Source of the DNA: Octopus sinensis
Taxonomy: Eukaryota
NCBI RefSeq assembly: GCF_006345805.1
Contig: NC_043005.1
Span: 57,040,001-57,104,000 of the forward strand
Direction: 5' to 3'
Length of the DNA: 64,000 nucleotides
Below are positions 1 to 64,000 of this stretch, in pieces. The notes under the pieces are model-generated. The model was not told where the DNA came from. It worked only from the letters and a program-made list of their open reading frames with translations, and searched no databases. Position 1 is the stretch's first letter, and the number at the start of each line of letters is the position of its first letter. Both the position numbers and the translations under genes were made by a program.

Positions 1-157
1 AGGAGACTCTTTTCCAAGGTACCACACAGAAGGACTGATGGCAAAACTCTATGGTTCAGATGTGAATTTCTTGTGCATGTAGCCATGACTGTGGCTATAC
101 ACACACACACACACACACACACGTGTGTGTGTGTGTGTGTATATCATAATAAAAAAG

Positions 158-487
158 GTAAAAACCCCTCTTCAGTCATGAATGATCATGGGATAGCACC
201 TAGAAAGTTACCCTCCAAAGAACAAGTCTAGGCAAACTTGTTTATAGAAGTCTAGCTGTTGCCCATGCATACCAGCCTTCCCTCTCCATGTCACCAATGT
301 TATCCAAGAGAAAAGTAAAGGCTGATACAGCTTGGCACCAATGATGTCGCAACTCATTTCTACGGCTGAGTGAACTGGAGCAACAGGAAATAAAGTGTCT
401 TGCTCAAAACACAACACACAGCCTGGTCCAGGAATCAAACTCAATACCTCATAATTGTGAGCCTGACACTCTAACCACTGAACTATG
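158..487 (-). mobile_element. tRNA-derived SINE, family 4 (related at 20018-20160 + and 43150-43395 -)
   Basis: Minus-strand head tagttcagtggttagagtgtcagg...gagtttgattcctgg then cttgagcaagacactttatttc...gctccagt body. Confidence 0.72.
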
Positions 488-785
488 CAGATGGTGGAGT
501 TGTCAGAAATATATGTTTTGGAAACCAATCTTATTGACCTTTCATCCACCTCACAATAAATATAATTCTGAACATTGGTCTTCACATGATAACTACTAAG
601 AATAACTAAATTCAATTACTGTTTTATAATATATTTTATTTATTAACAGAAAACACTAAGGTTAATTAAACTGATATAATTGCCATTTATATTATATTTT
701 ACAAGCATTGTTTACACGTGATGACTCCAAAGATTAATTACTGTTTTATAGTATAACTGACTTAATTACCATTTTTATAATATAT

Positions 786-885
<100 letters not shown>

Positions 886-2119
886 TAATGAGAGCTGCTA
901 TCTATCACAATAGATATATTATATGTGTGTGTCTAAAATGCTTACATTGTCTGTTCTGTTTTGTATCAGAGGTAAAAGTCAGCATGGTTGGCTATTCATT
1001 GCAAACAAGTCCGGCAAGTTTACCTATGCATACATAGATGCATACATACATACATGCACACAAACATACATACATACATACATACATACCCATATACACA
1101 TGCACACACAGATATACATGTATACCTGTGTGTGCATGATTGTATGTTTGTGACTCCCCATCATGTAGACATTGTTTACGAGGTCTGTGTAGGCAATATC
1201 ATCATTTAGATGGTGTCTTTGTTTACGTCTGTCACACAAGCATGTCCAGCCATTGAGCTATTCAAAATAGTTATGTTACTTGGAAACAAGTAAAGGTTGG
1301 CAACAGGAAGGGTGTTTGACTGTTAAAAAATTTTCTTAATAAATCTCATCTGGAAAAGTGAATGTTAAAACAGATGATTTGTGTGGTGACGATGTATTTC
1401 TTTAGCATGCTATATGTTGAGTAAACTACCAAAACGAAATGCAACAAAGATATGTTCCTACATATTCTTTTACTTGTTTCTGCCATACTGGGGTACCACC
1501 TTGAAGGGTTGTATATTAATTGATCAGATTGCCCCTCCTCTCTTTTGTTTTTTAAGTCTGGTACTTAATCTTACTTCTTTATTGCCCACACGGGGCTAAA
1601 CATAGAGGGGACAAACAAGGGCATACTATACATCTATAACACTATAACATCTATTTCTGAAATATTCATCACATTATGCTGTGTGTGTTCTTTACTTTTG
1701 AATATCCCGACGGCATTCAAAATGAACTTATAAGCCAGTATACATTCATATCAAGTTGAGTAAAAAGTAATGTTTCGAACCATGAAGAATTTGTACCGAA
1801 TTTTTACAGAGCTGGCAAAACATTAGCACACCAGGTGAAATGCTTAGTGGTATTTCGTCTGCCGCTATGTTCTGAGTTCAAATTCCATCAAGGTCGACTT
1901 AACCTTTCATCCTTTCGGGGTCGATTAAATAAGTACCAGTTTTGCACCAAGGTCGATGTAATCGACTTAATCCCTTTGTCTGGTAATTAATCTGTTTGTG
2001 TCTTTCAGCAGACCTACTAAGTTATGAGCATGGCAGCAATGCAACAACCTATTGTCAGGCAATGAGAGATGAACACAAAGAAGCACAAACATAGACACGC
2101 ACACACACACACACGCACG

Positions 2120-2160
<41 letters not shown>

Positions 2161-3067
2161 CTAAACAGTTTTTATGTCTATCAAATTTCACTCAGAGGAC
2201 AGGATATTGGTCAGCCAAGTACTTTAGCTGTAGAAAACACATACCCAAAGTGCAGTGCAGTTTGACTGAACTGAACCTGCAACTATGTGGTTATGAAGCA
2301 AACTCTCTAACCCCTCAGCTATGCTTGCACCAACAGTTATATTGTAACATAGTTTCTCTCATGGTGGCTGTAATAGACAATTGTGTAAAATAGTTACAAA
2401 TATCGAACACCTTATTTTGTTGCTGGTTTTGGTCAGTGCATTCTGACCATGCTGGAGCACCATCCTTTAGCAATCATATTACTTAGTCAAATATAATGCT
2501 TATTTATTTATGTTGTTTTAAATTAATCATGCATTATCTTCTATCTTCAAAATTTATGAAGTATTTATCACATTACACTGTGTGCATTCCTTACTTTGGG
2601 ATGTCCCTGTGACATTCAAAATGAACTTATCGTGAGCCAGCACAAATTTAAATAAGTATTATTACCGCTATTGATAATATTAATAATGATAATAATGAGG
2701 TGGCTAACAAGTTAAAATATTAACTAAATTCAAATTCAATAGGGTATTTAAATACCACTTGCTCTAAATGGAGCCATCACTCCACAACTACCAATTGCTC
2801 ACTATTAAAATACACATGGCCAATGCAATAAAGATAACAGAAACAGGCTTACCTTGCGTGGAATACAGAAGTAAGGAATGTGTATATTTCAGGATCAATT
2901 GATTTTGCTTCTTGTATGAAAAATCATACTTTAAACTCATCAGCTGAAAGCAACACTATAACATCTATTTCTGATATATTCATCACATTACTCTGTGTGC
3001 ATTCTTTACTTTTGAATGTCCCCACAGCATTCAGAATGAACTTATCATGAGCCAGTATACATACATA

Positions 3068-4316
3068 TCAAGTTGAGTAAAAAGTAATGTTTTGAACTAT
3101 GAAGAATTTGTACCGGATTTTTGCAGAGTTTTGAATTTTTTGAAACATTTTTTTTGCAATTGTCTGATAATATAGACATAGACCTGCCCAAATGCATCTA
3201 TAAATTAACATTGATGTTTTTTTCACCATTGTTTCAATCATCTGAAATAGGACTGTCAAAGTGATATACTCAAGCAATTTTGCTATTCAGCTTCAAAAAA
3301 GGACGTAAAGCAGCTGAAACTGCATGCGATATCAATGAAACATTTGGTGAGGAAATAACCAGTGAGTGGTCAGCTCAAAAATGGTTTAAACGATTTCACA
3401 GTGGAGACCTGAGCCTTGAAGATCGTGAGCATAGTGGACGCTCGTCTGTCATTGATGACAGTCAATTAAAGCCTGTCATTGAGAAAGATCTATATACTAT
3501 ATGAAACCACTTGAGAACTGGCAAAAGAACTTCAAGTTAGCCAGAAAACTGCCTGCAACCATTTGCATGTGATTGGAAAATCAAAAAATGCTTGACAAAT
3601 GGGTACCACATGATTTGAATGAAAATCAGAAACTGTGCAGATATGAAATTTGCTCATTGCTTCTTCTCCATAACCATTTCTTGACCATATTGTAACTTGC
3701 AATGAAAAGTGGATTCTGTACAATAATAAAAAGCATTCTTTGCAGTGGTTGGACCAAAATGAAGCACCAAAAACTTTTCCTAAAACTGAGCTCTTCAAAA
3801 ATAAAGGTTATGGTGACTGTTTGGCGGTGTACTGCTGAACTCATCCACTATAACTTCTTAAGATCTGGAAAAACGATTACTGCAAAGACATATTGCCATG
3901 AAATTGCCAAAATGAATGAAAAATTGCTACTCCTCCATCCCAGACTTGCCAACAGAAGAGGGCCAATCATTCTCTATGACAATGTTTGACCACACATTTC
4001 ACTAATGATGCTGCAGAAATTGAGGGAACTTGGCTACGAAGTTCTTCCCCACCCAGCTTATTCCCCAGACCTTTCTACTGACTACCGCTTTTTCAAGCAC
4101 CTTGATGGTTTCCTGCCAGAGGAGTTAAAAGTGCATTCAAAGAGTTCATCAGCTCCAGAACTCCAAATTTTTGTGTTACCAGAATAAACACACTCGTTGG
4201 CAAAAATGTGTTGATTGTAATGATACTTATTTTGATGAATAAAATTTCTGCATTGTTGAAATATGTTGTGATAAATTTCATGTTTCAAAACATTGCTTAC
4301 TTTTTACACAACCTGA
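3068..4316 (+). mobile_element. Full-length defective mariner (Hsmar1/cecropia-like)
   Basis: TIRs tcaagttgagtaaaaagtaa / ttactttttacacaacctga flanked by TA; about 1.25 kb; broken transposase with WFKRF, WVPHDL and HPAYSPDLS motifs, stops and frameshifts. Confidence 0.92.
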
Positions 4317-4411
4317 TATGTTTCTGATGAAGAGCTCCGCATCCAATAATACTATATTTGTTCCACGTCCTCGCGTTGTTGTATTTTCTCTTGGTGTTTT
4401 CATGTTTGGAT

Positions 4412-4459
<48 letters not shown>

Positions 4460-5042
4460 AGACTTGGCAATGACGCCCTAGTTTTGCGCCACTTCTGCTC
4501 TACTGGTCCTTCACTACAACATCTGTCTGTGATTGGACTGTCTTTGCACAGAAGCCATCCACACTCCTGCCTTCGCCATGGACAGGATTTAATCTTCTCT
4601 TTTTGCTCCTTTTCACCAACTCCCCTCCTGTCTTCAGTTGGCCTCCCCTCTTCATTACCTCCTCTCAAAATTTTTTCTGGTATATTTAAAAAATATTTTA
4701 AAGTGAAAATGACTTTAAAAATTTGGTAAATATTTCATAAAAGACCTGTTTTAACCTCGGTGTGAAAGCTTTTTTCCATAGGGTTTTTTTGAGTACATTC
4801 GACATATCTCACCGCCAAAGCAACTATTTATTTATTTGTTTTTTATGTGTTATATATTTATATATTTTTTTCTGTGTTAATTGTTAACAAGAGAGTGTCT
4901 GTGTGGTAAGTAGCTTGCTCACCAACCACATGGTTCCGGGTTCAGTCCCACTGCTTGGCATCTTCGGCAAGTGTCTTCTACTATAGCCTCGGGCCAACCA
5001 AAGCCTTGTGAGCAGATTTTGTAGACAGAAACTGAAAGAAGC

Positions 5043-5084
<42 letters not shown>

Positions 5085-5280
5085 GCACGGACTTTGTCAG
5101 TGAACAGGTTGTGGATTTTAGCGAAGAAAATATTTTGACAAATTAAACTTAAATGTTGAAGTGAATCGAACGGCTTTTGTGTGTTTCTTAAATGGCTTAT
5201 AAACACCTTCCACGCTGCAATTGTTTTCGTTTCAGCACATGATCTCAGATCAAATTACTTGCTATGCGAGTACATCTCCG

Positions 5281-5330
<50 letters not shown>

Positions 5331-5772
5331 ATGTGTATATGTTTGTGTGTCTGTGTTTGTCTCCCAACATCGCTTAACAACCGATGTTGGTGTGTTTACA
5401 TCCCTGTAACTTAGCGGTTTGGCAAAAGAGACCGATAGAATAAGTACTAGGCTTACAAAGAATAAGTCCTGGGGTTGATTTGCTCGACTAAAGCTAGTGC
5501 CCCAGCATGGCCACAGTCAAATGACTGAAACAAGTTGACCCCTACATTTGTTTGTTTGTGTCCAAGTGACTTAATGGTTTGTTAAAAGAGACTAACATAG
5601 TAAGAACCAGATTTTAAAAGATATGCACTTGGATTGATTTGTTTGGCTAAACCATTCAAGGTGGTGCCCCAGCATGGACACAGTCCTATGACTGCAACAG
5701 GTAAAAGATTAAAGATACATTGCTAAATGTATGTATGCCAAATTTTGCATGCGTGTGCACGCGCACTCGCAT

Positions 5773-5836
<64 letters not shown>

Positions 5837-5997
5837 ACCCACATACATATTTTGACACTTTAATAAGTGCTATACATGGAATTCTTGACCTTCAAAATTT
5901 TATAATTACTTTATAATTTTTGTCAATTAAAAATATATTTATCCTGCTTTTATATTGGCAAACCTATATATATATATGTGTGTGTTGTGTGTGTGTA

Positions 5998-6868
5998 TGG
6001 TCTGATCAGTAAGTATCCGGACTGTTGCCATAGTAACGAAGCTAAAGCATGCAGAGTGAAGCTGCTTGGCACAGATTGACCTTGATCTCTGCTGTGCATG
6101 TGCACTAAGTTTTAATATTCTTGCTCACTTCCACTGTTTATAACAGTGCTTGGAAATAACGTGTGTAGCGTGTAATTGTTGCACTGAGCATGACAGAGAA
6201 AGTTGAGCAGAGAATCAGACATCAAATTTTTCCAAAAGCTTGGTGATATCTGCTCTGAGGCTTACACAAAGTTTTCAAAAAGCTTTTATCGTTCTCTACA
6301 CAATCAAGGAGATTTTATGCAACTGAAACCTGAAAGCAGTTTTGGTACAAACTTGGCAGATGTGCATCTCATACTGAAATCTTCAGTGATAATGGTTTGA
6401 ACTGAACTGTAACTAATCTGTACATCTTCTGATAACTCACGAATGGTAATTCAACGATTTCTCCTCACAGCTGCCTGCACATCTGCAACGTTTTTGTCAG
6501 TTCTACTGGTTGCGAGTCTCCCAGAACGTTCGTCACTCTCAACATTTTTTCGGCCCTCTTGGAAACGTCTGAACCACTCGTATACTTGTGTGCAGCTTAT
6601 ATACTCCTCTCCATGCACTTTCTGCAACTTTGCATTGGTCTCTGATCAGGTATCACTATGACAAGTTTCTCTATCATGGTCAATCTGACGATCACACGCT
6701 ACACGTGTTCCTTCCAAGCACTGCTGTAAACAGTGGAAGTGAGCTAGAATGTTAAAACTTAGTGTGTATGCACAGCAGAGTCCGAGGTCAATCTGTGCCA
6801 AGCAACTTCACTCTGCATGCTTCAGCTTCATTACTATGGCAACAGTCCAGATACTTATTGAGATCTCG
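5998..6868. mobile_element. Rearranged non-autonomous mariner made of two inverted 5' ends
   Basis: About 200 bp inverted arms ending in TA; transposase N-terminus on + (MTEKVEQRI...) and on - (YEWFRRFQEGR...AKFVPKLL). Confidence 0.8.
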
Positions 6869-7038
6869 TACATATATATATATTTATCATTGTTTTATGC
6901 CTGCTTACTGTACTAGCACAGGTAGGTCTGGTTGTGACAGCCCAAGTTAATTCATATTTGGAGATAATTCTCTCCTAGATGAGTCATAAGAATGAGTCTC
7001 TTCCATACCTTTCATTTATTTTAAGAGTGCACGCATGC

Positions 7039-7086
<48 letters not shown>

Positions 7087-7593
7087 AGTAGTACTAGAAT
7101 TTCCATGTGGCAGGCTTCATAATTGTTAAGACATTCCTCTCAATGTGAAACAATCGGTAACCTTGTTAACCCATAAATAAAGAATATTTATTCACCACTT
7201 CAGTCTTGAGTACGCATTCCCACTGTTTGATATTAGCATATACACACACATACAAAGTAGTGGGGTTTAGTTCACAGGTGACCTAAACGGTTAGGTACGA
7301 TAGGTAAGTGCTGTAATGGATTACTAAGACTCCAAGATTATAGCTGTGATGGTAGTTATGGAGCCATTGCAGATTTCTGATGCAGCGGATGTATAATTGT
7401 TAAGGAGGACAGCAAACATTAAGGCAAGGCAAACATCTCAAGTCGTATACAATATTATTATAGGAAGAAATTCAAAATCTTTTCTGGGATATCCTAGAAA
7501 CAGCTGTAAGACTTTGAATTTCTTCCTATAATAATATTGCATACGACTTGAGATGTTTGCCTTGCCTTAATGTTTGCTGTCCTGTTTAACAAT

Positions 7594-7624
<31 letters not shown>

Positions 7625-7803
7625 ATAGGGGAGAATTCACAAAAAAATAAAAAGACGAAGACAGGTGGTGTAGACAACAAACAGATGTATTAGTTTAAAG
7701 TTCGGGAAGTGAAAAAGTCTTAACGTTTCGAGCCTAGGCTCTTCCCCAGAAAGGAACACAGAAAGAAAATAAAGAATGTGTAGTAGCTAGTGATCTATCA
7801 TGG

Positions 7804-7856
<53 letters not shown>

Positions 7857-8304
7857 GGTTTGGAGATGATGTATAGGTATTTTATATTAGAAGAAATGAG
7901 GTACTCAGAAATTCGGATGGTTTTATATTTACATATATTTATTTGTATATTACATGTTTTTATACATCTTATAACTTATATCATATTATTGCTTTCGTCC
8001 ATTCTGGTGGATTTTTCAAATTGAACTGTTCAATTTGAAAAATATGTACATATATTTCTTATAAAATATATATATACTAAATTATGTCACAACATAGTGA
8101 TTAACCCTTTCCTCTTGTTTTCATTTGTTCACTTGTTTGTTAATATTCAATAAAATATTCATCTAATCATACGATTAGACAAGAGCAGACTTCATATCAT
8201 ATGTAGTCCTATTTGTTGATATCGTTTCACAGATTTGTTGACATTTTTCTTTTTCTATCTGAATTCACCTTTTATTTAAAGCTTTAAATGTTTTGTCTTT
8301 CCAG

Positions 8305-8468
8305 AATCTTCCGTTCATGAAATCCATGACAGCAGTGGCTTCATGGATGCATTAACCAGTGCTGGTCCAACAACAGGGTTATTTCGGCGAAAAAAGAAAG
8401 TACCTCCAGTTGCTAGCAAAACTAGTCAACCATCGGGAGTTGGGCAAAAACTACCCCAACCTCCTTGT
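8305..8468 (+). CDS. PPP1R10: PNUTS/PPP1R10 internal coding exon (first one visible)
   Basis: ttccag acceptor, GTAAGT donor at 8469; encodes SSVHEIHDSSGFMDALTSAGPTTGLFRRKKKVPP..., resembling the vertebrate PNUTS GFLDALNSAP...KKKKK segment; frame joins the next exon. Confidence 0.85.
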
Positions 8469-9544
8469 GTAAGTATTTCTTGTAATTATGTCATCGCCCT
8501 CATTTTTCTTCTGCTTTCCATGCTGGCATGGGTTGGACAGGTCATCACAGTCTGAATTAGTTCTTGTTTGGAGTTTGTGGAACCATGCCTCTCTCATCCA
8601 TTTGTTTTTAGTTTTCTACATGGTTTCTACAGCTTGGTGTCCTTCCTAATACTAAACACTTTACAGAGCGTACTGGACTTTTTTTGTGGCACCAGTGTTA
8701 TATGTTCATGTGTGTAACGTGTTTTTTCCCCTGCTAGTATGAGTTAGAGAGGAAGTTATTTGAAACTGGATTTTACACCTGAATGCTCTCGCTTCTTGTA
8801 GCCAGCCCTTATTGGTTTTCCAAGTACGCGATTATCCTCAAACTAAATCCCAAAGGTTCAGTTTCATTTGAGGACCAGAAATTTCTTCAATTCCAAGCAA
8901 TTGTCTGTTGATAGTCTACAAGACACAAATCTTCCTTCACATTGACATATTGTTCTCATAGTTGCTCCTGCTGTTACCTACCATGCCTCAATATTATAGA
9001 ATGTGTTGAATGAAGGGCTATCAGCTTGGCTAAGATCCATTCATTGACACACTAGAACTGCACCAATGTATTATAAGCCTTCATCTCTTGTAACTCTACT
9101 GTAACAGTTTCTACTCCTCTTTACTAGTGTGTACCTCCTTCATCGATATAAGCACAAAATGATATCTTTTAAATTCTTGTAGTGTTTTCTTTATGTAAAT
9201 CTCCCAATTTTGTAAAAAACTGGAAAGTTGATGAAAATACAGTTAGTCCAATATAGAAAGATGCATAAATTTGGACAAAACTTGGAGTCTCCCCACATCC
9301 TCATCTAGCTACCTACTTTTTCCCTCCGATGCTTCCTGTCATCTTCACCATTCAACCTTTAAATTTCCCTGCATTATGATTTGAAATGTTAGATTTTTAT
9401 CTTTCCACCCAGGAGATAGAGGCCAGGTTTATCCAATTTTTGCTTCCATCACTGGTTGCATATTTTTTGTGAACTACATCTGCCAGCATTATGAAGTAAC
9501 TCCAAGTCCCCAGAAACAGCTGTTGGATATGTAACACCAAACAT

Positions 9545-10467
9545 TCTCATGAAACAAGACCTCTTTCATCAGTTTTCCAGGGCATGTAGTTTTGATGGTC
9601 TTTTGTAACTGCCTGAGCAAGTTGGTGTAGTACTCTCCATGGTACTATGGCCCTTTTGAAGGTAGTCAATAAACACAGTGCCTTTTGTATCTCCAAAAAA
9701 CTAAGGCCATCACCTTCTACACATGGAATGACCTTGGCCTTTTTTGGAGTAGGTGAGGAGGGATGTTTCCACTGCATGCACTGCCTCTTTGTCTCTCACT
9801 CAAAGTGATGAACCCAACATGCATCCTAGGTTAGGAAACATTCAAGGAAACCAGCTGGACCTGCCTCAGACAATGTCAGACTTTCCTGTGATGTGATCAG
9901 CTTTGTGTGCCATTGATCAGGTATCAGAGGACATGGCACCCACTGATTAGAAACCTTCATCATGCCAAGTTCGTTGTGCAGAATATTCTCAACTCTCTCA
10001 CAGGATATGCTAATAGCATTGGCTATTTGACTTATAGTCAATCACCTGTCATCCATCTGCATGTGTAGAACCTGACCACTGTTTTCTCTTGATGGTGCCA
10101 GTTGCAGGATATACAGACCTTGGGTCATCCTTGAAACTTTCTATTCCCCGTTAGATTCAGCTGCTCACTTTTACACTGTTAATAAAGCTGGAGTATCATC
10201 CTGCAATGTAGCAACCATGTCAGCATGAATGTCCTTAGGGGCCAATCCCTTTTCCTGCAAGTACTTGATAACATTACAGTGCCAAATTTTGTTGATTTTC
10301 AAGAGAAGTCGTTACTAGTTACTTTTGAACTTTCGAAGAATTCTTTGAACAGTCATATGAAACAATGCAGTTATTTAATAAGATGAGTTGAAATTGATGC
10401 ATGCATGATTTCACAGGTCTAGCATCACTCTCTCATTGTCAGCTTATGAACTTTTCAGCTCGCCCTT
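9545..10467 (-). mobile_element. 3'-truncated mariner (irritans/Himar-like)
   Basis: Minus-strand fragments ...LHNELGMMKVSNQWVP..., MQWKHPSSPTPKKAKV; left TIR caagggcgagctgaaaagttca near 10467. Confidence 0.85.
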
Positions 10468-10644
10468 GTGTGTGTGTGATCAGTATCATTTTTATGTCCT
10501 TCTTTCCTGGATTTGATCAGTCTTTTCAAGTTCAGCTACTCACCACTTCTGATCCATTGTCTTCTCTTTTGAGAAGAGCAGCTTTCTGAGATCAGGTTTC
10601 ATTACTTCATCCCACTTCTCTATCTGCCTCTCTCTCTGCTCTCC

Positions 10645-10693
<49 letters not shown>

Positions 10694-11656
10694 TTCTAAA
10701 TTTCTGAACGAGAGACATGCAGCAACAGTACTATAGAGTAAAGTTTATTTGCCAACGTAAAGTGGCAGTCCTGATTAGGACGAATGTTACTACTATTTAG
10801 CCCTAGGGAAACACCTTCTTCAATATATATGTATACATTGTCATAAGACAGTCCTTTGAGGGTGGGTGAAAAGGAAAAGCTAATGAAATTTCGCAGTGTA
10901 CAGTTTATACAAGGGAGATAACTTCGTGTCCTTAAAGAGCAATAGGTGTGTCCTAAATTTTACTTTTAAGACTGGTGGTGGTCATCTGACTTTTACTAGC
11001 TTCAATGCGAAATTCAGCATAGTAAATGTTAGATATAGCACACTTCATCTTTCACAAACTAACTCTCTCATTTTACCCCTCTGCCTTTCTGTGTCTCTGT
11101 CTTACACTAACTAACTCACACTCTTTCTCTATTGCTAGCTGTTTCATTGTAGTCACACTCTCTTACTAACTACCTTTCTCTAGTAGTTCTCTAATGCAAG
11201 ATGCTTTGTTCATGCTACTCTTTTGAGAAAGAACGAGTATCTCTAACTTACACCCTCTATTTTTTTTATACACTGGTATGTAAGCCAATGAAAGAGCTTC
11301 CCTCATTCCCCTGACTGTTGTTATTTGACCTTCTAGAAATAGCAGCCAAAATTCATTTGCAAAAAGAAAATGGGTACAACACCTTGGAAAATTTAGTTCT
11401 ACATATATTGTCTAAAAAATGGATGGCTGTAATTCTGTTGGTCATTAGCATATTTGATGAAGACCGACTTGGTACTAAACAGCAATACTTTGAATCCTGA
11501 GCTAAATTTTACAAAATCATCTGAAAATTTATAAACCAGTCACAGTGGGGTGGGCGCTAAATGAAGAAAATAAGAAAATAAATATTTTCCTTCTTGTATG
11601 TATTCTTATTTTTTTAATGGAAATTTTTGGATCTTTTTGTTTTATTCTTTCTGTAG

Positions 11657-11768
11657 TTTTATCGTGAAACATTGGAGACAACAGAAGATGTGAAAGCTGA
11701 GTCAGAGAGTTCTCCGAGTGAAGAGAAAAATGGTGATTCCAATAATGATGTTGAAATGAAAGAAGAAG
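11657..11768 (+). CDS. PPP1R10: PNUTS/PPP1R10 coding exon (acidic linker)
   Basis: Polypyrimidine-ctgtag acceptor; FYRETLETTEDVKAESESSPSEEKNGDSNNDVEMKEE; donor G|GTGTCG is weak but phase 1 matches the next exon. Confidence 0.75.
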
Positions 11769-12528
11769 GTGTCGATTCTGTTTCTTTAAATATCTTGTTT
11801 ACTATTTTCTTCTATGTCTTTCTCATGTCTCCTTTTTTCACTGTCTGTCTTTTTTTTCTCTCAATGTCATGTGGACAGATACCAATATCTGAGGGTCCTG
11901 AAGTTCCTTTGTAGGCTATTGTTGGACCCCTTTATAGGCTTTGTGGTATGACAAGGGCCAATCATCTTAAAAGAATTTCCCGTCTCTCTAACTGGGGCTT
12001 TTAGCAGAATGTACTGCATAGCACTCACTCAAATCAAAATTATGAGTTAACATGACAATCTATTGGTTACTACCAGTGTTGCCCTCCCAGGGATATGCAA
12101 TACTATGTTTTGCAATCTGTGTTTTAGGGTGTACAAGGGACGGCAGGTTTTAGCTATGTTTTCATATCATTAATCTCCCTTGCCTGGTAACATTCTTGGG
12201 TGAACTGAAAATTATTTATTCCCCACAATTAGGTGAACTGGAGTATCTAGAATTATCTGGCCTAGAGTTAAAATTGCTATTTGTGTTTTGAGTTCTTGGA
12301 TGGTTGTTTTAATCCATCGCCTAGTTCAACACTACCACCTGGTCCTTGGATGCTTTTGTGGAGTTCACACTACTGCAAATGATTGGGCCAGGGCTCTGGG
12401 TTTAAACATAACTACCTCCTTTACTTTTATCCGTTTTGGAGGCCCTGTAAATATAGGCATTGCTCTTTCCTTCCTGAATTTCACTTAAGCATTCTGATAC
12501 TAATAACTTGTTATCACTTCATGTTTGA

Positions 12529-12607
12529 AGCTCTGATGAAGCTAATGGGTGATATTCTAGCACTCATAAGAGTGCATTGCATCTTATAGCAGAAACAGCT
12601 GTAAGCT
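12529..12607 (+). ncRNA. Type I hammerhead ribozyme-like fold in a PNUTS intron (sense)
   Basis: AGCU / CUGAUGA / a-GCUA...UAGC-a / GAA / palindromic ACAGCUGU / A17 / AGCU; the base of stem II is an A-A mismatch. Confidence 0.65.
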
Positions 12608-13121
12608 AGTGAAGTTCATAGCATAAGTTTTTATTCCTTTGTCTTCAAATTTTGGCACCAGCCTAGTAATTTTGAAGGAACGAGTAAGTTGATTACATTG
12701 ACTCCAGTACTCAACTGGTACTTATTTTTTCAACTTCTCAGCAGGATTAAAATTTTGTTTTTTTGCATATTTGTAATCTCCAACATCTAAAATGTAGGAA
12801 TCTGAAAAAAACTTTTCCAAAAAATGCACTTTTCAAGGAGAGTTGCGAAACTGTATTAGCCCCTCCTCTTCTCTTTTTGTTCCTTGTCCTACTCTCCTTC
12901 CATTTATTCTGCTTGTTTTCTCCTCTCTCTATATGTTTCTCAGTCTGTTTCTGTCTCTCTGTCTCTCTCACTGCCTACCTCTAACATCTACCTCTCTTTT
13001 ACTCTTCTCTCACTATATATATACCTTTCTTCCTTCCTCCCTTCCCTATCTATCCTCTCTCTCTCTCTACTTTCTATCCATCCCATTCTTCCTATCTAAC
13101 ATGTCTGTCTTATATTTTAAG

Positions 13122-13319
13122 TAAACGAAGAGTCACCATCCAGTCGAGATGGAATCAGCGGAGAACAACCAGAAAACTCCAATGATAGCAGTTCAGCAGT
13201 GCAGGCAGCTTTAGTTCGTCGCAAGCCAAAGAAGAGTGTGACGTGGGCGGATGATGGGAAGAATGACGAAACACACCTGCGACAGATATTTTATTTTGAG
13301 CTGGATGAGACAGAGCGAG
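13122..13319 (+). CDS. PPP1R10: PNUTS/PPP1R10 exon with PP1-docking RVxF motif
   Basis: Encodes ...[34 protein letters not shown]; KSVTW and [10 protein letters not shown] are PNUTS signatures; GTAAGC donor. Confidence 0.95.
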
Positions 13320-13833
13320 GTAAGCTGAACTGCTGTTTGTTTTATTGATGTGTGGTTGTGTGGTCAGAAGTTTGCTTAGCAACCACAAGGTTTTGGGTTC
13401 AGCCCTACTGTGTGGCACTTCAAGTGTCTTCTGCTATAGCCCCAGGCCAACCAAAGACTTGTGAATTGATTTGGTTGACAGAAACTGAAAGAAGCTATGT
13501 GTGTGTGTCTTTATGTTTGTGTTTGCCCCTCACCACCTCTTGACAACTGGTGTTTGTTTGTTTACATCCCTTTAACTTAGCAGTTTGGCAAGAAGTGACT
13601 GATAGAATAAGTACTAGGCCTGATAAAGTTAAGCGCTGGGGTTGATTTGTTTGTCTAAACCCTTCAAGGCAGTGCCCCAGCATGGCCACAGTCCAATGAC
13701 TGAAACAAATAAATGATAAAAGATAAAAGATATTCTCTTATTGAATTGGTTTTATTGATGGAAAATCTAATGAAGAATTAGTCAGTTCTTACCTTTCTTT
13801 GTCTTTGATCTTGTTTATTTCTTCCGTTTGCAG

Positions 13834-13898
13834 AAAATGTAAATCGACCCAAAGATTTTGATGCGATGAAGAAAGAAGAGATGTTAATGGACAGAAGG
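13834..13898 (+). CDS. PPP1R10: PNUTS/PPP1R10 coding exon
   Basis: ttgcag / GTAAGT; ENVNRPKDFDAMKKEEMLMDRR, matching PNUTS VNVNKIKDF...E...DR. Confidence 0.93.
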
Positions 13899-14330
13899 GT
13901 AAGTTGTGTTTGTTTATCATTAAATTTCTGATAAAGTTTTTCACTGTAAGTACTTCAGGTAGAGGATAAATAATATCAATAGGGTAAATAATGCCATTTT
14001 ATTTAGATTACTACTGATTTCTTACATAGGCACAAGGTAAAAACATTTTAAAGAGAGTAGTTCATTTACTCTTTAGTATCTACATCCGGCCCAAATATTC
14101 TACCAGTTTTACGTTCACACTGGCCAGATCCAACCTCTCACACCTATCCTATAGTATCATTTTAAAAATATACAATCACATTATTGAAATCTTGAAGCAT
14201 GATTAATTCAAAACAATGTGAATAAATAATCATTACATTTGACAGAGTAATCTGAATGCTAAAGGATTAAAAGTTTTTTTTTTATGCAGGCATCTGGCAA
14301 CTCTGATGTTATTTTCTTTCTGTTTTCTAG

Positions 14331-14375
14331 GCTGTGAAACGTTTATGTCATGATACAATGAAAGAACAGATGACT
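14331..14375 (+). CDS. PPP1R10: PNUTS/PPP1R10 short coding exon
   Basis: ttctag / GTAAGT; AVKRLCHDTMKEQMT, matching PNUTS RRLSHDNMEE. Confidence 0.9.
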
Positions 14376-14859
14376 GTAAGTATTATTATATTGTATTAAA
14401 TATTTAAATGTGAAATAAAGATTTATTATTTTAAACTGATTTTAAAATAAAGTTGACACACTTGCTGATGAAGGGATGCAAAAAACTGGGCGTAGATTAA
14501 AATTTGTTATAAAATTCATGTTGACCGAGGCTCTAAGCTTTGCCTTATGGTTTGTCAATCTGGTTACATGAGCCGTTAGGCAAAACTTAACCCTTTCATT
14601 ACTGTATTTATTTTGAGATGCTCTGTGTTTCTTTCAATTACTTTAAATATAACAAAGAATTTAGTAAAATGACTTCGTTATCATTCAGCTAGTGTTAGGA
14701 ACATGAATTGTGACTAAAGTTTGGTGGAAGATTTTAATTCAAAACTTATGGAAACAAGACGTTTGTATGATGGAGCCAGAGCCGGATTCAGCTGGGTTGG
14801 TATTGAAAGGGTTAAAGTCATAATCAGCATGGATTTTATATTAGATATTTATCATTTCT

Positions 14860-15255
14860 GTACTGCTCACCACAATAACTCTAAGCACCTTTTCAAACTC
14901 CACCCGTCTAACACCCGTGGACATATTTACAAAGTCAGAAAACAGCACAGCTCCCATGACTTTAGGAAACATTTTTTCACGCTGAGAGTTGCTGAAGCAT
15001 GGAACAAACTGCCGGCATCAGTTGCTAGTTGTCGGAGAACTGCATCCTTCAAAACTTCTATGCTTTCTGAGATTCGCCAACACTACACCTGATTTCCTCC
15101 CCTCCATACACACACAAGCATGTATCTGACTCATACATTGTTCGCTTTCCAGACATTTGTACATTACTGCATATACTTTATACGTACTTTCTGACAAGTT
15201 GTGGTGCACCTGAGCACTGTATACAATAATTTCATTATTATTTTTTTTTTATTAT
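14860..15255 (+). mobile_element. CR1-like LINE 3' end
   Basis: NTRGHIYKV...RKHFFTLRVAEAWNKLP C-terminal motif, 3' UTR and a short (TTA)-type tail. Confidence 0.85.
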
Positions 15256-16648
15256 ACACACACACACACATATCAGTGTACTTCTAAACAAATGATATCG
15301 TTCTTCATCTTTCCTTGACCCCATGCACCCTAACATTATCCACTGAGAACATAAATGCCTCGCTGTAGCTATGCATTGGTTCTGTTAATGATCTCGAAAC
15401 ATTCCTTAATAAGAGTATGAGATCTTATTTTCCTCAACAGCGCAATCATACAATCATGGCACGTCAATGTAGCAACAATTTTGTACTACACTCTCTTTAA
15501 TCATAAGCATCACACAGTTAAAACCTCCTACGTTACTACAAATAATTTCTTAGTTCATTATCCAAAAGGATGCTATTGGGCTAATTGGCAAATACTCTTT
15601 TTACTAATATGTTAAGACTCCTGGCCCAAAGACCTGCTGTTTTGTTTCTCTGTTTCTTTTATTCAGACTCTGATTATTGCTGCTTACTCTGAACCAGTAA
15701 ACTACATATCATCTCTGCTCTAGCCTGGCCAGCACATCTTTCTCTCTCTCCATCTTTCGTCATCCTTACACGGCTCTACTTCATTTATGCAACTCTTAAC
15801 ATTTTAACAATTACTCTGCCTCAGCCAGCCGGCAGAATTTCAAAAACACCATCTTCATAAGTGTGTGAGGAACCACAAAAATCTTATGTACTCTTCCTCC
15901 TCCTCCTGATTAATTAATTAATAATGGGAAAATGCTAGCCCAGTTTCTAATAATGAGCTAATTGATTGCCTTTGTGTTTGGTAGAAATAAGAGCTGTTTA
16001 AATTTGGTTGCTTTGAATGTCATAATTGTTAGTAGAAATAAACAAGATTTTGTCCACTCTGTTAGTAGAACACTGGGAGAGTTGTTGTCATCTTCTTTAG
16101 TAAGATCTAAATGCTTAACTGCTGGGAGGAATAAATGACATAATTGTCCATATTGCCAGTAGAAATAGGAGAAATATTTCTATCTTCTCTGGTAGAAATT
16201 GTTATTACTGCTGCTATAACAAGTGATCAATTTTCTTTTTTCTTTCTTTCTTTTTTTTTTTTGCTACTGATAGAAATCACATTAGTCTCTGTGTATTATC
16301 TAAAAGTAGTATTGTCAAGGTTTTCTCAACACAACTGCTTGACCTGCAATAAACAATAATTAAATCCCCACCAAATTGAACCATACCACTTTGAAAATAT
16401 GATGGAATTATTGGATGTTACGGTTGTAGATACCACCAAAAACAGAGTGGTCATAGTTGGAATGGCTTTCATCATGTCTGCTCATTTAGAATTGACTGTG
16501 TTAAGCAACAATATCAGACGTCTTTGTTGTCCAGCTTATCATTGTTATTAGAAAGGGCAATACTATTGTTTCTTCCAAATGTGATATGTCTTCTACTGCC
16601 CCACCCCCACTTTTTGAGAAGATATCATTATTTTTAAATCACAGATTG

Positions 16649-16690
16649 TGTGCAAGGATGACACGCAAATTCGTGAGGTGTTCTGTATTT
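16649..16690 (+). pseudogene. U6 snRNA 3' fragment
   Basis: tgtgcaaggatgacacgcaaattcgtgaggtgttctgtattt matches the U6 3' end (TGCGCAAGGATGACACGCAAATTCGTGAAGCGTTCCATATTT) at 37 of 42 positions; 5' half absent. Confidence 0.88.
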
Positions 16691-16700
16691 AAGGCACAAG

Positions 16701-17152
16701 AGTGGCTGTGTGGTAAGTAGCTTGCTTACCAACCACATGGTTCTAGGTTCAGTCCGACTGCGTGGCACCTTGGGCAAGTGTCTTCTACTATAGCCTCTAG
16801 CCGACCAAAACCTTGTGAGTGGATTTGGTAGACGGAAACTGAAAGAAGCCTGTCGTATATATGTGTATATATATATATATATGTGTGTATGTGTGTATAT
16901 GTTTGTGTGTCTGTGTTTCTGTGTTTGTCCCCCCCAGCTTGACAACCAATGCTGGTGTGTTTACGTCCCCGTAACTTAGCAGTTCGGCAAAAGCGACTGA
17001 TAGAATAAGTACTAGGCTTACAAAGAATAAGTACTAGGCTTACAAAGTACAAGTACTAGGCTTACAAAGAATAAGACCTGGGGTCGATTTGTTCAACTAA
17101 AGGTGGTGCTCCAGCATGGCCACAGTCAAATGACTGAAACAAGTAAAAGAGT
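16701..17152 (+). mobile_element. tRNA-derived SINE, family 1 (representative copy)
   Basis: Head agtggctgtgtggtaagtagcttgcttaccaaccacatggttc.ggttcagtcc with A/B-box-like motifs, internal microsatellite, tail ...aatgactgaaacaagtaaaaga; related copies near 4892, 13350, 21810, 24908, 35790, 44845, 57500 and (-) 58010, 61305. Confidence 0.85.
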
Positions 17153-17245
17153 ATTAAAAAAAAAAAAATTTAAGCTTATTAACAAGAACCCATTTCAGAA
17201 ATTTTGATTGGTATATTTGTCATTTTGATTGTCTTGTACTTGCAG

Positions 17246-17370
17246 TGGCAAAAACTATTGCCTTTTGAAGGCGCCACACTGACAGAGAATGGCTGCAACA
17301 GTCTGGAGAAAGATGTTCAAAAGCAGAGGGAGCAAGGTGTACTTCAAGCCCTATATTTTTCAAAGCATAT
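17246..17370 (+). CDS. PPP1R10: PNUTS/PPP1R10 coding exon
   Basis: ttgcag / GTAAGT; WQKLLPFEGATLTENGCNSLEKDVQKQREQGVLQALYFSKH, matching GSNSQER..Q.EREKGILQ. Confidence 0.93.
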
Positions 17371-18304
17371 GTAAGTAAATTTCCATTCCTTCACATCAAT
17401 AAAATTTGCATTTTTTAACAAGGACAATGCTATTCCTTTCTTGTAAATATATAGCAATGTTGTGTTTGCTGTCATGTCGGTCCATGTCGGCCGTGACCAA
17501 CTAGGCCTACGACATACAGGTAGTAGGCTGAATGACTAGGCATGACTCACTGTCATTCATGCATGCATGCATACATACATACATACCTACATACATACAT
17601 AGTTAATCCAAACATGAAAGCACAAAAAAACGCAACAACGCGAGGACGTGGAACAAATATAGTATTATTGGACGCTCAGGAAGGAAGGGAAGAAGGAGGG
17701 TTTAACTTTTCGAGCGGATCTCTTCGTCGGAAACATAGGAGAAGGGAAGACAGAGGAAAAAAAATCGCCAACGGTACACACGCGGTCACATTTTGAATAC
17801 ATACATGCATACATACACACATGCATACATACATACATACATACACATATATACATACATACAAACACACATGCATACATACATACATACACATATATAC
17901 ATACATACAAACACACATGCATACATACATACATTATTAGTTGATTGTTCGATTGTTCTGAAGAAAAAAAGCACGCTCTAAAAGAGAATTTGAGCATTTA
18001 CACTTTTTCATTGTTGAGTAGTATATTCCTGGTCATGGCATTATAACTGGTTAGAAAGTTATTCGTTTTGCATCTACTATTGCGCAGTAATAATAGATGT
18101 GAAACGAATAGTTACTTTCTGATAGGTTATATGCCATAACAAGAGGAATATACTACTTAACAACATAGAAATGCGCGTACCTGTGCATATCAAGAGTTAC
18201 TTCCCCTACTGTCCATCCTCTGTCAGCATGGGAAAATAAAAGACTTAAAGTAATTAAATGAACAATCCTCTCTATCTCTCTCTCTCTCTCTCTTTCTGTA
18301 CTAG

Positions 18305-18380
18305 GTTACCAGATGGACCAAGTGAACCAGATTTAGAACCTGTTGAACAGGAAGAGCATAAAGTAATTCCTCTGGAAGAT
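18305..18380 (+). CDS. PPP1R10: PNUTS/PPP1R10 coding exon
   Basis: (CT)n-actag acceptor / GTAAGT; LPDGPSEPDLEPVEQEEHKVIPLED, matching the conserved P.EPD.EP....KLIPLDE. Confidence 0.93.
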
Positions 18381-18536
18381 GTAAGTATATAATTACCAAA
18401 GTTTAGCTCCAATGTCAGTATATATATAGAACAATATTATAGGACTATTTCAGTTTACCGACCCCCCCCCCTGTCTCATAGTGCAGTACATGCCACCCCC
18501 ATGTCACAGTCAGTTACAGTTATGAACTTAAAGATA

Positions 18537-19822
18537 CAAGGGGTGTTCATTAAAGATTTCTCCTGACGCACTTCCGGTTATTGCAGGAAATAGAACTTGT
18601 ACAGGTATAAGCATACATGTCTCTACAGGTCACATTGTAAATTGCAGCTTTCCACTAGTATTCATTTGTCTTTTATGGCTACTAAGGTGTTATAATGGAG
18701 GCAGTTAAATGCAGATCAGTGATCAGGTTTTTATACTTGAAAGGTTATACACCAAAAGAGACTTTTGATGAGATGAAAGAAGTTTATGGTGACAATATTC
18801 CATTATATGATGTAGTCAAGCACTGGCATTGCCATTTCAAATGTGGCTGGACATCGGTGGAAACTGTTCCTATTCCTGGATGACCATATTACCATATTCT
18901 GCCATTGACAATGACACCATCCATAAAGTGGAAGCTGGTATTTTGGAAGATCATTGCTTGACTATTCAGCAACTAGCCCAAGAAGTGAAGATAAGTGTAG
19001 GGTCCGTGGAAAAATATCCTTCATTACCATTTGCACATGCGGAAGTTGCCTGCATGATGGATTCCCCAGATGCTCACACCTTTTCAGAAGCAGGAACAAG
19101 TCAATTGCTCCCAGGCTCTTTTGGCAATGTGCCAAGAAAACAAGGAGGACTTTTTTGGCAGACTTATCACATAGCATGAAACATGGGTCCATCACTATGA
19201 TTCTGAGACTGAAGTCTAGTTGAAGCAATGGAAGCATAACTCACCACCTCTAAAGAAACCTCATGTCCAATCCTCAGCAGGCAAGGTGATGCTTACAGTC
19301 TTTTGGGACCAGTGCAGAGTAGTGATGATGGATTTTCTGGCAGAGGGCACCACAATTAATGGGGCATATTATGCATCCCTACTGCAGAAATTGCGGGACA
19401 CCACCAAAGTAGAGAGGTGTAACATACTGACCAAAGTAGTTTGCATCGAAGACAACTCCTTAGTTTGCAATGCACATGTTGCTCAGATGAATGCATATTC
19501 CTGTGGCTATGAAACCCTTCCTCACCCACTTACTCTCCCGACCTTGCATCATCTGACTTCCTCCTCTTTCCAACCATGAAGTCCTTTTTGAAGGGGAAGC
19601 ACTTTTCAGATGATGATGAACTTATTTCTGAGGTAAAGTCTTGGCTACAGAATCAACCTACTGACTTCTACAGACAGGGTCTTCACAGATGCATAAAGGG
19701 ATGGGAGAAGTGTGTCACCATTAGTGGTGGCTATGTAGGGAAGGACTAATACTTATGTCAAGTTTCATTTATTCCAGTCCTTGGGAAGTGGGTAAAGGGA
19801 AATCTTTAATGAACACCCATTG
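18537..19822 (+). mobile_element. Full-length defective mariner (irritans/Hsmar2-like) in a PNUTS intron
   Basis: TIRs caaggggtgttcattaaagatttc / gaaatctttaatgaacacccattg with TA flanks; 1286 bp; ETWVHHYD and SAGKVMLTVFWD motifs, frameshifted. Confidence 0.93.
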
Positions 19823-20690
19823 TATGCACTCTTAGAATTTAATCTTAATACTGTTTTGTTAAAGTAGGTGTGTGTAATGTCATTACTTTAACATTCACAA
19901 GCATCAGGGATAGGTCTCTCCATTTGGAGAATGCTGCCCTCCTTTCTCCTTCCCACCAATCTCAGGAACCTTGTAAAGGATTATGGGGATTGCTCAGTCA
20001 TCATGGTCATGATCAGTGGAGGCATATGGCTTATTGGTTAAGGTGTTGGACTCATGATTGTAAGACTGTGTGTTTGATTCCTGGACCAGGCAATGTGTTG
20101 TGTTCTTGAGCAAAACATTTCATTTCGCATTGCTCCAGTCCACTCAGCTGGCAAAAATGAATAATCCTTGTGCAAGTCTCTTCTGCTGTAACCTCAGACT
20201 GACTTAAAACTTGTGATTGAATTTGATAGGTGGAAGTTGTTATCATTATGTGTGTGTCAGTGCTTGTGCCTCCTAAAAAGAGAGGCTATTCATGCTGATC
20301 ATGTTTTACTTCCTTGACCTGTTCTATGTTCAAACCATCCAGATCCGGCCTATCACACCTACTCTATAATGTCATTATAAAACCATCACATCATCAAAAT
20401 TTTGAAGCTACAAAATAACTCATGATAATTAACAACAATGTGAATGTGAAAACCTTACATTTAACAGAATAATCTGAATGCTAAAGGGTTGAAGAAGTAA
20501 AAGGAATACGCTACTTATGTCTTATCTCTCTTTCTCTGTCTCTCTTATAGTCTCTCTGTCTGTTTTCCGTTTGTCTGTCTCTCCTTTTTTCTTTCTTAGT
20601 CTTCTCTTCATTTGATATTTCACTTACTGTGTGTATTCTGGGCCTTTCTTTCATATCTGTGTTTCTCCCACTTCTTATATTTTTTACTAG

Positions 20691-21024
20691 GAGCACGCAT
20701 CAGTTGGCGAGGAACAAGAATACTCCTATGATCACACGCAAGAAATTGTGGCCCCACTGGAAGGAATGGATCAAGGAGCTTCACCTGGGGTCAATTTGCC
20801 ACCAGAACTAGCCAACTTGATGGCCTCTCTCCAGCCACAGATTCAACCACCACCACAACAGGAAAACACTGCAATGATGGATCATACTCCAAGTCCTGTA
20901 GTGGCTAATGTCCAGAATTTGCTCTTCTCTTTGATGGGAAACTCGGGTAATGATTATGGCAAACAGGATGAAATGACCGAGAAGTTGAAGCAAATTTTGG
21001 AACCTCTGAAAAATCAACTTCCTG
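20691..21024 (+). CDS. PPP1R10: PNUTS/PPP1R10 coding exon
   Basis: ttactag / GTTTGT; contains LPPELANLM and NVQNLLFSLMG, similar to PNUTS LPPVLANLM and NVQEILTSIMG; phase compatible on both sides. Confidence 0.9.
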
Positions 21025-21342
21025 GTTTGTAAAATATTTTATGGTGTTTCTGTATGTGATGATGTGTTTGTTGTTGTTGTTTAATATGGCATAGCTGTGT
21101 GGTTAAGAAGGTTGCTTAAAAAAAAAAATCAGGTGATTCTGACTTAGTTCAATTTCATTGTATGGCCCCTTAGGCAAACGTTTTCTATCCCTAAATTAGG
21201 ATTGAAAAATGGCATTTGGTAGCTGGAAATCTCGTTCTGTGTGTGTGTGTTTGTGTGTTTGTTTGTTTGTTTATATAAATATATATCAGAGGCAAATATG
21301 CATGTAAACAAACTAAATGTAACAGATTGGGTTTGATATACA

Positions 21343-21380
<38 letters not shown>

Positions 21381-21547
21381 ACACATGTAAACAAAGAAAG
21401 CAAAGACAGAAGATTTTCAGGCAATGAATATTTAAGTATAGATATATAGATATTTATATATTAATAGTTCAAACTTATTTAGAGTACAAACGACAGAGAA
21501 AAGTAAAGGGGAGGAGGTTAGGTGTTAGAAGTTCAACAGCTATTATA

Positions 21548-21690
<143 letters not shown>

Positions 21691-21882
21691 CTATATGGAT
21701 ATAGATATATACCTACCCATATGCATACTGGTAAAAATTCAGTTAAAATGAAATTGAATGGATATGAAAAGAAATTCTTAATGAAAATTTTGTTATAATG
21801 GAGTACAGACATGGCTGTGTGGTTGAAAAGTTCACTTCTTAGCCATCTAGCTTCAGATTCTGTCCCATTGCACGGCACCTTG

Positions 21883-21944
21883 GGTAAGCAGGATGTAATG
21901 GCTGAGAAGTTGAACCCAATTTTCGAACCACTGAGAAACTAATT
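21883..21944 (+). pseudogene. Degenerate duplicate of the 3' end of PNUTS exon 20691-21024, embedded in a SINE
   Basis: Translates [19 protein letters not shown] versus exon GKQDEMTEKLKQILEPLKNQ (20958-21017). Confidence 0.85.
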
Positions 21945-22826
21945 ATAGTTCCAGTCCAACCTTGTGAGGGAATTTGGAAGATGGTAATTGAAAGAGGCAT
22001 GTATAGTATGTATATATCATGACCATAATCATGATCATCCTCATCATTTAACTTTCACTTTTCCATGCTTGATGGGTCAGATGGAATTTGTTGAGGCAAA
22101 TTTTTCCTTATAAGAATTGTAGGGTAGCAGTTATTAGCTAATTTCTTGATCTGTGAACGAATACAGCCACTATGTTATAAAGATTATACAGTATGCAAAA
22201 TGATGGTTAATGCGGTTTGATTTATAGATATGGGAGACAACTCCAGGCCTGCTTTACTTTTATTGATGGCCGTCAGTGTATGTAAATATTAAGTAAAAAG
22301 ATGTGGCGTTAAAAAGATACAACTGGATCAAATTTTATATATCTATCTATCTATCTATATATATATATATATATAGGAGACCAAAGTGTACGTACGCCGC
22401 TATATTTTATATATAAAAAATACATATACATAATATATATATATATATATATGCAGCACGGATTTTTGTCAGTGAACAGGTCGCGGATTTTAGCAACGAA
22501 AATATTTTGACAAATTAAACTTAAATGTTGAAGTGAATTGAACGGCTTTTGTGTGTTTCTTAAATGGCTTACAAACACCTTCCACGCTGCAATTGTTTTC
22601 GTTTCAGCACACGATCTCAGATCAAATCACTTGCTATGCGAGTACATCTCCGTAATATATATATATATTTATATATATATCATCATCATCGTTTAACGTC
22701 CGTTTTCCGTGCTAGCACGGGTTGGACGGTTCAGCTAGGGTCTGGGAAGCCAAGAGGCTGCACCAGGTCTGATCTGGCAGTGTTTCTACAGCTGGGTGCT
22801 CTTCCTAATGCCAACCATATATATGG

Positions 22827-22878
<52 letters not shown>

Positions 22879-23044
22879 AGATAGGGGTTGTAAATTCAAC
22901 CCTCCATGGGATAACATATATCCAATATACTGCTAGAGAAGTACCCAACAAAGCTAATACATAAATGTTAAAAATTGCGATGCAATTAATTCATTTACTG
23001 TATTAGGTGGGCAAAGGTAAAATTATTTTTACCGTAAATTAATA

Positions 23045-23345
23045 ATACAAAATGAGAAAATGGAGAAATATATCTAAATCAATCATCAACTATCAGATAA
23101 TACCGAATCAATACTTTATTAAAACACTACACAATAGCAAAGATATTATACATTAATATAGTACAATAATTACAATCAATATGGTGAAATATATTTAGTT
23201 ATATTTCACCATATTGATTGTAATTATTGTACTATATTAATGTATAATATCTTTGCTATTGTGTAGTGTTTTAATAAAGTATTGATTCGGTATTATCTGA
23301 GAGTTGATGATTGATTTAGATATATTTCTCCATTTTCTCATTTTG

Positions 23346-23348
<3 letters not shown>
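23045..23348. repeat. Near-perfect inverted repeat (about 148 bp arms, 6 nt loop)
   Basis: Arms 23045-23193 and 23200-23348; one mismatch seen by eye. Confidence 0.95.
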
Positions 23349-23386
<38 letters not shown>

Positions 23387-23825
23387 AAGAGAACTGTTTA
23401 TAAACTTATGTTCTCTTTGAAATGTAAAGGTTTCTTTTTGGGGAAATGAAAAATTGGAAATCCAAACATGTTCTATACTAAGCTGTAGAGTGCTTTCCAT
23501 CTCTGACAGACTTTACACAGGTCATAGGGAAACTGTGGCCTGCAAGACGTTTTGAATGGCTTGCCTAAACGAAAAATTACCTGGAATTGTTTTAATAATA
23601 TGGACTGCCTGATGATGAGCTGTGTTTAGTGTATCCCATTTTTTAGAAAAAGGGTTTCCCATGCCTGCTTTACACCTCTCAGTCTCTATTACTATTTGTC
23701 ATTACGCCTAGGTGCTTCTACTCCAGTTTCAGTTTTCCTTATTTTCTGTTTGTCACCATCTTTCATAAAGTGTTTGTCACATTTTCAGTACATTTCTGAT
23801 ATGATTTTTTCCTTCCATTTTCCAG

Positions 23826-24314
23826 GTTTAGGTGGTGGCCCAATGCAGCCTCCTCAAGACTATCCCCCAGAGTATATAGATAACTGGCATGACGGTTCAC
23901 TAGACTGTCCACCACCAGGTGCTAGATGTCCTAATCCGGGTCTTCAAGGAATGCCTGGTCCACCCGGCCCATTTGGCCCTTGTCCTCCAGGGCCTGGTCT
24001 AGGGCCTGGACCTGGAGGACATGGTCCTGGACTAGGCCCTGGTCCTGGTCCTGGACCAGGCCCTGGGTTTGGACCTGGACCTGGTTTTGGACCAGGACCT
24101 GGTCATGGACCGGGACCAGGATGTGGACCTGGCCCAGGACATGGACATGGGCCGGGCCCAGGATGTGGTCCAGGTCCTGGTCCAGGACCCGGACCATGTC
24201 AAGACCAAGGCCCTGGTCATATGAGAGGAAATCGCTCAGGTCGTAACTATCCACCTCGTAATAATAGATCAATGCCTCAGGGAATGCGAGGACGACAAGG
24301 ACGTAATGGAAGAG
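23826..24314 (+). CDS. PPP1R10: PNUTS/PPP1R10 Gly/Pro-rich and RG-rich exon
   Basis: ttccag / GTACGT; open frame with GPGPG[FHCL] repeats then MRGNRSGR...MRGRQGRNGR; varied third codon positions indicate real coding sequence. Confidence 0.92.
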
Positions 24315-25536
24315 GTACGTACTTATAATTTTTTTAGTGAATTATTATTATTATTATTATTATCAAGGCTGTGAGTTGGCAGAGTTGTTGGCGTGCTGGG
24401 CAAAATACTTGGCAGCATTTCATCTGTCTTTACTTTCTGAGTTCAAATTCCGCTGAGGTCAGCTTTGCCTTGCATCTTTTCAGGGTCAATAAATTAAGTA
24501 GCAGTAAAATTACTGGGGTCGATGTAATTAACTAGTCCGCTCCCACAAAATTTCAGGCCTTGTGCCTTTAATAGAAAGAATTATTATTATTAGCATAATG
24601 TAGTGAGCTGGCAGCAGCGTTAACTCAGACAAAATGCTCTGTGGTATTCCATTTGCCTTTATGTTCTGAATTCACAATCCATTGTGGTTGATTTTGCCTT
24701 ACATCTTTTTGGGGTTAATAAAATAAATATGTTAAGTAACTGGCTTGTTCCCTCCAAAAATTTCAGGCCTTGTGCCTATAGCAGAAAGGACTACTACTGC
24801 TGCTGCTACAATCATTATTATGTTAAGTTGAAATATCTCTGAGGTCATGTTTGTCTTTTGTCTTTCTGTGGGTAACAGAATAAGGTTCTTGTGTAGCAAG
24901 TCCAGGCATGGCTGTGTGGTTAAGAAGCTTGCTTAATGACTACATGGTTCTAGGTTTGATCTCACTCTATGTCACCATAGGCAAGTGTCTTCTATCAAAG
25001 CCTTGGTTTGTGGCTCATAACTTGGGAGTTGAATTTAGTGCACAGAAACAGTGGAGAATTTCCTACTTTGCACTAACCCATCTGTCAAAGTTAGATAAGT
25101 ATGCAGCACAAAGCTCTCACTTCTGTACCTTTACAGCTAAATAAAAGGATATATTTGCTGTTGAATGTTGAGTTCTGTCTCCTATGTTTGTACCACAAAG
25201 CCTATATTTCATCATCATTATCATAATTTAACATCTGTTTTCCATGATTGCATGGATTGGATGGCTTGACAAGAACTAGCAAGGCCAGTGGCCACACCAG
25301 GTTCCCATACTCTGTTTTGGCTTAGTTTCTATAGCTTGATGCCCTTCCTAATAACACACATGCACACATACATACATACATACATACACACACGCACGCA
25401 CGCACAAACACACATTTATTTATTTGTGTGTGTGTGACAACACAACTGGTAACATTTGTTGAAATTTCCTAACTCTGCTAGAGAATTACATTTTGGGTAA
25501 CTGTATCTGTGAAATATTCAGTCAATTGCCAGTTCA

Positions 25537-25919
25537 AGGATCTTTACCTTTTGGCATACAGATTTAAAAAACAATTTTTTGTAACTAAACACTTTAAAAC
25601 TTCGGACACTAGTAGGTGTCATATAAAATATGTTTTACTCTTAGCATTTTTGAGAAAAACTTATATTTACGAAGTAATTTCATGTTAAAGTAGGCCTATT
25701 TCAGTAATTTCAACCAATGAATGACGTGTATTCAGCTGAATAAAATTACTGCCATTGTTTGTCAACAAGAACCTCCGGCGGTGTATTTTTCGTTATATGC
25801 TAACATAAGATTTTCTCAAAAATGCTAAGAGTAAAACATGTTTTATATGACACATTCTACTAGTGTCCGAAATACAAAAAAATATTTTAAAAATCTGTAT
25901 GTCAAAAGGTTAAGATCCC
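25537..25919. mobile_element. Long-TIR MITE/foldback element with 8-bp TSD in the last PNUTS intron
   Basis: About 120 bp imperfect TIRs; CCAGTTCA at 25529-25536 and 25920-25927. Confidence 0.88.
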
Positions 25920-26368
25920 CCAGTTCAGATGTTGGTTATTCAGTGGATTAAATGACTGAAACCTCATCATTGAATGACAGTGATCCACTGTGTAGTCTTC
26001 AGAGAAATTTGTCACGTATATATGTGTGTTTTTTCTTGTCTCCTTGCCTTGACATCGATTACTAATTGTAATCAAACTTTACCATCATACATGTGATATC
26101 ATTTGTTTGCAATCGTCAGTGAAAACTTGTCTGGCCATCATGCTGTTTGTGTTTGAAGGACTACAGGGAGATAAAAAAAAAAAGCCCAGTTGTGGATAAT
26201 AAGTTTTGTAGGTCTATTATCTTTATGTTCTACTAATAAAAGTATCTGGATCCAAATAAACTACATTGCTAACAGTTTTGTTTCAACCAAATTGCTTTCT
26301 TTAAAAGTACAAATAAATCAAAAATAATAACAGCTTTTTTTCTTTTCTTCTGCTTTTTTTTTTTACAG

Positions 26369-26469
26369 ATTTGCCCAAAATTTGCCGGCATTTTACTTCA
26401 CCAAATGGCTGTCGATACGGAAGCAATTGTGCATTCCTACATCCTGGTATTGATGGCCCACCATTATAG
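26369..26469 (+). CDS. PPP1R10: PNUTS/PPP1R10 last coding exon, CCCH zinc finger
   Basis: T-rich ttacag acceptor; [33 protein letters not shown] = C-x8-C-x5-C-x3-H plus the HPG..GPPL end typical of PNUTS; TAG at 26467-26469. Confidence 0.96.
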
Positions 26470-28764
26470 CAAGAAGCGAGCTTTCAGAGAACCATGTCTC
26501 ATTTTTTTTTTTGAGGGTCAGGGTGGGGATGGGTGGGTTATGGGGTTGTTCCTATGCCTGTACATAAGATACTGCATTTCATCCTGCCATCATGTGGTGT
26601 GTGTTTGTGTGTGTGAAGGGCATCCCTTACATTGTGGGTTGGTGGGGTGGTCTTATTTTTTTTTTTTTAGTTTTTTTTTCATTATCATCATTCATCTTTC
26701 TAAATTCACCCTATCCTGAATCCCCATGTGTGTACAAACTGGACCTGTCTGAGACAAGGGCAATTCAACAACCTTCACACACGCACGCACGCACGCACAC
26801 ACATACATACACACATATACACACATACACACACTCTCTCTCTCTCTCTGTGTCTTTCTTGCTCTCTTCTCTCCCACTCATTCTCTCTCCCTTCTTTCTG
26901 TCTCGTCTCATGAGGAACTTGATAAGTAAAAGGAAAAAAAAAAAATAACAAAAACAAAAAGAATCAAAGAAAAAAGTATGAAAGAAAGGAAAAGAGAGAA
27001 AAAAGTTTTGTACAATACAAATGATTTACTTCAGTTTGTTCTGTTGTTTTTTGTTTTTTTTTTATATTTTTTAAAAACTGTTTTTAAATGTGCTTGTGGA
27101 AAATGCAGAAATTTGTGTGTATGAACAAACCAACCAAACAACTAACCTATATCAGTTGGAAAGAGGGATTGGCTCTGTTTAGGTTTATTGTTGTTGTTTA
27201 ACTCCAGTTCAACTCAGAACAAATCTATAATCACCCATTATATTAAGATAGTAGGGTGTGATTTGAGGGAAGTTTTGGCTGCTATCTCTAACAGGTCGAG
27301 TGACTGCATAGAGGCTTTTCAATGGCTTCTTGCAGTGATAGCGGTTGTAGTAGAAGGTAATGACAGTACTAGTATGATGTTAATTACTCCATTAACATTC
27401 AGATTATTCTGTCAAATGTGATGCTTATGTATTCACATTGTTTTGAATTAATCATGCATTATATGAAAGCTTCAAAATTTTGATGATGTGATTGTATATT
27501 TCTAGAATAACACCATTCGAGTGTGATTGTTACCAGCATTGCCTTACTGGCACTTGAGCCCTGTGCTAGTAGGTTGCTAAGAGCACCATCCGAGTGTGAT
27601 CGTTGCCAGAGCGGCTAACTGGCTTCTGTGCTGATGGCACGTAAAAGGCACCATTCGAGCGTGATCGTTACCAGCATCGCCTTACTGGCATGTGTAAAAA
27701 GATTCGAGTGAGGTCGTTGCCAGTACCGTCTGACTGGGCCCTGTGCCAGTGGTATATAAAAGCACCCACTACACTCCCGGAGTGGTTGGCATTAGGAAGG
27801 GCATTCAGCTGTAGAAACTCTACCAGATCAAGATTGGAGCCTGGTGCGGCCATCTGGTTCGCCTGTCCTCAGTCAAAATCGTCCAACTCATGCTAGCATG
27901 GAAAGCGGACGTTAAACGATGATAATAATAATGATGATGATTGTAGGGTAGGTGTAAGAGGCAAGATCTGGACAGTTTGAGCATAAATCAAGTAAAATGT
28001 TTGAGCTGGATATGGCCAGTTTAAATGCTAAAGGTTTAACACTTACCATGGATCTGTAGAAATATGTGCAGGCTGGAGCAAGATTTTTTATTTTTTTGTG
28101 CAGATCATTATTTGGTTATGTGTATCTCCTCTCTTTACACTACCAGTGTTTATTGAAGGGAAAAATTATTTGATTTGGGCCAACATGGTTTAGCACTAGT
28201 GTCATTGTGGGTGTTACTGTTGCAATGCATCGCTGGAAATAGGCGCTGCATAGGATCTTATCTGTCCTTCCCCAACAATCAGTCCTCTAATCCATCTCCA
28301 TGTTTTGATATTTATTTTGTTTGTTAACCTTAAACAGAAAGAAACCCATTGTATATAGGTACATGTATATGTATGTGTGTGTTTATATGTTTGTCGCTTG
28401 ACAACTAATGTTGGTGTGTTTATGTCCGCGTATCATAGTGGTTTGGCAAAAGAAGAATGATAGAATAAGTACTATGCTTACAAAAATAAGTCCTGGGATC
28501 AATTTGCTCAACTAAAGGGGGTGACTGAAACAAGTAAAAGAATACATATAATCATATATATATATATGTGTGTATATTCAAAGGAATTCCAACTCTGTTT
28601 TTTATGTTTTATTTATATTCTTTATAATATTAATGTAGAATATATAGAATATATAGTAAAATGAAATGAAATATAGTAATATGAAATAAAACATAAAAAA
28701 CAGAGTTGGAATTCCTTTGAATAATATATATCCCCTTTACACAATCATACAAGCCCTTTATAAA

Positions 28765-29315
28765 TATATATATATATGTGAGCATATACATATGTGAGCA
28801 TATATATATGTGAGCATATATATATGTATGTATATGTATATATATATATATATATGTATGTGTATATGTATGTATATATGTATATGTATGTATATATGTA
28901 TATGTATGTATGTATATATGTATATGTATGTATGTATATATGTATATGTATGTATGTATATATGTATATGTATGTATGTATATATATATAGGTATATATG
29001 TATGTATAAATAGGTATATATATATAGGTATATATATATACATATATGTATATATATGTATATATATACATATATATATGTATATATATAGGTATATATT
29101 ATATAGGTATATATTATATATGTATATATTATATAGGTATATATTATATATGTATATATATATATAGGTATATATTATATAGGTATATATTATATATGTA
29201 TATATATATATAGGTATATATTATATAGGTATATATTATATATGTATATATATATATAGGTATATATTATATAGGTATATATTATATATGTATATATATA
29301 TATAGGTATATATTA

Positions 29316-29377
<62 letters not shown>

Positions 29378-29731
29378 TATATATTATATAGGTATATATT
29401 ATATATATATTATATAGGTATATATTATATAGGTATATATTATATAGGTATATATATATATATAGGTATATATGTATATATATAGGTATATATATATATA
29501 TATAGGTATACATTATATACGTATATATGTATATATATAGGTATACATTATATACGTATATATGTATATATATAGGTATATATATATATATATAGGTATA
29601 TATATAGGTATATATATATATAGGTATATATATAGGTATACATTATATACGTATATATATATATATACATATATAAACATATATTATGTAGGTATATACT
29701 ACATATGTATATATACATACATATATATATA
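28765..29731. repeat. Complex (TA)/(TATG)/(TATAGG) microsatellite
   Basis: Directly visible low-complexity tract. Confidence 0.95.
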
Positions 29732-30122
29732 TCTTTATATATAAAAGTGAGGTTGTGTGCTGTCTGTCTCCTACGATTTAGATTCCTAACTACTCCCACA
29801 TTTTGCGGTGTAGTTTAACCAAAACCGGGTATCTTATAGTCGTGATTCATATCGAGCCCTTCTGGGTATTAGCGCGCGTCTACGATGAGCCTACGATTTT
29901 AAAAATAATTTACCATCAATTTTTCCCATTTTTAATGCATTTTTGGCATATATAAGGGAAGTAACTCTAAAAATCTATTAAATCTCAGAACGTAAAAGGC
30001 TACAGTAACACCTCCCCTTTGTGGTTAGCCATATTGAAATGGCTATTATACTTTACATCTCTAAAAATGCTTATATAGTTATTTCCCTTATAAACCCGAG
30101 CAACGCCCGGCGATACTGCTAG
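29732..30122 (+). mobile_element. Non-autonomous Helitron
   Basis: 5' TC(tttatatataaaag), subterminal GC-rich imperfect hairpin cccgagcaacgcccgg, 3' CTAG, inserted between A and T. Confidence 0.75.
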
Positions 30123-30148
30123 TATATATATATATACATATACGTTTA

Positions 30149-30180
<32 letters not shown>

Positions 30181-30224
30181 CGTGTGTATATACATTTATA
30201 TATGTATATATACGTTTATATATC

Positions 30225-30920
30225 GTCACTTCATCCTTCGTGGATATCCTCTCACCACTATTCACACTGCCGTTACCAGCGCACGTTCCGTGGACCGTGC
30301 ATCTACTCCCTCGCTCCATCTCCTGTTTCCCCTCACCTACCACCCCACCACCCTACCTCTCCAACGCAACATTTTCCGAGCCTTCCGGCGACTCCAGTCC
30401 GACTTCTCTACTTTGCACATCTTTTCTAACTGACCCCTCCCCTCCTTCAATCGAGTCCACAACCGACGAGACCTCTTGGTCCACAGCTTCTTGCCTAGAC
30501 CAACCTCCCAATCCAGCTCGTTCCCTTCTCCCTCTCACGCTGCCGCACTTGCCCTTACTTCTCCAACACCACCCTCCTCACCGGCACTCCTCATCGATGC
30601 TATCATATCACCGACTCCTTCACTTGCATTCGTAGCAATGTCATCTAATGCATCTCCTGCTCTCTCTGCCCTTCTCTATACATCGGGCAAACGGAACACT
30701 GCTTGGCCAATCGGTTCGCGGAACACCCCCGAAACATCCAACACGGCAGTGACACCCCGGTCTCACGCCATTTCCGCTCTACTGCTCACTCTTTGCAACA
30801 CCTGTCTGTGTTCGGGCTGTCCTTGCACAGGGGCCATCCGGACTCTCGTCTTCGCCATGAACAGGGATTAATCTTCTCTCTTCGCTACTTTGCACCACAT
30901 GGGCTCAACTTTCCTCCCCT
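30225..30920 (+). mobile_element. Penelope-like element (PLE): RT thumb to GIY-YIG endonuclease, defective
   Basis: F.LRGYP motif then FTCIRSNVI*CISCSLCPSLYIGQT...LANRFAEH...PVSRHF; starts right after a (TA)n tract; related fragment at about 4464-4620. Confidence 0.88.
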
Positions 30921-31364
30921 CTCCTTTCTTCCTCTCACACGTACTTCCTCCCTCCCACCTCTCTCCTCTCTTGATCCGACTCCTCTTCACTCCTACCCTC
31001 CTTCTCCCTTCTCGTCACTCCTACCCACCGCCCTTCCCCCTCTCCCTTGATCATCACCCCTCCCTCGTAACTCCATCCTACACAATCCAACCTTACTTTT
31101 CCTATTCATCCCACCCCACCCCACCCCATCCATTACACCCACTCTCACATGCCCCACCTCTACCCCACCCTGAGTCTAACCCACACCCCACCTTTGCTTT
31201 CCCTATAATCGCCTCCCCCACATCCCAACACCACCATACCACACAAGATCACATCACACCACCACGCACACACTATCACTGACCACTTCCCAGCACCCAC
31301 ACCATCATCCACACACCTACACATGCACACACCTACACATGCACACACGCACACGTTAAGGACA

Positions 31365-31399
<35 letters not shown>

Positions 31400-31404
31400 T
31401 TCTT

Positions 31405-32222
31405 AATTTGAACGGAGGCAATGCAAGCGGAAACTAGAGGAACATAATTAAGAGCCACACTCGAAGATCCAATCGATACATATATTCATATATTCTTCCA
31501 CATTTACAAATTCTAGATATAAAGATATAAAAATATATATAAATAGATATAAGTCGGTGTTATACACAAAACATAGTGAATTTACATTTTAAAAGTTGAG
31601 TTCCATCTTCGGATCATTTCAGAGACGTGCCCATATCAAAACTGACACTCCCCCCATCAAGATGTTTTTACACACACTAAACAAAAACAAATACAAAGAT
31701 ACTCATATACAATTACATACCAGACATTTGTAATCCAAATTACATATGTAATCCAATTACAAACCAGCCATTCGTAATTACAAATGGCTGGTATGTAATT
31801 GTATATTAATGTTTTTGTATAGTGTGTAAAAAACATCTTGCTGAGAGGAGAGTTAATTTTGATAATATGAAATATATCATATTACTTGGCACGTCTCTGA
31901 AACGGCCCCTAGATGGAACTCTAAATTTTAAAATTTTGCTGTTATTTTTCGGAGTTTTTTTTAATACGTTCTTTTAATGTTTCATCATCCCAAATTTTTA
32001 TTATACCAATATTTTATAACTTTTAAAGTGTAAATTCTTTGTGTTTTATGTAATAACACCGACTTATATCTATTTATATCTATTTTTATATCTTTATATC
32101 TAGAATCTATACATCCGTTTTGTAAATGTGGAAGAATATATGAATATATGTATCAATTTGATCTTCGAGTGTGGATCTTAATTATGCTCCTCTAGTTTCC
32201 TCTTGCATTTCCTCCATTCAGA
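31405..32222. repeat. Large diverged inverted repeat (about 330-450 bp arms)
   Basis: Blocks such as atacatatattcatatattcttccacatttacaaa are reverse-complemented at 32120-32153; indels between arms. Confidence 0.85.
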
Positions 32223-32405
32223 TGATTAAACGAAATATAGCTCACTTGGAGCACTACAACTCCTGTCTGTATTTTTTGCGAGTATTGTTAATACTAGCAG
32301 TCTCAAAATAAAGCTGTGTATTATATATATATATGCACACACACATACATACGTATATATACAATTACATATATGTATGTATATATATATATATACATAT
32401 ACACA

Positions 32406-32441
<36 letters not shown>

Positions 32442-32469
32442 CATACTCGATAACGAGGGGGCAGCCACC

Positions 32470-32569
<100 letters not shown>

Positions 32570-33350
32570 TGGCTGCCCCCTCGTTATCGAGTATGGCCAT
32601 TGCACGAAGCTTAATCAATGTTGTTATCGTGCAATGCCTGTGCAAGGAGTTTTTTTAAAGTGAGGAAAGGCTGTGCACTGAGTCAATCCCACTCACTAAG
32701 CAACAGCAGCCATAATCCTAGAAGAAGAACGAGTCAACATCATCGGTAACCACTGAGCCGCAGGTTTTATGTCGGAGTTATTCCAGTTACCTGAGTTACC
32801 TTCTCCTAGAAGGATGCCCTAACAAAGGCTAGGAGTCCTTCACTCCCAAGTGTTTAACCGCGCGATCGGGTATTCAGTCCGATTATTTCTATGTCCCCGC
32901 GCATGAAACAGCCATAATACATTTATTGGATGGCCGTTGACTCTCAAGACTTCCCCCGCCCTTTGACGGGTTTTGTTTTCCATCCCGCAGGGTGTCCAAT
33001 AATCACCCTCCGCACCAAGCAAGCTTGGTGGGGTTGCCGGTTTAGTCGCCGACGACCCGACCATATATATATATATATATATACATACATATACGTACAT
33101 ATATAAACATATATTCATATACATATATGTATATATGTTTCTATATATGTATGTATGTATATATGTATTTGTATGTATATATATATATGTATATATGTAT
33201 TTGTATGTATATGTATTGTATATATGTATTTGTATGTATATGTATTGTATATATGTATTTGTATGTATATATATGTATGTATATATATATATGTATATGT
33301 GTGTATATATGTGTGTATATATATATATGTATGTGTGTATATATGTGTAT

Positions 33351-33412
<62 letters not shown>

Positions 33413-34589
33413 CATACAAATACATATATACATACATACATATATAGAAACATACATACATATATGTATATGAATATATGTTTATATATGTACGTATATG
33501 TATGTATATATATATGGTCGGGTCGTCGGCGACTAAACCGGCAACCCCACCAAGCTTGTATACAAAATCAAGGACGGAGAAAAAAAACGGAGAAATGGTA
33601 CACAAATACAAATGCAAACAACAGGACATTAACAATAGATGTCTTTCGACTAAGGACGAATTAAATTAAGCTGGCGTGTGTGGAAATGATGCCTTACATC
33701 ATGGACATAAGAGATGACAGGAACGGAATGGAAAGGAATATAGATGTTGCACGGATGACATATATATATGTGTGTGTGTGTGCGTGTATAATATATACAC
33801 ATTTCGTTTTGGGATTTGGTTTGCAAGATTCTTTATATAAGTTCGCGTGTTGAAACATATTCTGTTGTGTCTGGGGAGAGTCATTTTCTTTTTGTGCCTT
33901 ATAATGTAAGACACCGGTAAAATTTCCACTTATTTTTAATTTTTATTTTTATAAAATAAATAAGTGGAAATTTTACCGGTGAGTGTGTTAAATTATAAGG
34001 CAAAAAAAAATGACTCACCCCAGACACAACAGTATATATATATATATATAGACAAACATATACATGCATGCATATATTTATATATGTGTGTGTATGTGCA
34101 TTGCGCGCGTGTTTGAGTGTGTGTGTATAACCATATATATATATTATATATGTGTGTGTTATATATATTATATATATGGTTATACACACACACCCAAACG
34201 CGCGCGCAATGCACATATATATATATATATATATGGTTATACACACACACCCAACATATAAATATATATATATATGGTTATACACACACACACCCAAACG
34301 CGGGTTATACACACACACCCAAACGCGCGCGCAATGCACATACACACACATATATAAATATATGCATGCATGTATATGTTTGTCTATTTTCCCAGTGTTG
34401 CTCATGCTAATTATCCCATTGATGGGATCCTAAGAGATGTTACCACTCCGGGTCAAAATACACATGGGAACAATATTAGATAAGAAGTGGTTCCATACTC
34501 CTCACGACCTTAGAACTCGCGAAGCAGAGCCCACTACTGAATGCAGTTTAAAACCGTACTCAATACTGGGCGTGGAAGGACTCTTTGTT

Positions 34590-34806
34590 CTAGTTAGAAC
34601 TTCTAGGAGCATTGCAGAACGAATAAATGAACATCTGAGACAATATGACGACAAAAAAACAGTCCTCCATACCAACGTGCCACAATGGAGGCAACTTGGG
34701 TCAAGTTGACATCCGCATCTTATCCAAGCACCCAGAAGACCCAACACTCAGACAAATACGGGAGTACGTCCTAATAAATGAAACCTCCCCAATACTAAAT
34801 AGGAAA
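34590..34806 (+). mobile_element. PLE GIY-YIG C-terminal fragment
   Basis: TSRSIAERINEH...LRQIREYVLINETSPILNRK; same family as 62400-62735; cut by the pogo-like element. Confidence 0.75.
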
Positions 34807-34808
34807 TA

Positions 34809-35654
34809 CAGTCAACTCTCGCTACTATGTCACCCTGCGGGACTGAGCCAAAATAGCATAGTACCGAGGGTCTGTTATCTAAACACTACATAACTAAAAA
34901 TTTACTGAACATACGAATAAAAATTCATAGGGTAGGAAGTAAGGCCAATAAGAAGTTCAATGCAATGGTAAAAAGAAGACATCCAAGTTTATTAAGTTCA
35001 GATTGCTTTTAGTTAATCCCGAAGCTCTCAAAAATTGTCGGCTGACGCACCTTCTTTCGGCGGATTTCATTTATTTCGTTGTCTAGCCTATCACACGCCT
35101 GCATGACACTGGGTTTTCCGCTGCTCTGCTGCTGCATAAACTTTCGGATAGTGCTCCATGCTCTCTGGGCGTCTGCAAACGAAACGTATTCCTCTTCCAC
35201 AATTACCTCGTCGTCTTCACTTTCCACCGGCTCTTCGTTATGCTTTACCTCCTTTGCTATTTCTTCTAGAGTGAAACATGTCGGACAATACAAGGGGCGG
35301 TAACTTATATCAGATATTACTAAGATACGAGGGGCCCGACAATAACGTTTTTCGCAGCATCGATAATCTCCTTCTTTTCCTTCAGCGAAAACTCAGTCCG
35401 CTTGCGTTTCTGAGCTGACATTGTGTGCTACTTTCTGAACTTTTCCACAAGATTACAAATACGAAATGTACAAAATGTAGGAGTACAAAATTTCGAAAAG
35501 TTGCGTGCGCTTCAGTTTACAAGTGGCGTAGTAGCGAGAGTTGAGGGTGACATAGTAAAAATTTTTTGTTTATTATTTGGACGGGACCGCGCAAAACTGG
35601 CATAGTAGCGAGAGTGGCATAGTAGCGAGGTAGCATAGTAGCGAGAGTTGACTG
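34809..35654 (-). mobile_element. Internally deleted pogo/Tigger-like DNA transposon
   Basis: TIRs cagtcaactctcgctactatg / catagtagcgagagttgactg with TA flanks; minus strand keeps an HTH-psq-like start (MSAQKRKRTEFSLKEKKEIIDAA) and an acidic CENP-B-like C-terminus; DDE domain missing. Confidence 0.88.
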
Positions 35655-35949
35655 TATACATAGTAGATATCATACTTCCATACCCACAGTTTACACAGGT
35701 AGAGTAGAATAGTTAGTGGACTGTTATGTAGATAGATGTATGTATGTGTGTGTGTATGCACATGTACTTTTTTTGTATGTAAGCATACAGGAGTGGCTGT
35801 GTGGTAAGTAGCTTGCTAACCAACCACATGGTTCCGGGTTCACTCCCACTGCGTGGCTTCTTGGGCAAGTGTCTGCTATAGCCCCGGGCCAACCAATGCC
35901 TTGTGAGTGGATTTGGTAGACGGAAACTAAAAGAAGCCTGTCGTATATT

Positions 35950-36686
35950 GTGGACAACAACATAAGCTGGGCCACTCATATAAACACCAAAGTTGACATG
36001 GCCCGCAGAATGTTCTTGGATTCTCAGAACTTTCCAGTCGAGAGATATCCACACCATTATCCTTCTCTTCTCCACTTTTGCCCGACCCCACCTTGAATAC
36101 TGTTGTCCACTGTGGTCTCCCCACACAATACAAAGTATCATAAAAGTTGAAGCACCTCAAAGAGCAATCACAAAAAAGATAGATGGCATGACAGGCCTCG
36201 ACTATTGGGGTCGACTAGAAAAGCTAAAACTTTATTCTCTCCAACGTCGTCGTGAGCGCTACATCATCTGTATGATGTGGAAAATATTCCATCAGCATTG
36301 CCCAAATGATGTTGGCATCACCTTTAAGGTACATCCAAGGCTTGGGCACCGTGCCATCCGCCCAAAACAAAAATCGCACTCTCATCTCATAACAACAATA
36401 CGGCACAATTATTTCACCTCAATTGGCCCCGCTCTCTTTAACATTACACCAAAACACATTAAAACAGAAACTGACCCTATAGGGTTCAAGAAGTCTTTGG
36501 ACAGATTCCTTCAAGAAATCCCGGATAAACGCCCTACACCCGGATATGTCTCTGTAAACAATAACTCTCTACTTGAGTGGGCCATAGTGCCCAAATTCTG
36601 ACTTGAAAGACTTCACCAGGTAGTGCTATTAAGTTAGACATGGCCTGGGCCAGTAATGGCCGAAACCTATCAAAGTATCAAAGTAT
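35950..36686 (+). mobile_element. CR1-like LINE 3' end, intact 202-aa frame
   Basis: RPHLEYCCPLWSP...LKLYSLQRRRER motifs; tandem tatcaaag tail; interrupts a SINE. Confidence 0.9.
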
Positions 36687-37549
36687 ATATGTATATATAT
36701 ATATATATGCGTGTTTGTGTGTCTGTGTTTGTCCCTCTAGCATTGCTTGACAACCGATGCTGGTGTGTTTATGTCCCCGTAACTTAGCGGTTCGGCAAAA
36801 GAGACCAATAGAATAAGTACTGGGCTTACAAGAATAAGTCCGGGGTCGATTTGCTCGACTAAAGGCGGTGCTCCAGCATGGCCGCAGTCAAATGACTGAA
36901 ACAAGTAAAAGAGTAATATGGATATGAAAATAAACAGATCAACATATAGACAGATAGGTACATAGGTTATAAGAACAGACAAGCACACATACGCAAATGG
37001 AGACTGAAACACATGACCATACACACGCACACACACACTTTACTCCAGACAAGGACACATATGGAGTCACGGATCCACACATAGAGATGCACATCCATAC
37101 ATACAAACATGGTACATAGTTGCATAACACACACAAGGAACCAGAGGTGCATACATACACAAACACGCTCACGCACACACATACACAGAAAATACACAAA
37201 CACGGACATGCAAGCACATGAATATGCAGGATACATACATACAGATGCACACACATACATACATATATACATATGCATACACACACATATATACATACAT
37301 ACACACACATACATACATGCATGCATAGGCACACACACACACACACACTGACCCACACACATGCGCACAAACAAACAAAAAGGAACGCAGTGTAAATAAC
37401 GGACGGAGTCAAGACTATTGAACGAAATTTTAGGAAAATAAAAATAAGAAATAAGTGGAAATTTTACCGGTGCGTGTGTTACATTATAAGGCACAAAAAG
37501 AAAATGACTCTCCCCAGACACAACAGAATATACACACATATTTTATAAG

Positions 37550-37580
<31 letters not shown>

Positions 37581-38111
37581 TATTTTATACGTATATATGT
37601 GATATATACACATATATATTATATACATACATACGTGTATATATATATATACGTATACGAGCAAAACGCCCCCACCGTCCAATGGACGGTGCTGAGTTGT
37701 CAAACATTTAAACCAAATTTTCTCAAAACAACTTGTCCGACCGTCCCATAGGCCTCCCCTTTGAGAAACACTGATTTAACCTAAATTTGAGACACCAGCA
37801 AAAGAAGCAATAAAGATAGACTTTTTTCTATTCCAAAGAAAAACGATTTTATTCACACAAATATGCAACCGAAGAGTTTAAAGTACCAGTAATGATAAGG
37901 CTGTTGACTGGGAGAACACAAACATTGTTTAAACAGTAAGTTTGGCAGGAAAGAAACGTGCCTTTAAGCAGTACAAAAACAAACAAAAAAATGGAAGGTG
38001 CAGTTACGTACAGGCTGACGGAAGAATAGCAGGACAAAAACGATGCATGCAAATGGGTTAGCTGGATGTAAATCTAGATGGAAAAGCATGATGAATTTAT
38101 GAGAACGTACC

Positions 38112-38625
38112 TGGGATATTTTCCTTTTGAACGGCAGTTTTCAACACAATTTCTAGTTAACTAAACACTTTTAAACTTCGTATACTGGTAGAATGTGTTT
38201 ATAAAACATCGTTTTTTCTTGACTTTATTGAGAAAATTCTATAGTTTGTAAGATATTTCCACTTTAAAATCGAGCATTTCGGAAATTTTAACCAATCGCT
38301 GGAGTCCATTTGGGGTGAAAGCATTCGTGCTGTATGAATATGTCCCTCCTTTAAGAAACAGATGGGGTTTATTTACATTTGCGAAGAAAAAAATATACCC
38401 TTCCCCCACCCATAACCCTAACCCCACCCCTAACTCTAACCCTAAAACAGATTGAAATGCAATAGATCGATACTAGGGTTATAATTATGGGTGACATTTT
38501 CATTTGAAAACGCTAGAAAAAAAATCCAATTTTCCGTAGCGGTGTCGTATGAAATTGTCACCCATAATTATAACCTTTGTATCGATCTATTGCATTTCAA
38601 TGTTTTAGGGTTAGGGTTAGTTAGA
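38112..38625. mobile_element. Partial copy related to the 25537 MITE, with internal CCCTAA/TTAGGG units and a local inverted duplication
   Basis: Shares taactaaacactttaaacttcg...tagaatgtg with 25580-25620; about 38430-38515 is inverted at 38537-38620. Confidence 0.65.
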
Positions 38626-39176
38626 GTTTCCCGGTTTCTGTGGCGTATGTGTTCTTAACTAATTTTAAACTATCTTACTTTACGGGATGTTCAAGGGCAT
38701 GAAAAAGCTAATGGAGCGCACAAATGCACGTTCCCACGGCTTTATCGATCGCATTCTCACCTGGAATCGATTTTTGTAATTTTTTCAAGACTTATATACC
38801 GTCGATATCTACATATCAAATTTGAGCGCAATCGGATGGAGGATGCCCGAGATCCCAGAAGACACACAAGCAGACAGACAGAACGGATTTTATATAATAG
38901 ATATTATATGCTTATATATACATATTTATTTATGCGCCCTTTTCAAGCCTAGCCAGGCTCATGGGCCCGGTTTCCCGGTTTCTGTGGCGTATGTGTTCTT
39001 TTTGTGCTTTACAATGTAACACACTCACCGGTAAAATTTCCACTTATTTCATATTTTTATTCTCTTAAAATTCTCGTTGCGTCTTGCAACCTTTTCAATA
39101 TGCGTCTTGCAGCCTTTTCAATAGTCTTGACTATTGAAAAGGTTGCAAGACGCATATTGAAAAGGTTGCAAGATGC

Positions 39177-39214
39177 ATATTGAAAAGGTTGCAAGACGCA
39201 ACGAAAATTTTAGG
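39177..39214 (+). ncRNA. Minimal hammerhead variant with U3-A8 core
   Basis: (c)UA / UUGAAAA-g / GUUGC-aagac-GCAAC / GAA / palindromic AAUU / U17 / UAG; stem I very short. Confidence 0.5.
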
Positions 39215-39359
39215 AGAATAAAAATATGAAATAAGTGGAAATTTTACCGGTGAGTGTGTTACATTGTAAGGCACAAAAAGAAAATGACTCTCCCCAGACA
39301 ACAGAATATGCTTCAACATACGAACTCATATAAAGAATCTTGCAAACCACATCCAAAAA

Positions 39360-39411
<52 letters not shown>

Positions 39412-39440
39412 GAATGGAGTTGAACGACGAATTAACAAAA

Positions 39441-39539
39441 TTCCTTTATTTTCGACATATGTTTCGAAAGCTGCATATTCCTAATTGCGAAGGAATAAGG
39501 AGTATATTATGCCGCTTTCTCATCAGGAAAAGCAAGGAA
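39441..39539 (-). ncRNA. Type I hammerhead ribozyme, canonical core
   Basis: Minus strand: UUCCUU-gc-UUUUC / CUGAUGA / stem II GAAAGC.GCAUA...UAUGC.GCUUUC / GAA / palindromic ACAUAUGU / C17 / GAAAA-ua-AAGGAA; all core nucleotides and three stems present. Confidence 0.85.
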
Positions 39540-39607
39540 CTTATGTCAACATCAAGATGCACAAAAAACTTTTAGATGACTGCTCACACGGAGCCCATAG
39601 CGATATA

Positions 39608-39658
<51 letters not shown>

Positions 39659-39789
39659 GTGCGTGTATATACATACATATATACGTGTATTTTTTGTAGT
39701 TTCAGCTCAGAGCTGTGGCCATGATGGAGCACCGCCGTTTTGCTACACTGTTATTACTGAGATCCTCCTCTAATATGTGGCACTTGGTG

Positions 39790-40590
39790 AAGAATGGAGT
39801 TTGATGTTGCTACCCTCATTTGTACTTCTTGCCGTGAGGTGGGTTCGCCTGGGACTCTCGACTGGAAAAGGTCCAGCGTTTATTTAAAAAGCGCCTCAGG
39901 CTCTCTGGGAAAATATTAAAAAGCTGTGGGCCCCTGAAATCCACGCTGTTGTAGTAACTGGTCCTGAAGCGCGATGGCATTGCTGGGATCTTTGGCACTG
40001 TGCAATGTCGACCCGTTCTGTCATTTGTGTAGCTGTCAATGCCAAAATTTGGCACAATTCCTTCCAGAATCTTCCAGATGTATATTATTGCATACCTCTC
40101 CCGCCTTCGTTCCAGTGAGTAGAGTCTGAGCTGTTTCAGCCTTTCCTAGTAGGTGAGCTGTTGCAAAGAGACAATCTTCTTTGTGAAGCCTCGCTCATGT
40201 CGATACCCAGGTCCCTCACTGATTTAGGCTCTGGGATTGTAAGTTCCTGTGGACCAGTGTACCCTGTAAGTTCATATTCAGTTTTGGACGCTGGTAGCGC
40301 AAGGCTTGTAACTTTTGAGCATTGAACTGCATATTATTATCCTCAGCCCATCTGTAAATTGAGTCCAACTCCTGCTGCAGATGTGCAACATCACTGGGGT
40401 TCTGTATTTTCTGCGAAACGTTCGTATCGTCTGCGCAGCTAGCAAGGGTGGCTATCCGGGCAGTTGAGGAACACCGCTCACTATTTGTGTTTTCATTGAG
40501 GTGGCTCCATTGGCTACTACTGACTGACTTCTATCTTTCAGAAAGTCATACCATGGCCCACTTTGTCAAAAGCTTTTGCAAAATCAAGGT
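39790..40590 (-). mobile_element. Decayed CR1-like LINE RT fragment
   Basis: LDFAKAFDKV, (C)ADDT and FRGPQLFN motifs on - strand with deletions. Confidence 0.82.
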
Positions 40591-40632
40591 GTATATATAC
40601 TATAAATACATATATATTATATACGTGTGTAC

Positions 40633-40680
<48 letters not shown>

Positions 40681-41494
40681 TCAATATAAAATAGTGTACA
40701 TTTAAACACAAGAGAAAACTACCTTTAACAGTCTTGTGTATGGGTGTACATGGCTTAGTTTCGTTTGTAGCCATGATAACTGATGCGTTATCGTTTGTGT
40801 GATACTTAAAAAATGTTGCTGCTCAGCTGTTGCAGTTCGCACCGCATCTGCGTACTACTTTTCGGCAGTCTTTTTTTGTTGGTGTGCACCAGGGTGTGGA
40901 CTTTCCTAGGCGTGGGTGCCTATCCTGGTTGCCGGGTGGAAAGTGGTAACTGCTGTGCATTCTATCTTGCCTAAGTCTCCATGCCAGCAGACTCCTTTTA
41001 TGTAGAATTTGCAGGTTGCGTTTATGGGTTTAGCCTCAGGTTTGAACCCTGCTACACCTGTCTTGCGGCTGGCTCCTCTCGTCAAGCTTCCACGTTGGGA
41101 GAGAGAGAGTTGGAGCCGCTTTTCTTGAGAGCTTTGAGATTCTTTTCTTGCTCCTCTTCAGTTTCCCTTTACTGCATTTACCCTCATTGGTGGGTATAGA
41201 GCTGGTAGCTCTGGGCCTTTCGCTTGGGGCATTGGTTTTGGTGCTTTCCATGCAAACAATTTTCTCAGGCAAATGAGCATTTTTAAATTTAAAAATGGTG
41301 TCTAACTTGTCCAGATACATATATACATACATAGTCATTCAGATTACGTCATTCAGATTATTGAGCTAGCATAGTGGCTGTGTATATGTGAACGCATAAG
41401 TAATAAACGCAAGTAATAAAAGGCATAATAGGTATTAGTTTGAAGTGGTCTGAGTGCCAAAATAAAGAAAGTAGGTATTAGTTTGAAGTTGATG

Positions 41495-41566
<72 letters not shown>

Positions 41567-42180
41567 TGAAACAGCCAAGTGTGTGTGTGTAATTGTAGAA
41601 TTGCGAAAGATTTGTATGATCATGTGTGTTTTCTTGAGCATAGTGTCTCTATATTTGAAAGTAAACTGAGTTGGCAGTTCATTGCGTGCGATATGAAAGT
41701 TTCAAGGGAGCAAATATGTTGTCTTTCGTTTCGTAGGAAAGAGAGCGTTCTTCTGGCGTGCAAGAGAAGCTCAAAACGGAGAGAAGCCGGATATTATGGT
41801 TTGCTGCTCCAAAATCTGAATGTGAAATGCAAATAGTATTTTGTTATCGAGTTTGATATTCTTAAAGTGCTCAGAGGCTATTTCGACTAGTTTTCTACAA
41901 GTTTGTCTGCGGTTCATCGATCTGCCTACTAAGCGGTTTAAGCAGTATGTATGTTTCTCGGTGGTACTGATAAAACAGACCTTTTTATCTGTACCTACAA
42001 TATATATTGCTTGAAAAATGTTTGCTGATCGGTTTACATTGAAAAACTAATCAGACATTAACCGACGGATTTACAAAGAAACTTAGGGACATGCTAATAA
42101 TGATATACCGGATGACGGATTAAGTCTATCTCCCAAGCAAGCGACAGCGGTTTCTAAACTGCGTCATCTTATTCTCCATT

Positions 42181-42260
<80 letters not shown>

Positions 42261-42693
42261 AGATATAAATAAAAATGGAGAATTATACATCCCCAAATAC
42301 TTGTTAATTACGGTAGTATGTACGAGGTGGAAGGCGGCGAGCTGGACGAATTATTAGCACGCCGGGCGAAATACTTAGCGGTATTTCGCATGCCGCTACG
42401 TTCTGAGTTCAAATTTCGAGGTCGATTAAATAAGTACCAGTTAGGCCCTGGGTCGATATAATCGACTTAATCCGTTTGTCTGTCCTTGTTTGTCCCGTCT
42501 GTGTTCAGTCCCTTGTGGGTAGTAAAGGAATAGGTATTTCGTCTGTTTTTACGTTCTGAGTTCAAATTCCGCCGAGGTCGACTTTGCCTTTCATCCTTTC
42601 GGGGTCGATAAATTGCGTACTGGGGTCGATCTAATCGACTGGCCCCGTCCCCCAAAATTTCGGGCCTTGTGCCTAGAGTAGAAAAGAGTATAT

Positions 42694-42990
42694 ACGAAGT
42701 GGTATCAAAAGGTTCTCAGACTACATATGCTGGAAAAAAAACGAAATATTTACCTAAACTTTAACAGCATCTTCGAAATAGCTATTTTGTGCAGTAATAC
42801 ACCGGTCCCAGCGTACCTGCCACTTTTGGAATTTGGCCTGGAAGTCGTTTTCCGTAAGCAGGTCGAAGACCTTCTGCGATTCAATCTGGATCTTGATAAC
42901 GGTGTCAAAACAGCGACCTTTGAGCTGTATTTTCATCTTGGGGGAGGAAATGGAAGTCCGCAGGCAATAAATCCGGCGAAAAGGGCGGAT
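42694..42990 (-). mobile_element. mariner 3' end fragment
   Basis: FQKWQVRWDRCITAQNSYFE C-terminal mariner motif followed by a TIR-like end. Confidence 0.75.
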
Positions 42991-43616
42991 GAGAGACGAG
43001 ATGGAGGTTTAATTTGAGGGAATTTTGGCTGATACTTTCCGCAGGTCGTGCGACAATGTACAGGCTACTTCACAGAAGTGGAAGTGGATAGAAGAATCGG
43101 GAGAAAGGAGAGTGGAAGAGATAAGCGAATGAACACAGGATAAAGATCCTCCCCGAGTCATATAGACTCATAGACCCATAAGGGCCGGTTTCCTGGTTTC
43201 TGTGGCGTTTAAATTCCCTCGTGGGCGGGACGCCGAACAGTCGCAAGATTACTCATTTTTGCCAGCTGAGTGGACAGGAGCAACGTGAAACACAGTGTTT
43301 AGCTCAAGAATACAACGCATCTCCTGGACCAGAAATCGAAACTACAATCTTACGACCACAAGTCCGATACTCTAACCACTAAGCCACACGCCTTCACTAA
43401 TAAACAGAAGTTAAGGCAATTTTCTGACTATGCAAGATCTTAAGGCGGTTTTTATTTATTCTTTATAATTTCAATTGCAGCGTGGAAGCCATTTAAGAAA
43501 CACACAAAAACCGTTAGATTCACTTCAACATTTAAATTTAATTTGCCAAAATATTTTCGTCGCTTTGAGACCGCGACCTGTTCGCTGACAAAACTTCCTG
43601 CTGCATCTCGAAGTTG

Positions 43617-43663
43617 TGTCAGTGAACAGGTCGCGGTCTCAAAGCGACGAAAATATTTTGGCA
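43617..43663 (+). ncRNA. Minimal hammerhead variant with G3-C8 core (copies at 5093-5142 +, 22465-22514 +, 43542-43592 -)
   Basis: UGUCA / GUGAACA-g / GUCGC-loop-GCGAC / GAA / palindromic AAUAUU / U17 / UG(G/A)CA. Confidence 0.65.
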
Positions 43664-45649
43664 AATTAAATTTAAATGTTGAAGTGAATCTAACGGTTTT
43701 TGTGTGTTTCTTAAATGGCTTATAAACACCTTCCACGCTGCGATTGTTTTCGTTCCAGAACACGATCTCAGATCAGGTCACTTGCTATGCAAGTACATCT
43801 CCATTATAATTTCTTTTTGCAGAAAAGTAGATCTTCCGAGTTGTCAAAACGTTTTCCTGGAGCGGCACCGTGTGCTCTTGATCACTGCATCATCGCATAT
43901 ACCACTTGGCTTCATAGAAATGACTCTTCAACAAAAGCACTGTTAAGGATTTCTCAGCTACTCCCAAAACTGCATATTCATTACGATTTATAAAACGACT
44001 AACTTCACCAAACGAAATTGCAAATGCTCATTTAATGAAACGCATACGTAAATGTAAATTTCAAATGCAATACCCACATAAACACACACACACACACACG
44101 CACATACACGCATACATACATACGTATGTATGTATGTATGTATGTATGTATGTATGTATGTATGTATGTACTACGAAACCCTTTTCAAACGTCGCTAAAA
44201 TCAACAGATTCAAAGTTTCCGCAATATAATCAGATACTTCCTTCTCTTCGTACATTTCGGAAATGGAATAAAAAGCAAAGAAAAAATAAAAAAAGAACAA
44301 AAACCAGAAAAAAAGGAACATCATCATCTACACTAAAACGCACTTAGGTAATAAATGGCGGACCAAATCACGTACAAACCAACCACACCATATACTATTT
44401 GCATTTAACCCTTCGTAGGCCGGCAGGTTTGGAATTACATGAGTAAGTGCGTGATAGAGAACAAGAAATTTAGTACCCTATAAGTGTATATTTGTAATTA
44501 TTAGCGTTTAATGGAGGGAAATTAAAATATAATTTATTAACTGAAAAAAAAAAAAAACCTTCATTGAAAGAAATCAACATTTTTAATAGTTTTATAAACT
44601 ATACATATAGCACTAAATATAAAATAAAACAAAATTATTTAGTATATCGGGTCATACCAGTACATTAACGAAGAAAATTGATTTATAGTTCATCAGAATA
44701 TTTGAAAAAAGAACAGAAAAAAAATAATTTCACAGAAGGCCAATGGGGTCCAGTTAGACCCCAATGACCATATTTTATGCTATAACATTCATATGATTGG
44801 AAATCTTTTATTCAAAATTTATAAGTGCATACTTAAACTATTGAGAGGCTGTGTGGTAAGTAGCTTGCTTACCAACCACATAGTTCCGGGTTCAGTCCCA
44901 CTGCGTGGCACCTTGGGCAAGTGTCTTCTAAGGCCTATTACGGGAAAAGAAAAAGTTCTTGTTATGCTTGTACAACTGAAATTTATGAAATTCAGTGTAT
45001 TAAGAAACCAATAATGAACCCAGCATTTTCTAATTGCTGGCATGAAACTTATAAAACATCTAAATACTATAAGCATATAATATATCCCGATAAATATAAC
45101 AAAAACCTTTCTTTTGTGTGTCCTCCAAACTGCCTTACATACGTGCCTAACTTTCGATTTTATAGATCTATATATTCTAGAGTAAAACCAAATATTATTC
45201 CCGCAAAAATTTGAGCTGGTAGAAACGTTAGCACGCCGGGCAAAATTAGCGGTTTTTCGTCCGTCTTTCATGTTCCCTGAGTTCAAATTCCACCGAGGTC
45301 GACTTTGCCTTTCATCCTCTCCGGGTCGGTAAAATAAGTACTAGTTAGACACTGGTAACGATGTAATCGACTCATCCCCACCTCCCTCAAACTGCCCCTG
45401 TGGAAAATAATAAAAATTACTAGCTGGACCCGTGAAAAATTCACGGAAAACATAAAAAATGTAAGCATCTATAAACAGTGTACTGGTACCATGAGAAATG
45501 TTTGCATATTATGACCGCCTGTCTTTACTTTCTCAGTTCAAATTCTTCCGAGAGCGACTTCACCTTTTGTCCTTTCGGAGTCGATAAATTATGTACCAGT
45601 TGTGTACTGGAGTCGATCTAATCAATTACAATTATATTTATTAGTATCG

Positions 45650-45985
45650 CAACCATTATTTTAACTAGTATAGTTACTATACATGGTAAATTATGTTTCT
45701 TAAATCGTTTAAACATATATTTTGTCCAGTGTTGACATCTCATAGCCTGTTCCTTTCTAGTGTTTATAACAGTAAATTTAGAAGTGAAAATTAGGTACAT
45801 TACTTCCTCACAAAGGTCATGTCTATTATCACCTATTCTATAAGGGTTTGGCTTTCTAATTATTTCCAAGCAATCGAGTATACTTTCGCTGGTAGTATTC
45901 ATTTTGTTCCAATTTGCAAACGAACTTAAATGAGTGGCAAATCTCTGCTTAATATAACACGAGTTAGCTCCTATATATATTTCTT
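45650..45985 (-). mobile_element. PLE GIY-YIG endonuclease fragment (different family)
   Basis: YIGANSCYIKQRFATHLSSF...DLCEE...INTRKE...CQH..K pattern. Confidence 0.65.
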
Positions 45986-46839
45986 TACTACCCACAGGGG
46001 GCTAAACACAGAGGGGACAAACAAGAACAGACAAACGGATTAAGTCGATTACATCGACTCCAGTGCGTAACTGGTACTAAATTTATCGACCCCGAAAGGA
46101 TGAAAGGCAAAGTCGACCTCGGCGGAATATGAACTCGGAACGTAACGACAGACGAAATACGGCTACGCATTTCGCCCGGCGTGCTAACGTTTCTGCCAGC
46201 TCGCCGCCTTCCTATATAGAAATGCAATGGAGATCGTGCTAGTGTTGTCGTTCATTGGTAGTGCTGTTATTCTAGTTTGCTGCTTATAGGGATTGGAAAA
46301 CCGTTAAGCCACAGAACAAAACGTCTGGTGCCTATTTGTTGGAGCACATTATGCTCTGAGATCAAACCCCTCTCAGGTCAACTTCGCCTTTTATCCCTCT
46401 GGAATCGATAAAATCAAGTTCCAGTGAAGCACTGAAGTCGATTTAATCGACCAACTTCCTCACCACAAGTTTCAGGTTTTATGCCTATATTAGAAACTTT
46501 TGTTAATGGCTGTTATTATTGTTTCTCGACTCGTGAAAGATCTTAAGGACATCAATAGCAATCTTACAAACTCAGCTATTTTCTCTCATGCAGGTCTCTG
46601 AAGTGGTTTATGGCTCACAATTTTGACTTTTGACGTCAGTTACTCACCAAATGTGTCGTTGTTAAAACTCTTCAACCCTATTTACAGCCACCCGACAATC
46701 CCTGCCTCCTCTCAGTGTTCAGAAGAAGTGTCTTGTCCGAAACACTACAACTCTTTCCCCTTCCCTCCCCCTCTGTCTCTCTTCCATCTTAAAACACGAA
46801 CTTATTGTGAAATATCTTGTTAAACCTACTTGCCTAAAT

Positions 46840-47472
<633 letters not shown>

Positions 47473-48102
47473 TGCTTTTCCTAAAATTATAATCATTCAA
47501 ATTTACATCGCCTTTCTTTTGTCTCTAAATGGCAAATTCCCTGCCCTCTCCGCCTACTTATCAACTTCTCATACAACGGTTTTACTATTCAAACACACGT
47601 GGTCCCTCTAACGGCCATAGCTACTATAAGAAAAGTAGTCATTTCATCATAATCGGAAGCAAGATTATATATTTGAAATTGAAATGAAAGAATTACAAGG
47701 AAAAAGTTGCACAAATTTCACTTATTAAATTTTTAATTACTATTTCTTGCAGCTCGGGCGATTTTTGGCCGTATTGCTGAGCAATAAAAAAACTATTCGT
47801 TTTATGGTATCCAACCAAAGTTCACACTTATGTTCAGCTATCACTTTTGTATGTATTTTAAATGCAATTTCTGTTCAATTTCTCACTATCATCTGAAGAT
47901 CAAAAGGAATGAATTCGATATAACAGTCCATGAAGTTTCAACTTCCAACAAAATATAAAACTCTATTCTTTATATTGAATCGTTTTTCTTTTCCTTTGCC
48001 CACACTTGTTTACACATGCACACACACGCGCTCACTTGCGAACGTGTGTATGCATGCATACATCCATCTCCCCCCCTCTCTCTCTCTCTCAGTATATATA
48101 CA

Positions 48103-48186
<84 letters not shown>

Positions 48187-48202
48187 CATATATATATATA
48201 TA

Positions 48203-48432
48203 AGGCGGCGAGCTGGCAGAAACGTTAGCACACCGGGCGAAATGCGTAGCCGTATTTCGTCTGCTGTTACGTTCTGAGTTCAAATTCCGCCGAGGTCGAC
48301 TTTGATTTTCATCCTTTCTGGGTCGATAAATAAAGTACCAGTTTCGCACTGGGGTCTATGTAATCGACTTAATCCCTTTGTCTGTCCTTGTTTGTCCCCT
48401 CTGTGTTTAGCCCCTTGTGGGTAGTAAAGAAA
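48203..48432 (+). mobile_element. SINE, family 2 (representative copy)
   Basis: ggcggcgagctggcagaaacgttagca...ttctgagttcaaattccgccgaggtcgac; related copies near 1808, 24365, 42332, 45212, 53864 and (-) 45985-46210, 52915-53480. Confidence 0.85.
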
Positions 48433-48858
48433 ATATATATATATATATATGAACTACGAATCTATTTTCGGCAGTATTAGGGCTGACTCACGTGGGAAAA
48501 ATTCTGGTGGGAGATATGAATTCACTTGTCTATATAAATGTGGATATGCTGATTAGCTTCTGTATGCCCCGATGTCGCCTGGTCGGAAATATGGAGGCAT
48601 TTCTAGATTTATTTATCGGAATATTATGTTGATAGAGGAAATGAATCTTCGATTCTAATCCAGAAACGTGCGTCCATAATTGACCGTGGACTGTTTGATT
48701 CGTTATTTTTCTTTGTCTTTTTGCCATAAAATGAGTTACAAATACTGTTGTCGATGGGGACATATTTTTGTAGTAAAAGAAATAACAGTCCTCTGGCTGC
48801 TATTTCTAATACTTTCGGTATGTGGTCTAGCAACTTGTTGCAAAGACCCTCATTGTTA

Positions 48859-48910
<52 letters not shown>

Positions 48911-48985
48911 ACAAATGGAACAAGAACGCAAAAGACAATAAAACATGTTTTATTGTCTTTTGCGTTCTTGTTCCATTTTTTTTGC

Positions 48986-49047
<62 letters not shown>

Positions 49048-49675
49048 GTATATGAGAACGAGAGATGACAAAGGAATAAATGATTACCTTATGAACTTCA
49101 TTAGCTTAAAGCTGTTTCTGCTATAGGATGCAGTGGTCTCACAACTGAGTGCATGAATAACACTTTAGAGCTTCATCGGAGCCTCGAATATGAAGTTCAA
49201 TTTATTTAGGAAAAAATTACATTTGTGCCTATATAAGGAACGGCCTCAATGGTGATAAAGTCAATAGAGATGTATATAGGAAAAGTTTATGTCCCAAAAT
49301 GGAAATATATGTGTATATACATACGCACACAACTCTGAAAAATTTCAGTAACCAGGTCGCAGCTGGTACGGCGTAAAATTTTGACACCAAATAATAATTA
49401 AATGAAGTTAACAGTCTTTGTGTTTTTGAATGGCTAATGTGGGTCTTCTATGCTGTAATTGTTTTAGTTTTAACACAGTCTCAGATGAAATCAATAACCA
49501 GACGATAATGTACATCTCCAATATATATTTCCGATGAAGAGCCATTCTCGAAACGTCACTCATATTTTTCTGACTAATACTTTCACTGAGCGTCAGTCTA
49601 ATATATTCACTGTGTAAGTCCAATTGACTTTTGATTTTTCTTGTTTTTTAAATTTTTAATTTGCCTACACACGCA

Positions 49676-49748
<73 letters not shown>

Positions 49749-50329
49749 TTACCCACACAGTGAGAACTGTAATAGTTTTAGTGGTGATGATATTGGTAGG
49801 ATGTTAGATAATCGAGGTGATGGTGGCGGTGGTAGTAGTTTTGTTTTGAAAATGGTATAGAGCTTTTGGTTAACAAATTATTAATTTTTGTGAATTGAAA
49901 TTTATGAAAAAATATGGTATGATATAACGCTTGCATCTTAGTGCAAGTAATTATTGTTGAGCAATTGTCGTCGCTGCTACCACTATTACGATGACAACCC
50001 ACAAAACTAACAATAACTGTCACAAACAACAAATAAATGCTATCGCCACCGCCAGCATTAGCTTCTGATTTGAGTTACTTCTCTTAGCGAGGGGCAAAAT
50101 GTAGTTAGGAAAGTACTATTGTATTAATATACAGATATTCACCAAGAAATATTTGAAATAGCAAATTGATTTTCCTGACTACAGACAGATATATCTCTAT
50201 CTGTCTCTCTTCTTTGTTTGTTTCTTTCTTTTGTTCTTTTATTCGTTTCAGTCGTGTGGCTGCGGTCATGCTGGAGCACCACCGTGATTTTGTACTTATA
50301 TATACCATTCTTCTTTGGTTGATTATTTC

Positions 50330-51720
50330 AGGATGGTAGGATTTCCGCTTTTCCCTTGGTTATCTGCCCAATTCGTGTATGGCTGCCCTCATCTGTACCT
50401 CATGCCGGGCCATTGGCTCATCCGGTGTTGTTGAGAGGAGAATGTCCAGTTTCTTTTTGAAGACATTCACATCCACATTGTGTAGATTTCTTAATTTTTT
50501 TGTAGGGCATTGAAAATCTATGGGTCTTTGAACCCTAAGCTATTGGTCTTTTGGTACAATACAACGGCATCCAGTTCGGGTATTTGTATAAAACTCAATG
50601 CCGAAATTAGCTACTAGCCCTTCTAGAATTTTCCATATGTTGATTATTACTTATCTGTTGCGTCTTAGCTTCGGGAGCAAAGTCGTAGTTTTCTCAGCTT
50701 CTCCCTGCAGCTCATGTACTGCACTGTTACAATCTTTTTAGTGTAGTGACGTTGGACCACTTCAAGCTCCGCGGTTAGTTCGGCATTATGTGGTGGCCAT
50801 AGCTGAGTGTAGTAGTCCAGGCGGCTGAGAACAAAAGTCCTCCACAGAGTCAACATGACTTCTTGGTTCCTTGTCTTGAAAGACCTTGGAATCCAGCCTT
50901 TCGGTTGTCTTCACTTTATTGCCATCTTGATAATGTGCATATGAAATGATGCATCGTTACACATACTGATCCCCATATCTCTCATTGTTGGTGACTCTGG
51001 GATTACGATGCCTTCGGGTCCTGTATACGCAGACGGCAGTGCATTTGTAAACATATGGCGTACTGCTTGAAATGTTCCAGCATTAATCTGCATGTTGATT
51101 TCTTCAGCCCACTTGTATATTGCATTTAGGTTCTGCTGCAAGCTTGCGACATTGTCTGGTTTCGATATTGCCTGTGATAATTATGTATCATCGACGTAGC
51201 CAGTGACAGTGGCTGTCCGAGTGACCATAGGCATGTCTAAGAGAGCTATTATAAATAGTAATGGCTACAAGACAGTTCCTTGGGGGACGCCACTCAGAAT
51301 TTATGTTTCCCCATAGAGGAAGCCATGCAGCAACTCCCCCAATAACTAGCTGTGCCAAAGTCTCGCAGCTTGAGACATATTATGCCATGACCAACCTTAT
51401 CAAAGGCCTTTAGAGGTCGAATTCCACTGGCATTGATGTCTGAATGGTCAAACATCTGTTTCAAAACTCAGTCATAGTGCCGTAAGAGCTGTGTATCGTA
51501 CAGTAAATAATTTTCTTCTAGGAGCATTATCAATTTCTTTCTGATGATTCGTTCCATGACTTTATTGACATGTGAAGTTGGAGAGATTGGCCTGCAGTTT
51601 ATAGGCTTTGCTCTACTTCCACCTTTGTGGATAGGGCATATAATATCTTCTCTTTTAGCTTTTTAGGAAGCTTACCACTTGCAAGGAAATTCTGGAAAAG
51701 CATCTCAAATGGTTTCACAT
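50330..51720 (-). mobile_element. Decayed CR1-like LINE RT fragment
   Basis: KAFDKVGH, SGVPQG, YVDDT and SRLDY..QLW motifs on - strand with stops. Confidence 0.88.
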
Positions 51721-53479
51721 AGCAGAGAGCAATTCGAGGGATATTTGGTTGCTATTCCTAGCAAATCGGGTGATTACGTAGAGACTCTCCCACCCCACCG
51801 GAAATTTATACAAATGGTTGTTTAACCTTTATAACAGTAGTGGTTTAAATAAGAGTATTGGTGATAGGAGAAAGTTAATCTGGTATTAATTTGCAAATAT
51901 CGCCTCTTTAAGACCAATTAAAAAATAAAATACCTAACTGCTTCTTTTATGCCATCAAAATCAATGCTTCTTTTATCAATGCCAGTGGAATTCGAATCTA
52001 GAAAAAGGTAATCTTGAAAAAACAAAATGCAAGGTAGTGAGACGTCAATGTATGGTAAGGATTTTGAAGGATCATGTCAATAATCGTTATATCATCATGG
52101 AAAAACTTGGGAGTAGTCTCCAAGATAATTATAAAACTATAACAGGGGAATGACTTTAAAAATAATGTGATAATAATAATACCATAATTATGATGAGATA
52201 AGTTCGCACTTACCTAAACTGCTACTCAACTAATCGACACTTGTAATTTTATCCCTTGTGATTAACTATAGCTATTTTAGTGGGTAAGTACTACAGATTG
52301 GGGATAATTGTATTCTATAGCCAATTGATTACATTACATGATTTTCCCGCCACAAACTACTTTATTGACGTAGCTAGTGCAATCTTTTCTAAAAATGAAT
52401 GAACGCTAAAAAATTTACATTTCTCTTCTATAAATCAATATAGTAAAATTCGTTTAATAAATTCAATTTGTTCCTGAAGGCCATTCGTCACCCGAAATGT
52501 TCGTAAACCGAAACTGTTTTCCCCCACTGGAAATTCAAGAGAAGGTACGGCAAATTCGAACAGGAATTTACAATAAGCGAAAGACAATAACTGACACTTT
52601 CCCGTTGATATCCACAGCTTGTAGCCAATCGTTGTCGCCGGCTTGTAAGTTCGTTTGTAAACTGAGGTTTCACTCTGCTTTGAAAATGAAAGCCACAAAC
52701 GTCTCGTCTGGACCAAATCATGAACACAGTTTCGATTCTTCTTTATGCCTACTTCAATTCAATAACGATAAAAAAGCTTTTGATAAATTGGTAAACCACG
52801 GACGTTTACATTTTGCTTCTATATTCATGTGTCATTCTCACAGGCATCGCAGACCATGGGTTTCTGCATCTTCCTATTCCCCACTCAACACATTAATAAT
52901 GGTTTCATATTTTGGCACAAGGCCAGCATTTTGGGGGAAGGGTATAAGTCGATTACATTAACCCCGGGGTTCAAATGGTACTTATTTTATCGACCCTGAA
53001 AGGATGAACGGCAAATCTGAACTCGGCGGAATTTGGACGCAGAACGTAAAGACGGACGAAATGCCACTAAGAATTTTGCCCGGCGTGGTAACGATTCTGC
53101 CAGCTAGCCGCCTACACTCATAATAATAATCCTTTCTACAATAGGCACAAGGCCTGAAAATTTTTTTTGGGAGGGGACTAATCGATTACATCGACCCAGT
53201 GTTTCACTGGTGCTTAATTTATCGACCCTCGAAAGGATGAAAGGCAAAGTCGACCTCGGCGGAATTTGAACTCAGAATATAGCGGTAGACGAAATACCTA
53301 TTTCTTTACTACCCACAAGGAGCTAAACACAGAGAGGACAAACAAGGACAGACAAACGGATTAAGTCGATTATATCGACCCCAGTGCGTAACTGGTACTT
53401 ATTTAATCGACCCCGACCTTGGCTGAATTTGAACTCAGAACGTAGCGGCGTGCTAACGTTTCTGCCAGCTCGCCGCCAT

Positions 53480-53720
53480 ACCTGGCACATTAAAAATGTC
53501 AACCTTTCTTAAGTTATTTGGTAAGACAATCGAATATCTTCTCCGCTTGTCTTCTCTTTCTTCTTCCTTTTAACTTTCCCGGTTATCACAAAGAGCTCAG
53601 GATTACCTTTTACCTTTTGATGGCCTTTGCTTGTCTGAGGACTTCTACGTTTGTCACTCTGTCTGCATAGGATATCTCCGGCATTCGTCTAGCGAACCAC
53701 ATCCCTGCACTATTCTAAGT
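53480..53720 (-). mobile_element. RTE-type LINE fragment
   Basis: ...RRMPEISYADRVTNVEVLR... resembles the RTE ISW.DRVTN.EVL motif. Confidence 0.55.
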
Positions 53721-54322
53721 GTTTATTTGTCAATGTTCCTGGTTACACAACCATTTACCTTTATATAGGTCAACGTTTTCGATTGCTATGAGATTGAAAC
53801 TATGCTGTACTATAAAAAACAAAAACAAAAACAAAAACAAAAAAAAGGTGGGGATAATTAAAGTGGCGAGCTGGCAGAATCATTAGCATGCTGGGAAAAT
53901 GCTTAGCGTTCTGATTTCAAAATACACCGAGATCGACTTTACCTTTCGTCCTTTTCGGGTAGATAAAATAAGTACCAGTTGTGTACTGGAGTCAATCTGA
54001 TCCACTTACCCCTTCTCCTGAACTTGTTAGCCTTGTGCCAAAATTTGAAACCAATATTTTGGATTGTTACTCAATGACGTAGAAGTAGGTTTTCAACGTC
54101 ACAAACTCTGACATAATCCTGCAGTGTGTGCCTGTGACGTGAACTTAAATTCACAAATTTACGGTTGTATTCCGTCCAGTCGGGTCAGATGGTGCCATAT
54201 CCAGTTGTGACATTTGGAAAGTTAAAGTGACAACCCAAAGTGCCACCTTAAAAGAAAGTTCGTTTTCTTATTTTTTTTAGTAGATGAGTATCCTTACTTA
54301 TAAGTTCAAATCCTTTAGGAAA

Positions 54323-54383
<61 letters not shown>

Positions 54384-54721
54384 GACTGTCTCTCTGTCTG
54401 TCTGTCTATCAATCTATCTATCTGCTTTTCCTAAAATTATAATCATTCAAATTTACATCGCCTTTCTTTTGTCTCTAAATGGCAAATTCCCTGCCCTCTC
54501 CGCCTACTTATCAACTTCTCATACAACGGTTTTACTATTTAAACACACGTGGTCCCTCTAACGGCCATAGCTACTATAAGAAAAGTAGTCATTTCATCAT
54601 AATCGGAAGCAAGATTATATATTTGAAATTGAAATGAAAGAATTACAAGGAAAAAGTTGCACAAATTTCACTTATTAAATTTTTAATTACTATTTCTTGC
54701 AGCTCGGGCGATTTTTGGCCG

Positions 54722-54784
<63 letters not shown>

Positions 54785-55121
54785 TGCGTGCGTGTGTGTG
54801 TGTATGTGTGTGTGTGTGTATTGTGGAGGCGCAATGGCCCAGTGGTTAGGGCAGCGGACTCGCGGTCGCAGGATCACGGTTTCGATTCCCAGACCGGGCG
54901 TTGTGAGTGCTCATTGAGCGAAAAGACCTACAGCTCCACGAAGCTTCGGCAGGGGGCGGTGGCGATCGCTGCTGTACTCTTCCGCTACAACTTTCTCTCA
55001 CTCTTTCCTCTGTTGGCCTGCTCGCTTAGCCAGCGGGGTGGCGTCATTTGAAGGCTAAAACAATGCGAAGCGCATTGTGACCAGCGATATGTAGCAGCAT
55101 CTGATGGCCTGGTCGGTCACG

Positions 55122-55188
<67 letters not shown>

Positions 55189-55529
55189 GAATATGAATAT
55201 GAATATTACAACTTCACAATTTACACTTCCGTACAAAGTATACGGCATTTTGTATCTTGTGAACAGAAGCAATTGATTTAGTATTCGATGGTGATATGTA
55301 ATATATTTAATTAGTGTTATCTTGTTAAGCAGTTCATTAAATATAACAGCAACTATGATAGGCTGTAACATTAATTCACTTGTGTGTTTAGTGAACGTAA
55401 CAAAATGTTTGAGAACATGATTTAGATGTGTGCAATGCACCGTGTATAATTTTATGTGGATTCGTTATTCCGTAGTTGCTGCAGTTTAGAGAATATGTAT
55501 TTATGTGTAAAGGCATACCTTATATGTAT

Positions 55530-55744
55530 AAGGGTGTGCTGAAAAACTTCCTGGCTTTGGGTAAACGAAAATACAGAAGGATCAGTTAATAATGGTTTTA
55601 TTCAACATATTCCCCTCTCAGCTTCACACACGTATTGCAGCAGTCCTTCAGGTTTTCTAAGCCCCGTAAGAGAACTCGGAAGGTTGAGCCTCCACCCAGG
55701 CCTTTTGCGGTACCCTTAAAGCCAGGAACTTTTCAGCACCCCTA
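55530..55744. mobile_element. mariner-derived MITE
   Basis: TIRs gggtgtgctgaaaaacttcctggcttt / aagccaggaacttttcagcacccc; a related end also occurs near 61850-61875. Confidence 0.75.
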
Positions 55745-55783
55745 GCAACCGTATGTGTGTGTGTGAAAGAGCAAGAGAGATAT

Positions 55784-55838
<55 letters not shown>

Positions 55839-56389
55839 AATCGGCCCCAGAACATAATTTGGATCTTAAAGTGAAAAGATCCCATGATTTTCTTTTTTAA
55901 AGACTGGTACTTATTCTATCGGTCTCTTTTACCGAACTACTAAGTTACGGGGCGTAAATAAACCAACACCGGTTGTCAAGCAGTGGTGGGGGAACAAACA
56001 CAGAGACAAAGACACACGTGCACGCTCGTGCACACGCATACATACACACATATACACATAAGGTGGAGGAGGACTTTCCATCTACGTTTTTCTATAGTTG
56101 TGAAGTTCGAATGAAATTAACCCTTACCAACCCCTTAACTCCAGGACGAGATGAGTTACTCGAAGATTTTATCTAGTCCTGGTGGTCACTTAATTTGCAA
56201 GAAATGACAGCCAAATCAGCCTAGAACCACATACTACTGCCCTTAAAAAAAAAGAAAAAGAAAAAGGGAAAACACATTAGATAATTCAATCATATATGAA
56301 TTGTGTCTGCGAAGCAGAAAACGCCAGATGGAATATGATCTTTCAACTTGGGTGGGTTCCATCAAAGTTAGTATTGGGGTCATCGTAGT

Positions 56390-56622
56390 CACCAACACCA
56401 CCACCACCACCACCACCACCACCATCACCACAAGCACCACAACCACCATCATCACCCCCACCCCACCACCCCACCCCCACCACAACCACCGAAACCACGA
56501 CGACGACCATCACGACCATCACGACCACCACCACGACCACCACCACCACCACGACCACCACCACGACCACCACGACCACTACGACGACGACGACGACGAC
56601 CACCACCACCACCACCGCCGCC
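56390..56622. repeat. (CAC)/(GAC) trinucleotide repeat
   Basis: Directly visible. Confidence 0.9.
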
Positions 56623-56804
56623 GTAGTTATTTAACCCTTTTGTCAATCCCGTTCTAGGAGAACTATGATAGAAGCATTCCAGTCCCGTTTTTTGTTGCTT
56701 CTATACAAAGAAGCCATTTAATATATAATTCAATGCATCATTTTCTAAGCAAGTAGGCTGTGATTTAAAAAAAGATTTGGTTCCGTGTATGCTACTTTAC
56801 TACA

Positions 56805-57190
56805 GGAGGTGCAATGGCCCAGTGGTTAGGGCAGCGGACTCGCGGTCGTAGGATCGCGGTTTCGATTCCCAGACCGGGCGTTGTGAGTGTTTATTGAGCG
56901 AAAAGACCTAAAGCTCCACGAGGCTCCGGCAGGGGATGGTGGTGATCCCTGCTGTACTCTTTCACCACAACTTTCTCTCGCTCTTACTTCCTGTTCCTGT
57001 TGCACCTGTATTTCAAAGGGCCGGCCTTGTCACTCTCTGTGTCACACTGAATATCCCCGAGAACTACGTTAAGGGTGCACGTGTCTGTGGAGTGCTCGGC
57101 CACTTACACGTTAATTTCACGAGCAGGCTGTTCCGTTGATTCGGATCAACCGGAACCCTCATCGTCGTAACCGACGGAGTGCTTCCATCC
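56805..57190 (+). mobile_element. tRNA-derived SINE, family 3 (second copy at 54825-55120)
   Basis: tRNA-like head tggcccagtggttagggcagcggactcgcggtcg...ggtttcgattccc followed by a shared non-tRNA body. Confidence 0.82.
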
Positions 57191-59624
57191 ACTTTGCTAC
57201 AGATTGAGCAACGACAAAGTAGTGTTACCCTCATTGGTGTACTTCTCTCCTTTGTTTACTTATAACTTTCAGAAAAACAAATATATCTTTATGAATTTTT
57301 TTTACAGATATTTATCAGATGGTGTAGATTACAATTATATACGAATTTGATACAAAAGAAAGGAAGAAAGAAAGAAAAAAGAGTAGTGACCGCGCACACA
57401 CGCACTGATACGTCACAATTTTTTTCGAAATTTCAAGCTTCACTTTTGTAGATGTATATGTGATGTTTGTCAGTATTTTTCCGTAAGTTCCAATGTAGGA
57501 GTAGATGTGTGGTAAGTAGCTTGCTTACCAACCACATGGTTCTGGGTTCAGTCCCACTGAAAGGTATTTTTCTTTTATTTTTATATTTTTTACTTGCTTC
57601 AGTCATTAGGCTGCGGCCATGCTAACACACTGCCTTGAAAGATTTTTAGTCGAGTAAATCGGCCCCTAGAACATAATTTGGATCTTAAAGTGAAAAGATC
57701 CCATGATTTTCTTTTTTAAAGACTGGTACTTATTCTATCGGTCTCTTTTACCGAACTACTAAATTACGGGGCGTAAATAAACCAACACCGGTTGTCAAGC
57801 AGTGGTGGGCGAACAAACACAGAGACAAACACACACGTGCACGCGCGTGCACACGCATACATACACACATATTCAGTATTATCTCACTTTACGAGGACCC
57901 CGCTTTACAAGACCTCGGGTTTACGAGTTTTATTTTATAATAATTATAAAAGGTTATTCAGCCATTTTGTGTGTGTGGCAACGTCACAACCTGTGGCAAA
58001 ACTGGTTCTGACGCATATACATACGACGGGCTTCTTCCAGTTTCCATTTACCAAAGCTACTCGCAAGGTTTTGGTCGGCTCGAGACTATAGCAGAAGACA
58101 CTTGCTCAAGGTGCAACGCAGTGGGACTGAACTCCGGACCATGTGGTCGGGAAGGAAGCTTCTTACCACCTCACCACGCCAAAAAAATACCCATTTTCTC
58201 TGAAAATTATGAGGAAAAACTCCTCTGCCCCATCCTTCATAAAAGATTTTCACAACAGATTCTAATATAATTCCATTTTTTACATCTAAAAAATATTTGT
58301 AGAAAATTTTATTAAAAATACCTAGTTTTTTTTTTTTTATCTGAAATTTAAGAGGAAATAATGTCGTGGGGATGGGAACACACGTGTAAGGTATGTCGGT
58401 ATGTCGCCCCCATTAACTTATATTACTATGGGGTTCTGATATGATGACATGAATAAATCAGAAAAGTAGAGCGCTATAAGAAAAAGAAGTGCTGAATTAA
58501 ATGAAGCATGACGTGAGAAATGGACTTTATAGCACATCTCAGTCTGTCTTCGCTAGGGTCTTAGCTCAAGTTCCATGATGTGTTTTGATTATATGAAAGA
58601 TAGTTTGGCTTGACACGCAAACATAACCGAGTTTATGTTCTGTGATATTAGAGACCGATTTTATTATTTTCATATACGCGCTTACTTATTATTCTCGTGT
58701 CGTCCAGCAGTAGATGTCAGTCATCTTCACTGTTGTTGTCGTTGTTGCTGTGGTAGATGACGATGATGTTGGATGAGAACAAGGCAGAGAATAGTCAAGG
58801 AATGGCGTCGATAAAAAAAAAATTGAAAGAAAATAGAATAGGAAATAAAAAGAATTAAAATCTAAGAAAGCTAATATAAAACTTTCACACAATTTCTATA
58901 AAACAAATATGAAATATACCAAAAAAACCGATTCACTAGAAAAAAAAATGTAAAGGACGAAATTCAGCTCATAGTGAAAATATGACGGATACACATACAT
59001 TCTGAATGTTATTTCAGTTATATACAATCCTGTTATCTCACATATACTTTACCTTCAAGACACTCCTTTTTATATATTGCAGAAATAATTTTGTTTTCCG
59101 TACTTCAGTAATCTCTATACGCGTCGATGTGGTATTTGTTTATCATGAAACGAACGTCTCTGTTTATCAACGAATGCATTCCAAAATTTTCACATGAATT
59201 GAAAATGATTCTACAATAATGCATGGAGAAAAAACAAGAACAAAAAAAAAAAAAATTCTGTGTCTGAGATCTTCCTGAATAAAAACGAAGATGCCAGGAG
59301 AAAGAGCTCTTTATCTTTTGCTTCTTTCATTCATTGAATTGCGACCAAGCTGGGGCACCGCCTTGACGGGTTTTAATCGAACAAATTGATCTCAGTGCTT
59401 ATGATTTTGTAAGGCCTGGCACTTATTTTATCGGAATCTTTTGCCGTAGTGCTAAGTTACAGAGATATAAACAAACACAGATTGTCAAGCGGTGTATCTT
59501 TATGTGTTGGTAAACACACGCACATATATACGATGGGCTTCCACACAAGCTCTACATGATGTGATAGATTATAGAAAAAATGTATAAGGAACCTGGCACG
59601 TGTGTGGCCCAGTCTACCTTAGAT

Positions 59625-60020
59625 CAGTGGTTCCCAACCTTTTTGTGATCGCGTACCACTTAGAGGTTTCGTACAGACGCCGAGTACCACCTGGTTCCAG
59701 ATAAACTCAATTCGATCAGATATCAGTTTAATCACAAGTTAGAAAACACAAATGAACTAACAACAAAGAACACAACTCAATTTAATGCGAGGGCTGAATC
59801 TGTTTCTTCTCCACCAGCTGGTCAATGCGAGGCATAACCTTGCTCACAGCGCATCGGAAATCATGGCCGGGCGCAGCATGAAGGCTCCGGCTTTTCGACT
59901 TGGTGGCCAGTAACGCTGAGAACTCCTGCTTACGCACCCACGTAGAAGGGAAAATCAGTAGCTGGGGAACAGCGTGACGGGCTAGCGTCAGGTACAAGAA
60001 AGCCATGCTTAGCATTCTTT
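59625..60020 (-). mobile_element. hAT (Buster/Charlie-type) 3' fragment
   Basis: TIR cagtggttcccaaccttttt; C-terminal peptide ...FSALLATKSKSR...PRIDQLVEKKQIQPSH typical of Buster/ZBED5/SCAND3-like transposases. Confidence 0.85.
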
Positions 60021-60366
60021 GTGATGATATAGAGGAGGAGAGTTAAAAATATTTTAGCATAGGGGTGATATTCTGAAGGGGAGCATTTTAACTAAAGAGT
60101 GTATCTTATGTAAGGCGATATTTTTTTCCTTTGTTCATAGGAAAAATAGAAAAATAGAAAAATAAAAGTGCTGTGTATTAAGTCTATGAAATTGTGCATA
60201 AAGTATATAAAGTGCATTAACTAATCACTATATTCCAATTTCTTTCAGTTATCAGTGAGTAGTAGATGAGCGACTATCTTTCCATACAGACACAACACAG
60301 GCTACGCTTTCAGGATTTTGGATAAAGTTTTGAAGTTGGGATAAACCCAGTAGCTTTACTATTAAT

Positions 60367-60394
60367 TCCGTGAAATATTCACGGGTCCCGCTAG
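60367..60394 (+). mobile_element. Helitron 3' terminus (hairpin + CTAG); related end on - strand at about 45419-45447
   Basis: ccgtgaa-ata-ttcacgg hairpin followed by gtcccgCTAGt. Confidence 0.6.
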
Positions 60395-60404
60395 TCCTTA
60401 ATAT

Positions 60405-60750
60405 TCCCCTCCTCTCTCCCCTTCCTCCCATCCTATTCTCCCCTGCTCCTCCTCCTCTTCCCCGCCGCCTCCTAGCTCCTCCTCCTCCTCCCCTCCTCTT
60501 CTCGCCTCCTCCTCCTCCCATCATCTTCCCCGCCGCCTCCTCCCCATCCACTTCCCCTCCTCATCCTCCACCTCCCATCCTCTTCCCGCCTCCTCCTCCT
60601 CCCATCATCTTCCCCGCCTCCTCCTCCCCATCCACTCCCCCCTCCTCCTCCACCTCCCCTCCTCCTCCTCCTCCTCCTCCTCCACCACCTCCTCCTCCTC
60701 CTCCTCCTCCTCCACCCCCTCCTCCTCCTCCTCCTCCTCCTCCTCCTCAT
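60405..60750. repeat. (CCT)n-rich polypyrimidine tract
   Basis: Directly visible, with an internal ~60 bp duplication. Confidence 0.9.
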
Positions 60751-61263
60751 CGCATATAGCTTTTTCCTTCGTGTTTCGCATGCCAGTTACCAATTATCGT
60801 ATATTTCAGGCGACTGTTGTTTTCGATTGAACGTTGTAAAACCTGACTTGAGGTATAAAGGCATTCATATTTCTATAAAGACGGATCAGAGCGGTAATCT
60901 ATAAACTACACATCACAGATATATCTACAATATAGATCAATGGATCAATCGATGGACAACTACATATACGTTACACACACACACACACACACTAACACAA
61001 GCAGACGTATCCGGCCTCGACCAGGTTATTTACGTGAATTAACTATATCTTTATCTTTCGTCTTTCACTCGTTTCAATCACAGGACTGTGGCCATGCTGA
61101 AGCAGCGCCTTGTTTGGTTTTGGTCGAACAAATCGATTCATCCATTTATTTTCGAAGTCTGGTACTAATTCTATCGGTGTCTTTTGTCGAACCCCTAAGT
61201 TACAAACCGACACCAGTTGTCAAGCGGTGGGGGAGAACAGATACAAAGTCACACACAGACACA

Positions 61264-61305
<42 letters not shown>

Positions 61306-61767
61306 CGAAGGGCTTCTTTTAGGTTCGCTCTACCAAATCCACTCACAGAGCTTTGGTCGGCCCGGGGCTATTAGAGAAGGAACTTGCCTAATGTGTCACA
61401 CAGCGGGACTGAACCCGAAATCATATGGCTGGGAAGCAAACTTCTGCGTTACAAAGATGCAAACGATCTTCAATCCTGAAATGTTGATTCAGCCAGAATT
61501 TTTACAGATAAGCCGCCCAGGAGATGGTTCAAGTTGAACTCCAGCAAAATGTGTTTTACATACAAATATGGAGCATAAAATATAATTTGATTCCAGCATT
61601 TAAAAAAAAAATGTTTTCTGGGAAAATACTAAAAATACTTTTTCAAAAAATCACTTTTCTAATCGTTAACTCCCCACAGCATATAGTAATGTATGGCGGT
61701 AAACCTATCGACTCTTAAATCCAGGAAGTTTTCAGTATCCCATCTTACACACAAACATACAAACATA

Positions 61768-61838
<71 letters not shown>

Positions 61839-62399
61839 ATATACATTTGAGGAGATGCTGAAAAGTTCCTGGCTATAAGGGTATCTCCCTCACACACACA
61901 CACACGTCATGTGTGCTTGTGTATGCACATATGTATGTATGTATATATGTATGTGTGTGTGCACGTATGCATGTAAGAATGTATTCTGCATATTCATGTG
62001 TTTGTGTGTACATGTTTGTGTGTTTGTATGTGTGTGTGTGCTTGTCTGTCAGTATTACCAATGTATCTGTTTATATATAGACCCATTTACCTACCCATAC
62101 ATGTATGCATATATACATACATACATACATACATACATACAATGTAGAGATAAATACTGGAATAGCTTACAGAGAGTTTGTGACAAAGCAAACAGAGTGA
62201 ACACATGGTACAGGGCTGACAAATATCAAAGATTGGTATCTGTAGAGGCCATACCCAACAGGGAACTAGTCCGTAGATTTAGAAAAGCTCTGAAGTAGAT
62301 CAAACGCAACATTACTCAACATTATGATCGTTGAAAAGCCAGGGAGCTCCATCAGATCTCAGTTATGTAGGACGTGCCCCTTTGAAAATATCACATTCA

Positions 62400-62735
62400 C
62401 TAATGAGAACTGAGTGGTATGTAAGATTAACCCTAGCATTAACGGTAGAATTAGAAATGTAGTCTACAGCATATGGTGCATAGAGGATGCTTGTAAGAAG
62501 AAAAACAGAGCATACATTGAAGAGACATCTAGGAGTATTGCGGTGAGAATAAATGGACACCTGTGGCAAAAACAGACCGTCATACTCTACCAACATTCCA
62601 AAGACCAACATGGAAGCACACTTGGCTGACATAACATACGCATTTTATCCAAGCATCCGAAGGACCCATCACTCAGACAAATACAGGAGTACGTCCTCAT
62701 AAATGAAATGTCCCCCGTACTAAATAGGAAATACA
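62400..62735 (+). mobile_element. PLE GIY-YIG endonuclease fragment
   Basis: NVVYSIWC...AYIEETSRSIAVRINGH...P.LNRK. Confidence 0.78.
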
Positions 62736-62908
62736 CGTAGAAGGTGGTGATACCCGTTTACCTGGTGCCCCAGCATGGCCGCGGCCTTCGGGCTAAAACA
62801 TTTTTAAGGAATTAAGGATTTAAGGTACATTTGCCTGTAGGCTGTTAAGCAGGCAAATGTGTATACACAAGGGTAGGTAAATGGGTATATAGGTAAACAG
62901 ACAGATAC

Positions 62909-64000
62909 CAGACACGTGCCGCCAGTAATTACTCAGGGTAGGCTGTTGGTGACGTTTATGTAGTAAAATATCATGAAAAGATTTGTCAGTATATAAAAGG
63001 ATGAAAATATTTAAAAAGTTTACTTCCTAATTATATTAGCCTATTTATACAGGAAATCCATTCTTCTCTCTTTCGTAGAAATTGAAAGTAGGGTCTTGCT
63101 CCATTTTGTTAAGTATTTCCTTTTCAATGGATATTAAAGCAAGTAACAAAAGTCTTTGATTTGTCATTCTGTTCATAGTGTAGCTCTTAATTCTTTTCAA
63201 AACAGAAAACGATCTCTCCACAGAAACAATTGTAGCAGGAACTGTCAAAATTATTGGCAGCAAATTCACAGTTTCGGGGAACTTTTAGGTCAGTTTATTT
63301 TCAAATGTTAAATCAAGCAAATTTTTAACGGATTTATCTCGAAACACTTGTGCATTGTAAATTCCAGCTAAATCCGCTTTCAATCTTATGATGTCGAAAA
63401 ACTTTCCATAGTTCTTTTCTAAACTTTCAAATGCATCCATACCAATTTGGCAAGCAAGATCTTGAAATTTATCTTCATGAACTAATGAAATAAACTTGAA
63501 ATTTTGAAATCAGCAAATCTTGCTTTCATGTTCTTCAGTGTGTCATCCAAAATTACACCAAATATTCCCATTCTTTCTTCTTTAACTGAACCTTTCGTAT
63601 GAGATTTTGATTTAGTTATTTTCCCTGCACCATTCTTCAAACTTTACATACAAATCCTCGAAACTTCTGTGTAGATTCTCAAGTAAATTTATTGTTCCAT
63701 TAATCCTCTCAATGCAGTATGAAATATTTATCATTTTGGTTTGTAGGACATTAAAAAGAGTGTCAGTTTTAATGAAAATATCATTATAAACCAACAGGAA
63801 AAAGTATGTTGAGTCTTGTTAGCCACTCATAAAACCCATTGCTTGTCACTAAAGTATCTGGATCCCACAACATAGGATTATTGTTCACATTGTTGAAGAG
63901 TTTGCAAAGGACACCATGGTATTGTAAAATTGTCTGGATTAGTTTTGAATTCGAACTCCATCTCGTTGGTGCTGCCTTTGAAACGCGTTTTCTCACTGTT
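62909..64000 (-). mobile_element. Defective hAT transposase (ZMYM1-like), continuing past the window end
   Basis: PTRWSS motif and hAT dimerization motif TVPATIVSVERSFSVLKRIKSY...RL..LALISIE; frameshifted. Confidence 0.88.

What the first reader, a model, noticed from the sequence alone, without database searches (positions are those of the whole stretch)
39407..39602. Complete canonical hammerhead in a ~200 bp insert bounded by (TA)n on both sides
Seen on the - strand: intact CUGAUGA/GAA core, extended stem I with an internal loop (UUCCUU..UUUUC pairing with GAAAA..AAGGAA), long stem II with an extra internal hairpin (tattcct/aggaata) and palindromic stem III ACAUAUGU. The predicted GUC cleavage falls between 39454 and 39453. 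It is the best candidate for an active ribozyme in the window, and stem II is unusually long for a minimal PLE hammerhead.
Basis: partly seen in the sequence, partly recalled or inferred. Interest (0 to 1): 0.7.

Follow-up and report, generated by a model that had tools for sequence, protein, structure and literature searches.

The report
Hammerhead in truncated Penelope-element tail
An intact hammerhead-ribozyme motif sits in a 200-base piece of a very common repeat family, likely the cut-short tail of a Penelope-type jumping gene that landed in a TA repeat; this is an already known kind of element, unusual only in its long second stem, and it is predicted to cut mainly in pairs.

Summary
The motif is real: one type I hammerhead on the - strand with a full core and a GUC site at 39454/39453. 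Rfam Hammerhead_1 gives 25.5 bits, E 1.8e-4, below the gathering score of 34. It is not a closed ~200 bp unit. Contigs of four public runs show a high-copy family (158-1757 contigs laid per run). Its copies commonly run into TA at the RNA 3' end, 46 nt past the cleavage site, and thin out towards the 5' end. Other copies continue past 39605, so this copy is 5'-truncated. No core letter varies at 5% or more. No head-to-tail joint was seen. This fits the 3' end of an endonuclease-bearing Penelope-like element inserted into (TA)n, closest to the Hydra clade; the link to a coding region is not shown. Folding predicts under 1% active monomer, whereas two copies fold as a double hammerhead. Stem II is one unbranched 54-nt helix with a 12-nt bulge: over twice any listed Hydra-clade stem II, but with precedent in spike-moss elements. 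Cleavage was not tested. Verdict: new member of a known kind, low interest.

The parts
39362..39407 (.). (TA)23 array at the RNA 3' end; inferred insertion target
   Evidence: other copies also run into TA or TAAA here (tables 2, 7); the repeat to its left also ends in a TA/CA tract at its paralogue near 33760-33800, where no hammerhead element follows
39408..39439 (-). 3' tail of the element; the last non-TA base lies 46 nt past the cleavage site
   Evidence: highest-depth part of the family
39440..39453 (-). stem I, 3' strand (proximal 5 bp, 2-nt loop side, distal helix)
   Evidence: family variants at 39449 and 39451 keep pairing
39454..39465 (-). GAAA core half, 8-nt palindromic stem III (39462-39455) and GUC triplet (39456-39454); predicted cleavage 39454/39453
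   Evidence: no core variant at 5% or more
39466..39519 (-). stem II, 54 nt, unbranched: 6 bp, G.A mismatch, 5 bp, 12-nt bulge (39507-39496), 5 bp, 8-nt loop
   Evidence: the middle and distal helices show no variant at 5% or more, the bulge and loop do
39520..39526 (-). CUGAUGA core half
   Evidence: no variant at 5% or more
39527..39540 (-). stem I, 5' strand with the other side of the 2x2 internal loop
   Evidence: variant at 39531 can pair with the variant at 39449 (linkage not shown)
39541..39610 (-). 5' remnant of the element, ending at a locus-specific 5' truncation near 39606-39610
   Evidence: loose ends after 39605 in all four runs; X9 records 29 and 32 carry 59 and 96 further letters upstream
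39611..39655 (.). (TA)n array at the 5' junction; inferred other half of the target microsatellite
   Evidence: depth across this junction is at most 1.1% of the previous bin

Best explanation
The 200-base piece holds an intact type I hammerhead motif and is one 5'-truncated copy of a high-copy repeat family, likely the 3' end (pseudo-LTR region) of an endonuclease-bearing Penelope-like retroelement that inserted into a (TA)n microsatellite. Shown: the motif, the family, the shared 3' junction with TA, the private 5' junction, and longer copies elsewhere. Inferred from published PLE biology: the element's GIY-YIG endonuclease nicked the TA tract, and its reverse transcriptase started about 46 nt downstream of the ribozyme's cut site and stopped after about 200 nt. 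The ribozyme cut therefore defines neither end of the insert. Predicted: the 2-bp stem III is too weak in a single RNA, so cleavage after GUC would happen mainly when two copies pair through the 8-nt palindrome (double hammerhead), as in tandem precursor RNAs, possibly with protein help. This solitary copy is likely a passenger with no role of its own. The closest clade is Hydra (about 0.5 within this reading); a non-autonomous derivative mobilised by such an element is included in it.
For: Family: 1757, 1300, 388 and 158 contigs laid in runs X1, X3, X7, X9, with summed depth up to 1.3 million against 30-80 for many single contigs (the tool says this is no copy number). Depth falls 3.9- to 13.7-fold from 39430 to 39582. 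The TA-only bin at the 3' end keeps 35-41% of the next bin's depth, whereas the TA bin at the 5' end keeps 0-1.1%. Longer copies exist (tables 7, 8). 4 of 4 listed joints change strand and 0 go back, as expected for the inverted truncated copies described for PLEs. 0 of 13 core places vary, against 7 of 58 paired and 7 of 30 unpaired places. Unconstrained two-strand folding gives the double hammerhead at -60.4 against 2 x -26.5 kcal/mol. Craig et al. 2021 (PMC8557442): Hydra-clade elements carry canonical hammerheads and almost all insert into (TA)n; their stem III is a 9-10 nt near-palindrome; 3 of 6 printed Hydra consensi end 36-47 nt past the cut site (hand count). The window holds GIY-YIG-like fragments: Atlas feature scores 0.94-0.95 for 30649-30918 and 0.90-0.91 for 45621-46001. 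The first lies in a fragment that begins right after a TA tract. Frangieh et al. 2024 (PMC11167929): reverse transcription starts inside the RNA, downstream of the hammerhead, and that hammerhead needs the protein.
Against: No reverse transcriptase or endonuclease reading frame is linked to this family: no genome is held and the upstream letters of longer copies were not returned beyond 30-letter consensus ends of agreement 0.57-0.7. The hammerhead differs from that of Hydra-1_Obim and all 26 Hydra rows: stem II 54 nt against at most 24 nt, stem III 8 nt against 9-10 nt; 0 of 6 short motifs (three from this element, two from the left repeat, one from the second family) occur in that supplement. 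The 8-nt stem III and the internal loop in stem I match the canonical retrozyme-type hammerhead as well (alignment). The depth gradient can also come from divergence and contig fragmentation. The conservation contrasts are not significant (p 0.13 and 0.07). One stem II variant (39515, 12-26%) breaks a pair, and at 39469/39516 about half of the depth implies an A.C mismatch. Hammerheads with 2-bp stem III did cleave as monomers in coral and mussel (0.8 and 0.1 per min), so the dimer requirement is only a prediction.
Confidence: 0.78

Rival explanations
1. A truncated or permuted monomer of a non-LTR retrozyme: a 200-450 nt tandem unit that is cut to unit length by the hammerhead, circularised and reinserted.
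For: Canonical type I geometry with an 8-nt palindromic stem III and an internal loop in stem I; size and GC content in the published range; molluscs have such elements, and the mussel hammerhead also lacks the usual tertiary-contact letters; solo monomers are common.
Against: 0 of 4 listed joints go back; the loose ends shown at the 3' end are TA or TAAA tracts, not a unique next unit (128 loose ends were not shown); a shared 3' end with a 5' gradient is not what permuted circles predict; single copy in the window. A unit longer than the 217 bases laid would not show its junction, so this is not excluded. Li et al. 2026 argue that retrozymes derive from PLE ends, so the two readings overlap.
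Confidence: 0.13
2. A SINE-like non-autonomous element with its own internal promoter upstream and the hammerhead near its 3' end, mobilised by a LINE and ending in a TA tail (as described for schistosome hammerhead SINE-like repeats).
For: Shared 3' end in a simple repeat and a 5' gradient fit any target-primed element; schistosome precedent (passages).
Against: TA on both sides of a 5'-truncated copy points to a TA target, not only a tail; strand-changing joints; the upstream part was not seen, so no promoter evidence.
Confidence: 0.06
3. A ribozyme kept by the host at this locus to process a transcript.
For: Core intact; the near-private U at 39469 gives an A-U pair in stem II.
Against: It is one of very many similar copies and lies between other repeats; intact core is the family state; monomer fold predicted weak; no RNA end data.
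Confidence: 0.02
4. Chance motif.
For: Below Rfam's gathering score; a loose descriptor gives 42 hits in 150 simulated windows; the whole 196 nt folds no better than shuffles (z -0.79).
Against: 0 of 150 simulated windows with the strict descriptor; z -2.87 for the 112-nt motif; 0 of 116 metagenome matches to core plus palindrome have both stems; core unvaried across the family.
Confidence: 0.01

Closest known systems
Hydra-clade Penelope-like elements, including Hydra-1_Obim (Craig et al. 2021, PMC8557442; passages, sections 11-12, supplement parts 1, 2, 52, 53 read)
   Same: Canonical type I hammerhead near the 3' end, palindromic stem III starting AC, (TA)n insertion, 36-47 nt from cut site to end in 3 of 6 printed consensi (46 nt here).
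   Different: Stem II 54 nt against at most 24 nt in 26 rows; stem III 8 nt against 9-10 nt; sequence unlike Hydra-1_Obim; no reading frame linked here.
Minimal hammerheads of metazoan PLEs (Cervera and De la Pena 2014, PMC4209133; parts 1-2 of 4 read)
   Same: Type I, in PLE ends, mostly solitary truncated copies, weak alone and better as dimers.
   Different: Those lack or nearly lack stem III, have 7-8 bp stem II and an extra base after A9; this one has a 2-bp stem III with a 4-nt loop, no extra base, a long bulged stem II and an extended stem I.
Non-LTR retrozymes of animals (Cervera and De la Pena 2020, PMC7229834, parts 2-3 of 6; Li et al. 2026 preprint 10.64898/2026.07.22.740005, parts 1-3 of 5)
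   Same: Canonical type I hammerhead with 2-bp stem III, non-coding unit of a few hundred bases, high copy number.
   Different: No tandem array or back-joint seen; shared 3' end at TA and 5' truncation; stem II far longer than 4 bp.
Rfam RF00163 Hammerhead_1
   Same: Core, 8-nt palindromic stem III and stem I align over model positions 1-45.
   Different: 25.5 bits against gathering 34; 50 letters stand where the model has 10.
PLE-X1_sMoe hammerhead of spike moss (File S2 of PMC8557442)
   Same: PLE hammerhead with a stem II domain of about 53 nt (hand count).
   Different: Plant, endonuclease-less, 28S rDNA target; flagged as non-canonical; no sequence likeness claimed.

Membership tests
Type I hammerhead ribozyme | Core CUGANGA, GAAA and NUH triplet in type I order | tested here: met
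Type I hammerhead ribozyme | Stems I and II around the core, with G10.1-C11.1 | tested here: met
   pair probabilities 0.80-1.0
Type I hammerhead ribozyme | Stem III able to form | tested here: inconclusive
   0.01-0.02 in the monomer, 8 bp in the two-strand fold; tertiary contacts are not modelled
Type I hammerhead ribozyme | Site-specific self-cleavage | not testable with these tools
   only contigs were available
Rfam RF00163 | Score at or above 34 bits | tested here: not met
   25.5 bits, E 1.8e-4
EN+ Penelope-like element (3' end) | Hammerhead a few tens of bases from a shared 3' end | tested here: met
   46 nt; shared TA junction
EN+ Penelope-like element (3' end) | Dispersed, mostly 5'-truncated copies, some with inverted parts | tested here: met
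   depth gradient, longer copies, 4 strand-changing joints each in one contig; gradient has other possible causes
EN+ Penelope-like element (3' end) | RT plus GIY-YIG reading frame upstream in full copies | not testable with these tools
   no genome held; pattern scans found no locus of the family
Hydra clade | Insertion into (TA)n | tested here: met
   Neptune and Naiad elements share this preference
Hydra clade | Hammerhead shaped like the listed Hydra hammerheads | tested here: inconclusive
   palindromic stem III alike, but 8 nt against 9-10 nt and stem II over twice as long
Hydra clade | Protein motifs (RWK, DKT, CxCX5C linker, CxxC and CxH, no CCHH) | not testable with these tools
   no frame linked; a C-x-H-like reading at 39551-39543 was judged chance
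Non-LTR retrozyme | Head-to-tail tandem units, each with a hammerhead | tested here: inconclusive
   single copy in the window; 0 of 4 joints go back; a unit longer than the stretch laid would be missed
Non-LTR retrozyme | Abundant small circular RNA | not testable with these tools
   run X9 is only guessed to be RNA and is held as contigs

The most novel reading that the evidence does not exclude
This host lineage carries a distinct hammerhead subtype, present in at least two unrelated TA-ending repeat families (this one and the family at 12516-12646 / 49064-49196), with an 8-nt palindromic stem III and a stem II of over 50 nt. Its far helix (UAUUCC paired with GGAAUA) is kept in a subfamily whose proximal stem II and loop differ, so it could be a functional domain: a binding site for the element's protein or a docking partner for the stem I loop that switches cleavage on.
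Probability: 0.2. Interest if true: 0.5.

Novelty: new member of a known kind. Interest (0 to 1): 0.22.

Why it matters
Little on its own: hammerheads at the ends of Penelope-like elements in (TA)n tracts are described, including in octopus. The family is a usable test case for an open point, namely what PLE hammerheads do, since it has an intact core, many natural variants and a clean monomer-versus-dimer prediction. The long stem II also shows why descriptor and Rfam screens miss such families. My two searches for a report of this family (where a 2026 octopus repeat annotation never mentions hammerheads or ribozymes) found none, but subscription papers and Repbase were not searchable.

Tried and rejected
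No own genome. Family-specific patterns: 0 matches in metagenome, viral and prokaryote collections. Idea that the insert encodes the C-x-H end of a Hydra endonuclease (frame reading ..CAS*C*HKF): rejected as likely chance, since an upstream stop shows no variant, the spacing to KF differs from the printed Hydra ends, and those place the hammerhead 100-300 nt after the frame. Contigs ending at 39452 in run X9 are not cleavage evidence: DNA runs end there too, next to a common variant at 39451. X9 coverage is not evidence of expression (RNA status is a guess). A 12-letter match between the insert's 3' tail and 39790 was treated as chance. miRNA-family matches are TA-repeat artefacts. Protein searches with the 45621-46001 fragment and with 20691-21029 found no hit, so neither the clade of that fragment nor the host was confirmed by alignment; Pfam gave no match at curated cut-offs for 15 of 15 frames. 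The host is called octopus-like only from recalled repeat appearance and mollusc-labelled Atlas clusters. The two long-stem families share no clear sequence homology outside the core. Earlier-finding look-ups by sequence and place were empty. Not seen: Lunse et al. on dimeric PLE hammerheads (not held; known only through the review passage), the supplement of PMC7229834 (too large; it shows the mussel hammerheads and may bear on stem II length), the supplement of PMC13282606 (listed, not read), bioRxiv supplements.

Full report
Observation. The - strand of 39540-39440 holds a type I hammerhead: CUGAUGA at 39526-39520, GAAA at 39465-39462, the palindrome ACAUAUGU and a GUC triplet, with the cut predicted between 39454 and 39453. 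It is the only descriptor hit among 25 CUGANGA sites in the window. Rfam Hammerhead_1 matches model positions 1-45 at 25.5 bits, E 1.8e-4, when 161 bases are searched; this is under the gathering score of 34, and the whole-window scan finds nothing. The 112-nt motif folds better than shuffles (z -2.87), the whole 196 nt does not (z -0.79). A strict descriptor, with stem lengths set from this motif, found 0 hits in 150 simulated windows; a loose one found 42. Of 116 metagenome matches to core plus palindrome, 0 had both stems.

Anatomy. Stem I is 5 bp, a 2x2 loop and 6-7 bp. Stem II is 54 nt and unbranched: 6 bp, a G.A mismatch, 5 bp, a 12-nt bulge, 5 bp and an 8-nt loop. Stem III is 2 bp with a 4-nt loop in a single RNA and forms with probability 0.01-0.02; the active monomer fold has probability 0.007 at 37 C and 0.001 at 20 C. 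Two copies folded without constraints give the double hammerhead, with both cores open, an 8-bp stem III between strands and swapped stems I, at -60.4 against 2 x -26.5 kcal/mol. These models ignore tertiary contacts, and coral and mussel hammerheads cleaved as monomers (PMC7229834), so the dimer requirement is a prediction.

It is a repeat family. No genome is held, so I used public runs. 22 of 24 listed runs hold the 601-base stretch or part of it; four species labels hold 0.46 or more of its words. I laid 4 of the 24 on 39398-39614 at 80% likeness: 1757, 1300, 388 and 158 contigs, with summed depth up to 1.3 million where many single contigs have 30-80. Depth falls 3.9- to 13.7-fold from the RNA 3' part to the 5' part. 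At the 3' end the TA-only bin keeps 35-41% of the next bin, and the loose ends shown are TA or TAAA tracts. At the 5' end the TA bin keeps 0-1.1%, loose ends continue in other sequence in all four runs, and two X9 contigs carry 59 and 96 more letters. So the 3' TA junction is shared and the 5' junction is private: this copy is truncated. The family letters after 39605 explain the G at 39609 and move the boundary to about 39610 (inference). All 4 listed joints change strand, each in one contig; none goes back.

Variation. Within 39440-39540, 14 places vary at 5% or more: 0 of 13 core, 7 of 58 paired, 7 of 30 unpaired (p 0.13 and 0.07, not significant). Of the paired ones, 39449 with 39531 would turn U-A into C-G (16-23% and 24-36%; linkage not shown), 39451 and 39470 give G.U, and 39515 breaks a pair (12-26%). 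At 39469 this copy's U is nearly private (C in 99.7-100%), while its partner is G in only 44-52%, so many copies have a mismatch there. A subfamily seen as a loose end after 39468 (20, 11 and 3 contigs in three runs) has a different proximal stem II but keeps the far helix with a 3-nt loop.

Context. To the left lies another repeat whose paralogue near 33760-33960 also ends in a TA/CA tract with no hammerhead element after it; to the right lies a LINE-like fragment (weak RVT_1 match, E 0.013; family name recalled, not tested). The insert therefore most likely entered an existing microsatellite. The window holds GIY-YIG-like fragments (Atlas 0.94-0.95 and 0.90-0.91; leads, since no alignment confirmed them), the first in a fragment that starts right after a TA tract. 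The host looks like an octopus by recalled repeat content; two protein searches did not confirm this.

Mechanism. Shown: motif, family, shared 3' end, truncation. Inferred from Craig et al. 2021 (PMC8557442) and Frangieh et al. 2024 (PMC11167929): a PLE endonuclease nicks the TA tract, reverse transcription starts inside the RNA some tens of bases past the hammerhead, and early stops leave short 3' ends like this one. In the Anolis element the hammerhead needed the protein, was dispensable for insertion in vitro, and left no RNA ends in public data. The hammerhead would act, if at all, on tandem precursor RNA. This lone copy is likely inert.

Comparison. Hydra-clade PLEs have canonical hammerheads, almost all insert into (TA)n, and include an octopus family. 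3 of 6 printed consensi end 36-47 nt past the cut site, the other 3 about 88-116 nt (hand counts); here it is 46. Against membership: stem II is at most 24 nt and stem III 9-10 nt in the 26 Hydra rows, the sequence is unlike Hydra-1_Obim, and 0 of 6 motifs occur in that supplement. The protein features that define the clade could not be tested. A spike-moss PLE has a stem II of about 53 nt, so the length has precedent. Retrozymes share the hammerhead geometry but need tandem units, which were not seen; a 2026 preprint derives them from PLE ends anyway. An earlier AI note on another genome reached a like reading; it is not evidence.

Verdict. Observation confirmed with three corrections. It works like a dimer-type PLE hammerhead; filing it as the 3' end of a TA-targeting PLE is likely (0.78) but lacks the reading-frame link. 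New member of a known kind, interest 0.22. The boldest open reading, a long-stem-II subtype with a functional far helix shared in design by a second family in this window, has probability 0.2.

Noticed in passing
window 12516-12646 (+) and 49064-49196 (-): Second hammerhead-like family, 78% alike: CUGAUGA, stem II of about 55 nt, palindromic ACAGCUGU stem III, GUA triplet; A.A at the stem II closing pair; the copy at 49 kb has core changes and ends in TA. Two-strand fold pairs the palindromes; no Rfam hammerhead match.
   Followed up: partly
window 45618-46001 (-): Decayed GIY-YIG frame ending in C-x-H, by eye like the Hydra-clade endonuclease ends; flanked by SINE-like repeats; Atlas 0.90-0.91 to GIY-YIG clusters, no protein-search hit.
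   Followed up: partly
window 30224-31050 (+), 4460-4640 (+): Two related PLE-like fragments, each starting right after a TA tract; the first scores 0.94-0.95 to GIY-YIG clusters.
   Followed up: partly
window 4324 (+) and 49532-49558 (+): Remnants of minimal PLE-type hammerheads; the second reads CCGAUGA in the core and has no stem I.
   Followed up: no
window 38996-39361: Repeat with a long inverted structure and 23-nt units on both arms; paralogues at 33759-34084 and 37421-37576; ends in TA-rich tracts.
   Followed up: partly
window 32440-32600: A 30-base unit appears twice in opposite orientation, each copy facing the long TA array between them.
   Followed up: no
window 5081-5285, 22452-22657, 43479-43808: A 205-base repeat bounded by TA on both sides at two loci; the third locus has an inverted partial copy attached, a PLE-like arrangement without a canonical hammerhead.
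   Followed up: no
window 20691-26470 (+): Exon-like frames with a Gly-Pro repeat and a C3H zinc-finger-like end, by recall similar to PNUTS (PPP1R10); no database confirmation.
   Followed up: partly
joints 39446/39517, 39505/39559, 39528/39605, 39532/39605: Four single-contig strand-changing joints: other loci hold inverted pieces of this family.
   Followed up: no
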